Shown here in pieces: positions 1 to 64,000 of a DNA stretch of 64,000 nt; the first letter of the stretch is position 1, and the number at the start of each line of letters is the position of its first letter. Source of the stretch: Hypanus sabinus (taxonomy: Eukaryota); NCBI RefSeq assembly GCF_030144855.1, contig NC_082712.1, forward strand, positions 11,842,001 to 11,906,000. The letters are read 5' to 3'. Below the pieces are notes generated by a model. The model worked only from the letters and a program-made list of their open reading frames with translations, did not search any database and was not told the DNA's origin. Made by a program: the position numbers and the translations under genes.

Positions 1-374
1 TTACCTGCAGTCGGATCTCACTCTGGATCACATGGTTAAATGGGGGTTTGACGTAGGATAAGTAATCATGCTTCCCTTTCCCGAATTCAGCCAGACGCAG
101 GTGGCTGTGACTGTCTCCCTCACTCAGCTGCTTTATCCTGATCAAGATGTTTCCTCCCTCTGGGTCCCTGACGAGCTTGTACTGAGTCAGTCGTTTTCTG
201 CTGCCCACGATCCATTTCCTCAGTGCCTGAAGGTGACGATGTATTGGTAGGGATCCTTCCTCATCCACGTCACCTTGTGTGCGGTGAGGCTCTGCCGAGG
301 CCGTGTGTACACACAGGGTAATGTGGCCGAAGCTCCCTCGGTTCCAGTCATCACAGAGACACTCTCATTGGGAG
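1..374 (-). pseudogene. Pseudogenized V-set Ig exon (Siglec-15/PILR-like paralog of 50622-51017); runs off the window start
   Basis: Aligns along its length to the intact exon at 50622-51017 (GASATLPCV..VTWMRKDPY..IVTFRH). Lesions: acceptor cctcAG changed to cctcAA (375-376), in-frame TGA after FRH, 1-nt deletion after ENG, and F-strand YLC changed to HLR. Confidence 0.9.
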
Positions 375-469
375 TTGAGGGAAGGACAGGCGATCTTCTG
401 TGAGTTATAAATATACATTCCTTATGGACTGTTTGTCCCACTCCCATCTTTCCTTTTTTACCATCCATC

Positions 470-1250
470 CTTTCCTGGGTCCCTTTAATCCAGTTCCCAC
501 TCCCCTATCAAGTTAGTTTAAACCCTCCCCAACGGCTCTAACGAACCTGCCCATGAGAATATTGGTCCCGTTCGAGTTCAGGTGAACTCATCAATTTTAT
601 GGAGGTCCTGCCTCCCCCAGAGGAGATCCCAATGACCTCAGAACCTCGTCCTGCCCCCTGGGCCCACTTCTCAGCCACACATTAATTTGCCAAAACATCT
701 TGTTTCTACCCTCAGTGGCCATGGTACAGGAAGCAATCCAGAAATTATTACCCTGGATGTCCTGCTTCTCAGCTTCTACCTCGCTCTCTAAATTCCCTTT
801 TCAGGACAACTTTGCATTTTGTTCCTATGCCATTGGTACCAATATGTACCAAGACATCTGGCTGCTCTCCCTCCCCCTCCAAAATGTTGCGGACGCAATC
901 TAAGATGTCCCTGACCCTGGCACCTGGGAGACAACGTACCATTCAGGCATCCCGTTCACATCCACAGAATTTTCTACCTGTTCTCCTGACTAATGAGTCC
1001 CCTATCACTACCACTGCCCTCTTTCCCTTCTGCACCACAGACCTATGCTCAGTGCCAGTAACCCGGTCTCCGTGGCATTCCCTGGGAAGTCCTGTGCCAT
1101 GACAGAATCCAAAACAGTGTACTTACTATTGAGGGGAATGGCCACAGGGGTGCTCTGCACCAACTGCCTATTCATATTTCCATTTCTCCTGACAGTCACC
1201 CAACTACTCACTTCCTGCAATCGAGGGGTGGCTACTTCCCTATAACTCTC
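470..1250 (-). mobile_element. CR1 LINE ORF1 fragment (SGNH-esterase region)
   Basis: Minus frames give NKYTVLDSV and GARVRDILDCVRNILEGEGEQPDVLVHIGTN, homologous to the intact CR1 ORF1 at 60595-61566. Confidence 0.8.
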
Positions 1251-1374
1251 GAACAAGAGAAAATCTGCAGATGCTAGAAATCCAAGAAATGCTCTCAAAA
1301 TGCTGGAGGAACTCAGCAGGACAGGCAGCTTCAATGAAAAAAAGTCCAGTTGACATTTTGGGCTCTTACTCTAT

Positions 1375-2050
1375 CCTGCAGCCACCTCATCAGGGATAGG
1401 GTTCCTCTTGTCCTCACCTACCACCCCACCAGCCTCTGCATCCAGCATATAATTCTCTGGAACTTCTGCCACCTCCAACAGGATCCCACAACCAAACATA
1501 CTTTTCCCTCTCCCCATCCCCCCCACTATCCAAAGGGATCAATCCCTGCATGACTCCATTGTCAATTCATCCATCCCCACGATCTCCCTCCTGACACTTA
1601 TCCTTACAAGCAGAAGCAGTGTTACACCTGTCCCTACACTTCCTCCCTCACTACCATTCAGGGCCCGAAACAGCCCTTCCAGGTGAGGCAACTGTGAGTC
1701 TGTTGGGGTCATATACGGTGTTTGCTGCTCCTGATGTGGCCCCCTATATAACCTGATGTAGACTGGGAGTCCGCTTTGCCGAGCACCTATGCTCCATCTA
1801 CCAGAAAAAGCAGGATCTCACAGTGACCACTTACTTTAATTCCACTGTGTCCATCCATGACCTCCTCCACTATTGCAATGAGACCACACCTAGATTGGAG
1901 GAACAACACCTTATATTCTGGTTGTATAGTCCCCGACCTGATAGCATGAACATTGTGCAGTGGCTCCCACCTACCCCCTCCTTCACTATTACCCATCCCC
2001 TTTTCCTTGCCTCACCTCATCTCCTTGCCTGCCCATTGCCTCCCTTTGAT
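1375..2050 (+). mobile_element. Penelope-like element 3' fragment (GIY-YIG region)
   Basis: RDRVPLVLTYHP and RLEEQHLIF motifs are shared with the Penelope ORF at 18526-19644. Confidence 0.85.
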
Positions 2051-2054
2051 GTTT

Positions 2055-3740
2055 CATGTTCTTGGATCATTGGGATCTCTTCTGGGGGAGGTATGACCTG
2101 TTCAAAAGAGACGGGTTGCACAGGAAAGAGGAAGAAGAGGACAGCAGTAGTGATAGGGGACTCATTGGTCAGGTGAACAGGTAGAACATTCTGTGGATGT
2201 GAACGGGATGCCTGAATGGTACGTTGTCTCCCAGGTGCCAGGGTCAGGGACATCTTAGATTGCGTCCGCAACATTTTGGAGGGGGAGGGAGAGCAGCCAG
2301 ATGTCTTGGTACATATTGGTACCAATGGCATAGGAACAAAATGTGAAAAGGAGGTCCTGAAAAGAAAATTTAGAGAGCTAGGTTAGAAATCTGGATTTCT
2401 GGATTAAATCTGGACCAAGACTACACATTGTATCAGACAGATAGGAAGGTAGGCAGAGGGGGTGGTGTGGCTCTGCTGGTAAAGAATGGCATCAAATCAG
2501 TAGAAAGATGTGAAATCGGATCAGAAGAATTTGAATCCTTGTGGGTTGAGTTAAGAAACTGCAAGGGTAAAAGGACCCTGATGGTACTTACATACAAGTT
2601 TCCCAACAGGAGCTTGGAGGTGGACAACAGATTACAATGGGAAATAGAAAGAGTATGTCAAAACAGTAATGTTATGTTTATCATGGGAGATTTCAACTTG
2701 CAGGTCGATTGGGAAAATCAGGTTGGTCATGGATCTCAAGAAAGTGAATTCGTTGAACACCTAAGAGATGGCTTTTTAGATCAGTTTGTCATTGAGCCTA
2801 ATAGGGGATCAGTTATACTGAACTTGATGTTTTGTAATGAACTGGAGGTGATAAGGGCGTTTAAGGTAAAAGAACTCCTCGGAGACAGTAATTACAATAT
2901 CATTAAGTTGAACTTGACATTTGATAGGGAGAAAGTAAAGTCTGATGTAGCAGTCTTTCAGTGGAGTAAAGTAAATTACAGTGGTATGAGAGAGGAGTGG
3001 GCCAAAGTAAAGTTAAAGAATTTGCTAGCAGGAATGACAGCAGAGCCGCAATGGTGGGAGTTCCTGGAAAAAGGAGGAAGGAGCAGGATAGATGTATTCC
3101 AAAAATGAAGAAATAGTCAAATGGAGAAATAGTACAAACATGGCTGACAAGGGAAGTCAAAGCTAATATAAAAGCAAAAGAGAGGACATACAACAAAGCA
3201 AAAATGTGTGGGAAGGCAGAAGATGGGGAAGCTTTTAAAACCCTACCAAGATCAACTGAAAGAATAGTTAGGAGGGAAAAGATGAAATGTGAAAGCAGGC
3301 AAGCAAACAATATCAAGGTGGATAGTGAAAGCTTTTTCAAATATGTAAAAATTAAAAGAGAGATGAGAGTAGATTTAGGACTGCTAGAAAATGAGGCTGG
3401 AGAAATAATAACGAGGGCTAAGGAGATGATTGATGAATCATCAGGCTTCACTGTGAAAGACACTCACAGTGTTCCAGATGTTGAAGGGTGTGAGGGAAAA
3501 GAAGTGGGTGCAGTTACTATTACAAGGGAGAACTTGCTTAAAAAGCTGAAAGACCTAAGGGTATATTAGTCACCTGGACCAGATGAACTGCACCCTAGGG
3601 TTCTGAAAGTGGTAACAGTCGAGATTCTGGAGGAATTTATAAGGATCTTTCAAATCAATGATTGGACTGGCATGGTGCCAGAGGACTGGAAAAATGCAAA
3701 TGTCACTACACTCTTTAAGAAAGGAGGAAGGCAGCAGAAA
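2055..3740 (+). mobile_element. Degenerate CR1 LINE (ORF1 end, APE endonuclease, linker)
   Basis: ORF 2428-3108 has GGGVALLV, WVEL, MGDFN and ILNLM APE motifs; downstream PGPDELHPRVLK-like and NVTTLFKKGG segments follow. Confidence 0.85.
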
Positions 3741-3744
3741 GGAA

Positions 3745-5125
3745 ACTCCCTATACAGACCATCTTGCTGGTGAACGTGCAGTCTCTGGTGAATAAAATCG
3801 ATGATCTCAGAGTTAGGGTACTGAATCAGAGGGACATTAGGATCGTGTGTGTCCTTTGTTTCACAGAATCCTGGTTAACCCTTTCCGTACTGGATGCAGC
3901 GATCCTGATTGATGGGTTTACTATACACTGTCAGGATAGATCTGTAGAGTGTCTCAAAAGCAGAGGTGGAGGAGTATGCCTCATGATGAACTCCTCTTGG
4001 TGCACAAATATATCAGTGCTGTCCCAATTCTGCTCACCAGACCCGGAATATCTAGTGGTTAAGTGTCGTCCATTTTAGCTACCACAGGAGTTCTCCTGGG
4101 TCATTTAGTTAGCAGTATACATTCCACCTCAGGCCAGTGTCAATCAGGCTTTAGATGATCTGGGCATGGGATTAACATGCATTATACAGCACATCCTAAT
4201 GCCTTCACCATCGTTTTGGGGGATTTTAACCAGGCCAGTCTAAAAAAAAAACTGGACTGGAGACCGAGATCTGTACCAACAAAACCAGTTCTGACACACG
4301 GAGGGCTATTTTAAGGGCAAAGAGACAATTTTGAATGAAGTTGGAGGTGACATTGGATGCACAGCAACTCTGGCAGGGTATGCAAGACATTACTTCCTGC
4401 AAAGCGAAACCCAAATAGCATGAATGGCCACGATGCCTCAGTACCAGATGAACTCAACACCTTCTAGGCCCACTTTGAAAGGGAGAACACAACTACAGCT
4501 GTGATGATCCCTGCTGCACCGGATGACCCTGTGACCTCTGACTCGGAGACCAGTATTAGGCTACCTTTAAAGAGGTTGAAACCTCGCAAGGCGGAAGGTC
4601 GGGAGCATTCAAGGACATTTTCAAACTCTCACTGCTACAGGCGGAAGTTCCCACTTGCTTCAAAAAGGCAACAATTATACCGGTGCCTAAGAAGAATAAT
4701 GTGAGCTGCCTTAATGACTATTGCCCAGTAGCACTCACATCAGCAGTGAAGAAATGCATTGAGAGGTTGGTCATGACTCGACTGAACTCCTGCCTCAGCA
4801 AGGAACTGGACCCACTGCAATTTGCCTATCACTACAATAGGTCAACAGCAGATGCAATCTCAATGGCTCTTCATACGGCCTTAGACCACTTGGACAATAC
4901 AAACACCGAAGTCAGGATGCTGTTCATCGACTACAGCTCAGCATTTAACACCATTATTTCAACACTCCTGATTGAGACACTGTCGAACCTGGGCCTCTGT
5001 ACCTCCCTCTGCAATTAGATCCTCGACTTTCTAACCAGAAGACCACAATCAGCGTGGGTTGGTGACAACATATCCTCCTCGCTCACATTCACTACTGGTG
5101 CACCTCAGGGGTGTGTGCTTAGCAC
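3745..5125 (+). mobile_element. Rex1/Babar-like LINE fragment (endonuclease start plus RT start)
   Basis: NVQSLVNKIDDLR..RDIRIVCVLCFTESWL and [38 protein letters not shown] motifs. Confidence 0.8.
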
Positions 5126-5419
5126 ACTGGTTGGATGATGCTTTTGTTGTTGCCTCTGAGTGAATGGGCAGTGGGGGTCTTTGGGACTCTGGGATTTTCA
5201 TTCTTTGGAGGCTTTCTTTCTGCGTCATGGACGTCTGCAAAGAGTAAGAATTTCAGGTTGGATAGAAACATAGAAAACTTGCAGCACAATACAGGCTCTT
5301 CAGCCCACAAAGTTGTCCTGACCATGTTGCTAATGTAGAAATTACTCGGGTTACCCATAGCCCTCTATTATATGTGGAATACATTCTCTGATATTAAATT
5401 CAACCATTAAACCATTGAA

Positions 5420-5560
5420 TCAGCAAGTCAGGCAGCATCTATGAAAGGAAGTCGACGTTTTGGGCCAAGATATTTCATCATGACTCAACTGCTTATTTCT
5501 TTCCATTGATGCTGCGAGACTTGCTGGGATCCACCAGAATTTGTATGTGTTGCTCTAGAT
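5420..5560. repeat. Head-to-head pair of Penelope terminal repeats with a degenerate hammerhead
   Basis: Minus 5449-5486 reads GAGTC ATGATGA AATATCTTGGCCC AAA ACGT C GACT, followed on plus by the ccattgatgctgc..ttgctg tail. Confidence 0.6.
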
Positions 5561-5979
5561 TTCCAGACTCCCTTTATTTATGATTTGGCATCATAAAATT
5601 GTTGCTACTTGAAAATATTTTGGGAGTCGGCCGCCTCTGCATTCGATGCTGGAGACAATTCTGTAATGTTCACTTCACTTGGAGATAGGGAAATTTAAAG
5701 TGTCTTCGGTGTGGTACCATGTGTGTCCCATGGCTGTGGCCAGAGGTCTTGGACATCACATTGAGTATGAACAACTAAATTGAAGGGTGAATCTGCTATT
5801 GGTACCCCACCCTGACACAATCTACAGGAAACTGCAAAGACAACCCGAGAGTCCTTCACCCACTCCTCAGTGCTTTGGACTTCTCATTCACTGCACTTTA
5901 CTTCCTGACCCTGAATTACTGACCTTTTTTCAGTTGCTGTAGGATATTGAGGAACTGTCAAACTGTTCTTACGACTCAC

Positions 5980-6088
5980 AAGAACCACAATGCTGACCAC
6001 TCAAAAGAAGAAGAGGTCGAACAGAGGGGAAAATTATTCTAAGAACTTAAGGGAACAACTGCAAAGTGTGCCTCAATGCACTCACCAT
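5980..6088 (-). pseudogene. Candidate disrupted leader exon for the V pseudo-exon at 1-374
   Basis: ATG at 6088, frame MVSALRHTLQLFP*VLRIIFPSVRPLLLLSGQHCGS, ending in phase 1 at T|GTGAGT. This matches the phase of the V exon, but the hydrophobic core is short. Confidence 0.2.
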
Positions 6089-6284
6089 ATCCTGTGTAAA
6101 ACAAACCTGCCCTGCCCTTTAAAGTGCACACCCTCCCCAACCAACACACATACACAAAGCTTAAGGTAGTGCTTGTGCTATTTGTAGCAATGGAGCAGTT
6201 TGGGAACAGTTTGTTCTCCTTCTCTGATGAAAGATGTGCTGGCATTTGGGGGGGGGGCAGAGGAGGGTGAGAAGAAAGATTCCA

Positions 6285-6725
6285 GGAGTGAAATGGTTAA
6301 CACATGAGAATCGTTTGACAGCTCTGGGCCTGTCCTCGCTGCAGCTTAGAAGAATGAGGGGACATCTCACTGAATCCTGTTGAATATTGAAAGCCTGAGA
6401 TAGAGTTGAAGTGGGGAGGATGTTTTTAATGTGGATGAGTCTAGGACCAGAGGGCATGAATCAGAATTGAGTGATTTCCATTTAGAACAGAGCTGAGGAG
6501 GAATATGGTTTGGCAGGTGGCAATGAATTGTGGAATTCATTGGCACTAACGGCTGCGTATGCCAAATCATTGAGTACATTTAAAGTTGAGGAGAATAGGT
6601 TATTGGTATCAGGGCATCAAAGGTTAGGGGAAGAAGGCAGAAGAGAGGGATACATTGGGATAATAAAATAATCATGATGGCATAGCAGGGGATAGTCGAT
6701 GGGTCGAATGGCCGAATTATTCTCT
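6285..6725 (+). mobile_element. CR1 3' end fragment
   Basis: agaagaatgaggggacatctcactgaa..gtggaattca..gggcatcaaagg..gatgggtcgaatggcc matches the CR1 3' ends elsewhere in the window. Confidence 0.7.
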
Positions 6726-8159
6726 TGTGTGTTATGGTCTTAACTACAAAAGCCTTTACAAACTCACTGCAAATTAAGTAATGTAACACACAGACAAGAA
6801 CATGACAATACCCGATCATACACACTTCCATATAGGGGAAGATGTACCACAGACATGAAAGTGCCAGATAATCAAACATTTCACAGTCAAAGGCATTTAG
6901 ATCACGTCTTCCCCATTCTGAATTTGTTCTGAGCAACAATTGAACCTTTCAAACATCTCTGCATTGGGCTGCTGCCACATGAGTGTTTGAAGGGGATTAA
7001 TTGAGCTGGAGGTCTGTAATTAGGGATGTTTCATAGGGTTTTCTGCTGGGACCTCTGCTGTTTGTGATGTACGTAAATGACCTGGATACAAATGCAGATT
7101 GGTGGGTTATTAAGTTTGGAGATGACACTAAGATTAGTGGATTGTGGATTGTGTAGCAAACTGGCAAAGAATACAATACGATATATATCAGTAGTAGGTC
7201 TGGACAAAGAAATCGCAGATGGAGTTTAACTCAGATAAATGTGGGGTTTTACATCTTGGTAGGGACATTGCAAGGAGACAATACACTGTCAGGCAAGACT
7301 GTCAACAGGTGCGCTTTGCACCTTGGACCCAGAGGAACACTGTTTCATTTGATTGTTTTCAAGTGCACCGGTGAATGACAATTGAATTTGAACAAACTCA
7401 TTAACATTTCACACTACAGCCACATGTCTCTCAATCCCATAGATCAGACGAAGGGCCTTCAATCACAGGTACTCTGCTGCTTCAAACACCTACACTTATC
7501 TTTGGTTAATCCCAGGCTCATGAACATGCCTGAAAGAAACTAATGACTCTAGTGCTGGGTTGGAATTTATGCCATGGGCCGTTAACATTAAGCAAGGGGT
7601 CCATGGACCCCAGGTTGAGAAACCATGCTCTATAATTTACATAGAAGACAACTGTCTTACTGATAGAGGAAACTTTATTCATGTTATTATTTAGAGATAC
7701 AGCAAAGTAACAAACCTGTGGCGCTTACATACACAAAAGTGACTAATTGCCCTCTCAACCCATACATCTTTGGAATGTGGGAGGTAACTGGTCCACCCAG
7801 AAGGAATCCATGCAGTCTTGGGATGAGCATACAGACTTATTACAGACAGTGGTGGGTAGTCGCTGGCACTGCTGTTGTCCCTGTGGCTGTGGGTATCCCA
7901 TGGGTGTTCTGTTTCCTTTCCGATGCACAAAGGATGCATGGGATGATTGGTTAATAAATTATCCTGAGTGCGTTTTGGAGGCAGTTAATGGGCATTTATG
8001 AGAGACAATTGGGGTACAAGAAAATAAAGAGGGAATGGAACAACTGGGACCACTCTGCTGGGAGCCAGCATAGTCCAATGGCTGGATGGTCTCCCTTGGA
8101 GTAATAAGCAATACCAAACAGTTCTTGATTTCAAGTACCGTCTGTAGATAGAGCTGAAC

Positions 8160-8800
8160 AATTCAATACAACACACACAAAATTCTGGAGGAACTCAGCA
8201 GGTCAGCCATCATCTACAGGAATAAACATTCGACATTTCAGGCCAAATCCCTTCATCAGGACTGCAAAGGATGGAGAGAAGCCTGAATAAACAATACAGG
8301 GAGTAAAATGAGTACAAATTAGAAGGAAATAATTGAAGCCAGTGGGTTGGGGAGGGGGGTTGATGTAAGAAGTAGGGAGATGATAAGTAGAAAAACCAAG
8401 GGGCTGGAGAAGAAAGGATCTTATAGGAAATTATAATGGAAGATGGGAAATGGGGAAGGACATTAGGACGGCTCCGGGGCAGTTTATAGGCAGGGGATGG
8501 GATGAAAAGAGCTAAGGGGGCAGTGTGGGGAATTGAAGAAGAGGGATGGGGAGGGGGATTAGCAGAAGTTGGAAATATCGATGTTATTGCTTTCAGCTTG
8601 AAAGCCATCCAAACTGAATATGGTGTGCTGCTCCTCAAATTGAGAGTGGCCTCATTGTGGCAGCAGGTGGGACCATGGACCAACGTGTCCGAATGGGAAT
8701 GGGGATTTTTGGATGGAACGAAGGTGGTTGATAAGAGAAACATTAAAAAGACAAACATAGTAACTGTTATGGATGGTTTTGGTAAGATGTTCCCAGTGTT
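8160..8800 (-). mobile_element. Penelope-like 3' end with terminal repeat
   Basis: Minus-strand CHNEATLNLRSST/AFKLK segment, a pyrimidine-rich 3' region and the ctgctgagttcctccag..tgtgtgt terminal repeat. Confidence 0.75.
8227..8264 (-). ncRNA. Minimal type I hammerhead ribozyme motif
   Basis: CAGTC-CTGATGA-AGGGATTTGGCCT-GAA-ATGT-C-GAATG: core intact, GUC cleavage triplet, stem I 4/5 paired. Confidence 0.6.
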
Positions 8801-9089
8801 TAAGTAGGTGCTTCCAAGCGAAACAATGGAAATAGATTAACTTATCACTACAGTTGTAGAGTCTGAAAGTGTCAGCACAAAAACTGACCCTTTGATCCAT
8901 CGAGTACACACCAAACTATTTGGGCTTGGCCCATCGATCCACACATGGTCCATTGTCCTCCATACCCCTTTCATCTATGTACGTATCCAAACTTCTCTTA
9001 AGAATTGTAGGCATTCTGTTCAGTAAAGAAATTATCCTGTGGGCCCACAACGTGCATGACAACCTGTTGCCTATCTATGCAGCCCATTC

Positions 9090-10665
9090 CAGCCCAATAG
9101 GTGCATATTGCTGAATATTTGCCAAAGAAGTGTTCAGTGTCCTGCCTAAATGGCTACTGTCCTGTTGCACTCATGTCCATTATCATGAAGTGTTTTGAGA
9201 GGCTTGTCATGAGGCGTATCAAAATCCTGCTGCCCCCCTCACTGAACCCCCTGCAGTTTGTGGACCTTCCCAACCGCTCGACAGACGACATCATTGCCAT
9301 CACCCTCCACCTGGCCCTAATCCACCTGGACAAAAAGGACACATACGTTCATACAACACACACAAAATGCTGGTGGAACACAGCAAGCCATGCCACATCT
9401 CTAAGGAGAAGGACTGTCAATATTTTGGGCTGAGACCCTCCTCACACATTCAAATGCCGTTCATAGACTTCAGTTCAGCATTCAACACAATCATCCCTCA
9501 GAAACTGATTGGAAAGCTGAGCCTACTGGACCAGAACACCTCCCTCTGCAACTGGATCCCAGACTTCCTGACTGGGAGACCTCAGTCAGTCCAGATTGGG
9601 AGCAGTATCTCCAACACCATCACATTGAGCACAGGGGCCCCCAGGGCTGTGTGCTCAGTCCACTGTTGTTCACTCTGCTGACCCACGACTGTGCTGCAAC
9701 ACACAGCTCAAGCCACATCATCAAGTTCGCCGATGACATGACCGTGGTGGGTCTCATCAGCAAGAACAATGAGTCAGCTTACAGAGAGGAGGTGCAGCAG
9801 CTAACGGACTGGTGCAGAGTCAACAACCTGTCTCTTAATGTGAACAAAACAAAAGAGATGGTTGTTGACTTCAGGAGGGCACAGAGCAACCAATCCCCGC
9901 TGAACATCAACGGCTCCTCGGTAGAGATCGTAAAGAGCACCAAATTTCTTGGTGTTCACCTGACAGAGAATCTCACCTGGTCCCTCAACACCAGCTCCAT
10001 AGCAAAGAAAGCCCAGCAGCATCTCTACTTTTTGTGAAGGCTGAGGAAAGTCCATCTCCCAGCCCCCATTCTCATCACATTCTACAGGGGTTGTATTGAG
10101 AGCGCCCTGAGCAGCTGCATCACTGCCTGGTTCGGAAATTGCACCATCTCGGAACACAAGACCCTGCAGCGGATAGTGAGGTCAGCTGAGATCATCGGGG
10201 TCTCTCACCGCCATTATGGGCATTTACTGTACACGCTGCATCCGCAAAGTAACAGCATTATGAAGGATCTCACACACCCCTCATACAAACTCTTCTCCCT
10301 CCTGCCGTCTGGGAAAAGGCACCAAAGCATTCGGGCTCTCATGACCAGACTATGTAACAGTTTCTTCCCCCAAGCTATCAGACTCCTCAATACCCAGAGC
10401 CTGGACTGACACCTTATTGTCCTATTGTCTTGTTTATTATTCATTGTAATGCCGGCACTGTTTTGTGCACTTTATGCAGTCCTGTGTAGGTCTGTAGTGT
10501 AGTGTAGTTTTTTTTCTGTGTTGTATTTTACGTAGTTCAGTCTAGTTTTTGTACTGTATCATGTAACAGCATGGTCCTGAAAAAAACATTGTCTCATTTT
10601 TCCTATGTAGTGTACCAGCAGTTATGGTCGAAATGACAATAAAAAATGACTTGACATGACTTGAT
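9090..10665 (+). mobile_element. Rex1/Babar-like LINE, 5'-truncated RT and 3' end, with a Penelope-repeat fragment at ~9350-9440
   Basis: [47 protein letters not shown] and FLGVHL RT motifs; 3' tail with AATAAA and gacttga repeats. Confidence 0.85.
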
Positions 10666-11254
10666 ATCTTTCTACGCCTTGCCTATCTAGGTACCTGTGT
10701 CAATGCATCAAACACATTCCAGAGATTAAACAGTCCATGTGTAAATTTTGGTTCATGCAAAAACCCTTTCTCACTCTCACTCTATTAGCTCATATTGTAT
10801 TATCTTCTGTGTAACGTCTGTTGGAAATTGGAAACACTCCGACAAACAGCAGATCGAAACTTCATCAATAATTGGCAGTCAGAGAAGATCTGTTTTCTCT
10901 AATAATGATGAGAGGAAATACCAATGCCCATGAATGTAAAACCGACAAAGTGTGTTGTATACAGTCCTGTCCGTCACACGCAACGTCCTCCCCACCATTG
11001 AGCACATTTAAAAGCAGCACTGCCACAAGAAAGCAGCACCCATCATTTAGGGCACCCACCATCCAGCCCACTCTCCCTTCTCTCTTGCTGCTATCAGGAA
11101 GAAGATAAATGCCCCTTAGGTTGAGGAAGAGTTATTACACTTCAGTCATCAGGTTTCTGAAATAGTGTGGATGACTTCACCTGCCTCAGCACAAAACTGA
11201 TCACTGAACACAGCTCGTGAACTCAGTTTCAAGGATTCTGCAACTTACATTCTT

Positions 11255-14200
11255 TTTTTTATTGCATTTTTAAGTAGTTACAAAATGAAGTATGGAAAAA
11301 CAATGTATATATACCCTTCCCCCCTCCCCTTATCCCCTCCCCCCTACCTGCCCTATAGAGAAAGAAAGAAAGAAAGATTGCCTGGTTGTTGGAAGATCTC
11401 CACATGCTCCATGGAATTCGTAATAACTTTAATATGTATATTTATTTCTTTCCCCTAATAACCAATTGTTTCATCTTCAGAGCATCTATATATTTAATCC
11501 TGTCTTTTGTAAATAAGGGCTCCAAATTTTCAAAAATGTTTCATATTTATCTCTTAAATTATACATAATTTTTTCTAATGGAATACAACCATAAATTTAT
11601 TTCTTCCAAGAATCTATACTTAAATATGTATCTGATTTCCAAGTAACTGCAATAGCTTTTTTGGCTACTGCCAGTGCAATTTTTATAAATTCTTTCTGCT
11701 ATTTATTTAGTTTGAGTTTTGGTTTTATCCCTTCAATATCACCTAATAAGAGTAATATTGGATTATGAGGAAATTGTATTCCTGTAATTTGTTCCAGTAA
11801 AAGTCTTAAATTTGTCCAAAAAGGTTGAATTTTAGAACAAGACCATGTAGAATGTAAAAAAGTACCAGTTTCCTGGTTACATCGGAAACACTGATCCGAT
11901 AAGTTTGGATTTAATTTATTTATTTTTTGTGGTGTAATATATAATTGATGTAGGAAATTATACTGCACTAATCTTAACCGAACATTTATTGTATTTGTCA
12001 TGCTATCAAGACATAGTCTTGACCAATGTGTTTCTTCAATTTTAATATTCAAATCACTTTCCCATTTTTGTCTTGACTTATGAACTCCTTGTTTAATTGC
12101 CTGTTTTTGAATCAAATTATACATACAAGATACAAATTTTTTTAATATTTCCTTTTTGAATTAAAATTTCTATTTCATTAGGTTTTGGCAATAACATTGT
12201 TTGACCTAATTTTTCTCTTAAATAAGCCCTTAATTGAAAGTAACAAAATAAAGTATTATTTGATACTTTATATTTATTCTTTAATTGATCAAATGACATT
12301 AATATACCTCCTTCAAAACAATTCCCTATATATCTAATCCCTTTTTGAATCCAATTATATAAAAGTTGATTGTCCATTGTGAAAGGAATAAGTCTATTTT
12401 GAATTAAAGATCTCTTTGCTAATAAAGATTTTTTTGTCTCATCATCAACATTTATCTTATTCCATAAATCAATCAAATGTTTTAATATAGGAGATTCTTT
12501 CTTTTCCCGTATCCATTTAGATTCCCATTTGTATATAAAATCTTCTGGTACGTTTTCTCCTATTTTATCTCGTTCTATTCTAACCCATGCCGGTTTATCT
12601 TTCTCGAAAAAAGATGCAATAAATCTAAGTTGATTTGCTTTATAATAATTCTTAAAATTTGGAAGTTGTAATCCTCCTAGATCAAATTTCCATGTCAATT
12701 TTTCCAACGATATTCTTGACATCTTACCTTTCCAGAGAAATTTCCTCACATATTTGTTTAACTCTTGAAAAAACTTCTGGGGTAATTGTATTGGTAATGA
12801 TTGAAATAAATATTGTAGTCTAGGGAATATATTCATTTTTATAGTATTTACTCTACCTACTAATGTTATTGGTAATGCCATCCATTTATCAAGATCTTCC
12901 TGAATTTTTTTCAGAAGTAGTAAATAATTTAATTTGTATGTTTTTTATGTCATTATCAACTCTTATACCTAAATATTTTATACCATTTGCTGGCCATCTA
13001 AATTGAGTTATTAATCGACATTGATTATAATCTCCTTTAGTAAGAGGTAACATTTCACTTTTATCCCAATTTATTTTATAACCTGATATTTTCCCATATT
13101 CTTCTAATCTATAGGATAATTTGCGTAGTGAATGTAGTGGATCTGTTAAATAAAGTAGAACATCATCAGCAAATAAGTTAATCTTATATTCTTCCTGATT
13201 AACTCTGAAACCCTTAATATCTGGATCCATTCTAATTAATTCAGCTAGTGGTTCTATTGCCAACACAAACAAAGCAGGTGATAATGGGCAACCTTGCCTA
13301 GTTGATCTTGTTAACTGAAATGATGTTGAAATTTGACCATTTGTCACTACTTTAGCTTTGGGATTAGTATTTAAGGTTTTAATCCATTTTATAAATGATG
13401 TTCCTAATCCATATTTTTCCAATACCTTAAATAAAAAATCCCATTCCAATCTATCAAATGCTTTTTCTGCATCTAAAGCAACTGCCACACTCATTTCCTC
13501 CCTCTTTTGCGCTAAATGGATTGTACTAAATAACCGGGTTACATTATCTGCCGATTGTCTATTTTTGATAAATCCTGTTTGATCCATATGCACTAATTTT
13601 GGTAAGCATTTAGATAATCTATTAGATAAGATTTTTGCTATTATTTTATAATCGGTGTTTAATAAAGAAATAGGTCTATATGATGCTGGTTTTAAAAGGT
13701 CTCTATCTTTTTTTGGCAATACTATTAAAATAGCTGTTGAAAAAGATTCTGGAAGTTTATGCGTTCTTTCCGCTTGATATATTAACTCCATAAAAGGAGG
13801 AATTAATAAATCTTTAAACTTTTTATAAAATTCAGGTGGAAAACCATCTTCTCCTGGAGATTTATTACTTTGAAGTGATCCCAAAGCTTCCTCAACTTCC
13901 TTCAATGTAAAAGGCCTATCTAATCCCTTTTGTTCTTCTGTATTTAATTTTGGAAGAGTTATTTGTGATAAAAATTCTTCTATCTTAACATCATCATTCT
14001 TTGATTCTGATTTATACAACTCAGAATAAAAATTCTTAAAAGCCTCATTAATTTCTAGAGGCTTATAAGTAATTTCATTCACTTTTGTTCGAATTGCATT
14101 TATTGCTTTGGAAATCTGATCTGTTTTTAACTGCCATGCAAGAACTTTATGTGATCTTTCATCTAGTTCATAATATCTCTGTTTAGTTCTCATAATTACT

Positions 14201-15643
14201 TTTTCTGTTCGATATGTCTGGAGTGTATTATATTTTAACTTCTTATTAATAAGTTGTCTTCATTTTTCTTCTGTCATATTTCTTTGAGATTCTTTTTCTA
14301 ATTTTGTAATCTCTTTTTCCAATTGATCTATTTCTATCATATATTCCTTCTTAATTTTAGATGTATAACTTTTTATCTGGCCTCTCAAATATGCTTTCAT
14401 TGCTTCCCATAATATAAATTTATCATCAACTGAATGTAAATTTGTATCTAAAAAAAACTGAATCTGCTTTTTCATAAAAGCACAAAAATCTTGACGTTTT
14501 AATAGAATTGAATTAAATCTCCATCTATAAATTGATTCCTCTTTATCTATCATTGTCATTATTAAAGGAGAGTGATCAGACAATATTCTTGCTTTATATT
14601 CCACATTTTTCACTCTATCTTGAGTATTTGTTGATAATAGGAAAAAATCTATCCTAGAGTATGTTTTATGTCTATTTGAATAGAATGAATAATCCCTTTC
14701 TTTTGGATTGATTCTTCTCCATATATCAATCAAATTTAAATCTTTCATCAATGATAGAGTTAATTTTGCTACTTTTGATTTTGTAATAGCCTTTGTTGAT
14801 CTATCTAAAACTGGATCTAAACAAAAATTAAAATCTCCACCTATTAATATTTTATCATGTGCGTTAGCCAAATTCACAAAAACCTCCTGTATAAATTTTA
14901 CATCATTTTCATTTGGTGCATAAATATTCATAAGAGTCCATAGTTCTGAAAAAATTTGACAATGTATAATTAAATATCTTCCTGCCGAATCAGTTAATAC
15001 ATTTTGTATTTTAATTGGTAAATTTTTATTAACCAAAATTGCAACTCCTCTCGCCTTTGAGTTAAATGAAGCTGCAATAACATTTCCAACCCAGTCTCTT
15101 TTTAATTTCTGATGTTCTATATCCGTTAAATGAGTTTCTTGTAAGAAAGCTATATCTATTTTCATTTTATTAATATATGTTAAAATTCTTTTTCTTTTTA
15201 TTGGTCCATTAAGCCCATTAACATTAAAACTTTAAAAATTCAATAGATTAGTCATTATTTTTAATTATGTTACTCCAATTTATAATAATATCTAATCTTT
15301 CAACTTTCATTGTATCCTGGGAAATCTTTTTAGAAGTCTCCATGTTGCTATGTGTGTCCCCACCAATCATCCAGGCAAAAGAATAGAAGAAAAATAGAAA
15401 GTAAAGAAAAAAACAAAATACCCCCCTACTAATGTTGTGAAAGAAAAAAAACACAACATTACCCCCCTCTATTGTACGGGTCATGGCAATCGCCATGATT
15501 ACACACGTGAATCCCGTAGTAACCAATTCAAAGCTCCCCAACCCCCCCGCAACATAAAAAGTATATATATTAAAAAAACATACTATTCTCAGTTATTATT
15601 TCTAAAATTTTACTTTTCTCCCTTATATCATCCTTAAATGTCG
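11255..15643 (-). mobile_element. 5'-truncated L1 LINE (ORF2 about 15255 to 11500; no ORF1)
   Basis: APE motifs (NVNGLN, FLQETH, GGDFN, SRIDFF, SDH), RT motifs (YRPISLLN, LDAEKAFD, RQGCPLSP, LFADD) and CFRC..H..WSC knuckle. AATAAA plus A-tail at ~11255-11263; 12-bp TSD ACTTACATTCTT at 11243-11254 and 15644-15655. At least two stops and two frameshifts. Confidence 0.95.
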
Positions 15644-15662
15644 ACTTACATTCTTCATATTG

Positions 15663-15663
<1 letters not shown>

Positions 15664-15698
<35 letters not shown>
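15664..15698. repeat. (TATC)n microsatellite
   Basis: Direct reading of about eight TATC units. Confidence 0.95.
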
Positions 15699-15949
15699 TA
15701 CTTGTTATTTTTTGACAGCTGGTCTTCTTTTGCACAATGGTTACTTGTCAGTTCTAACTTTACTCGCTTTTTCCCTCTCAGGGACAATTCATCCCTTTAA
15801 ACCCACCCACCACTGTGAGACCCGTTAACAGGTGTCGGCCATTTGTCTGACCGACCCTGCTCCCCCAGACAACACAATCATGATGGACCGTTCACCTCAG
15901 GATCCTTCATCTTTAATCTCTTTGCCATTAGGAGACTATGCAGGACCTC

Positions 15950-16145
15950 AGAAAGTCAGGCAACATCTATGAATAGAAATAAACCATTGACATTTCTGGC
16001 CAAGATCCTTCATCAGGACTAGACTGACAAAGGGTTTCACTCCAAAATACCAGCTGTTTATTCCTTTCCATTGATACTTACTGATTTGCTGAATTCCTCC
16101 AGCTTGTTTTTGTGTGTTACACTGGGATTCCATCATCTGCAGAAT
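15950..16145. repeat. Inverted pair of Penelope terminal repeats, both hammerhead cores partly decayed
   Basis: Minus: TAGTC CTGATGA AGGATCTTGGCCA GAA ATGT C. Immediately followed on plus by CTGACAA AGGGTTTCACTCC AAAA..ctgaattcctccagc. Confidence 0.65.
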
Positions 16146-16519
16146 GTTCAAAGGTTCATTTTATCATCAAGGTATATATGCATAATAGAACTCTGAAATT
16201 TGTCTTCTCCAGGTAGCCATAGAGCACAGAAAATCATCTGTTGGAAGACATCAATGCCCTCCTGCATGAAAAGAAATAAACAAAAACCCACAAACCACGA
16301 ACACCCCAAACCCTCCCTTACACAAAAACTACAGATCACCCAAACCCCAGCCCGCCAATCTGCAGCAAGAAATAATGGGCGAGACCATGAGAAAAAAACA
16401 TAGAACTGTAAGAGGCCAATATGAACTACAGTCCAATCCATAAATCTCAGAATTTCAATAACATCTCCAAGAAAATCAGGAGTTGTCTCAGGATGCAAGC
16501 AGATTATGTCCACAAGACT

Positions 16520-17815
16520 ATAAATCATAGGCACAGAGTTTGGCCATTTGGCCCATCAAGTCTGCTCTGCCACTCAATCCTGGTCAATCCTTTCTCTCCC
16601 TCCTCAGCCCCGCTCCCCAGCCCATTCCTCGTAATCTTTGATGCCCTGTCCAGTCAAGAAGTTATCAATCACTGCCTTAAAAACCCCAGTGACTTGCTCA
16701 GTACAGCTGTCTGTGGTGACAAATTCCACAAATTCATCACCCTCTGACAAAAGAAATGTCTCCACATCTCTGTTTTAAATGGACACCCCTCTATCATAAG
16801 ATTGTGCCCTCTCCCCTATCATGGAAAACTTTCTTTCCGCATCTACTCTGTGCAGACCTTTCAACATTTGGAAGGTTTCAATGAGGTCACCCCCCCCCCA
16901 TCCATCTAAATTCCAGTGAGTACAGTCCCAGAGCCATCAAACGTTCATCATATGATTACCCTTTTGTTTCCAGAATTATCCTTGTGAACCTGCCCTGAAC
17001 CCTCCCCAATGCCAGCACATCTTTTCTCAGATGAGGAGTCCAAGACTGGTCACAATACTCATGATGAGGCCTCACCAATAGGTTCAATAGGTACATTTAA
17101 TGCCAGAGAAATCCATACAATATACATCCTGAAATTCCTTTTCTTCACTAACATCCATGAAAACAGACGAGTGCCCCAAAGCATGAATGACAGTTAAACA
17201 TTAGAACCCAAAGCCCTCCCCAGCACCCCGCTCCCTCGCACAAGCAGCAGCAAGACAAAGCCCCCCCCCACCCCAGCAAAGCATCAATAAAGACACAGAC
17301 TTGCAGTACCCCAAAGACTATCCGTTCCCCTGGCAATTCGACATACCACAGGTTCCCTCTCCCACTTATAAGGGAAAAAGAGATGTTCCCATATCTCAGC
17401 GAGAGGGGATGCATAATGAAAAACTGATTTATGATCTTAAAAGTTTGCTGCGTTGCATTTTCCGAGCTCTGCGCCCAGAGAATCGGCCCCGAGGCTCAAG
17501 TCCTGGACACACAATAGACAATAGGTGCAGGAGTAGGCCGTTTGGCCCTTCGAGTCAGCACCACCATTCAATGTGATCATGGTTGATCATCCAGAATCAA
17601 TACCCCGTTCCTGCCTTCTTTCCATATCCCTTGACTCAGCTATCTTTAAGAACTTTACCTAACTCTTTCTTGAAAGCATCCAGAGAATTGGCCTCCACTG
17701 CCTTCTGAGGCAGAGCATTCCATAGATCCACAACTCTCTGGGTGAAAAGGTTTTTCCTCAACTCTGTTCTAAATGGCCTACCCCTTATTCTTAAACTGTG
17801 GCCTCTGGTTCTGGA
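16520..17815 (-). mobile_element. Cluster of CR1 3'-end fragments (16520-17090 and 17510-17815) around an unclassified repeat
   Basis: RIRGRPFRTELRKNLFTQRVVDLWNALP (17636-18010 frame) and CR1-type tails (caatagacaataggtgcaggagtagg). Confidence 0.7.
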
Positions 17816-18134
17816 ACACAACAGGCAGCTAACCCACTGCTCCTGATGTTCCATGTTCTCCCGCAATGCCTCAGTCAGGGGCACCGGCCTTGAATTTCCC
17901 GTCTCCAGAACCTCGAAAATCCGGCACCCTGACAGCGAGCTTGCAGGCCTCGTCCTTGGGGAATCAAAAAGCGCCGGTCGTGAGGCCCTGAGAGCGGGTC
18001 CCATTCCCACAAAGAACCAAAGTCAGAGTGTAACTCTGGGTCAGGGTCTTAAAAAGATCCTTCAAAAGCGAAAAAAGACATATCAAAGATAGAAATAGAG
18101 CTGTTTTGGAAGATGCAAGCAAAAGAATCACCAT

Positions 18135-19995
18135 TTGGCGCCATCTTCATTTTGCTCCACCCTTCCAGTGCCTTATAAAGCTTCAGCATCACATTTTGTC
18201 ATTTTGTCACTCATAGTTCAGTCCCTCCCCACCTACATCCAGAATAAATCCCATGCCCTCCACCACTTCAATAACTTCCAGTTCCCCGGTCCCGACCACT
18301 TTATTTTCACAATGGATGTCCAATCCTTATACACTTCAATTCCTCATCTGGAAGGCCTCAACCCCCTCCACTACTTTCTGGACAACAGACCTCACCAGTT
18401 CCCCAACACCACCACACTCCTCCGGTTGGCAGAACTGGTACTCACACTTAATAACTTCTCTTTTGGCTCTTCACACTTTCTTCAGACCAAGGGTGTAGCT
18501 ATGGGCACTCGCATGGGCCCCAGCTATGCCTGCCTCTTTGTTGGTTATGTGGAAGAGTCTATGCTTCAAATCTATACTGGTGCTGCTCCCCAACTTTTCT
18601 TTCAATACATTGACAACTACATTGGTGCTGCTTCCTGCACCCATGCTGAGATCAATTTCATCGACTTTGCCTCTCACTTCCACCCAGCCCTCAAATTCAC
18701 TTGGTCCAGCTCTGACACTTCTCTCCCCTTTCTCAATCTCTGGAGACAGACTGTCCACTGACATCCTCTATAAACTGAAGGACTCTCATAACTACCTCGA
18801 CTATCCCTCTTCCCATCCTGCCAAATGCAAAAATGCTATTCCTTATTTCCAGTTCCTTCGTCTCCTCCGCATCTGGTCCCAGGTTGAGGCTTTCTGTTCC
18901 AGGACATCTCAGATGTCCTCTTTCTTTAAGGATAGTGGTTTCCCTTCTGCCGTCATCAATGGTGCCCTCACCCACATCTCCTTCCTTTCCCGAACTTCAG
19001 CCCTTACCCCATCCACCTGTCACCACAACAGGGACCGAGTTCCCCTTGTCCTCACCTACCACCTCACCAGTCTACAGATCCAGCACATTATCCTCCGCCA
19101 CTTCCGCCAATTTCAACAGGACCCCACCATTAAGCACATCTTTCCCTCTCTACCCCTCTCTGCTTTCTGCAGGGATCGTTCCCTCCACGACTCCCTGGTC
19201 CACTCATCCCTCTCCACAGATCTCCCACCTGGCACTTATCCCTGCAAGCGTAAGTGCTACACCTGTCCTTACATCTCCTCTCTTACTACCATTCAAGGCC
19301 CCAAACAGTCCTTCCAGGTGAGGCAACTCTTCACTGCTGTGTCTGTTGGGGTCATCTATTGCATTCGGTGCTCCCGGTACGGCCTCCTCTACATCGGAGA
19401 GACCCGACGCAGATTGGGGGACTGCTTCATTGCGCACCCTCGTTCCATCTGCCACAAGAAACAGGATCTCCCGGTTGCCACCCACTTCAACTCTGCTTCA
19501 CATTCCCATTCGGATATGTCCATACATGGCCACGTCTACTACCATGATGAGGCCAAACTCAGGTTGGAGGAGCAACACCTCATATACCGTCTGGGTAGTT
19601 TCCAGCCCCTTGGCATGAACATTGAATTCTCGAACTTCCGGTAAATCCCTCCCTCTCCCTTCCCCCATCCCACTTTCACTCTGACTCCTCTTCCAGCTGC
19701 CTATCACCTCCCTCATGGTTCCGCCTCCTTCTACTACCCATAGAGCTTTCCCATTACGTTCCTTCTTCACCTTTCCTGCCTATTGCCTCTGCTTCCCCTC
19801 CCCCGCCCTTCGTCCTTTCCTCTTACTGGATTTTCACCGGCACCTACAGCCTTCTCCTTCCCACCCTCACCTCACCTTCTCTATAGGGACCCTGCCCCCT
19901 CCCTCTTCATTCCTGATGAAGGGTCTTGGCCCGAAACGTTGATGCTTGTTTCCACGGATTCTGTCCAACCTGCTGAGTTCCTCCCGCGTGTGGTA
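18135..19995 (+). mobile_element. 5'-truncated Penelope-like retroelement (RT plus GIY-YIG endonuclease)
   Basis: MDVQSLYTSIP, GVAMGTRMGPSYA and YIDN (degenerate YIDD) RT motifs; frameshift near 18750; GVIYCIRC..LYIGETRR GIY-YIG; terminal repeat with hammerhead. Confidence 0.95.
19908..19944 (+). ncRNA. Minimal type I hammerhead ribozyme motif in the Penelope 3' terminal repeat
   Basis: CATTC-CTGATGA-A-GGGTCTTGGCCC-GAA-ACGT-T-GATG: intact CUGAUGA/GAAA core, stem II GGGU/GCCC, palindromic ACGU in place of stem III, GUU site, 4-bp stem I with one bulge. Confidence 0.7.
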
Positions 19996-20202
19996 CGTGT
20001 TGCATCAATCCACTGAATGCACACTTGCCACATTCCTGCAAAATTCCTCATTCTCGCAGAACTTGAGGGCACAGCCTCAAAACTGAGGAGTGACATTTTA
20101 GGACTGAGGTAAGGAGGAATTTTTTTAATCAGAGATCAGTGGATTTGTGGAATTCTCTGTAACTGACTGCTGTAGAGGCCAAGTCCGTGCATATATTTGT
20201 GT

Positions 20203-20375
20203 AGGTGTGTGGCGAAGTGGTTAAGGCTTTGGGCTAGCGATCTGAAGGTCATTAGTTCGAGCCTCAGCCGAGGCAATAGGCAGGAAAGATCAAGAAGGAA
20301 TGTAAGCGTGTGTCCTTGAGCAAGGGACTTAACCACACACTGCTCCTGCATGTTCCAAACCACCAGTGGTGGCGG
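20203..20375 (+). mobile_element. tRNA-derived SINE with a ~30-bp internal insertion
   Basis: A box TGGCGAAGTGG, B box GTTCGAGCC and gtgtccttgagcaagg..cttaacc body; paralog at 44040-44180. Confidence 0.75.
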
Positions 20376-22249
20376 TTGGACAAGACAAGGTGAAGTTGAT
20401 AGTATCCTGATCGGTCAGGGCATCAAAGGATATGGTGAAAAGGCAGGTGTATGGGGCAGAGTGGGATTAGCCATGATGGAATGGCGGAGCCGACTCGATG
20501 AGCAGAATGGCGTAATTCTGATGCTATGTTTACATTCTTATGGGAATGCAGATTGTTTCAGAAGGGTGAAACGGAGAGAAGGCCAGGACGTCTCTGTACG
20601 CTAAAAGCAGGAGTTCAGCAGTGACAGTTTGGAAGCAAATGTTACTTTGAACTTCATTGCAAGGTGATTTGAGAACAGAAGACAGAATGTTGCTGCAGCT
20701 GTACAGGGCCTTAGAGAGAACCTATCTGACGTTTGTGCAGTTTGGAGTTTGTCTTTGTTGGGATGATTTATCAGAGAGCGAATGTAGTGAAGGTGTATGA
20801 AGAAACCAGAGGGAGCAGGAATAATGCCTGATGAGAGAGTGAATTAGTTGGCCCCATAGACACTGGAGTTGAGAGGAATGTCTAAGAACTCATAGAACCT
20901 TGTAAGATTCTAACAGGACAGGATAAATATCGGAGAGCATGGAACCGGAAAACACAGACACTGGGAAATCAGAAAGCTATTTGGAAGTAGGAACAGAAAT
21001 GTCTACACCCGGCTGGTGGTAAACATATGGAGCGAGGAGGCCGGGTCTGCTGAACCGGTTTGGAAAACTGGTCTTCTCAGCCTCCCTTGGTGGATCGGTC
21101 TCGTCCACCTCTGTGGACAGAACAAGATCAATTAGCGTGATCCACGGCAGTTGTACAATGAGACCAAATCCGGCATCCCTCTTCACTTATAATTTTGGAA
21201 GGGAATAGGATCGAGACATGAACGGAATTCCCAAAGGGTAGATTTTATCGTCGGTGTCAGGGTTCGACACAGATATGGTTTTCAGCCCATGTACACATCA
21301 AATTGGAAGCTTTACAGTAACGCAGGAATAGAGGTAGTGGTGTTGATCGGAAGCCGAATGGCCTTAGGTTATAGGATAGTATTGATCGAATAGTATGGTT
21401 CTTAGATTAAGACCATAAAACAAAGGAGCAGAAATAGAAGATTCAGCCATTCTATTCTGCTCTGACATTCGACTGTGGTTAATTTACTATACCTATCAAC
21501 CACACTCTCCTGCCCTCATCCCGTATGATTCTCCGCCTTACGTATACCCAGACAGACAGACATACTTTATTGATCCCGAGGGAAATTGGGTTTCATTACA
21601 GTAAGTTCCACAGACTCAGCCACCTGTGGTGTAAGGAAATTTCTCGTAATCTCTGATCTAGGGGGACGTCTTTGTATGAATGGCAGAGTGAAGTAATTCT
21701 GGCTGTGATGCAATTTCTAGGACATAGACATTGAGTGTTGGGTTTCCGAGGATTATTCGGCAACAGACGGAAGTGGGTACAAAAATCCTGTGTGCTACGT
21801 AAATGCAACGTATTCTGTAATGGATCAAGGCTGTAAATTAAGGAGGAACCTGATTCTCAGTAATATAAGAAAAAGTTACATGACTTGAATCACTTTTCGA
21901 TTGCTAATATGTTTGAAACGGTTATGACGACAGTTTAAACTGGATTACGGTGAAGGGAGATATGGCAGAGATTCAGTCAGGAGCCAGATCTCTGAGAGAT
22001 TTGCCTCGTGGGCGAGCTTTGTGGAGAATGAGAAGAGCAGAATCACCCCGGGTTGACTGATTGCCCTGGTCCCAGTGCACGTGGGATGGCGGGAGTCGAG
22101 ACTTTCCTGTATTGCTTTTTCCGCGGAGGTCCGGGGTGACATTTTGTGCACATCAGAGATTAGATTTGTAGTTAGAACATAAAACATTACAGCAGAGTTC
22201 AGGCCCTTCGGCCCACGTCAGCCTTCTCTAAGCTCAAGCTATTATTTAT

Positions 22250-22540
22250 TATGTGATGGTTTACAGACACAGGGCTGAGCAGTCCCTACCAGCCCACCGA
22301 GCCGTGACACCTAGCACCTCACCGATGTAATCCCAGACGAACCACAGGATGATTTAAAATTAACAATTAACCTGCTGACGTCTTTAGGTTGTGGGAGAAA
22401 ACCGTAGCAACTGGAGGAAACCCACCCGCACACGGGAAGAACGTACACAGTTCCTAACAAAGGACGCCAGAAATGAACTTCGAACTGACGCCCAATGTGT
22501 AATCGCATCGTGCTAACCGCTGCGCTACTGTGGCGTCCTA
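22250..22540 (-). mobile_element. HE1/V-SINE-like SINE (also present in block B at ~45630-45850)
   Basis: Minus: acagtagcgcagcggttagcacg..gtgggtttcctccagttgctacggttttctcccaca, i.e. a tRNA-like head plus a V-domain-like core. Confidence 0.7.
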
Positions 22541-22845
22541 ACCCATCCCTCCTGCAGATCCTCACATTTGTCTCTCATTCAGTAGGTATTTAGCGGGTAC
22601 ATTCAATCCAAAAGGTATCTCAAAACGCTAAGCAGCTTACAAACACTTCTGAAGCAGTCACTCTTATGATGTACTAGTCACTCTGATGAGCATTTCTGCG
22701 GAGCTCCAACAAACAGCGATCGGGAAGCGAGTTTTTGTTGACAACTAAAGACTGGGACGCCTCAAGTGTTTGAATCACGTCCCAGCACCCACCGGCTGTC
22801 CCAGTGAATCGGATTAGAGTCACGTCACGGCCTGAGCCTTCAGCA

Positions 22846-22961
22846 TTATTACATACAGTATCCGAGTAGATCACAGTAGAGAACGTCGCCCTTCAATCAA
22901 AAGCCGAGAGTTTTCAGTCCGAGTGGGATACACAACAACAGCACGGCACAAGCGTCTGTCC
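22846..22961 (-). pseudogene. Pseudogenized transmembrane exon (paralog of 46254-46372)
   Basis: Conserved acceptor ctcactttctcttcAG|GG; translation (G)TDACAVLLLCIPLGLKTLGF*LKGDVLYCDLLGYCM* with TGA at 22897-22899. Confidence 0.75.
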
Positions 22962-24149
22962 CTGAAGAGAAAGTGAGACAAGTCAATCCAGACTCAGGGA
23001 AAGGGGGAGAGACTGACTGAAATCTGTAGGTGTCGAGACATACATATAATGTATATAATGATTTACCCTGATGGAGCTATGGAAGATAACGTGTCTGTGA
23101 AGGAATAAGAAAAGGATATTACTAAGAATGTGGAGATCACAGTGACAGGAATTAAACATTAAAACAGGAAGTTTAGCCTGGAGTCAGATCATAGATTAAA
23201 AGATATAGGAGCAAACCTGTCCATTCGGCCCAACGCGTCTGCTCCCCATTCCATTATGGCTGGTTAGTTATCCCTCTCAACCACATTCTCCCGTCATCTC
23301 GCCATAAACCTTCGCAGTCATCTACGTCAATGTATTCCGCATATCCACCACCATCTGGCTAAATAAATTCCTCCATTCTAAGGGACGTCCTGGTTTCTGA
23401 GGCTGTTCCCTTTGGTTCTTGACTCCCCCGCTATATGAACACTCTCCACATCCATTCTATGCAGGCCTTTCCACATTCGATAAGTTTCAATGGGATCCCT
23501 CCCCCCCCCACCCCCATTTTTCTAAACTCCAGCGGCAACCCCGAGACGTCAGATGCTCCTCATACATTAACCCTTTCATTCCAGGAATCATTCTCCTGAA
23601 ATGCCCCTGGAGATATATAGATATATATAGTATATACTGTACTCCAGTTTTCAAACACTCCCTTATGTAAAACCATGACAAATTATTGTCTTTCTGCTCT
23701 ACCATATTCTGACTGACTTTCGGATCTTCTGCATATTACCCCACTGGGTAAAGTTCCCTTTGATTTGTAATGACCAGTGTGTGGAAATTTTTTCTTTGGC
23801 CCGTGACAACAACCTATGCGCAGTGAATAATTTTGTCAATAAAAATAGTATAACTAAGCCCGTTCTAAAATCTGGAGATAAATAATTGCAAACCCCACGT
23901 TGTCAACTCCGTCCGCCTCAGAAACTGGAAAAGGAAATGTGACCGTGTATGATCGAGGAATATACTTAACATGCCAGCAAGGGAGAGGGTGACAACCTTC
24001 TGAGCGCAGTTTAAATTCCTCTGTGTGTCAGTAGCAGAAGATGTGTGTGCGTGGACACATGCACACGAGGGGGAACATTATACCCCAGATGAACACTTGA
24101 CAATCAATCCCTCATATAACTATAGTAAGGGATCTTTACTCCATTAGAG

Positions 24150-27100
24150 TTACGGAGTCATAGAGAAGTACAGCACAGAAACAGGCCCTTTGGCCCATCT
24201 AGTGCATACTGAAACCATTTTAACTGTTAATTCCTTTCGAGTTGCACCGGGGCCATCAGCATCCATGTACCCATCTAAACTTCTCTCTGAAACATTGAAA
24301 TCGCGGTTGCATGCACCACTTGTACTGGCAGCTCATTCCACACACTCACGGCCCTCTGAGTGAAGAAGTTTCCCCTCATATACCCCTTAAACTATTCACC
24401 TTTCACCCTTAATCCTTGATCTGTGGTTGTAGCCCCACCAAACCTCAGTGGGAAAAGCCTGCTTACATTAACCCTGTCTATACCCTCAAAATGTTGTATA
24501 CCTCTATCAAGCCTCCTCTCAATCTTCTACGTTCTAAGTAATAAAGTAACCTGTTCGATGTTTCCTTATAAACCAGGTCCTCCAGACCCGACGATACCTT
24601 TGTAAATTTTCTCTGTATTCTTTCAACTTCATTTACGTCTCTCTTGTAAGTAGTTGACCAAAACTGCACACAGTATGCCTAATTAGGCTTTAGAAAATAC
24701 TTATACAACCTCAACATAACATTCCATCTCGTGTACTCAATACATTTATGTACGAAGGCCAATGTAGCAGAAGTCTTATTTACAGCCTTTATACCTGTGA
24801 CACTTTCAATGAATTATGGACCAATATTCCCAGAATCTTTTTTCAAAGGCTTTTTTTTTGCAAGCCCTGATAACTTTCCCCACTGTCCACTACAACCCTG
24901 TTCTTGGTATCATCCACAAATTTGCTGATCCAGTTAACCACAATACCATCCAGATCACTGACACAACAAAGGGCCCAGCACTGAACACTGCGGCACTCCA
25001 CTAGCTACAGACCTCCAGTCAGAGAGCGAACCATCTACTACAGCTCTCTGGCATCTGTCTCAAATCCAATTTACTACATCATCTTGGATGGACATCATCT
25101 CTACCATTTTGACCAGTCTCCCATGTGGGACTTTGTCAAAGGTTTTACTGAAGTCAATGTAGACAACATCCACTGCCTTGCCTTCTTCAAATTTTTTGGT
25201 AGCTTCCTCAAAAAACTCGACCAAATTGATTAGACATAACCTACCATGCACAAGCCCCTGCTGACTAACCTTAATCAGTCCATGTCTATCAAAATACTTA
25301 CATGTCTGGCCCCCCTAGAATACCCTCCTTTAGCTTTCCCACAACTGATGTCAGACTCACTGGACTACAATCTGCTGGTTAATATTTGGAGCCTTTTTTT
25401 TAAACAGTGGAACAACATAGGTATCCTACAATTCTCTGGTACCTTTCCTGACACTAATGATGATTTAAATATCTCTGCTAGGTCTCCGGCAATTTCTACG
25501 TTTGCATCCCTTAGGGTCCGAGGGAATACCTTGTAAGGCTCTGGGGATTTATCCACCCTGATTTGCCTCAGGATAGCAAACACCGACTCTGCAATCTGTA
25601 CAGGACCCATGAAGTTAATGTGTTTTGCTGCACTTCTATAGAATCTGTGTCCACATCTCAAGTAAATGCCGATGCAAAAAATAATTAAAATCTCCACCAT
25701 TTGTTTTTGCTCCACAGACTGATTAGCAATCTGGCCCTCCAGAGGATATTTTGTACATTGTAATCCTTTTGCTTTTAATATATTGCTGAAACCCCTAGGA
25801 TTTTGCTTCTCTGTTCCTGCTAGAGTAACGTCATGCCTTCTTTTAGCCTCCCTGATTACTTGCTTATGTGTCTCTTGCATTACTTCTACTCCATAAACTT
25901 CTCATTGTTCCTTCCTTGTCATACGGGGGGGCTTTGGGAATGGACCCAAATGCAGGACACAGACACTGAAGTACTAGGAACAGGATGGGACAAAATTAAA
26001 GGACAGGACAGGGCGCAGACTAGGCTAGGGAAGCAGGACCAGGACGAGGGACTGGGAACAAAGAGCCTGGGCATAGACTCCAAGCCTGAGACTGGACAAG
26101 GACCCAGAACCTGGGTCTTGACTTGGGCTTGGACCACAAACCAGGTGAAGACGTAAGGAGGCCTGGGATCTTGGAGCTTGAGGCTGTGGTCTTGAAGGCA
26201 GACTAGGAACCGTACATCAACATAAAGCCAGGGCTTATCCATCGACAAGCCGGGACTCCTCTTTAACAAGACACGATCATGAGATTGGACAGTACATAGA
26301 CACAGAGCCGGGACTTGACCTTCGACAAGCCAGGACTCAACTTTCACTCCACACCAAGGTGGGACAGGTCCACCCATCAGATAACGGCAGAACTGCCGGA
26401 CTTACCCGACGGAGGCAAGGACAAGGCAAGACTGATTCCCCCTGCAGGGCAACAGCAGAACAGCCTGACTTAACCCACAGAGGAGAGGACAAGACAGGAC
26501 AGGTCATCCGGCAGGGCAACGGCAGAATGGCCTGACTTTCCCCACAGAGGAGAGAACAAGACAGATCATCCCACAGGGTAATGGCAGAACAGCCTGACTG
26601 ACCCCACAGGGTGAAGACAGGAAGAGACAAACATCGAAGAATGACAGACAGTTCCATCTCTGCATCAGGGATGCTCCAAGTCTCAGTTACGGCCATCAAC
26701 CTCGGCTGGCTACAGAAACAACCGGATCCCCACCTAGCTCGGAGAGGCTGACGGCCACCCAACTAGCCCGGGAAACAGCTGAATCCAAACCACAATGACA
26801 GCTCCAACTACTGACAGCAAGACTCCAAGAAGCCATGGTTCTCCAACGCGGCCTAAAGCTGGCAAGTAGCTGTTCTAGCATTCCACCAGCCATTTGCTCC
26901 CAGGGAATCTTGACAAGACAACCCCCCAACCACACTCAATCCCAGGGCCACTGAAATACCCATCCCCAAGATGAGCATCAGGTGCTGATGGTTAAGTCCA
27001 ACCAAAACAAAGGATAGCCGGAGGACCCGGAGTCCGGAGTCTGCGGACCGGACCGTGAACTGGTATGTGGACTTCGGACCGGACCGTGACATTCCTGCCT

Positions 27101-28620
27101 TTACCTGCTATGCACCTTCTTTCTTTCTCTTAACCCGGGTCTCATTATCCCTTCAAAACCAAGATTCTATACATGTGTTCTCTTTACCTTTTATTCTGAC
27201 TGATACATTCAGGCTTTGTGCTCTCAAAAGTTCGCTTTTGAGCCCTCCTTCCACCTCTCACTTACCACATGCACATTTCCTAAAAAATACCCTGTCCCAA
27301 TCCAGACTTGCCAGATAATTTCTGATCCAATCAAAATTGGGCTTACTCTAATTTAGAATCTCAATCCGCAAACTAGACCCATCTTTATGCATATATACTT
27401 TGAAACAAGCTAATGGCTTTAAGGTCGCTAAATGCAGTGTTCCCCTACAGAAACTTCTGTCACCTGCCCTATCTCATTCCCTAACAGCAGATCCTATCAC
27501 ATGCTCTCATTGGGACTTCCACCTACTGATGAAGGTAACTTACTTGAACACAAACTTTATCCCATCTAGTCCTTTTATCGCATGGGATCCCCAGTCAATA
27601 AGTGGAAAGGCAAAATCACCTCCAATACCAACCTTATGTTTATTGCAACAGTCTGCGATCTCTTTACATCTAAATCCCACAGACTGTCAGATGGTCTGTA
27701 ATATCGCCCCATTAACGTGGTCATACTTTCTTATCTCTCAGTTCCACCCATAGCGCCTCTCCAGACGAGTTCACCAGTCTATCCTGACGTCCCACTGCCG
27801 CGACACTTGCTCTGACTAGTAACTCCACGCTTCCTCCTTTAACCCTTCCTGCTCTGTTACATCTAAAACAACAAAAAACAACAAAACCCCTGAATATTCG
27901 GGTGCCAGTTCTGCTCCTCCTGCAACGAAGTTTCTCTCGTGGCTACAATGTCATAATTCCAGGATCTGATCCATAGCCTGAACTCATCCACCTATATTAT
28001 GATACTTCTTGCATTGAAATATACGCCGCTCAGGACATAGTCACACCATGCTGAACTTTTTGATTCCCGACTTTGAGGTTTTTCATCATCTGTTTCCACA
28101 ACCTCTCCACTAATTGTTCTGGCAGACTATTTTCCATTCTACTGCAACTCTAGTTTAAACACCACTGTGCACCATTAACAATCCTTCCGGCTAGGATGTT
28201 AGTTCCACACCAGTTTAGGTGCTAACCCTCCCTTCTATACCAGTCCACTTTCCTTCCAAGAGATCCCAGTGATCCAAAAATATTTTGCCTTCAATCCTAC
28301 ATCAACTCCTTACCTACGGGTTAAACTGTATAATCATCTAGTTCTGGTGTCACTAGCCCGTGACACGAATACCAATCCTAGGATCACAACCTTGGAGGTC
28401 CTGCCCTTTAACTTAGCAGTTATACTGAAGGACACCCTGCCTTCCCACATTAGAGAAGAGGACCATTCAACTGCCCTGCCTGGAATCACTACTGCCCCAG
28501 CTGAGCCAATGTAAAGAAGGGGTGAGGGAAACATTTCTTTTTCACTTTTTCTGACCGAGGCCTCAAAGAGGTAAAGCCTCAGGATCACCACTCTGACTCT
28601 GTCCACTCCGACGATCGCTG
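24150..28620 (-). mobile_element. Old degenerate CR1 LINE split by a solo LTR
   Basis: QFWS..ERIQRKFT, CLINLVEFFEE..DVVYIDFSKTFDKVPH, and ORF1-like RVVILRL/TSKVVILGL segments near 28300-28600. Confidence 0.75.
25917..27091 (-). mobile_element. Solo LTR (1175 bp), Gypsy-like
   Basis: TGTCA..TGACA termini, 5-bp TSD TTCCT (25912-25916 and 27092-27096), internal tandem repeats, and a tgcatttgggtcc U5-like end shared with the LTR end at ~42425-42468. Confidence 0.85.
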
Positions 28621-28934
28621 CTGTGCTTGCCCCTGACTTCCTTTAATTTGCTTTTCCTAATTAATTATTTGGTCACAGCTGCAAATAAACTAGCGCGGTT
28701 GTAGTCTTTTCTAACCGTTAGTGAGCCTGAGTGAAATTCCCTCTTTTCAAGCTGCTGATCTCACGAACGGTCACTGTTCAAAGATGCAAAAAATACTGTC
28801 GCGTGTTGCCACTCAAAATCCTGAATACCAACAAACGTCGTTAAGTGAAGGCAGCTCTGACGGAATTCTTTGCTCGTCCTCAGGGCTGAGGGGTTTATGG
28901 ATGGTGGTAATTAGTGTCAAGTCTGGCTGGGGTC

Positions 28935-29678
28935 TGTTACGAATTCCCGTAACTGGATCACTGACCAGCAAAGATAGAGAGGTCCGTTGAAATCTATTTT
29001 TAAAAGTATTTATTGATAAAGGGCACAAAAATAAGATTAATGCAAACATACAGATAATATACATCGTCAATACTAAATCTAAGCGCGGGTATAATAATAA
29101 CCAATAAGTAATAACTCTATTGTTGTCTAGGGGTTAATATATTGTCCGGTGGAAAGGTTACAGTCACTATCAGTTCGTTCAAGCTGCAGCGTTGTTGGGT
29201 TTAAAAGTGATGCGGTATAAACTTGCTCCAGGCCTTTTATCCGTTTAGTCAGGGGAGCGGGCTTCCCCGTTGTTAGCTGAAAGCTGTTTTCCGTGGTTCC
29301 AGCCACGGAATCGAACGCACGTGGCTTCCTTCAGATGACTTCCTGCTGTTACGTGGTCGCTTAACGTTTCTTCTGGTGCGTCTGAAGGGGTTGTTCCCCA
29401 GACCCTCTTTTATACTTCCTCACGGGGTCTCCGATGTCAATCAGGTTGGGGGTGTGCACTCCCTCCCTCAACCAGCCCACTATGCCTGAGGGCGTTCACG
29501 TCGTATAGTAGCTCAATCCACAAATTGGTCACCAAGAGACAATGACCATGTCCCGTAGCTTTACATCGCCGGGGAAACGAGCCAGCCTGCACGTCTCTTT
29601 TCCCCTTTCCTGGGTCCCTTTACCCAACCCAACAGTGATCTTGCGATTCTCACAAAGGAGGGGGCTACGGACGTAACA
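28935..29678 (-). repeat. 3' LTR of the Gmr1-like element (744 bp)
   Basis: Near-identical to 34598-35359 apart from scattered substitutions and two 9-bp indels. Confidence 0.95.
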
Positions 29679-29805
29679 CCCCCTTTCTTCAGTGCATTTT
29701 TTACCATCGGAAAAAAACGAATTAATACAGAGTCTTACAGTGTGTTAGAATCTAACACAACACCAAAGTTTTTTTTCTACAGAGTAATGCAGTTATACAC
29801 TCAAT

Positions 29806-32800
29806 TCAGCATCTAGATAAACAATCCGCGAGCACATTATTACTTCCTTTAATATGCTGTATCTTAATATCGAACTCTTGCAGCATCAGACTCCAACTCA
29901 ATAACCTCCTGTTTTTATTTTTCATATTGGCCAGGAATACCAATGGGTTGTGATCGGTATAGACAACTACGGGTTTTTGCGCTGGACAAATGTACACTTC
30001 AAAATATTGTATCGCCAAAACAAGGGCCAACTATTCTTTTTCCACGGTAGAGTAATTCTTCTGGTGTATATTGAGCTTCCGAGAGAAATATGCTACCGGG
30101 TGCTCCACTCCATCCCCTGCTTGCTGTAAGAGGACTGCTCCGGCAGCCTCATCACTCGCGTCCGTCGCCAGGGAGAAGGGTGCTAACAAATCGGGTGCTT
30201 TTAAAAAAAGGGTTAATGGCACAATATGGCTTTTAACTTTTCAAAAGCATTCTCATAAGAACGGCCCCACTCAAATTTGTCCTCCTTCCGTAGGAGTTTT
30301 GTAAGTGGGAGAGCAATATCCGCGAAAGTTTTATAGAATTTCCGATAGTATCCACCAAGCCCAAAAACCTCCTCAGGGCCCTTTTATTGGAGGGTACAGG
30401 GACCTCAGAAATAGCCTGTACCTTCGCCCGCACAGGAGCCAACTGCCCCTCTCCCACCACATACCCCAAGTATGTGATCATGGCATGACCAAATTCACTC
30501 TTTGCGAGGTTTACCGTAAGTTGGGCTGCCGACATTCTTTTAAACAGATTTTCTACCGCCTCCAGGTGCCCCCCCCCCCCAGGTGTCACTCCAAACTACC
30601 ACATCGTCAAGATAAGCCTTGGTGTGGCTTAGCCCCTTTATCACAGTGTCTATCATCCGCTGAAATGTCCCTGGTGCATTTTTCATCCCAAACGGCATAA
30701 TGTTGTACTCGTACAACCCGGATGGGGTGACAAAGGCTGAAATCTCTCGAGTCCTGTCCGTTAAAGGAACGCACGAGTACCCCTTTAACAAGTCAATTTT
30801 AGTGATGTACCTCGCCTTCCCCAGTTTATCAATGCAATCATCCACCCTGGGGATAGGGTAAGCGTCTGTCTGGGTGACAGCTTTTACCTTTCGGTAATCG
30901 GTACAGAATCTTATGGTACCGTCCGGATTTGGGACAACCACGCAAGGAGAAGGCCACGCAGAAGAGGATTCGCGGATTATCCCAGCAGCTAGCATATGTT
31001 CAATCTCCTTTCCTACTAGCTGGCTCTTTTCGGAATTCATCCGATAAGGGGCCTGTTTTATAGGCGGTGTCGAGGTAACTATCACATCATGTTTCGTCCC
31101 ACTACACCTTCTTGGGACGTCTGGACATAAGTCTTTATGCCGGTTAATGAGCTGTGTTACCTGCTCCCGCTGTTCAAGCTTTAAGTGGCTAACTTTATCC
31201 GCAAGGCTTTCTAATATAACCGAGTTCTCCAGTCTGGTGGGTACTATACGTACCTTTTCAAACCGCTCTGGTTCGTCCTTACCCCTCCCCTCTACCTCAT
31301 CGGTTTTCATAACCGCACCGACCACCGCGGGGGTGGTTTCATGGTACCCTTTCATCATGTTCACGTGAACTAACTGGGTCGGCTTTCGCCGATCGGGGGT
31401 ATCAATCACGTAATTCAGCGAGTCTATTTTCTTATACACTGTATATGGTCCTTGAAACCTCGCCTGAAGGGGGTGGGTAACTACCGGAAATAGGACCAAA
31501 ACCTTGTCGCCCACGTGAAACTCTTGCTCTCTCGTTCCTTGGTTATACCACTTTCTCATTTTTTTTTCCTGGGAGTCTTTAATGTTTTCTCTTGCTAAGG
31601 CGCATACTTTATGCAGCCTTTCCCGGAATTTCAGAACATAGTCGATCACACTGACTTGAACGGTCGGGCTGGACCACTTTTCTCTCAGGAGGGTTAGAGG
31701 GCCCCTGGGCCGGTGACCGAAAACAAGCTCAAACGGACTGAACCCCAGAGAACCCTGAACTGTATCCCTTACGGCAAATAACAGAAGGGGTAAAGCATCA
31801 TCCCAGTCCCGAACGTTTTCCTGACAAAAAGTTTTAATCATGGTCTTTAGTGTAGCGTGGAATCTTTCCAACGCTCCTTGGGATTCCGGATGGTATGCAG
31901 AGGCTAAAATTTGTTTGACCCCCAGCTGGGTCATCATCTGCCGAAATGCTCTGGACGTGAATGTACTCCCCTGATCCGACTGTATCTCCTTAGGCAGCCC
32001 CACAGTGGTAAAGAATTTAATGAGAGCCTTCACCACCACGGAAGTCCTAATATTACCCAGAGGCACAGCCTCTGGAAATCGCGTAGCGGCACACATCAGG
32101 GTTATGATATACTGCCGCCCACTCGCAGTTTTAGGTAAAGGACCCACAAAATCCACAATGACTCGGGAGAAAGGCTCCTCACACGCGGGGATGGGTCGGA
32201 GGGGTGCCTTAGGGATAACTTGGTTCGGCTTACCCACCACCTGACATGTATGACACCTTTTACAATACTTAGTAATATATTTTCTCAGATTTGGCCAATA
32301 GAACTCTCTGATAACCCGATCCACTGTCTTCGTTATTCCCAAAAGCCCACCCAAGGGTCCCTTATGAGCTAAGTTCAAAATTTCGTCCCGATACACTTTC
32401 GGGACTACTACCTGATGTACCACCGCCCAGTCCTCATCGACCGGCACCGCTGGGGGCCTCCATTTTCTCATCAACACACCCTCTTTCAGGTAGTAACCCT
32501 TGGGCTCTGTCTCAATCTCAGAAAGAACTGACTCTCTCAATGCTACCAGCTCCTCGTCACCTTCCTGTTCCCGTACAAACTCTCTTCTTGCCAAGGGTAG
32601 GTCTACCTCCCCCCGTTTTTTCTCTCTCTTTCCTCCCTACTCTCCGGTTTGCCTTCCTCTGACCCTCGTTGGTACAGAGTCGGCAAAAACGTCTCGGCCA
32701 AATCGACACTGGCCGGACTTAAACTGCTCTCTGTCTCGGCTGCCTTTTTCGCCATGCTGCGAGTGACCGCGCATGCGGGATAGATCTTGGAATCTGGGGG

Positions 32801-33109
32801 CGGGGCCTCAACCCTCACAGGCTTGTTTGTCAGCTTCAAGGCTGCACCCACCTTTCCACCCGCCAAGTCGTTACCAAGAAGGACGTCCACGCCTTCCCCC
32901 GGCAACTCCGGCAGTACCCCCAATTCCACTGGCCCAGACACCAGCTCACAATTCAGAATGACCCTATGCAATGGCACCACGTCGCTCCATTTTCCTATGC
33001 CTCTCAGGGCTACCTCTCCCGCCTGAGGACCAAAATCTAGCACCTTACTGCTAATCAATGACAGCTCAGCCCCCGTGTCTCTCCAGATCCGTACTGGAAC
33101 TGGGGTGCC
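29806..33109 (-). pseudogene. Gmr1-like pol: protease, integrase, RT, RNase H (frameshifted)
   Basis: RDTGA protease site just after the TGA at 33110; H..H..C..C zinc finger, VIVDFVG/SDQG/ERFH DDE core and GPY motif; then FCTDYR..YPIP..MPFG..YLDD RT; then LATDAS..VAYFS..TDHNPL RNase H. Frameshifts near 32600, in the C-run at ~30570, and near 30350 and 30030. Confidence 0.92.
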
Positions 33110-34077
33110 TCACTCTTTCACAGACACTGTTCCTTTTGAACTAAACGTCTCACGCCCCTCCTGTACCCCCTCTACCGGGGGCCCTCTCGTCGATTTGCTG
33201 ATCGACGCAATACAGCCTATAGGTATGGCTGCTTTCCCTTTTCTTGGCTCCTTCCTCGGAGCGGGGCATCTAGATGCAATGTGACCCACCTTTCCACAAT
33301 TAAAACAGGTCAAGCCAGGAAACCTCCTGGCTTCTGGCCTGTCCTCCTCAATTTTACCGCTAGCTCCCAGATGAGTTTCTCCCTTAGCCGGCGGGCTTTC
33401 CCTACCGTTCCCACGGGCTCTCGGGTAACTTTTAGTCGAGGAAAACTTTGTCTTGTGGGTTAGGGCATATTCATCTGTGAACCTAGCGAATTCTGAGATG
33501 GACTTATTCGGCTTCTCATTCAAATACGTCCGGATATCCTCCGAAACACAACCTTTAAATTCCTCAATCAGAATTAACTCCCTGAGACGCCCATAATCCT
33601 CTTCCACTCTCTCAGCGGTGCACCACCGGTCCAAGAGCACATCCTTCTCATAGGCAAACTCGGTATACGACTGATTCCACCCTTTCCTTAAATTTCTAAA
33701 CTTTTGTCTAAACGCCTCAGCTACTAGCTCATAACTCCGGAGAATGGCCGCCTTTACTTTGTCATTACTCTCCTCCTCCATGGCCAACGCCGTATCTGCC
33801 CGCTGTGCCTTCCCCTTTAACACACTTTGTAACAACGCCACCCACTGACCTCTGGGCCACTTCTGATTCACGGCCACCTTTTCAAAAAGCAAGAAATAAC
33901 TATCCACATCCATCTCCTCGAACGGAGGTACTAGCCTCGACTCTTGACTAACATTGAACCGCTCCTCTCGGTCTGACCCCGGAACTCGTGGCTCCTGCTG
34001 TAACTTCTCCATCTCCAAGTCATGTTTCTTCTGTTTCTCTTTTTCACCTGCTTCCAGCTGTATTAACCTCATTTCGT

Positions 34078-34153
<76 letters not shown>

Positions 34154-34481
34154 CCCTTTCCCTCTCTTGCTCTCCCTCTTTCACTCTCTCAGCTGCCTCC
34201 AGCTGCTTTAACTTAATTGCATGTTCCAACTTTAATTTCTCCAACTCTAACTGAGCCGTCCCACTAGCGGGTGCCTCTTCAGGGATATTTTCCAATACCT
34301 CAGCTACAAACACATTCTTCCCAATATAACACTGAGTTACTGCCCTTCGCACCTCCCGCTTTTTCATGGACAACCTCATCCCTACGAGGTTTAACTCCTT
34401 CGCCAATTTTATCAAGTCCGATTTGGAGGCCACCTCCAGCGCCTCCAGAGTCGGGTTTTCTATAAGTTCACCCACGTCCAT
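33110..34481 (-). pseudogene. Gmr1-like gag (capsid/SCAN-related region plus CCHC knuckle), split by a microsatellite frameshift
   Basis: PPFEE.DVDSYF..FEKVA..W..LL...L.GKA capsid motif and CFNCGKVGHIASRC knuckle; the N-terminal ORF 34044-34481 is out of frame by 1 nt. Confidence 0.9.
34081..34151. repeat. (CT)35 microsatellite inside gag, encoding poly-(Glu-Arg)
   Basis: 71 nt of perfect CT repeat read directly. Confidence 0.97.
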
Positions 34482-34597
34482 CTTTGCTGGTTTCCCGTCT
34501 GGCTACCCGCGTAACCAGATCCAAGTTTTGGACTTACAATCCCGATTCACTGGCCTCCCAATTTGGTGTCAAATCTCGAGACGAGAACCCCAACTTT

Positions 34598-35359
34598 TGT
34601 TACGAATTCCCGTAACTGGTTCACTTATCAGCAAAGATAGAGAGGTCCGTTGAAGTCTGCTGGTACTATTTTTAAAAGTACTTATTGATAAAGGGCACAA
34701 AAATAAGATTAATGCAAACATACAGATAATATACATCGTCAATACTAAATCTAAGCGCGGGTATAATAATAGCCAATAAGTAATAGCTCTATTGTTGTCT
34801 AGGGGTTAATGTATTGTCCGATGGAAAGGTAACAGTCACTATCAGTTCGTTCAAGCTGCAGCGTTATTGGGTTTAAAAGTGATGCGGTTTAAACTTGCCC
34901 CAGGTCTTTTAAGATGCCAATCCGTTGAGTCAGGGGAGCGGGCTTCCCCGTTGTTAGCTGAAAGCTGTTTTCCGTGGTTCCAGCCACGGAATCGAACGCA
35001 CGTGGCTTCCTTCAGATGACTTCCTGCTGTTACGTGGTCGCTTAACGTTTCTTCTGGTGCGTCTGAAGGGGTTGTTCCCCAGACCCTCTTTTATACTTCC
35101 TCACGGGGTCTCCGATGTCAATCAGGTTGGGGGTGTGCACTCCCTCCCTCAACCAGCCCACTATGCCTGAGGGCGTTCACATCGTATAGTAGCTCAATCC
35201 ACAAATTGGTCACCAAGAGACAATGACCATGTCCCGTAGCTTTACATCGCCGGGGAAACGAGCCAGCCTGCACGTCTCTTTTCCCCTTTCCTGGGTCCCT
35301 TTACCCAACCCAACAGTGATCTTGTGATTCTCACAAAGGAGGGGGCTACAGGCGTAACA
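34598..35359 (-). repeat. 5' LTR of the Gmr1-like element (762 bp)
   Basis: TGTTACG start at 34598, CGTAACA end at 35359, followed by the GGTC TSD. Confidence 0.95.
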
Positions 35360-35659
35360 GGTCACATTGATATACCCTGAAGACCAAAGAGATTTTGGCA
35401 CGTTGGTCCTCATAAATCAAAGTATTGAGTACAAGAATTCGCATGTTATGTTCAAGTTGTATCAGATGTAAGTGTATTTGTGCATTTCTGGTCACCATCC
35501 TGCAGCCAAGATATCAATAAGTTTGAAAGATTGCCCAAAAATGTGTTGGTCTTGGGGACCCGAGCGACAGGGAAAAGTTAAGTACGTTAGGACCTTATTC
35601 TCTGAAGTGCAGGAGAATAAGAGGACATTTGATAGAGCGATACAAAGCTATGAGAGGAA

Positions 35660-36220
35660 TAGAACAGGTCCATCCATCCGCCAAAAGCAGAACCTCCAAG
35701 TGACACAACATTTGAAATCTGATTTCCAACCTGTTCTGACATCTCAGTCTATGGCCTCTTTTTCTGTCACAATGAAGCCACCCTCAAGATGAGGAGCAAC
35801 ACATTATATTCCATCTGGGAAGTCTCCAACCTAAAGGCATGAATATTGATTTCTCCTTCTGGTACAAAAATTCCCCCCACCCCTGTTCTATTCCCCAGTC
35901 GGAACTCTTACTTCTTCTCAACTTATCTATCACCTACCCCTGGTGCCCTTTCTCCTTCCCTGTCTCTTATGGTTCACTCTCCTCTCCTGTCAGGTATCTT
36001 CCTCTCCTGCCCTTTGTCTTTCCCACCCACCTCGCTTCACCTATTACTTTCCAGCTATCCTTCTTCCCCTCAATCCACATGTTCATTCTGGAGCCTTCCG
36101 CCTTCCATTCCCGTCCCGAAATGCCGACGGTTTGTTCATTGTCACGGACGATGCCTGTCCTGCTGTGTTCCTCCTGCATTTTGTGCATGCTGCTTTTGAT
36201 TTGCAGGATCTGTGAAATTC
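35660..36220 (+). mobile_element. Penelope-like 3' fragment
   Basis: gatgaggagcaacacattatattccatctgggaagtctccaacctaaaggcatgaatattgat, a pyrimidine-rich tail and a decayed ccgaaatgccgac terminal motif. Confidence 0.7.
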
Positions 36221-36898
36221 CAAGTGTTATGGACAGGGTAAATGCAAGGAGGCCTTTCCCCCGGAGGACGAGCGCGATCAGAACTAGACGTCAGGATACC
36301 GGGTGAAGGGTGAAATGTTCAGAGTGAATTTGTGGGAATGTTTTTTACTCAGTATGTGGTGAGAACGTGGATGGACTGCCAGCGTAAGTAGCGGATGCGG
36401 GGTCAATTTCACCCCCTTATGCGGATGTGAGGGGTGTGAAGGGCTGTGGTACCACTGAATTTCCATGGGACTAGGCAGCACAATTGTTCAGCATAGACTA
36501 GATGGACCGATTGGCCCGCTTATGTGCTGTACTGTTCAACTGTTGTCAGGGCAAGAGGCTTATTTCACAATAGGTCCATTGAGATGTCCCATCGAAGCTG
36601 ACCTTGAGCCTGGTGGTCGGTGATTTCAGGCTCTGGCATCTGGAGAGGACAGATGAGAGGACCTCCGGGGTATTCGGGCTGTTTGGTTCTGCTGGCCCTT
36701 TACCGAGCCGAAGTCCGCAGAGGGGAAGCTGGTTCCTGAGATGTGCTGAGCTGTGTCTACGGATTCCTATGGTTTCGTGCAGAGTAATTGCCACAGCAAG
36801 GCATTATATATCCAATGCTTTCTATTGTGCATCGATAAAACTTGTAATCTACATCGCGAGCGCGCAAACATTCTTTGTTTGTGCGCTGCATTTGGGTC

Positions 36899-38919
36899 TG
36901 TGGTAAGCTATGTATACCTGTCTGGACACGCCCCTCTGCTGACTGCTCCTGTGGCTTCTCCCACAGACCCCTGTATAGAGGCGATTGGGGCACTGCTCCT
37001 TCCTCAGACTCCGAGATGTCGTGCTCCCTTTTACTGCTAATAAAAGCCTATCGTTCACTTCCAGTCTCCGAGAGTTATTGATGGTGCATCAATTTTATTA
37101 GCAGCAATTTTAAAACATGGAGAGCATTTTATGACCAGACAGATTGGGATCTCGACCCTCATCCCAGGAAGGTGGCGACACTTTTGAACTCTGGCTATCA
37201 AGCTTCCAATCGTACCTGGAGGAGATTCACGTGACCGATCCTGCCACGATGAGGGTCTACTCCATGATCAGAGACAAAACGGACTACCGGGGTGCGGTGG
37301 ATGCCCTCAAAAGGCAATACCGGCAGCCGGTGAACACCGTCTATGCAAGACATTGCTCAGCGATGCGGCGGTAGCAGGCCCGTGAGTCGAGCGCTGAGTT
37401 TGTCCAGGCCCTACAGACACTCTTGCGGGCCTGCGACTGCAGGGGATTGATGGTGGAACAGCATGCGGAGCTGCTGGTAAGAGACGCCTTCGTTACAGGG
37501 ATCAGGTCAGTGCACATGTGCCAGCGCGCAGCTCGACCGGCTATACGCCCTCCATGCAGATCTTTGCCACCCGAAGGTAACCCAACATTAGCATTTCGTG
37601 TAGTCCGGGAACCTCCCTTACTCCCTTGAGGAAATCAAGATGATGACCAGGGACGGCCAAGTCTGCGCTGAGTGCAAACCGCACTTCTACCATCCTGAAA
37701 AGGCACAATTTATCAAGGCCACCCGCCCCTTTGAGCGACTGAGTGTTGACTTTAAGGGCCCCCTTCCCTCCACCGACTGCAATGTCTACTTTCTTAATAT
37801 TATCGACGAGTACTCGGGGTTCCCCTTTGCCATCCCCTGCCCTGATACCTCTGCCACGTCCGTCATAAAAGCCCTGCACCGGTTCTTCACTCTGTTCGGA
37901 TATCCCTGTTATATCCACAGTGATAGAGGGTCCTCGTTTATAAGTGACGAGCTGCACCATTACCTGCTGGCTAGGGGTATTGCTACTGGTAGGACCACAA
38001 GCTATAATCCCCTGGGGAATGGACAGGTGGAGAGGGAAAATGCCACGGTGTGGAAGGCCACACTCTTAGCCCTTAGGTCAAAGGGATTGCCGGTCTCTCA
38101 ATGGCAGGAGGTCCTCCCCGAGGCGCTCCACTCCATCCGCTCCCTGTTATGCACGTCCACCAATGCCACCCCTCATGAGCGACTCTTTTCTTTTCCCAGG
38201 AAGTCTGCCACTGGGACCACCCTACCGGCTTGGCCGATGTCCCCAGGGCCAGTGCTGCTCTGGAAACATGTGAGGAGCAATAAGTACTCCCCGATGGTCG
38301 AGAGGGTTCACCTACTTCATGCGAACCCCCAGTATGCCTACATGGTCTTACCTGATGGGCGGGAGGACATGGTCTCTGTCCGCGACCTGGCGCCCACAGG
38401 AGCACCAGACCCCTACCCCGAACACTCCACGGTGACTATGAACCCCGTACCCACGAGAGACCGTGCACCCCAAGCCCTACACAGACTCCTCACGACACTC
38501 CCATACCGGCTGCAACGCACACGCATGAGGGATTACTGATGCCTAACGGGCTGGCACCTCAAGTCAGGCCAGAGCCAGCAAAACCACCATCTCCGGTGCA
38601 ATCACCACCGGTGCTCCGTAGATCGCAGCGACAGACTCGACCGCCTGATAGACTTGACCTGTAAATATACTTGTAAGAAACTTCGCCCCGTGGGGACTCT
38701 CTTTTAAAACAAAGGTTGGGAGTGAATGTGATAAACTATGCATACCTATCTGGACACGCCCCTCTGCTGACTGCTCCTGTGGCTCCTCCCTCAGACCCCT
38801 GTATAAAGGCGATTGGGGCACTGCTCCTCCCTCAGTCTCCGAGATGTCGTGCTCCCTCTTGCTGCTAATAGAAGCCTATCGTTCACTTCCAGTCTCCGAG
38901 AGTTATTGATGGTGCATCA
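36899..38919 (+). mobile_element. Internally deleted LTR retrotransposon (193-bp LTRs; gag remnant plus integrase, no PR/RT/RH)
   Basis: LTRs 36899-37091 and 38727-38919 (TG..CA), 5-bp TSD GGGTC and purine-rich PPT at ~38706-38726. Confidence 0.9.
37640..38539 (+). CDS. Gypsy integrase ORF (DDE core)
   Basis: CAECKP, PFERLSVDFKGP, IIDEYS.FPFA, IHSDRGSSF and YNP.GNGQVEREN motifs. Confidence 0.85.
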   Translation: MMTRDGQVCAECKPHFYHPEKAQFIKATRPFERLSVDFKGPLPSTDCNVYFLNIIDEYSGFPFAIPCPDTSATSVIKALHRFFTLFGYPCYIHSDRGSSFISDELHHYLLARGIATGRTTSYNPLGNGQVERENATVWKATLLALRSKGLPVSQWQEVLPEALHSIRSLLCTSTNATPHERLFSFPRKSATGTTLPAWPMSPGPVLLWKHVRSNKYSPMVERVHLLHANPQYAYMVLPDGREDMVSVRDLAPTGAPDPYPEHSTVTMNPVPTRDRAPQALHRLLTTLPYRLQRTRMRDY

Positions 38920-39725
38920 GGGTCCTTCCCCAGCAGCCTTGCTCCTACATTGTGACAGAGCGCTCTCGCCGAACATGGACCCAGCAGACACAAACACTGT
39001 TTTTTCAAACTCTCGTCAGCCAGAATCCCGCACAGAGTGCAATTCAAGACAGTGACTCAAAGTCCCAGTTATCACTTTAGCCACGGGGTAAATACGTCAG
39101 TTATATAAGGGCAAGGTGTTGTTCTGTTTTGCCCGCCGACCAAAACCCTCTTCACCACCCGGGTCATTGATAATCCGGGCAAACCTGTTGGTCGCCTGGA
39201 GGCTCCCATTGGGGGGGGGGGGGGGGTGGATACTGTCAGGGTCCGGATTGGGTTCACTTTAAATTTACCTTGTTTGTGTTACGATCCGACCGTTGGATCC
39301 TTGTTTTCCTTTAATTCCTGGTTTTCCCGTGTCCCTTGGGCTTGGTGATTAAAGGCAATTTACTCGCGACCGAACCGGCAGTTTATAAGTTTCCGGCTTC
39401 AGCCGTTCAGCGAGTGAGTGTTAACGAAGCTGGTGTGAGTCAAAGTCATCCAGCCGGAGCAAGCCACGTCTCCTCCTGAAGGAAGTACCAGCAATCCCGA
39501 GCAGGTCCGGCAAGGTTAACCCGCCAGGGTGAGTCAAGAGCTCACCGCTGCTTGGGGCAAACGTGCCCAGTTTTAGTACCGTCTATCGCTGTGTTGTCTC
39601 CGTATCCATGTCCTGTGTTTCAAAGGGGTCCTGGCCCTGTGTCAAGAAGAGTCCCGACTCTGTCCAGTGCCTAAGGAGGATTCCATGCTCAATGCTTTCT
39701 ATCCTGTGTCTGAGTCTGTCCCGTG

Positions 39726-42115
39726 AATAAGAAACAGAGAAAATAGGTGCAGGAGTAGGCCATTCGGCCCTTCGAGCCTGCACCGCCATTCAGTATGATC
39801 ATGGCTGATCATCCAACTCAGAACCCTGTACCTGCTTTCTCTCAATACCCCTGGATCCCTTTAGCCACAAGGGCGTATCTAACTCCCTCTTAAATATAGC
39901 CAATGAACTGGCCTCAGCGGTTTCCTGTGGCAGAGAATTCTGCAGATTCACCACTCTCTGTATGAAGAAGTTTTTCCTCATCTTGGTCCTAAAATGCTTC
40001 CCCTTTATCCACAAGCTGTGACCCCTCGTTCTGGACTTCCCCAACATCAGGAACAATCTTCCTGCATCTAGCCTGTCCAATCCCTTTAGAATATTATATG
40101 TTTCAATAAGATCCCCTCTCAATCTTCTAAATTCCAGTGAGTATAAGCCTAGTCGATCCAGTCTTTCTTCATATGAAAGTCCTGCCATCCCAGGAATCAA
40201 TCTGGTGAACCTCCTCTGTACTCCCTCTATGGCAAGAATGTCTTTCCTCAGATTAGGGGACCAAAACTGCTCACAATACTCCAGGTGTGGTCTCACCAAG
40301 GCCTTGTACAACTACAGTAGAACCCCACTGCTCCTGTAGTAGAATCCTCTTGCTATGAATGCCAACATACCATTTGCCTTTTTCACCACCTGCTGTACCT
40401 GCATGCCCACCTTCAATGACTGGTGTACAATGACACCCAGGTCTCGTTGCACCTCCCCTTTTCCTAATCGGCCACCATTCAGATAATAATCTGTTTTCCT
40501 GTTCTTGCCACCAAAGTGGATAACTGCACATTTATCCACATTAAATTGCATCTGCCATGAATTTGCCCACTCACCTAACCTATCCAAGTCACCCTGCATC
40601 CTGCTCACAAGTAACACTGCCACCCAACTTCATGTCATCTGCAAACTTGGAGATGCTGCATTTAATTCCCTTGTCTAAATCATTAATATATATTGTAAAC
40701 AACTGGGGTCCCAGCACTGAGCCTTGTGGTACCCCACTAGTCACTGCCTGCCATTCTGAAAAGGTCCTGTTTATTCTCACAGTTTGCTTCCTGTCTGCCA
40801 ACCAATACTCTATCCACATCAATGCCATACCGCCAATACTGTGTGCTTTAAGTTTGCACACTAATCTCCTGTGTGGGACCTTGTCAAAAGCCTTTTGAAA
40901 ATCCAAATATACCACATCCACTGGTTCTCCCCATCCACTCTACTAGTTACATCCTCAAAAGGTTCTATAAGATTTACCTTTCACAAATCTGTGCTGACTT
41001 TGTCTGATGATTTCACTGCTTTCCAAATGTGCTGTTATCACATCTTTCATAACCAACTCTAGCATTTTCCCCCCACACCGATGTCAGGCTAACCGGTCTA
41101 TAATTCCCCAGTTTCTCTCTCCCTCCTTTTTTAAAAAGTGGGGTTACATTAGCCACCCTCCAATCCTCTGGAACTAATCCAGAATCTAAAGGGTTTTGAA
41201 AAATTATCAGTAATGCATCTGTTATTTCTTGGGCTACTTCCTTAAGTACTCTGGGATAAAGACCATCTGGCCCGAGAGACTTATCTGCCTTTAATCCCTT
41301 CAATTTACCTAACACCACTTCCCTACTAACATGTATTTCCCTCAGTTCCTCCATCTCACTAGACCCTCGGCCCCCTACTATTTCCGGAAGATTATTTATG
41401 TCCTCCTTATTGAAGACAGAACCAAAGTAGTTATTCAATTGGTCTGCCATGTCCTTGTTCCCCATGACTGTTTCTGACTGTAAGGGACCTATATTTGTCT
41501 TAACCAATCTTTTTCTTTTCGCATATCAATAAAAGATTTTATAGTCAGTTTTTATGTTCCCTGCCAGCTTTCACTCATAATCTTTTTTCCCTTTTCCTAA
41601 TTAAGCCCTTTGTCCTCCTCTGCTGGACTCTGAGTTTCTCCCAGTGCTCAGACGTGCTGCTTTTTCTCTTACCCAAGGAGTCTCGCACGACAAGATTGCT
41701 AACTAACCCTTCCTCATTGCTCAATGCCCAGTCTAGAATGGCCTAGTCTCTAGTTGGTTCCTCAACATGTTGGTTCAGAAAACCATCCCGCATCCCTTGT
41801 TCACCCTGGAGCTATGTCTCTGTGATCCCAACTATATCATATTCATGAATAACTATCTGCACATTCAATTCATCCACTTTGTTACGAATGCTCCTCGCAT
41901 TGACACACAAAGCCTTCAGGCTTGTTTTTACCACATTCTTAGCCCTTATACAATTATGTTGAAAAGTGGCCCTTTTTAATTTTTGCCCTGGATTTGCCTG
42001 TCTGCCACGTTTACTTTTCACCTTACTACTTTTTGCTTCAACCCTCACTTTACTCCTCTCTGTCTCTCTGCACTTGTTCCCATCCCCCTGCCACATTAGT
42101 TTAAATCCTCCTGAA
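39726..42115 (-). mobile_element. CR1 LINE (ORF2 start, internal deletion, RT, 3' end) inserted in an LTR
   Basis: [57 protein letters not shown] and LEYCEQFWSP motifs. Confidence 0.9.
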
Positions 42116-44039
42116 CAAGAGTTCCGGCTCCATGTCTTGTGTCTAAGGAGCAGACCCCGCTCAGTGTTCTATGTCCTGTGTTTAAGTATCACGTCCTGGC
42201 TCCAAGGTCCGCGATCCGAGATCTGGCTGCGATGTCCCAGCTCCAAGTCCTAGCCCAGACCCTGAGTCCCAGCCTAGTCCAGGGCCAGAGTCTTTGTTCA
42301 TTACACCTATTCCCAGTTCCACTTTGCTCTCCTTGATTTCTCTCTGTTCTATCCTTGCGTCACGGCTCTCCTTGTAAGTAGTAATAAACTCTATTTAGTT
42401 AACCCGACAAAATGTGTTTGTCCTGCATTTGGGTCCTTCCCCAGCACCCTTGCCCCCACATTGTGACACCCTCCATGACTTCCTCCTTCTCTGCAGCCGT
42501 GCCACTATCTCCGATCAGCAGTGTCATGGCTTCATCTCTTTTTCCTCCTTCCCTGTCCTTTCGGAAACATCTAAAGCCTGGCATTCGAAGTAGCCATTCC
42601 TGCCCCGAGCCATCGAAGTATCTTTAATGGGCACAACATCTCAGCACTGATCCACATTCTAAGCTCAGCCGCTGTGTTTGTGAATCGTTCATTAGTGGAA
42701 CGGGAAATACTGGAAAACATTTTACAGGACAAAATTTATTATCAGCGATGAAGCAATAGTGGTTTGAGGCAAATTTACACTCCAGAAGAACAATTCCAAT
42801 GAAACCACAAGTACAAATCCAATCAGAAAGGAAGCCAACTAGTATGGCAAAATGTCATGAGCATTCTTCAGGACTGAGAAGGAAGGGGGGAAGGTGCTAG
42901 AGTGTAAAGGTGGGGGTAGGGGAGGGCCAGCAGGAAGCTGAGAGGTGAAGCCAGATGGCTGGGGAAGGTCAAGAGCCGAAGAAGAAGGAATATGATAGGA
43001 CAGGAGAGTGGACCAGGTTTCAGGGGTCATGAAGAATGTGAAGTTACCATTGTTAATGAGAAGGTTCTTGGGAACCGAAAGGTCTGAAGGTAGAAAAGTC
43101 ATCTGAACCACATGGTGTACACACCAGAGTTTTGAAAGGGGTGGCCGAAGAGATCTTTGAGTCATTAGTAATGATCCCACAAGAAACACCAGGTTCTGGA
43201 ATGATTCCGGAAGACTGGAAAATTGCAAATATCACTCCACTCTTCAAAAAGGAGAAGAGCAGAAGAAAGGAATTTATAGGCCACATGATAGCATAGCATG
43301 TAGTCAGCAGTTTCCTCAAGGTAAAATCTTGCCTGACAAGTATATTTGAATTTTTTTGGAGAAAGTATGAGCAGGATAGACAACGGAAAATTAATTCATC
43401 TTGTGTACTTGGATTTTTGGAAGTCCTTTGACAAGATGCCACACATGGAGCTGTGTAACAAACTACTCGCCCATGGTATTACATCGAATATCCTAACATG
43501 GATAAAAGAGATCAGGGTATGAAGGGTCCCGAAACATCGACTGCGTACTCTGTTCCATAGATGCTGCCTAGCCCACTGAGATCCTCAGGCATGAAGGGAG
43601 CCTTTTCTGGTTGGCTGACGGTAACTCGTGATATTGCACAGAGCCCATTACATTATATGTTAATGACTTGGATGATAGTATTGTTGGCTTTGATGCAGAC
43701 TTTGCTGATGATACGAAGATATGTGGAAGGCAAGGTGGGTTTGAGGAAGTGGAGCAACTACAGAAGGACCCAGACAGATTAGGAGAATGGGGAAACAAGT
43801 GGAGATGGAATGCATTGTCGGTAAGTGTATGGTCATACACATTGGCAGAATAAATGAAAGGCTAACTATTTTTTTAAATGGGGTGAAAATAGAGAAAATA
43901 CAAAAAAATACAGCGGAGCAAAATGACTTGGGAGACCTTGTTTAAGATTCCCTCAAGGATAATTTCCAGACTGAGACTCAGAAAAGATGACCAGTGCAGG
44001 TCTACCTCACACCTACTCACTGTCTTCTCCTGTCCATAC

Positions 44040-44180
44040 TACACCAACCACTGCCACTGGGCTATAAACGTGCAGGAGCAGTGTGGGGCTAAGTGCGTTG
44101 CATGCTGCCATGGCTGGGGCTCGAACTGATGACCTTCAGATCGCGAGCCCAAAGCCTTAACCAATTGGCCACACGCCCCT
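44040..44180 (-). mobile_element. tRNA-derived SINE (same family as 20203-20375)
   Basis: Minus: gtgtggccaattggttaaggctttgggctcgcgatctgaaggtcatcagttcgagcccc (A and B boxes). Confidence 0.75.
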
Positions 44181-46253
44181 CTCACTGTCTTAAGCCCAAT
44201 AGTGATTGCTGTCTGTGCAGCATTTACCACCGCCTTAATTCGGCCTCTATCTACGATCGTTCTCCGGTTCTACATATTTGGCATGTTCAGTCCAGAATTC
44301 TGAAACAGGTTGTAGAGTGAATCTAGGAAGAGGCCAATTAAAGACAAATAACATTTCTTCACGTGGAACATGGTGTTCTCGTTGGATCTCGTTGCGTCTG
44401 CACCTTGTGGTTGGAAAACCGGTCTTCTCAGTCTCCTGCGGTGGATCAGTCTCGTCGCTTTCTGTGGACAGAACGAAACGGTTAACACGAATCTAGATCA
44501 TACAATGACACCACATCCAACTCCCTCCCCCAATTCACTTATAACCTTGGAAAGGATTTGGCTCGAGACGTGAATGGGTATTCTCACAGAATAAATTTTG
44601 TCGTCAGTATCAGTGTTTGATAACAAAACTGGAGATGAGCCCAAACATTTATTCAGTTGGAAACTTTACGGTGACATAACAACATAGGTCATGTTGTTGA
44701 CAGGAAGATGGTCTTCGGCTATAGGATAATATTGATAAAATAGTGTAGTACTTAGATTCAGACCGTAAGAGCATATGAAATAGCGTCAGACTTTTCAAAT
44801 CCAGCCCTTCTATTCTGCTCTGCTATCCCATCGTGGTTGATTTATTATCCCTAACAACCCCATTCTCCTGTCCTCATCCCATCATCTTTGACACCCTTAC
44901 TATTCAGGAACCCATCAATCTCTGTTTTAAGTATTCCCACAGGCATTTATGGCTGTAAATTCCACAGATTCAGCATCCTCTGGCTCTGGAAATCCCTCAG
45001 AATATCCATTCTAAAGTAAAATCCTCTATGAATGGCAGAGTGAATTTAATCCTGTCTGTGACTCAATTTCTAGGATACAGGTATTTGAATATCAGATTTC
45101 TTGGGATGAACCTGGAAGAGAGGGAAGTGGATACAAAAATCATAGGAACTAAGTAAATGAAACGTGTTGGGGACAGTAACAGATCGAGGCTGTAATTTAA
45201 GGAGGAAACTGATTATCAATGATATTAGAGACATGGAAATCATTTGAATACTTTTCAGTGTTAATATGTTTGAAGTTGATACACTAACAGTTTAAACTGG
45301 ATTATTGTGGAGGGAGATGGCTACAGAAATTCAGTCGAGTGCAAAATCTCTGAGGGATTTCGCCTCATGGACTAGTCTTGTGTAGACCAAGAGACCAAAT
45401 TCACCCTGGGTTGACTACACTACCTGATCCCAAGTGCACTTGGGATGGCTAGAGTCGAAACTTTCCCGTATTGTTGTTTCTTCTGGGTTCCAGAGTGTCC
45501 TTTTGTGCACATCAACATTAGATTTGTAATTAGAATGTAGAACATTCCAGCACAGTACAGGCCCTTCGGCCCTCGGTGTTATGCCAACCTGTCAGCCTTC
45601 TCTTAGCTCAATCTATTTTTTATCATTTTGTTATTTACAGATACAACGGCCCACCAAGTTGCGACACCCAGAAACTCAGGGATGTAATCTCAGCCTAATC
45701 ACAGGACGGTTCTCAATGAACAACTAATCTGATAACTGGAACATCTTTGGACCATGGGAGGAAGCCAGAGCACCCGGGGAAACCGACGTGCACATGGGAA
45801 GAGCTCACATTCTTTCTAACAAAGGGCGCCAGTTGCCCTAACCCTTTCCTCTAGTTCTGCCAAAGGGTCTCTGCCCGAAACGTCAATTGTACTTTTTCCA
45901 TAGATGCTGCCTGGCCTGCTGAGTTCCTCCAGCATTTTGTGTGTATTGCTTTAATTTACAGCATCTGCAGGTTTTCTCTCATTTGCTCCTACATATCCAT
46001 AAATTTGTCTATCATTTGGTGGCTGTTTAGCGGGTACGTTTAATCCGAAAGGAATCTCAGAATGCTAAATAGTCTACAAACTCTTCTGAAGGAGTCTCTC
46101 TTATGATGCAACGAGTATTTTCTACGGTGCTCCCACAAACAGCAAACGACAAGTATTGACTGGGTCGACTCAAGTATTTGAGCCAGTTCCCAACGTCCAC
46201 CGACTGTCTGAGAGAATCGGATTTCAGTCACGTCACGGCAAGAGCCTTCAGCA

Positions 46254-46372
46254 TTAGTACATACGGTACCTGAGTTTGTCACAGTAGAGAACGGCACCCA
46301 TCACTAAAAGGGCGAGAGTTTTCAGTCCGAGTGGGCTACACAACATCAGCATGGTTTCAGAAGCGCCTGTCC
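46254..46372 (-). CDS. Terminal transmembrane exon of an Ig-like receptor with TM lysine and a short tail
   Basis: Acceptor tctcactttctcttcAG|GG (phase 1, matching the V exon donor); (G)TGASETMLMLCSPLGLKTLALLVMGAVLYCDKLRYRMY*, a 24-aa hydrophobic stretch with a central Lys. Confidence 0.7.
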
Positions 46373-46687
46373 CTGAAGAGAAAGTGAGAGAGGTCAATCC
46401 AGACTCGGGCAATGGGGGAGAGACCAATAATGTGGACTGATTAAAATCTGTCGCTGTGCAGATGAATTTATCATTCAGCAGATTTTTACTAAAGATGATA
46501 ACTTGTGTGTGAAGGAATAAAAAAAGGGTATTAATAAGAATGTAGAGATCAGAGTGACAAGAATTAAACATTTGTACAAAAAGTTTTAACCTGTAGTGAG
46601 CCCATAGATCATAAGGTACAGGAGCAGGTCTGGGCCATTCGGTCCATCGAGATTTATCCGCCATTCCATCATGTCCAGTTTGTTATC

Positions 46688-47170
46688 ATGTTTGCTGTTG
46701 TGTGCTGGGGCAGCAGGCTGAGGGTAGCAAACACCAACAGAATCAACAAACTCATTCGTAAGGCCAGTGATGTTGTGGGGGTGGAACTGGACTCTCTGAC
46801 GGTGGTGTCTGAAAAGAGGATGCTGTCCAAGTTGTATGCCATCTTGGACAATGACTCCCATCCACTCCATAATGTACTGGTTAGGCACAGGAGTACATTC
46901 AGCCAGAGACTCATTCCACCGAGATGCAACACTGAGCGTCATAGGAAGTCATTCCTACCGGTGGCCATCAAATTTTACAACTCCTCCCTTGGAGTGTCAG
47001 ACACCCTGAGCCAATAGGCTGGTCCTGGAATTATTTCCACTTGGCATGATTAACTTATTATTATTTAATTATATATGATTTTATATTGCTATATTTCTAC
47101 ACTATTCTTGGTTGGTGCGGCTGTAACAAAACCCAATTTCCCTCGGGATCAACAAAGTATGTCTGTCTGT
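46688..47170 (+). mobile_element. Short Rex1/Babar-like LINE 3' end inserted in block B only
   Basis: AVVCWGS..INKLIRKA..HPLH..TERHRKSFLPVAIK; (ctgt)n tail; the same tail family occurs on minus at ~21548-21600. Confidence 0.8.
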
Positions 47171-47384
47171 CTGTTATTCTTCTCAACTCCATTCTACTGC
47201 CATCTCCCATAAAATTTGATGTCCTTTCTAATCAAGAAGTTCTCAACCTCCACTTAAAGACCACGATTTGACCTTCACTGTCATTTGTGGCAACAAGTTC
47301 CTCAGATTCACCACCGTCTGGCTGAATAATTTCCCCCCAACTCTGTTCTAAAGGGACATTGTTCTATCCTGAAGCTGTGTCCTC

Positions 47385-47535
47385 CGGGTGCTCCGGTTTC
47401 CTCCCACAGTCTAAGGACAGACCGGCTCATCGGTTAATTGGTCATTGTAAATCGTCGTGGGTTCAATAGGTGGGTTTCTGGGTGGTGTGGCTCGTTGGGT
47501 CGGAAGGGCCTGTTCCGTGCTGTATCTCTAAATGA
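47385..47535 (+). mobile_element. HE1/V-SINE 3' portion
   Basis: cctccgggtgctccggtttcctcccaca..gaagggcctgttccgtgctgtatctctaaat. Confidence 0.7.
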
Positions 47536-47789
47536 ATAAACAAATAAATAATGAGGTGGAGAGTCCATCTTATCGTACTGGGGGACCACTCCGTAGTTAT
47601 AACTGTAGGATAAAAGCTGTCCTTCAGCCTGGTGGTCCGTGCATCCAGGCTGTTGTATCTTCTGCCCAGTGGGAGAGGGCCGAAGAGAGAATGTCCAGGG
47701 TGGATGGGAGGGTCTCTGATTTTGCATTCTGTTTCACAGAGATGGTGAGAAGTGCAGACAGAATCCACGGTGGGGTGCTGGCTTCTGCC

Positions 47790-48260
47790 TTGATGAAGGG
47801 GTTAACCTGTGAGGAGAGATTCAGTCGCCCGAGACTATACTCTCTGGAGTTCAGAAGAATGAGAGGCGAATTGAGAAACATACAAAATTTTGAAAGGGAT
47901 AGATATGATAGAAGCAGGAAAGTTGTTTCCATTGGTAGGTGAGACTAGAACTAGGGGGCATTGCCTCAACATTCGGAGAGAAGATTTAGGATGGGGATGA
48001 GGAGAAACTGTTTTTCCCAGAGAGTGGTGAATCTGTGGAATTCTCTGCCCAGTGAAGTATTTGAGGCTTCTTCACTAAATATATTTAAGAAACACTTAGA
48101 TAGGTTTTTACATAATAAGGGAATTAAGGGTTTGGGGGGAAAGGTAGGGAGATGGAGCTGAGTTTACAGACAGATCAGCCATGATCTTATTGAATGGCGG
48201 GGCAAGATCGATGGGCCGGATGGCCAAATTCTGCTCTTATTTCTTATCTTCTTATGGATC
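47790..48260 (+). mobile_element. CR1 3' end
   Basis: LYSLEFRRMRG and RRNCFSQRVVNLWNSLP segments plus a CR1 3' UTR. Confidence 0.8.
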
Positions 48261-48439
48261 AATGTGACAGGTTGAGCCCTGTGATCGTGTCCTGTCTGCC
48301 TCCTCCCCCTGACATTCTGCAGAATCGCAATCGGGATTAGGATAATTTCACCGGCTTGTGTTTTGTGCAGCAGTACATTGCGATCATCATCATCGGTATG
48401 TGCTGTGTTGTGTGATGTGGGCAATCACAGTCTCTTAAC

Positions 48440-48620
48440 CATGATGAACACACACAAAATGGTGGAGGAACTCAACAGGCCAGGCAGCATCTCTGGAGAA
48501 GAGTAAACAGCTGAAGTTTCAGGCTGACCCCTTCATCAGGACTCACACCGTGCAGAACAGGCCCTTTCATGAGTTCCGATGCAGAGTCTCAGCACAAAAC
48601 ATCGACTGTTTACTCAATTC
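48440..48620. repeat. Inverted pair of Penelope terminal repeats with decayed hammerheads
   Basis: Minus GAGTC CTGATGA AGGGTCAGCCT GAA ACTT C, then plus CCGATGCA GAGTCTCAGCAC AAA ACAT C GACTG. Confidence 0.6.
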
Positions 48621-50621
48621 TGGTGGGAGGAATGTTTGAAATTCTGAGATTGATGTGGCTGTTGGGCTGTAGTTTATTTTGCTCTCCTTCAGTTTCTGTT
48701 TTCTTTCTTGTTGCTGATTGGTGGGTTGGGGTTCTAGAGGGTTGATGGATTGTTCTTTGTGTGAGGGAGGGGTTAGGGATTGATGTTCCTGTTGCTGATT
48801 GGTGGGTTGGGATTCTAGAGGGATTATGTATTGTTTTTTGTGTGAGGGAGCATTTACGGATTGGTGTCTGATGTTCTTGTTGGCTTCTCTGTGTGGGTGA
48901 TCTGTGTGGGGAGAGGGTGTTGGGTTTGGTGTTGTCGGCCCTATATTTTTTGAGAGGGAGGGGGTTGGGGTCTTGGGGCTTTTGATCTTCTGACGATTGT
49001 CTTCCAGGTGGGTGATCTGTTTGGCTTTTCTGCGAGGGAGGGAGGCGGGGAGGGTTTGAGGTTTGAGAGATTTTTCTTTTCTCTTTCGTCTGGTGGGGTT
49101 GATGTCTTTTCATGTAACAAATCCCATGGTTTGTCTGGATATCATGGTTATCTGGAGAAGGTGAATATCAGAGTTGTATTCTACATGCAAACTTTGACAA
49201 TAAAATGAACCTTTGATCCTTTCCCCATAGACGCTGCCCGGCCTGCTGAGTTCCTCCAGTATTTTGTGTGTGTTGCTCTGGAGTTCCAGCAACGGCAGAT
49301 TTTTTCCTGTTTATGACCATGATTGTTCTTGGCAATTTTTCTGCAGAGGTGGTTTCCATCACCTTCTTCTGAGCAGTGTCTGTCCGGGATGGGTGAGCCC
49401 AGCCATTATCAATACTCTTCAGAGATTGTCTGCCTGGTGTCAGTGGTCACATAACCAGAATTTGTGATCTGCACCAGCTGCTTGTATGACCATCCACCAC
49501 CTGATCCCATGGGTTCACGTGACCCTGATCGGGGGCGAAGCAGGGGCTACACCTCTCCCAAGGGTAAAGTGAAGATGAGTGGAGGGAAGGAGTGACTTAC
49601 ACCTCCCTTGGTAAAGACGTATCTTCACCCTGACACCCTGTTATACATTGCAATACATATTAATTAAAAACTGTAAATTTCAATAAGAAATATATACCTA
49701 CATGTATAATTTTAAATTAAATAAGTAACACAAAAGAGGGAAAAATAGGGAAGAAAGTGAGCTGGTCCTCACTTTTCTGATTGTCCATTCAGAAATCCGA
49801 CGGCAGAAAGGAAGAAGCTCTTCCTGAAACGTTGAGTGTGCATCTTCTCTGGGAAGCTTCCTGATCCTCCGTTAGAACTCCACTCATTCCTCCCAAGCTC
49901 AGGCAAGGCCCCGCCAGGGGGTCCATTGAAGTTCTGGGGGCCGCCCTGTGTGAAGGACCGTCTGAGATGGAGTTGTGGTGGGGAAATGGAACTCATCACC
50001 AGCTGAGGCTGGGAGTGGCCGATATAACATTCATCCCTGGAGTCTGGACACAGAATACAATGGATGCTGGAGGTTCCGACCCATCCCTGAACACTGCAGA
50101 AGATGCCGAGATGGTGTGGGAGAGAGCAGAGGCCTCTGTGGACGTGCTGGAGTCCGTCGTGGGTTGGGGACAGGCCCCTCCCATCGGTGCTGCCTTCCTC
50201 TTTTGCTCAGTGCTGCCCCCAGTGTTCACTTAGTGAGAGACAAGCTGGACCAGGACAATATCCAATCTACCATCCAGCTCCAAGCCAGACCACTCAGGAA
50301 CTTGGGCAATATTATGTCTTTTTGTGACTGTATGCTTTTCTGCCTCGTAACGATGTGTACTGTGTGCTGTTGCTACTCTGCTTTACACTTTGTCCTGGAG
50401 GAACACTGTTTTGTTTTGCTGTATGCACGTGTGGCTGATTGACAATTAAACTTGAACTTGAATGTGGCGACGGGTTCTTTTCCGGGTCTGATCTACAGTC
50501 AGATCTCACTCGGGGACAGACAGATAAACTCGGGGGTGGGGATTGATTAGAGAAAGGATAATGGTAGCAGGCTTCCCCCCACCCTCCCCATACCCTGCAG
50601 AATGTGTCAGTGGTTTCTTAC

Positions 50622-51017
50622 CTGGGGTGACCTGCAGCTGGATCTCACTCTGGATCACATGCATATATGGGGGTTTGACGCGGTCTCCGCGAGGCCAATG
50701 ATAATAATCATGCTGGCTTTTCCTGAACTCAGCCAGACACAGGTAGCTGTGACTGTCCTCCACTCTCAGCTGCTTTATCCTGGTCGAGGCGTTTCCCAGC
50801 TCTGGGTCCCCGACGAGCTTGTACCGCGTCACTCCGTTTTCCACTGCCCACGATCCGTTTTCATAATGCCTGAAGGTGACGATGTGTCGGTAGGGATCCT
50901 TCCTCATCCACGTCACCGTGTGTGCGGTGAGGTTCTGCGGGGGCCGTGTGAACACACAGGGTAACGTGGCCGAAGCTCCTTCAGTCCCGTTCAGCACTGG
51001 AACACTCTCGCCGGGAG
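50622..51017 (-). CDS. Intact V-set Ig domain exon, Siglec-15/PILR-like
   Basis: Acceptor cctgtccttccctcAG|CT (51018-51019) and donor CCAG|GTAAG (50620-50621); 396 nt, phase 1-1, no stops. B-strand LPC, C-strand VTW, D/E RYKLVGDPELGNASTRIKQLRVED, F-strand YLC, G-strand EIQLQVT. Confidence 0.88.
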
Positions 51018-51324
51018 CTGAGGGAAGGACAGGTGCCTGAATATATCAGTTAACCCCCACCAAACATGTTTAACCACTGACAAAATTTCCAGCCAACAAA
51101 GCAATAAATACTCCCCTCCGTGACCACCCAAAGGAAAAGACCCCCACATGTGTCTCACTCATTGCAAACTGTTCAAACTAGGGAAACTCTTTCGAATATA
51201 AAACAGCCCCATCGGACTGGAGGCAGAGAAGCCTAAATCTCACACCACCACGTTCAGGAACAGCTAATTCCCTTCAGACATTCAGTTGTTGAACCAATTG
51301 ACACCATCACTAATCAGTGGAGTG

Positions 51325-52130
51325 TAACAAGACCAATCAGTACAGTCTAACAACACCAATCAGTACAGTCTAACAACACCAATCAGTACAGTGAAACACT
51401 GGCCATTACAGTGAAACAGCACAGATCAATACGCTGTAACAACACCAATCAGTACAGTGTAACAACACTGATCAGTACAGTATAACACCAATCAGTACAG
51501 TGTAACAACACTAGCCATTACAGTGTAACACCACCAGTAGGTACAGTCACTGTACGACGTCACTTCAGTGTAACAACACTAATCAGTACAGTGTGATAAC
51601 ACTAATCAGTACAGTGTAACAACTCTAGTCAGTACAGTGCAACAATACTAATCACTATAGTGTGAATACACTAATCAGTGCAGTGTAACAACACTAGTCA
51701 CTACTGTGCAATAATGCTAATGACTGAAGTATAACAACATTAACCAGTACTGTGTAAGAACATCAGTCACTACATTGTAACAACACTAGTCACTGTAGTG
51801 TGACCACTCTATTCACTAAAGTGTAATAACACTACTCACTGCAGAGTAACATCTCTAGTCACAACAGCATAACACTAGGCATAACAGTGTCATAGCACTA
51901 GTCACTACAGAATTATAACACTACTCAGTACAGTGTAAAAACACTAGTCACTGCAGTATAACAACACTAATTAGTACAGTGTGACAACACAATCACCACA
52001 ATGAAACAACACCAGTCAGTATTGTATAACAACACTAGTCACTATACTGTTACAGCCTAATCAATACAGAGTAATAATACTGATCAATACAGTATAACAA
52101 CACCAGTCAGTCCAGTGTAATGGCATTAGT
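51325..52130. repeat. Minisatellite, ~22-23-bp unit (consensus about AACAACACTAATCAGTACAGTGT), roughly 35 copies
   Basis: Contiguous degenerate tandem units with no unique spacers. Confidence 0.92.
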
Positions 52131-53692
52131 CATTAACTTATTAACTTAGCTGTGGGAATATTTTGCATTATGAGCTGTGTGTGATGTGATACCGTAGATG
52201 TTTTCTGGGTGCATTGTGCTCCAGAGGAACGCTGTTACATTTTGTTGTGGAGATGTACAGTCAGATGACAATGAACATGATCTTCATCTGTACTTGAATC
52301 TCTTCTACACTGAATCCACTCCAGTGTGATACTTACCTTACTGAAAGTGTTCAACAACCTGAGCTGGTGTGTTTGACAGAGAATTCTACAGTGAATCCTC
52401 TCCAGTGTAATACTTAATGTACTGAAAATGTTCAACTTTCTTATGTTTTGTGAGTGCACCTTGATCCGGAAGAAGGTGGTTTCACTAGAACACTAGAATA
52501 CTACAACACAGTACAGGCCCTTCAGCCCTGGATGTTGTGCCGACCCATATATTCCTTTAAAAAAGTACTAAACCCACACTACCCCGTAACCTTCTATTTT
52601 TCTTTTATCAATGTGCATGTCCAAGAGGCTCTTAAATACCCCAAATGTTTTAGCCTCCTCCACCATCCCTGGCAAGTCATTCCAGGCACCCACTACCCTC
52701 TAATAAAAAAAAACTTACCCCAATGTCTCCCCTAAACTTCCCTCCATTAACTTTGTACATATGCCCTCTGGTGTTTGCTATTGGTGCCCTGGGAAACAGG
52801 TACTGACTATCCACTCTATCTATGCCTCTCATGATCTTTAGACCTCTATCAAGTCCCCTCTCATCCTTCTAAGCTCCAAAGAGAAAAGTCCCAGCTCTGC
52901 TAACATTGCCTCATAAGACTTGTGTTCCAATCCAGGCAACATCCTGGTAAATCTCCTCTGCACCCTCTCCATAGCTTCCACATCCTTCCTATAATGAGGT
53001 AACCAGAACTGAACACAATACTCTAAGTGTGGTCTCACCAGAGATTTGTAGAGTTGCAACATGACCTCTCTACTCTTGAACTCAGTCCTCCTATTAATGA
53101 AGCCTAGCATCCCATAGGCCTTCTTAACTACCCTATCAACCTGCGCAGCGACCTTGAGGGATGTATGGATTTGAACCCCAAGGTCCCTTTGTTCATCCGC
53201 ATTCTTAATTAACTGACCATTAATCCTGTACTCAGTCTTCTGGTTTGTCCTTCCAAAATGCATCAACTCACACTTATCCGGATCGAACTCTATCACCGAC
53301 CTCCAGGCAGAATACTTTCCTTCCACTACTACCCTCTGCTTTCTTCTTGTAAGCCAATTTTTTATCCAAACAGCCAAGGTTCCACTGATCCCATGCCTCA
53401 TGACTTTCTTGATGAGTCTCTCATGGGGGACCTTGTCAAATGCCTTGTTAAAATCCATGTAGACCACATCTACTGCCCTACCCTGATCAATTCCTTTTGT
53501 TACCTCTTCAAAAAACTCAATCAGGCTTGTGAGGCACAACCTTCCCTTCACAAAGCCATGTTCACTATCCTTGAGTAGACTGTACTTCTCCAAATACTCG
53601 TAGATCCTATCCTTAAGAATCCTTTCCAATAGTTTTCAGACCACTGACATAAGACTCACCAGTCTATAGTTCCCAGGATTCTCCCTATTACC

Positions 53693-56466
53693 ATTTTTTT
53701 GTAATTTTTTTATTGAAGTTCATCATCAAACAAACATTTCCATAAGATGTATTTCAGACATTGTGCATATATATCATATAATCATATATATCACAAATCA
53801 CATAGTATTTATCTGAGGTATACCCTTATAGAAAAGAGAGGAAAGAAAAAACAAGCAAAAGGAAAAAAACCATGTATAACTAGGGAGTGATCTTTTTTTA
53901 CAACATATTCATGAGCTTTGGAAAGCCGAGCCACACTGCATCCAATTTTTCATCCAGGCGGTGTACGATGTGCTTCCAAGCCCATCAAACCTGCACACAT
54001 GGGGCAAAGCAGAGCCATCAGTGTGCTCACTGTGTTCCAAGCGAGGAACCCTGGAGCACATCCTCAGCAGCTGCACAAGAGCACTAGGTGAGGGACGGTA
54101 CCGATGGAGGCATGAAGACCATCACTGAAGCCATCAGCACAGGAGTGGAGTGGGCAAAGCGGTCCTGACCCTCCAAGCAGACCATTGCCTTTGTAAGAGC
54201 TGGAGAGCAGCCAATAGCCGCCAAAAGAACATCTGCAGGTATCCTGACCTCTGCAAGAGACTGGCAGCTGTTGGTGGACCTCGAAAGGCAGCTGAATTTC
54301 CCCAACCATATTGCTGCCACCACCCTGTGACCTGACATTGTCCTTGTGTCTGAGCCTACGAAGCTGGTGGTGATGCTGGAGCTGACAGTCCCATGGGAAG
54401 ATCACTTGGAAGAGGCCTTTGAAAGGAAGCTATCTAAGTATGCAGGACTGGTCAGCAACTGCCAGCAGGCTGGATGGAGAGCAAGGTGTCTCCCAGTGGA
54501 AGTTGGTTGTAGGGGATTTGCAGCCCATTCCTTAGCCAGAGCCGATGGCAATTTGGGCATCGAGGGAGAGAGGAAGTGGACAGCCATCCACAGTACCACC
54601 GATGCGGCAGAGAGGACCTCAAGGTGGCTGTGGCTCAAGAGAGTGGAGCCATGGAGTCATGTGTAGCTAGCCATCTGGACACAAGCTGGGGTCTGATCAG
54701 CCCCGGCTGGGTCACCTGGAGGAGGGTGTATGATGTTGAAAAACCTGAAACACCCGATGATTCCAGGAACATCACTGATGATGTGTCCAGAAGCATCAGT
54801 AGATGTATGTACACGGATTGATTTGTGAGAATAAAATCAGGCCTATGAGGCATTATGTAGTTAAACCATTTTTCCCAGTATGAATCAAATTGTTCCAGCT
54901 TATGATTAACAGATGCTGTTATCTTCTCCATTTTGTAAATGTCCATTGTAATTTCCATCCATGCATTTAAAGTTGGGCTCTCCTGTGATAACCATTTCCT
55001 AGGAAGAGTCTTTTTACCAGCCACCAACGGTATATTCATTAAACGTTTATCTCTTTTCAACCATTCTTGAGGTATATATCCAAAATATATGATCTTTACT
55101 CTCTAAGGATATTTCACATTTAAAGGTGTCTTGAAGGGCATTGTGTATCCCCCTCCAATAGTCTTTGATAACAGGGCAGTCCCAAAAAATATGATTTGCA
55201 TTTTGATTTCCACAATTTCTCCAGCAAACAGGGAGGTTACTATCATAATGGGATTTCTGAGAGGGTGTAATAAAATATCTTATCAAGTTTTTCCATCCAA
55301 ACTCCCTCCATTTCTGTGAACTGGAACACTTCCATTGATATCTCCATATTGTCCATTCTTCCTCAGATATAATTATCCCTCCTTCCTTCTCCCATTTTGT
55401 TTTAATGTATGAAGTCGAATGTATTTTAAGATTTGACAACCCCTTATGCATGCTTGAAATGATTCGACTACTATTATCTGAATTATATGTTTTTCTAAAT
55501 AGCTCTATCAAGCATGTACTTGCCTTGGTTATATTTTTAAGCATCTTATTAACATATTGTCACATCTGTAAATACTGATAAAAATCTTGTTTTTTCTGTT
55601 TCTCTTTAAGCATTTCAAAACTGAACAGTGTTCCTTCTTTTATTATGTTGCAAAGAACTGTTATTCCTTTAGCTGTCCAGCCCTTAAATCTAGCATCCAA
55701 TTTATTTGGTGTAAAATCCGAGTCATATGCACACCATTTAAGAATTGCAATATCATCCTCTAGATTATATTCCATATTTGAAGAATCAATTTCACCCATG
55801 GGTTATCAATAGTATTTATGTACCTTTGCAGGGTGTTATCAGCCAAAATTGCTTGTATGGGGATCAGAAGTGCCCGCTCCTCAATGGTTTTTCCATTGAG
55901 TGTCATACGATGGGTTATACCAACATATCACAGCTGTCAACAGTGCTGCAAAATAATAATCTTTAAGAGAAGGTGGGCCCCATCCCCTCTTTTCCTTTGC
56001 TAATTGCAAAGTTTTGAGACTAACTCTAGGCCTTTTACTCTGCCAAATATACCTTGATAACATCTTGTTCATTGAATTGATTTTGATTCATCTCTATTGG
56101 TAGGGTCTTAAAGAGATATAACAGTCTGGGCAGTATATTAATTTTAATAGACTCAATCCTTGAACTTCAACTGAAAAAAGGAATCTGGTTCCATCTTGCC
56201 ACATCTTCCTTACTTTTTTTTATTTAAAGGCTGATGATTACATTCTGATAATTTTGCCAAATCTTTTGGCATAATGATGTACAAATATTTGAAAGACTCT
56301 GTGTGCCATGTCCAGGGATATCGACTTTCAATTTCTCTTAGTGGGCTATAGTTATATGAAAGTAATTGGGTTTTATCTATGTTGATCTTGTATCCTGATA
56401 ATTGACTATATTGTTCAAAGGATTGCACTAATTTAGGTAAAGAGTATGTTGGTTGCCCTAGGTGGA
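53693..56466 (-). mobile_element. 5'-truncated L1 LINE (RT end, zinc knuckle, 3' UTR)
   Basis: SGYKINIDKTQ, F.WQSKRPRV, CWRNCG..NANHIFWDCP motifs; T-rich tail at 53693; 11-bp TSD TCCCTATTACC at 53682-53692 and 56467-56477. Confidence 0.9.
53913..54816 (+). mobile_element. HERO-like non-LTR element 3' fragment with restriction-like endonuclease
   Basis: WQLLVDL..TTL*PDIVLVSE..LELTVPWE..AFERKLSKY..LPVEVGCRGF (PD-(D/E)xK RLE domain); hairpin-rich 3' UTR; AT duplicated at the junctions. Confidence 0.8.
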
Positions 56467-57504
56467 TCCCTATTACCTTTCTTAAACAAGGGAATTACAT
56501 TTGCCATTCTCCAATCCTCCGTCACCTCCCCTGCAGCCAAGAGCATTCAAAGATCATAGCTAATGCTCCTGTGATCTCTTCTCTCACTTCCTTCAGCAAC
56601 CTGGGGTATATCACATCCAGCCCTGGGGACTAATCAATCTTGATGTTTTTAAGAAGATCCAATACTTCTTCTTCCTTAATCTCCACATTGTCCAGCACAC
56701 AGGCCCACTCTACTTCGATCTCATCCTGATCAAGGTCCTTTTCACTTGTGAATACTGAAGCAAAGTATTCATTTAGGACCTCCCCAACCTCCTCCGCGTC
56801 CAGGCACATGTTGCCTGCTTTATCCTTTAGGGGTCCCACCTTCATTCTTGTCACCCTTCTGTTCTTCACATATGCATAGAACACTTTGGGGTTCTCCTTA
56901 ATCCTACATGCCTAGGTCCTCTCATGCCCCCTTCGAGCTCTCCCATGTCCTTTCCTAAGCTCCTTCCAGGCTACCCTATATTTCTCATGAGTCCCTCCTG
57001 CTTCCTGCTTCTTATATCTAACATATGCTTCCTTCTTCCTCTAGACGAGTTGCCTCACGTGTTTTGTCAGCCACGGTTCCCTTTTCCTACCATTTTTTCC
57101 TTGTCTCAGTGGGACAAACCTATCCTGAACCCAGCACAACTGGTCCCTAAACTTCTCCCACATTACTTCTGTGCTTTCACCCTTGAACATCTGTTTCCAA
57201 TTTACTCTCGCTAGTTCCTACACCATCCCTTCATTATTAGCCCTTACCCAGTTAAGCACTTTCCCATTTTGTCTGTTTTTATCCTTTTCCATAGCTCTGC
57301 TGAAGCTAAGGGAGTTGTGGTCACTCTCACCAAAATGCTCCCCCACCAAGAGGTCTGTCACCTGACCAGGTTCATTACCCAGAACCAGATCCAGTTAAGC
57401 CTCTCCTCTCATCGGCCGGTCCACATACTCTGTCAGGAATCCTTCTTGAACACACCTGACAAATTTAGCCCCATCTATCCATCTTGCAGTCAGGAGGTGC
57501 CAGT

Positions 57505-60500
57505 CAATAGACAATAGACAATAGACAATAGGTGCAGAAGCAGATCATTCGGCCCCTCGAGTCTGCACCGCCATTCTGAGATCATGGCTGATCATTCACT
57601 ATCAATACCCAGTCCCTGCCTTGTCCCCATATCCCTTGATTCCCCTATCCATCAGATATCTATCTAGCTCCTTCTTGAAAGCATCCAGAGAATTGGCCTC
57701 CACCGTCTTCCGAGGCAGTGCATTCCACACCTCCACAACTCTCTGGGAGAAGAAGCTCTTCCTCAACTCTGTTTTAAATAACTGACCTCTTATTCTCAAT
57801 CCATGCCCTCTGGTACTGGTCTCTCCCAACATCTGGAACATATTTCCTGCCTCAATCCTATCAAATCCTTTAATTATCTTAAACGTTTCAATCCGATCCC
57901 CTCTCAATCTCCTCAATTCCAGCGTGTACAAGCCCAATCTCTCCAATCTTTCTGCGTAAGACAGCCCTGCCATCCCAGGAATCAACCTAGTGAATCTACG
58001 CTGCACTTCCTCAACTGCCAGAATGTCCTTCCTTAAACCTGGAGACCAAAACTGTACACAATATTCCAGGTGTGGTCTCACCAGGGCCCTGTACAAATGC
58101 AAAAGGACATCCTTGCTCTTGTATTCAATTCCCCTTGTAACAAAGGCCAACATTCCATTTGCCCTCTTCACTGCCTGTTGCACTTGCTCATTCACCTTCA
58201 TTGACTGGTGAACTAAGACTCCTAGGTCTCTTTGCATTTCTCCCTTACCTAACTCTACACCGTTCAGACAATACTCTGCCCTCTTGTTCCTGATTCCAAA
58301 GTGGATAACTTCACATTTATTCACATTGAATGACATCTGCCAAGTATCTGCCCACTCACCCAGCCTATCCAAGTCTCCCTGTATTCTCCTAACGTCCTCT
58401 TCGCATGTCACACTGCCACCCAGTTTAGTATCGTCAGCAAACTTGCTGATATAGTTTTCAATGCCCTCATCTAAATCATTGACATAAATCGTAAAGAGCT
58501 GTGGTCCCAATACAGAGCCCTGTGGTACCCCACTAGTCACCTCCAGTCAGTCCGAGAAACACCCATTCACTGATACCCTTTGCTTTCTATCTGCCAACCA
58601 GTTTTCTATCCATGTTGAAACCCTGCCCCCAATGCCATGAGCTCTGATTTTACTCACCAATCTCCTATGTGGCACCTTATCGAATGCCTTCTGAAATCTA
58701 GGTATACAACATCCACTGGCTTACCCTCATCTAACATCCTTGTTACAACCTCAAAAAACTCCAACAGATTAGTCAAGCATGATTTGCCCTTGGTAAATCC
58801 ATGCTGGCTCAGCCTAATCCTATTTCTGCCATCTAGATGTGCCACTGTTTCGTCCTTAATAATGGACTCAAGCATCTTCCCCATGACTGACGTTATGCTA
58901 ACAGGGCGATAGATCTCCATTTTCTCCTTCCCTCCCTTCTTGAAAAGTGGGATAACACTAGCCACTCTCCAACCTTCAGGAACTGATCCTGAATCTAAGG
59001 AACATTGGAAAATGATTACCAATGCATCCGCAATTTCCTGAGCCACCTCTTTTAGAACCCTTGGATGCAGACCAAACGGACCCGGGGATTTATTAGCCTT
59101 CATTCCTACCAGTCTACTCATCACAGATTCTTTCCGAATGTCAATCTGTCTCAATTCCTCTGATATCTTATGACCCTGGCCCATCCATACATCTGGGAGA
59201 TTGCTTGTGTCCTCCCTGGTGAAGACAGATCTAAAGTACGCATTAAATTCTGTTGCCATTTCCCTGTTTCCCATAACAATTTCTCCCAATTCATTCTTCA
59301 AGGAGCCAACATTGTTCTTAACTATCTTCTTTCTCTTCACATAGCTAAAAAAAGCTTTTGCTATCCCCTTTTATATTCCTGGCTAGACTGAGCTCATACC
59401 TGATTTTTTCTCTCTGTATTGCTTTTTTAGTTAAGATCTGCTGTTCCTTAAAACTTTCCCAATCATCTGTATTCCCACTCATCTTAGCCCTGTCATACTT
59501 CTTTTTCTTTAATGCAATACAATCTCTGACTTCCTTTGTCAACCACTGTGGCCCCTTCCCCCTCTTTGAATCCTTCCTTCTCATTGGAATGAACTGCTTT
59601 TGCATCTTTTGTATTATGCCCAAGAATATCTGCCACTGCTGATCCACTGTCTTTCCTGCCAGGGCATCCGCCCATTTAACTTTGGCCAGCTCTTCCCTCA
59701 TGGCTCCGTAGTCTCCTTTATTTAATTGCAACACTGACACCTCTGATCTGCCCTTATCCCTCTCAAATTGTAGATGAAAACTTATCATGTTATGATCACT
59801 ACATCCTAATGGCTCCTTTACTTCAAGATCACTTATCAATTCCTGTTCATTACACATCACCAAGTCCAAAATAGCCTCGTTCCTGGTTGGCTCAAGCACA
59901 AGCTGTTCCAAAAATACATCCCTTAGACACTCCACAAACTCCCTATCCTGGGGTCCAGCACCTACCTGATTCTCCCAGTTCACCTGCATGTTGAAATCTC
60001 CCATAACGACTGCATTACCTTTAGCACATGCCAATGTTAACTCCCTAATCAACTTGTACCCAATATCCATGCTACTGTTTGGGGGCCTGTACACAACACC
60101 CATTAGGGTCTTTTTACCCTTACTGTTCCTCAGCTCAATCCACACAGACTCTACTTCCCCTGTTCCCAAGTCACCTCTTGCTAAGGATTGAATCTCATTC
60201 CTCACCAACAGGGCCACCCCACCCTCTCTTCCCATATTTCTGTTTCTACGTTAGCACGTATACCCTGGTACACTCAATTCCCAGGCCTGATCCCCTTGCA
60301 GCCATGTCTCCGTTATCCCAACAATATCGTAGTTCCCCATTTTCATCCGAGCTTCAAGCTCATCTGTCTTATTTCTGACACTACGCGCATTCAAGTATAG
60401 AATTCTTAGCCCATTCCTCCTCTCTTTGTTTAAAACACTGTCTACTGTACCTAACCCAGCTCCTTGAACTTCCATCGGGCTAATTGCACCCTGAATTTTG

Positions 60501-61740
60501 ATGACCTTCTCAAGATCACCCAAACCTTCTACACATTTAACCCCATGCTCCTTCTGACCAACCCTCTTGATCTGGATCCCTGCCCCCTGCACATCTAGTT
60601 TAAACCTCCCCCCCCCCCAGCAGCACTGGCAAACACTCCTGCAAGAATGTTAGTACCCCTCCGGTTCAGATGTAGACCGTCCCTTCGAAACAGATCCCAA
60701 TGTCCCTGGAACAAAGACCAATTATCCAAAAACCTGAACCCTTCCTTCCTGCACCATGCTCTCAGCCTCGTATTAATGTGCATAATCATTCTATTCTTCG
60801 CCTCACTCGCACGTGGCACAGGTAGCAATCCCGAGATTGTCACCCTGGAGGTCCTGCCTTTCAGCTTCACTCCTAACTCCCTGAACTCTCTAAGCAGGAC
60901 CCCCTCACTCACCTTACCTATATCGTTGGTCCCTACATGGACCACTACATCTGGGTTCATGCCCTCGTTCTCAAGAATAGCCTGCACCCGATCTGAGATG
61001 TCCCGGACCCTGGCACCAGGGAGGCAACATACCATCCGAGACTCCAGATCTGCCCCACAAAATCTCCTATCTGTCCCCCTAACTATAGAATCCCCTAAAA
61101 CTATCGCTCTCTTCTCTTCCCTCCTCCCCTTTCTAGTTGAGGGTTCAACCTCTGTGCCAGAGGCAGGACCACTACAACTCATTCCTGGTAGGTCATCCCC
61201 ATCAACAGTATCCAGTACGGTATACTTATTGTTAGTGGGAATGGCCGCATGGGTGCTCTGCTCTCTCTGCCTGCTCCCCCTGCCTCTCTGGACCGTCACC
61301 CATCTGCCTACTTCTTGGTTTTTTGGTGTGACTACCTCCTGATAACTCCTATCTATCTCTGCCTCTGCCTCCCGAATGATCCGTAGTTCATCCAGCTCCC
61401 GCTCCAACTCCCTAACTCGGGCTGATAGGAGCTGCAGCTGGACGCACCTCTTGCAGGTGTGGTCATCAGGGACAACTGTGTTGACCCTGACTTCCCACAT
61501 ACTGCATTCGGAGCACACCACTCCCCCATACCTGAACTGGATTAATAGAATAAGTCTAAAAAGCACCTAGCGACCTTACCTTCTTCCCCTCAGCGAACAA
61601 TCACACAGGCTTACCGAAGTCCCCTTACGCCGAAGCCCACTTAGCCAAAGCCCAAGACTCTGCTTCCACAGACTCCGCTGCCCGCTCTGAAAAGATGTCC
61701 TGCCTTTTAAAGTGCGCGCTCGACGCACAACGCACATATT
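57505..61740 (-). mobile_element. Near full-length young CR1 LINE (5' UTR, intact ORF1, ORF2 with three visible lesions, (CAATAGA)n tail)
   Basis: ORF2 pieces 60251-60592, 59345-60235, 58654-59340 and 57602-58540 carry all APE and RT motifs. One in-frame TAA (60251-60253) and two frameshifts (~59345, ~58690). Confidence 0.95.
60595..61566 (-). CDS. CR1 ORF1 protein (zinc finger, coiled coil, SGNH esterase)
   Basis: 323-aa open frame with CSEC..C..C, LLSARVRELERELDEL, LGDS, PGA, HVGTND and DGLH motifs. Confidence 0.9.
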   Translation of the reverse strand: MLFRLILLIQFRYGGVVCSECSMWEVRVNTVVPDDHTCKRCVQLQLLSARVRELERELDELRIIREAEAEIDRSYQEVVTPKNQEVGRWVTVQRGRGSRQREQSTHAAIPTNNKYTVLDTVDGDDLPGMSCSGPASGTEVEPSTRKGRREEKRAIVLGDSIVRGTDRRFCGADLESRMVCCLPGARVRDISDRVQAILENEGMNPDVVVHVGTNDIGKVSEGVLLREFRELGVKLKGRTSRVTISGLLPVPRASEAKNRMIMHINTRLRAWCRKEGFRFLDNWSLFQGHWDLFRRDGLHLNRRGTNILAGVFASAAGGGGGLN

Positions 61741-63424
61741 CCCACAATATGAGGGAAGTTGAAATCACCCATAACTACAACCCTGTATTTCCTGCACCAT
61801 TCTGAAATCTGCCTGCTTATCTGCTCCTCATTGTCCCAAAGGCCATTTGGGGGCCTATAGACTACTCCCAGCACAGTGATTGATCCCTTCCTATTTCTGA
61901 TTTCCACCCACACCGACTCAATGGACACTCCCTCTGCAGCGTCCTCCCCTCTATAGCCGTGATACTGTCCCTGACCAGTAATGCGACCCACCCCCCCCCC
62001 CCCCACTTTCTACCTGCCGTCCTGTTCCTTTTAAAACACCTAAACCCTGGTACCTGCATCAGCCAATCCTGCCCTTCCTCCAGCCAAGTTTCAGTAACGG
62101 CCACAACATCGTAGTTCCATGTACTGATCCATGCTCGAAGTTCATCCCCTTTATTCCTAATACTCCTAGTATTGAAATAGACACATCTCAACCCCTCTAA
62201 CTGGCTACATTTATGTTTTGTCCCCTGCCTGTCCTTCCTCACCAACTCAGAACACATAGCATCATGCCCTTGTACTTCTACCCTAATCTCTGCACTCACA
62301 TTCTGATTCCCACTCCCTGCCAAACTAGTTTAAACCCTCCCCAATAGCTCCAGCAAACCTGCCCGCCAGGATATTGGTCCCTTTCCAGTTCAGGTGCAGC
62401 CCATCCTTTTTGTACAGGTCAGACCTTCCCCAGAAGAGATCCCAATGATCCAGAAATCAGAACCCCTGCCCCCTGCACCAACTCTTCAGCCACGCATTCA
62501 TCTGCCATAACTTCCTGTTCCTACCCTCTCTGTCTCGTGGCACAGGCAGCAGTCCCGAGATTACCACCCTTGACGTTCTGTATCTGTATACAGTCAGATG
62601 GCAATAAACTTGACCTTGATTGCCGCTTTTCTGATGCAACGCTCTGTGCCTGTGTTGCTACGGCAACTGGATTTTCACTGCACCTGTGCAGACACGTAGG
62701 CAGACGTGCAATGAAAATCGTCCCTGCAGCAGCAAGTAAGTTCAGTTCCACTCCGCTCATTACAGGAAGGATGAGGAAGCTTTCGAGAGGATGTAAAGGA
62801 GATCTACCAGGATGCTGCCTGGACCAGAGAGGATGTTTAATGAGGAAAGGTTGAGCGAGCTGGAGACTTTCTCTTGGGAGTGAAGAAAGATGAGAGGCGA
62901 CTTGATAGAGGTGAACAAGATGATAAGAGGCATAATCGAGCAGACAGCCAGAGACTTTTCCTGGAAAGTATTGGGGGGATGTCAGAGGTCAGAGTTGACT
63001 TTTTAATGAGACACACAAGACACACAGGAGACACACGATGCCAGAGGCAAGGAGGACACTGGTGAGCTTTGTGTGCTCATGACGAGGGTGGGGTTTCTGC
63101 TCACAGTGTGGACAAAGGAACGCTATCGGTGTGTTTAACCCTCGACTGGGTTGATAGCGTTTCCATGGAAACATTCCCCTTTTCTGTGGTCACAAGTTGG
63201 TGACTGTAAGTTTCGGGAGCAGGAGGACGACGTGGAGGATCGGCATCTGCAACGGCATTTGGAAGACAAACCCACTCTCCATCTCTCTCTCCAACTCCAC
63301 TCAAATCAAATTCCAGAACTGAACTGATTACTTACCATACCACCATAAGACTGTATCATATAATCTCCTGAGCTGGGAAGCTTGGGATCCTTATTTACTT
63401 ATATATATACACACATATACTCTG

Positions 63425-63641
63425 TGTGGTGAACTACATATACCTGTCTGGACACACCCCTCTGCTGACTGCTCCTCTGGCTCCTCCCACAGACCCCTGT
63501 ATAAAGGCGATTGGAGGCACTGCTCCTCCCTCAGTCTCCAGGATGTTGTGTGGTTGTCTCTTGCTGCTAATCGTGGTCTCTTGCAGCTAATAAAAGCCTA
63601 TCGTTCGCCTCCTGTCTCCGAGAGTTATTAATGGTGCATCG
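63425..63641 (+). mobile_element. Solo LTR of the 193-bp LTR family
   Basis: Matches 36899-37091; TGTGG..CATCG ends; 5-bp TSD CTCTG (63420-63424 and 63642-63646); internal ~21-bp tandem duplication. Confidence 0.9.
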
Positions 63642-64000
63642 CTCTGCTAACCTGTTTACCTTATTTTGTTTTGTATTACTTTATTCCCGTAATTACTAAT
63701 AAAATAGAGTTTATAATGAAAGTCTCAGACTCCAGGTGTATCTGTTTCTGCTGGTTCTTTTTAACCTGTTACGGGGTACGTAATACGGGTAAAACAATAT
63801 TGTTATGGAAACAGCAATGGAGAATCCTTCGACATCTGAGTGTGACGGTATTCCTGAGTCCCACTCGGGAATTGTATGACTGACAGCAGTGAAAACCGAG
63901 AGGAAGCTACTGACACGATGAAGGAAGCCCTGAATGCTGTCAGAGATGGAGGCCCTTCATTGCTGACTGAAATGGCAGCAGCGTCACGGACCGGGGAGAG

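Follow-up and report, generated by a model that had tools for sequence, protein, structure and literature searches.

Complementarity between the primer-binding site and the LTR in a chromodomain-less Gypsy group from Hypanus sabinus and its relatives: probable self-priming by a capped 5' fragment

The window analyzed here, a stretch of 64,000 nucleotides from Hypanus sabinus (contig NC_082712.1, forward-strand positions 11,842,001 to 11,906,000), contains a Gypsy LTR element at positions 36899-38919 that is decayed, has an internal deletion, and is bounded by a 5-bp target-site duplication (TSD). Its parts, among them the PBS (primer-binding site), and a related solo LTR located farther downstream are as follows.

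36894..36898, plus strand: left TSD, GGGTC, repeated at 38920-38924; other copies also have 5-bp TSDs
36899..37091, plus strand: 5' LTR of 193 nt, TG...CA, 94% identical to the 3' LTR
36974..36980, plus strand: TATA-like box, mutated in the window copy, present in 127 of 142 family LTRs
37004..37010, plus strand: initiator-like motif; transcription start predicted at ~37006; 97 of 127 LTRs have an A located 32-34 nt past the T of the TATA-like box
37031..37045, plus strand: arm, the predicted pairing end of the self-primer, including AATAAA at 37039-37044
37046..37091, plus strand: loop with an inner helix predicted from the fold (37046-37053 with 37079-37087) that begins directly past the arm
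37045/37046, plus strand: predicted cut, placed by prediction; aberrant breakpoints do not mark it
37093..37107, plus strand: PBS, TTTTATTAGCAGCAA, 1 nt past the LTR end, without TGG and with complementarity to the arm
37117..37525, plus strand: start of gag, with stops and frameshifts, homologous to P0002/P0004
37604..38539, plus strand: integrase remnant (rve, Pfam PF00665, E 8e-16) without a chromodomain
38706..38726, plus strand: decayed polypurine tract, its GTGAA end abutting the 3' LTR; other copies are built alike
38727..38919, plus strand: 3' LTR of 193 nt, with an arm copy at 38859-38873 in which AATAAA has become AATAGA
38920..38924, plus strand: right TSD, GGGTC, matching the left one
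63425..63641, plus strand: solo LTR of a related subfamily, with an arm at 63581-63595, a partial arm duplicate at 63561-63571, and the TSD CTCTG

The window copy is dead: its gag is broken and ~2.5 kb is gone, the protease, reverse transcriptase (RT), and RNase H having been deleted upstream of the integrase remnant. Longer copies of the family measure 4.2-4.6 kb and have 5-bp TSDs and the Gypsy domain order. The window element is found with identical flanks at five sites (G000:C25:11878899, 12163269, 12618168, and 13005323, and C2488:252443), which represent a recent segmental duplication. Neither Rfam nor ARAGORN gave a match in the element or in the 64-kb window.

Several other repeats are present in the window. 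A young Gmr1-like Gypsy element (28935-35219, minus strand), with the integrase ahead of the RT, with SCAN and CCHC domains, and with LTRs that are 96-99% identical, carries a TGG-type PBS 5-6 nt past the LTR end, presumably for tRNA-Asp, and is a tRNA-primed neighbor of the element described here. Inverted arms of 209 nt, 97% complementary and spaced by 1,111 nt (815-2343), probably belong to a non-autonomous DNA transposon. There are also a degenerate tandem array of a 23-bp unit (51283-52151) and fragments of a LINE-type reverse transcriptase element at 39799-41525 (minus strand) and 57577-58694, which we take, by their motifs, to be CR1-like.

As stated in a preliminary description of this DNA, the sequence directly past the 5' LTR lacks TGG: a single A separates the LTR end (37091) from the PBS. 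The reverse complement of the PBS matches the 5' and 3' LTRs, again as described, and the solo LTR at 14 of 15 positions: 37031-37045 in the 5' LTR, where the A at 37033 makes an A-C mismatch; 38859-38873 in the 3' LTR, where an A-to-G change gives a G-U pair and abolishes AATAAA; and 63581-63595 in the solo LTR. Beyond these three arms, the 64-kb window has no further site with one mismatch or fewer, and none of 20,000 shuffled LTRs scored 14/15. Three details need to be amended. The arms are indeed spaced by 47 nt, but AATAAA, which had been placed in the loop, lies inside the paired arm. The TATA-like box is present, but the window 5' LTR reads TGTATAGA at this point, and the reported form, TGTATAAA, is that of the 3' and solo LTRs. 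Finally, the solo LTR shows the complementarity claimed for it, but its arm is that of a different subfamily, in which the corresponding change is present in the PBS as well (L138, L186).

The family set was compiled by one DNA search and four gag searches of the H. sabinus genome, which yielded 150 loci, or 146 after removal of four duplicates of the window copy; the LTR end is readable in 143 of these, with at least one copy (L030/L170) entered twice in the junction counts. None of the 143 junctions has TGG within 6 nt of the LTR end. The arm could be anchored in 142 cases; at least 12 of the 15 positions are paired in 140 of these 142, and 15/15 pairing, originally proposed for a consensus, is the commonest state of the real copies (63/142). 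Eight variable positions define seven fully paired arm/PBS versions (30, 23, 6, 3, 3, 1, and 1 copies), and an additional version, with 22 copies, pairs at seven of the eight. In a sister family, whose gag is ~60% identical, four variable positions differ from those of the window family, on both strands of the pairing. The covariation of the two 15-mers that had been suggested as a check is thus observed, the arm and the PBS changing together. The same suggestion had named two outcomes that would speak against it, a TGG-type PBS in intact members and a lack of conserved complementarity; instead, copies with unbroken open reading frames carry the same non-tRNA PBS, and compensatory change is found both within the genome and among distant families. 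Because mismatched arm/PBS intermediates are found in either direction, the order of change alone does not demonstrate copying. A search of the same genome with a distant gag recovered the sister family only. This family is likely to be young and recently active, given its 1,990 exact junction matches and the copies with identical LTRs and unbroken frames (L171-L175).

The TG...CA LTRs, TSD, and polypurine tract expected of a Ty3/Gypsy element are all present, and family copies have the order gag-protease-RT-RNase H-integrase, with Ty3 as the best PDB match (E 1e-41). The absence of a visible chromodomain from this short-LTR family, remarked upon in the preliminary description, extends to nine polyproteins, none of which has such a domain at E ≤ 0.01; the integrase remnant in the window has none either. 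The RT phylogeny that had been recommended was obtained as a quick tree without eight short rows, and it sets the group apart from the sushi-like chromoviruses of the same genome: a long branch (SH-aLRT 93) divides the 42 rows of the group from the outgroups, which are six decayed sushi-like rows and one Gmr1-like row from H. sabinus, all on long branches, with no Tf1 or Ty3 row among them. The RT/RNase H region is 54-86% identical inside the group, compared to 23-37% identity to sushi-like elements of the same genome. Complementarity of the PBS to the element's own LTR in the absence of a tRNA site is a feature common to this group and the Tf1/sushi chromoviruses; membership in Tf1/sushi was rejected on the missing chromodomain and the separate branch of the quick tree. 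A Saci2-like identity was not adopted, as Saci2-like elements have 4-bp TSDs and assigned tRNA sites in the available part of the source (PMC12471100). One possible home for the group is the Cigr-1 clade. We assume that Cigr-1 from Ciona intestinalis has short LTRs, a single open reading frame of ~1,200 codons, and no chromodomain, and resembles the window group in size. The Cigr-1 clade is recorded in tunicates and molluscs in the accessible text of PMC6238403, where nothing is said about its primer.

Relatives of the element are more widespread. Homologs with a named host are known from a shark and from rays as well as from a cnidarian, a nematode, and a sea cucumber; viral contigs contained no relative. 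The nematode and cnidarian homologs (P0212, P0227) show 59-64% identity to the ray elements and are placed beside those elements in the quick tree. A metagenome scan retained 80 loci, including 37 with a gag start and enough upstream DNA, and in 32 of these 37 the PBS pairs with the LTR over 11-20 nt, the LTR end having been chosen partly by the pairing itself. Among the five misses, L260 pairs at 15 of 16 positions by reading (its LTR end is mutated), L264 is decayed, and L267 has a PBS that matches its own 3' LTR; the remaining two, L201 and L251, show no pairing, and no explanation was found. In an unbiased test, LTR ends were fixed solely by comparison of the 5' and 3' LTRs in 33 elements (18 from H. 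sabinus and 15 from metagenomes). The score reached at least 11 in 30 of the 33, including L225, which scored 11 in a shifted register; the three automatic misses were L180 (adjoined by a second element), L235 (a tandem), and L260, with its mutated LTR end. Among the controls, the 3' LTR and its flank gave no more than 6 and internal positions (30 each) no more than 8, whereas 198 cross-family pairings had a mean of 4.9 and a maximum of 9. Judged by these sequence comparisons, each PBS fits the LTR of its own family only.

The anatomy of the pairing was compared in 31 pairing representatives, which had been picked by a search that scores Watson-Crick pairs and leaves out the five non-pairing loci. 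In 28 of them CA+1 is the first PBS position, and in three it is CA+2; the arm is 11-20 nt long (mostly 15-16), and the loop spans 31-69 nt. The 3' end of the arm is AATAAA in 13 families, GTTAAA in 6, ATTAAA in 5, GATAAA in 2, TTTAAA in 1, and none of these in 4. Accordingly, 27 of the 31 arms end in a poly(A)-type hexamer, 18 of them canonical (AATAAA or ATTAAA), which leaves 13 arms without a canonical hexamer. Of the seven GTTAAA/TTTAAA families, three carry a canonical hexamer in their loop, where the duplex does not mask it; none of the 18 families with AATAAA or ATTAAA in the arm has a second canonical signal there. The arm of one relative, L218, pairs at 15 of 16 positions yet ends without a poly(A)-type hexamer. 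Duplex columns 1-13 of these Watson-Crick-selected representatives comprise 403 cells, with 394 Watson-Crick pairs, a single G-U pair, and 8 mismatches, compared to 49 G-U among 313 pairs in the predicted loop helices. Such a near-absence of G-U would be easier to reconcile with a PBS rewritten from the primer as template than with selection acting on an RNA helix. A helix starts within 4 nt past the arm in 20 of the 31 families, against 7.4 expected, and sequence past the PBS pairs with the loop over 3-9 bp, an uncontrolled count.

In the ray families, the spacing between the TATA-like box and the initiator-like A is constant (97 of 127 LTRs at 32-34 nt), and the distance from the box to the arm varies, being 55-60 nt in 59 LTRs and 75-80 nt in 58; hence, the arm is predicted to lie 25-45 nt inside the transcript. 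The invertebrate-type relatives have no clear TATA box. A further source of information is a class of aberrant junctions that consist of the LTR end, an A, the inverted arm, and the inverted leader. There are 250 matches to this pattern for the sister family (control, 0) and 6 and 24 for the window-type patterns, two being common to both (controls, 0). These ~280 aberrant junctions compare with 1,990 regular sister-family junctions, counted with patterns of slightly different lengths, so that aberrant products amount to roughly one tenth of sister-family junctions.

Of 173 aberrant junctions retrieved, 170 were inspected. The inverted copy extends to the LTR start in 138 of the 170, in 34 of those 138 after a whole LTR. 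Perfect 5-bp TSDs flank nine independent palindromes of this fold-back type, indicating that these formed before integration. The inverted copy ends early in the other 32; four of these are only as long as the PBS, and the 28 informative stops include 10 at TATA+26..33, 11 farther downstream, and 7 upstream. Among short stops in intact LTRs, 7 of 18 fall at TATA+26..33 (binomial P ~4e-5, for an interval chosen post hoc). The first batch of stops had 5 of 18 at +31..33; the second had 4 of 10 at +26, 1 of 10 at +30, and 0 of 10 at +31..33. In the window-type families, inverted copies end at TATA+31..33, which together with the initiator-like A is the basis for the start predicted at ~37006. Start-site stops correspond to 40-42 nt in window-type copies but to 61-68 nt in those of the sister family, and the stop therefore tracks the promoter rather than a fixed length. 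Several short-stop copies run on into internal sequence, with L477 returning into the PBS, and the LTR next to the inverted copy does not match it in L361, L444, and L477 at positions where subfamilies vary. As for the predicted cut, 1 of 113 breakpoints matches it exactly, 35 lie in the last 12 nt of the arm, and overall they are scattered across arm and loop with no sharp peak.

Four aberrant copies (L401, L409, L450, and L478) have one common junction, reflecting either a recurrent microhomology jump or the spread of a rearranged lineage, and L450 may be non-independent in the short-stop count. In five solo-LTR-like insertions (L326, L331, L343, L346, and L347), U5 carries an inverted piece of itself. 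Four contig runs on a sister-family LTR made no starts or ends visible and are informative neither way, and a search for retroposed poly(A) tails past the LTR signal, with 0 matches, was uninformative.

The position of the PBS, the lack of TGG, the compensatory change, and the aberrant DNA copies all support the tRNA-independent self-priming put forward in the preliminary description, and we are confident that these elements prime themselves in some form. The specific version that we favor, and regard as probable from the sequence evidence, is priming by a capped 5' fragment of 40-60 nt that is cut past the hexamer in a chromodomain-less Gypsy element. Transcription would start at the initiator, ~26-33 nt past the TATA box, and in the folded RNA 15-16 nt with an AAUAAA(A) end would pair with the PBS. 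A cut directly past the hexamer, probably made by the element's own RNase H by analogy with Tf1, would yield a capped 5' fragment, ~40 nt long in the window family and ~60 nt long in its sister, paired at its 3' end only, which RT would extend across U5. Plus-strand synthesis would then copy the primer back, so that the PBS would be rewritten from the arm and the Watson-Crick register kept. The cost would be a plus-strand DNA terminus complementary to the element's own LTR and, for that reason, frequent fold-back or overrun. A point against such a long primer is that the 138 fold-backs to the LTR start need just a PBS-length copy. Start-site stops, for their part, could alternatively arise if plus-strand DNA jumped to the 5' end of a second RNA that is uncut, in which case they map the start and not the primer.

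The primer might also come from a separate RNA: short capped transcripts of 5' or solo LTRs, ending at the poly(A) site and trimmed to the hexamer, would prime uncut genomic RNA in trans. This would account for the poly(A)-type hexamer at the paired end in 27 of 31 families as well as for copying to the start site, and the inverted copies of L361, L444, and L477 point to another molecule or the other LTR as their source. However, the differences in these three copies are equally explicable by priming in cis followed by transfer to a co-packaged RNA, or by decay; 13 of the 31 arms lack a canonical signal; and the helix located directly past the arm in 20 families, where 7.4 are expected, resembles a substrate for cleavage in cis. 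On balance, we consider trans priming unlikely.

Another possibility is that the pairing serves mainly to mask the 5' poly(A) signal and that some other RNA is the primer. HIV-1 keeps AAUAAA in a stem near the RNA 5' end, the poly(A) hairpin; that hairpin lies within R, at both RNA ends, whereas in the window group the partner strand is the PBS, present at the 5' end only. Consistent with masking, the stem is predicted at the 5' LTR only, with z values of -3.9 and -4.1 where the arm is unmutated (two cases) and -1.7 with the mutated arm of the window copy, against 0.8, with no stem predicted, for the window 3' LTR and its flank, and the 18 families with AATAAA or ATTAAA in the arm are free of a second signal in the loop. 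Masking leaves unexplained the CA+1 edge, the scarcity of G-U pairs, the 13 noncanonical arms (three with a signal in the loop), and the missing alternative primer site, and as the main role of the pairing it appears quite improbable. With 13 of 31 arms lacking a canonical hexamer, and three of these having one unmasked in the loop, poly(A) suppression, as far as the arm sequences tell, cannot explain the pairing in general; under self-priming by the 5' fragment, masking is a plausible side benefit where the arm has AATAAA or ATTAAA.

We assign a similarly low probability to a Tf1-type short primer, with the transcript starting at the 5' end of the arm and a primer of only 15-16 nt. Parsimony with Tf1 and the lack of a clear TATA box in the invertebrate-type relatives would favor it. 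In the ray families, however, the TATA-like box lies 55-80 nt ahead of the arm, with the initiator 32-34 nt past the box, and overrun copies accumulate at the initiator; two sushi-like elements from H. sabinus, by contrast, have the box just ~30 nt ahead of an 11-nt arm. Chance, or an internal tRNA fragment as the primer, is very hard to credit, as each PBS matches the LTR of its own family but not those of other families, a tRNA fragment would need to differ from one family to the next, and no shuffled LTR reached the observed score, even though half-tRNA priming occurs in some Copia lineages (PMC6317226, available part).

Self-priming by the 5' fragment can be compared with known systems. 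In Tf1, the RNA's first 11 bases pair with the PBS and cleavage by RNase H falls between bases 11 and 12 (PMC7175516, in the available text); a three-duplex structure of self-priming RNA is described in the accessible parts of PMC10085805, PMC4600332, and PMC5341516. Tf1 and Tf2 from Schizosaccharomyces pombe, Tj1, Tosmo1-3, and Tf1/sushi elements likewise have no tRNA site, a PBS complementary to the LTR, a helix in the loop, and the Gypsy domain order. Unlike these, the window group has no chromodomain and has an arm ending in a poly(A)-type hexamer; the Tf1 arm is 11 nt long and located at the RNA 5' end, whereas that of the window group is mostly 15-16 nt and lies inside the predicted transcript. 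Loops also differ, being ~200-300 nt in the sushi-like controls. Among 16 decayed chromodomain-bearing loci examined as a control, three (L305, L308, and L315) pair at 10/11 to 12/13 positions across such loops, and in two of the three the arm is ~30 nt past a TATA-like box, the layout expected if the primer is the RNA 5' end, as in Tf1 (PMC7175516, same portion). These decayed elements show the classical short self-primer layout, so that two self-priming designs are found in one genome.

In plants, self-priming has been predicted for Tcn1 chromoviruses and for TAR Copia elements (Houba, Osr-1) from complementarity between the LTR and the sequence that follows it, which implies that self-priming arose more than once; these are chromoviruses or members of another superfamily, and the available part of the source (PMC6317226) describes no link to a poly(A) signal. 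Unconventional priming was also proposed for Dictyostelium Skipper, which has no TGG-type PBS and a polypyrimidine stretch without a complementary LTR region (PMC5006619, in part), and for fungal GalEa, which has no TGG-type PBS and a hairpin site in the internal domain (PMC6934838, in part). Hairpin priming has been proposed as ancestral (PMC3601003, available text), and tRNA-primed groups are treated in the accessible parts of PMC13524379 and PMC12471100.

Self-priming is therefore already known; what is new is that the lineage is a separate one and that the primer differs in design. In the literature searched, with most subscription journals and Repbase outside it, this self-complementary PBS anatomy is not described for any animal Gypsy clade that lacks a chromodomain. 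Repbase presumably has entries named self-primed Gypsy, and an earlier mention of PBS-LTR complementarity is quite possible. The broadest reading, which we offer tentatively and would not yet bet on, is an animal-wide Gypsy clade with self-priming independent of Tf1/sushi, in which a long capped leader ends in a poly(A) hexamer, one switch both blocks processing at the 5' LTR and sets the primer end, the primer is maybe supplied in trans, and failed copies record primer length and transcription start.

These observations have several consequences. LTR annotation tools that require a tRNA site will miss or mis-score the group, and self-primed elements should, we infer, escape silencing by tRNA fragments directed at the PBS. 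Failed copies offer a DNA-only way of mapping start sites and primers in species without RNA data, and the approximately one-in-ten failed junctions are a measure of the cost. A long unpaired 5' leader on the primer raises the question of how plus-strand synthesis stops. Self-priming has been demonstrated for Tf1, is regarded as a hallmark of Tf1/sushi chromoviruses, and is predicted in two plant lineages; an abundant separate clade in cartilaginous fishes and invertebrates would mean another independent origin, which bears on whether hairpin priming preceded or replaced priming by tRNA.
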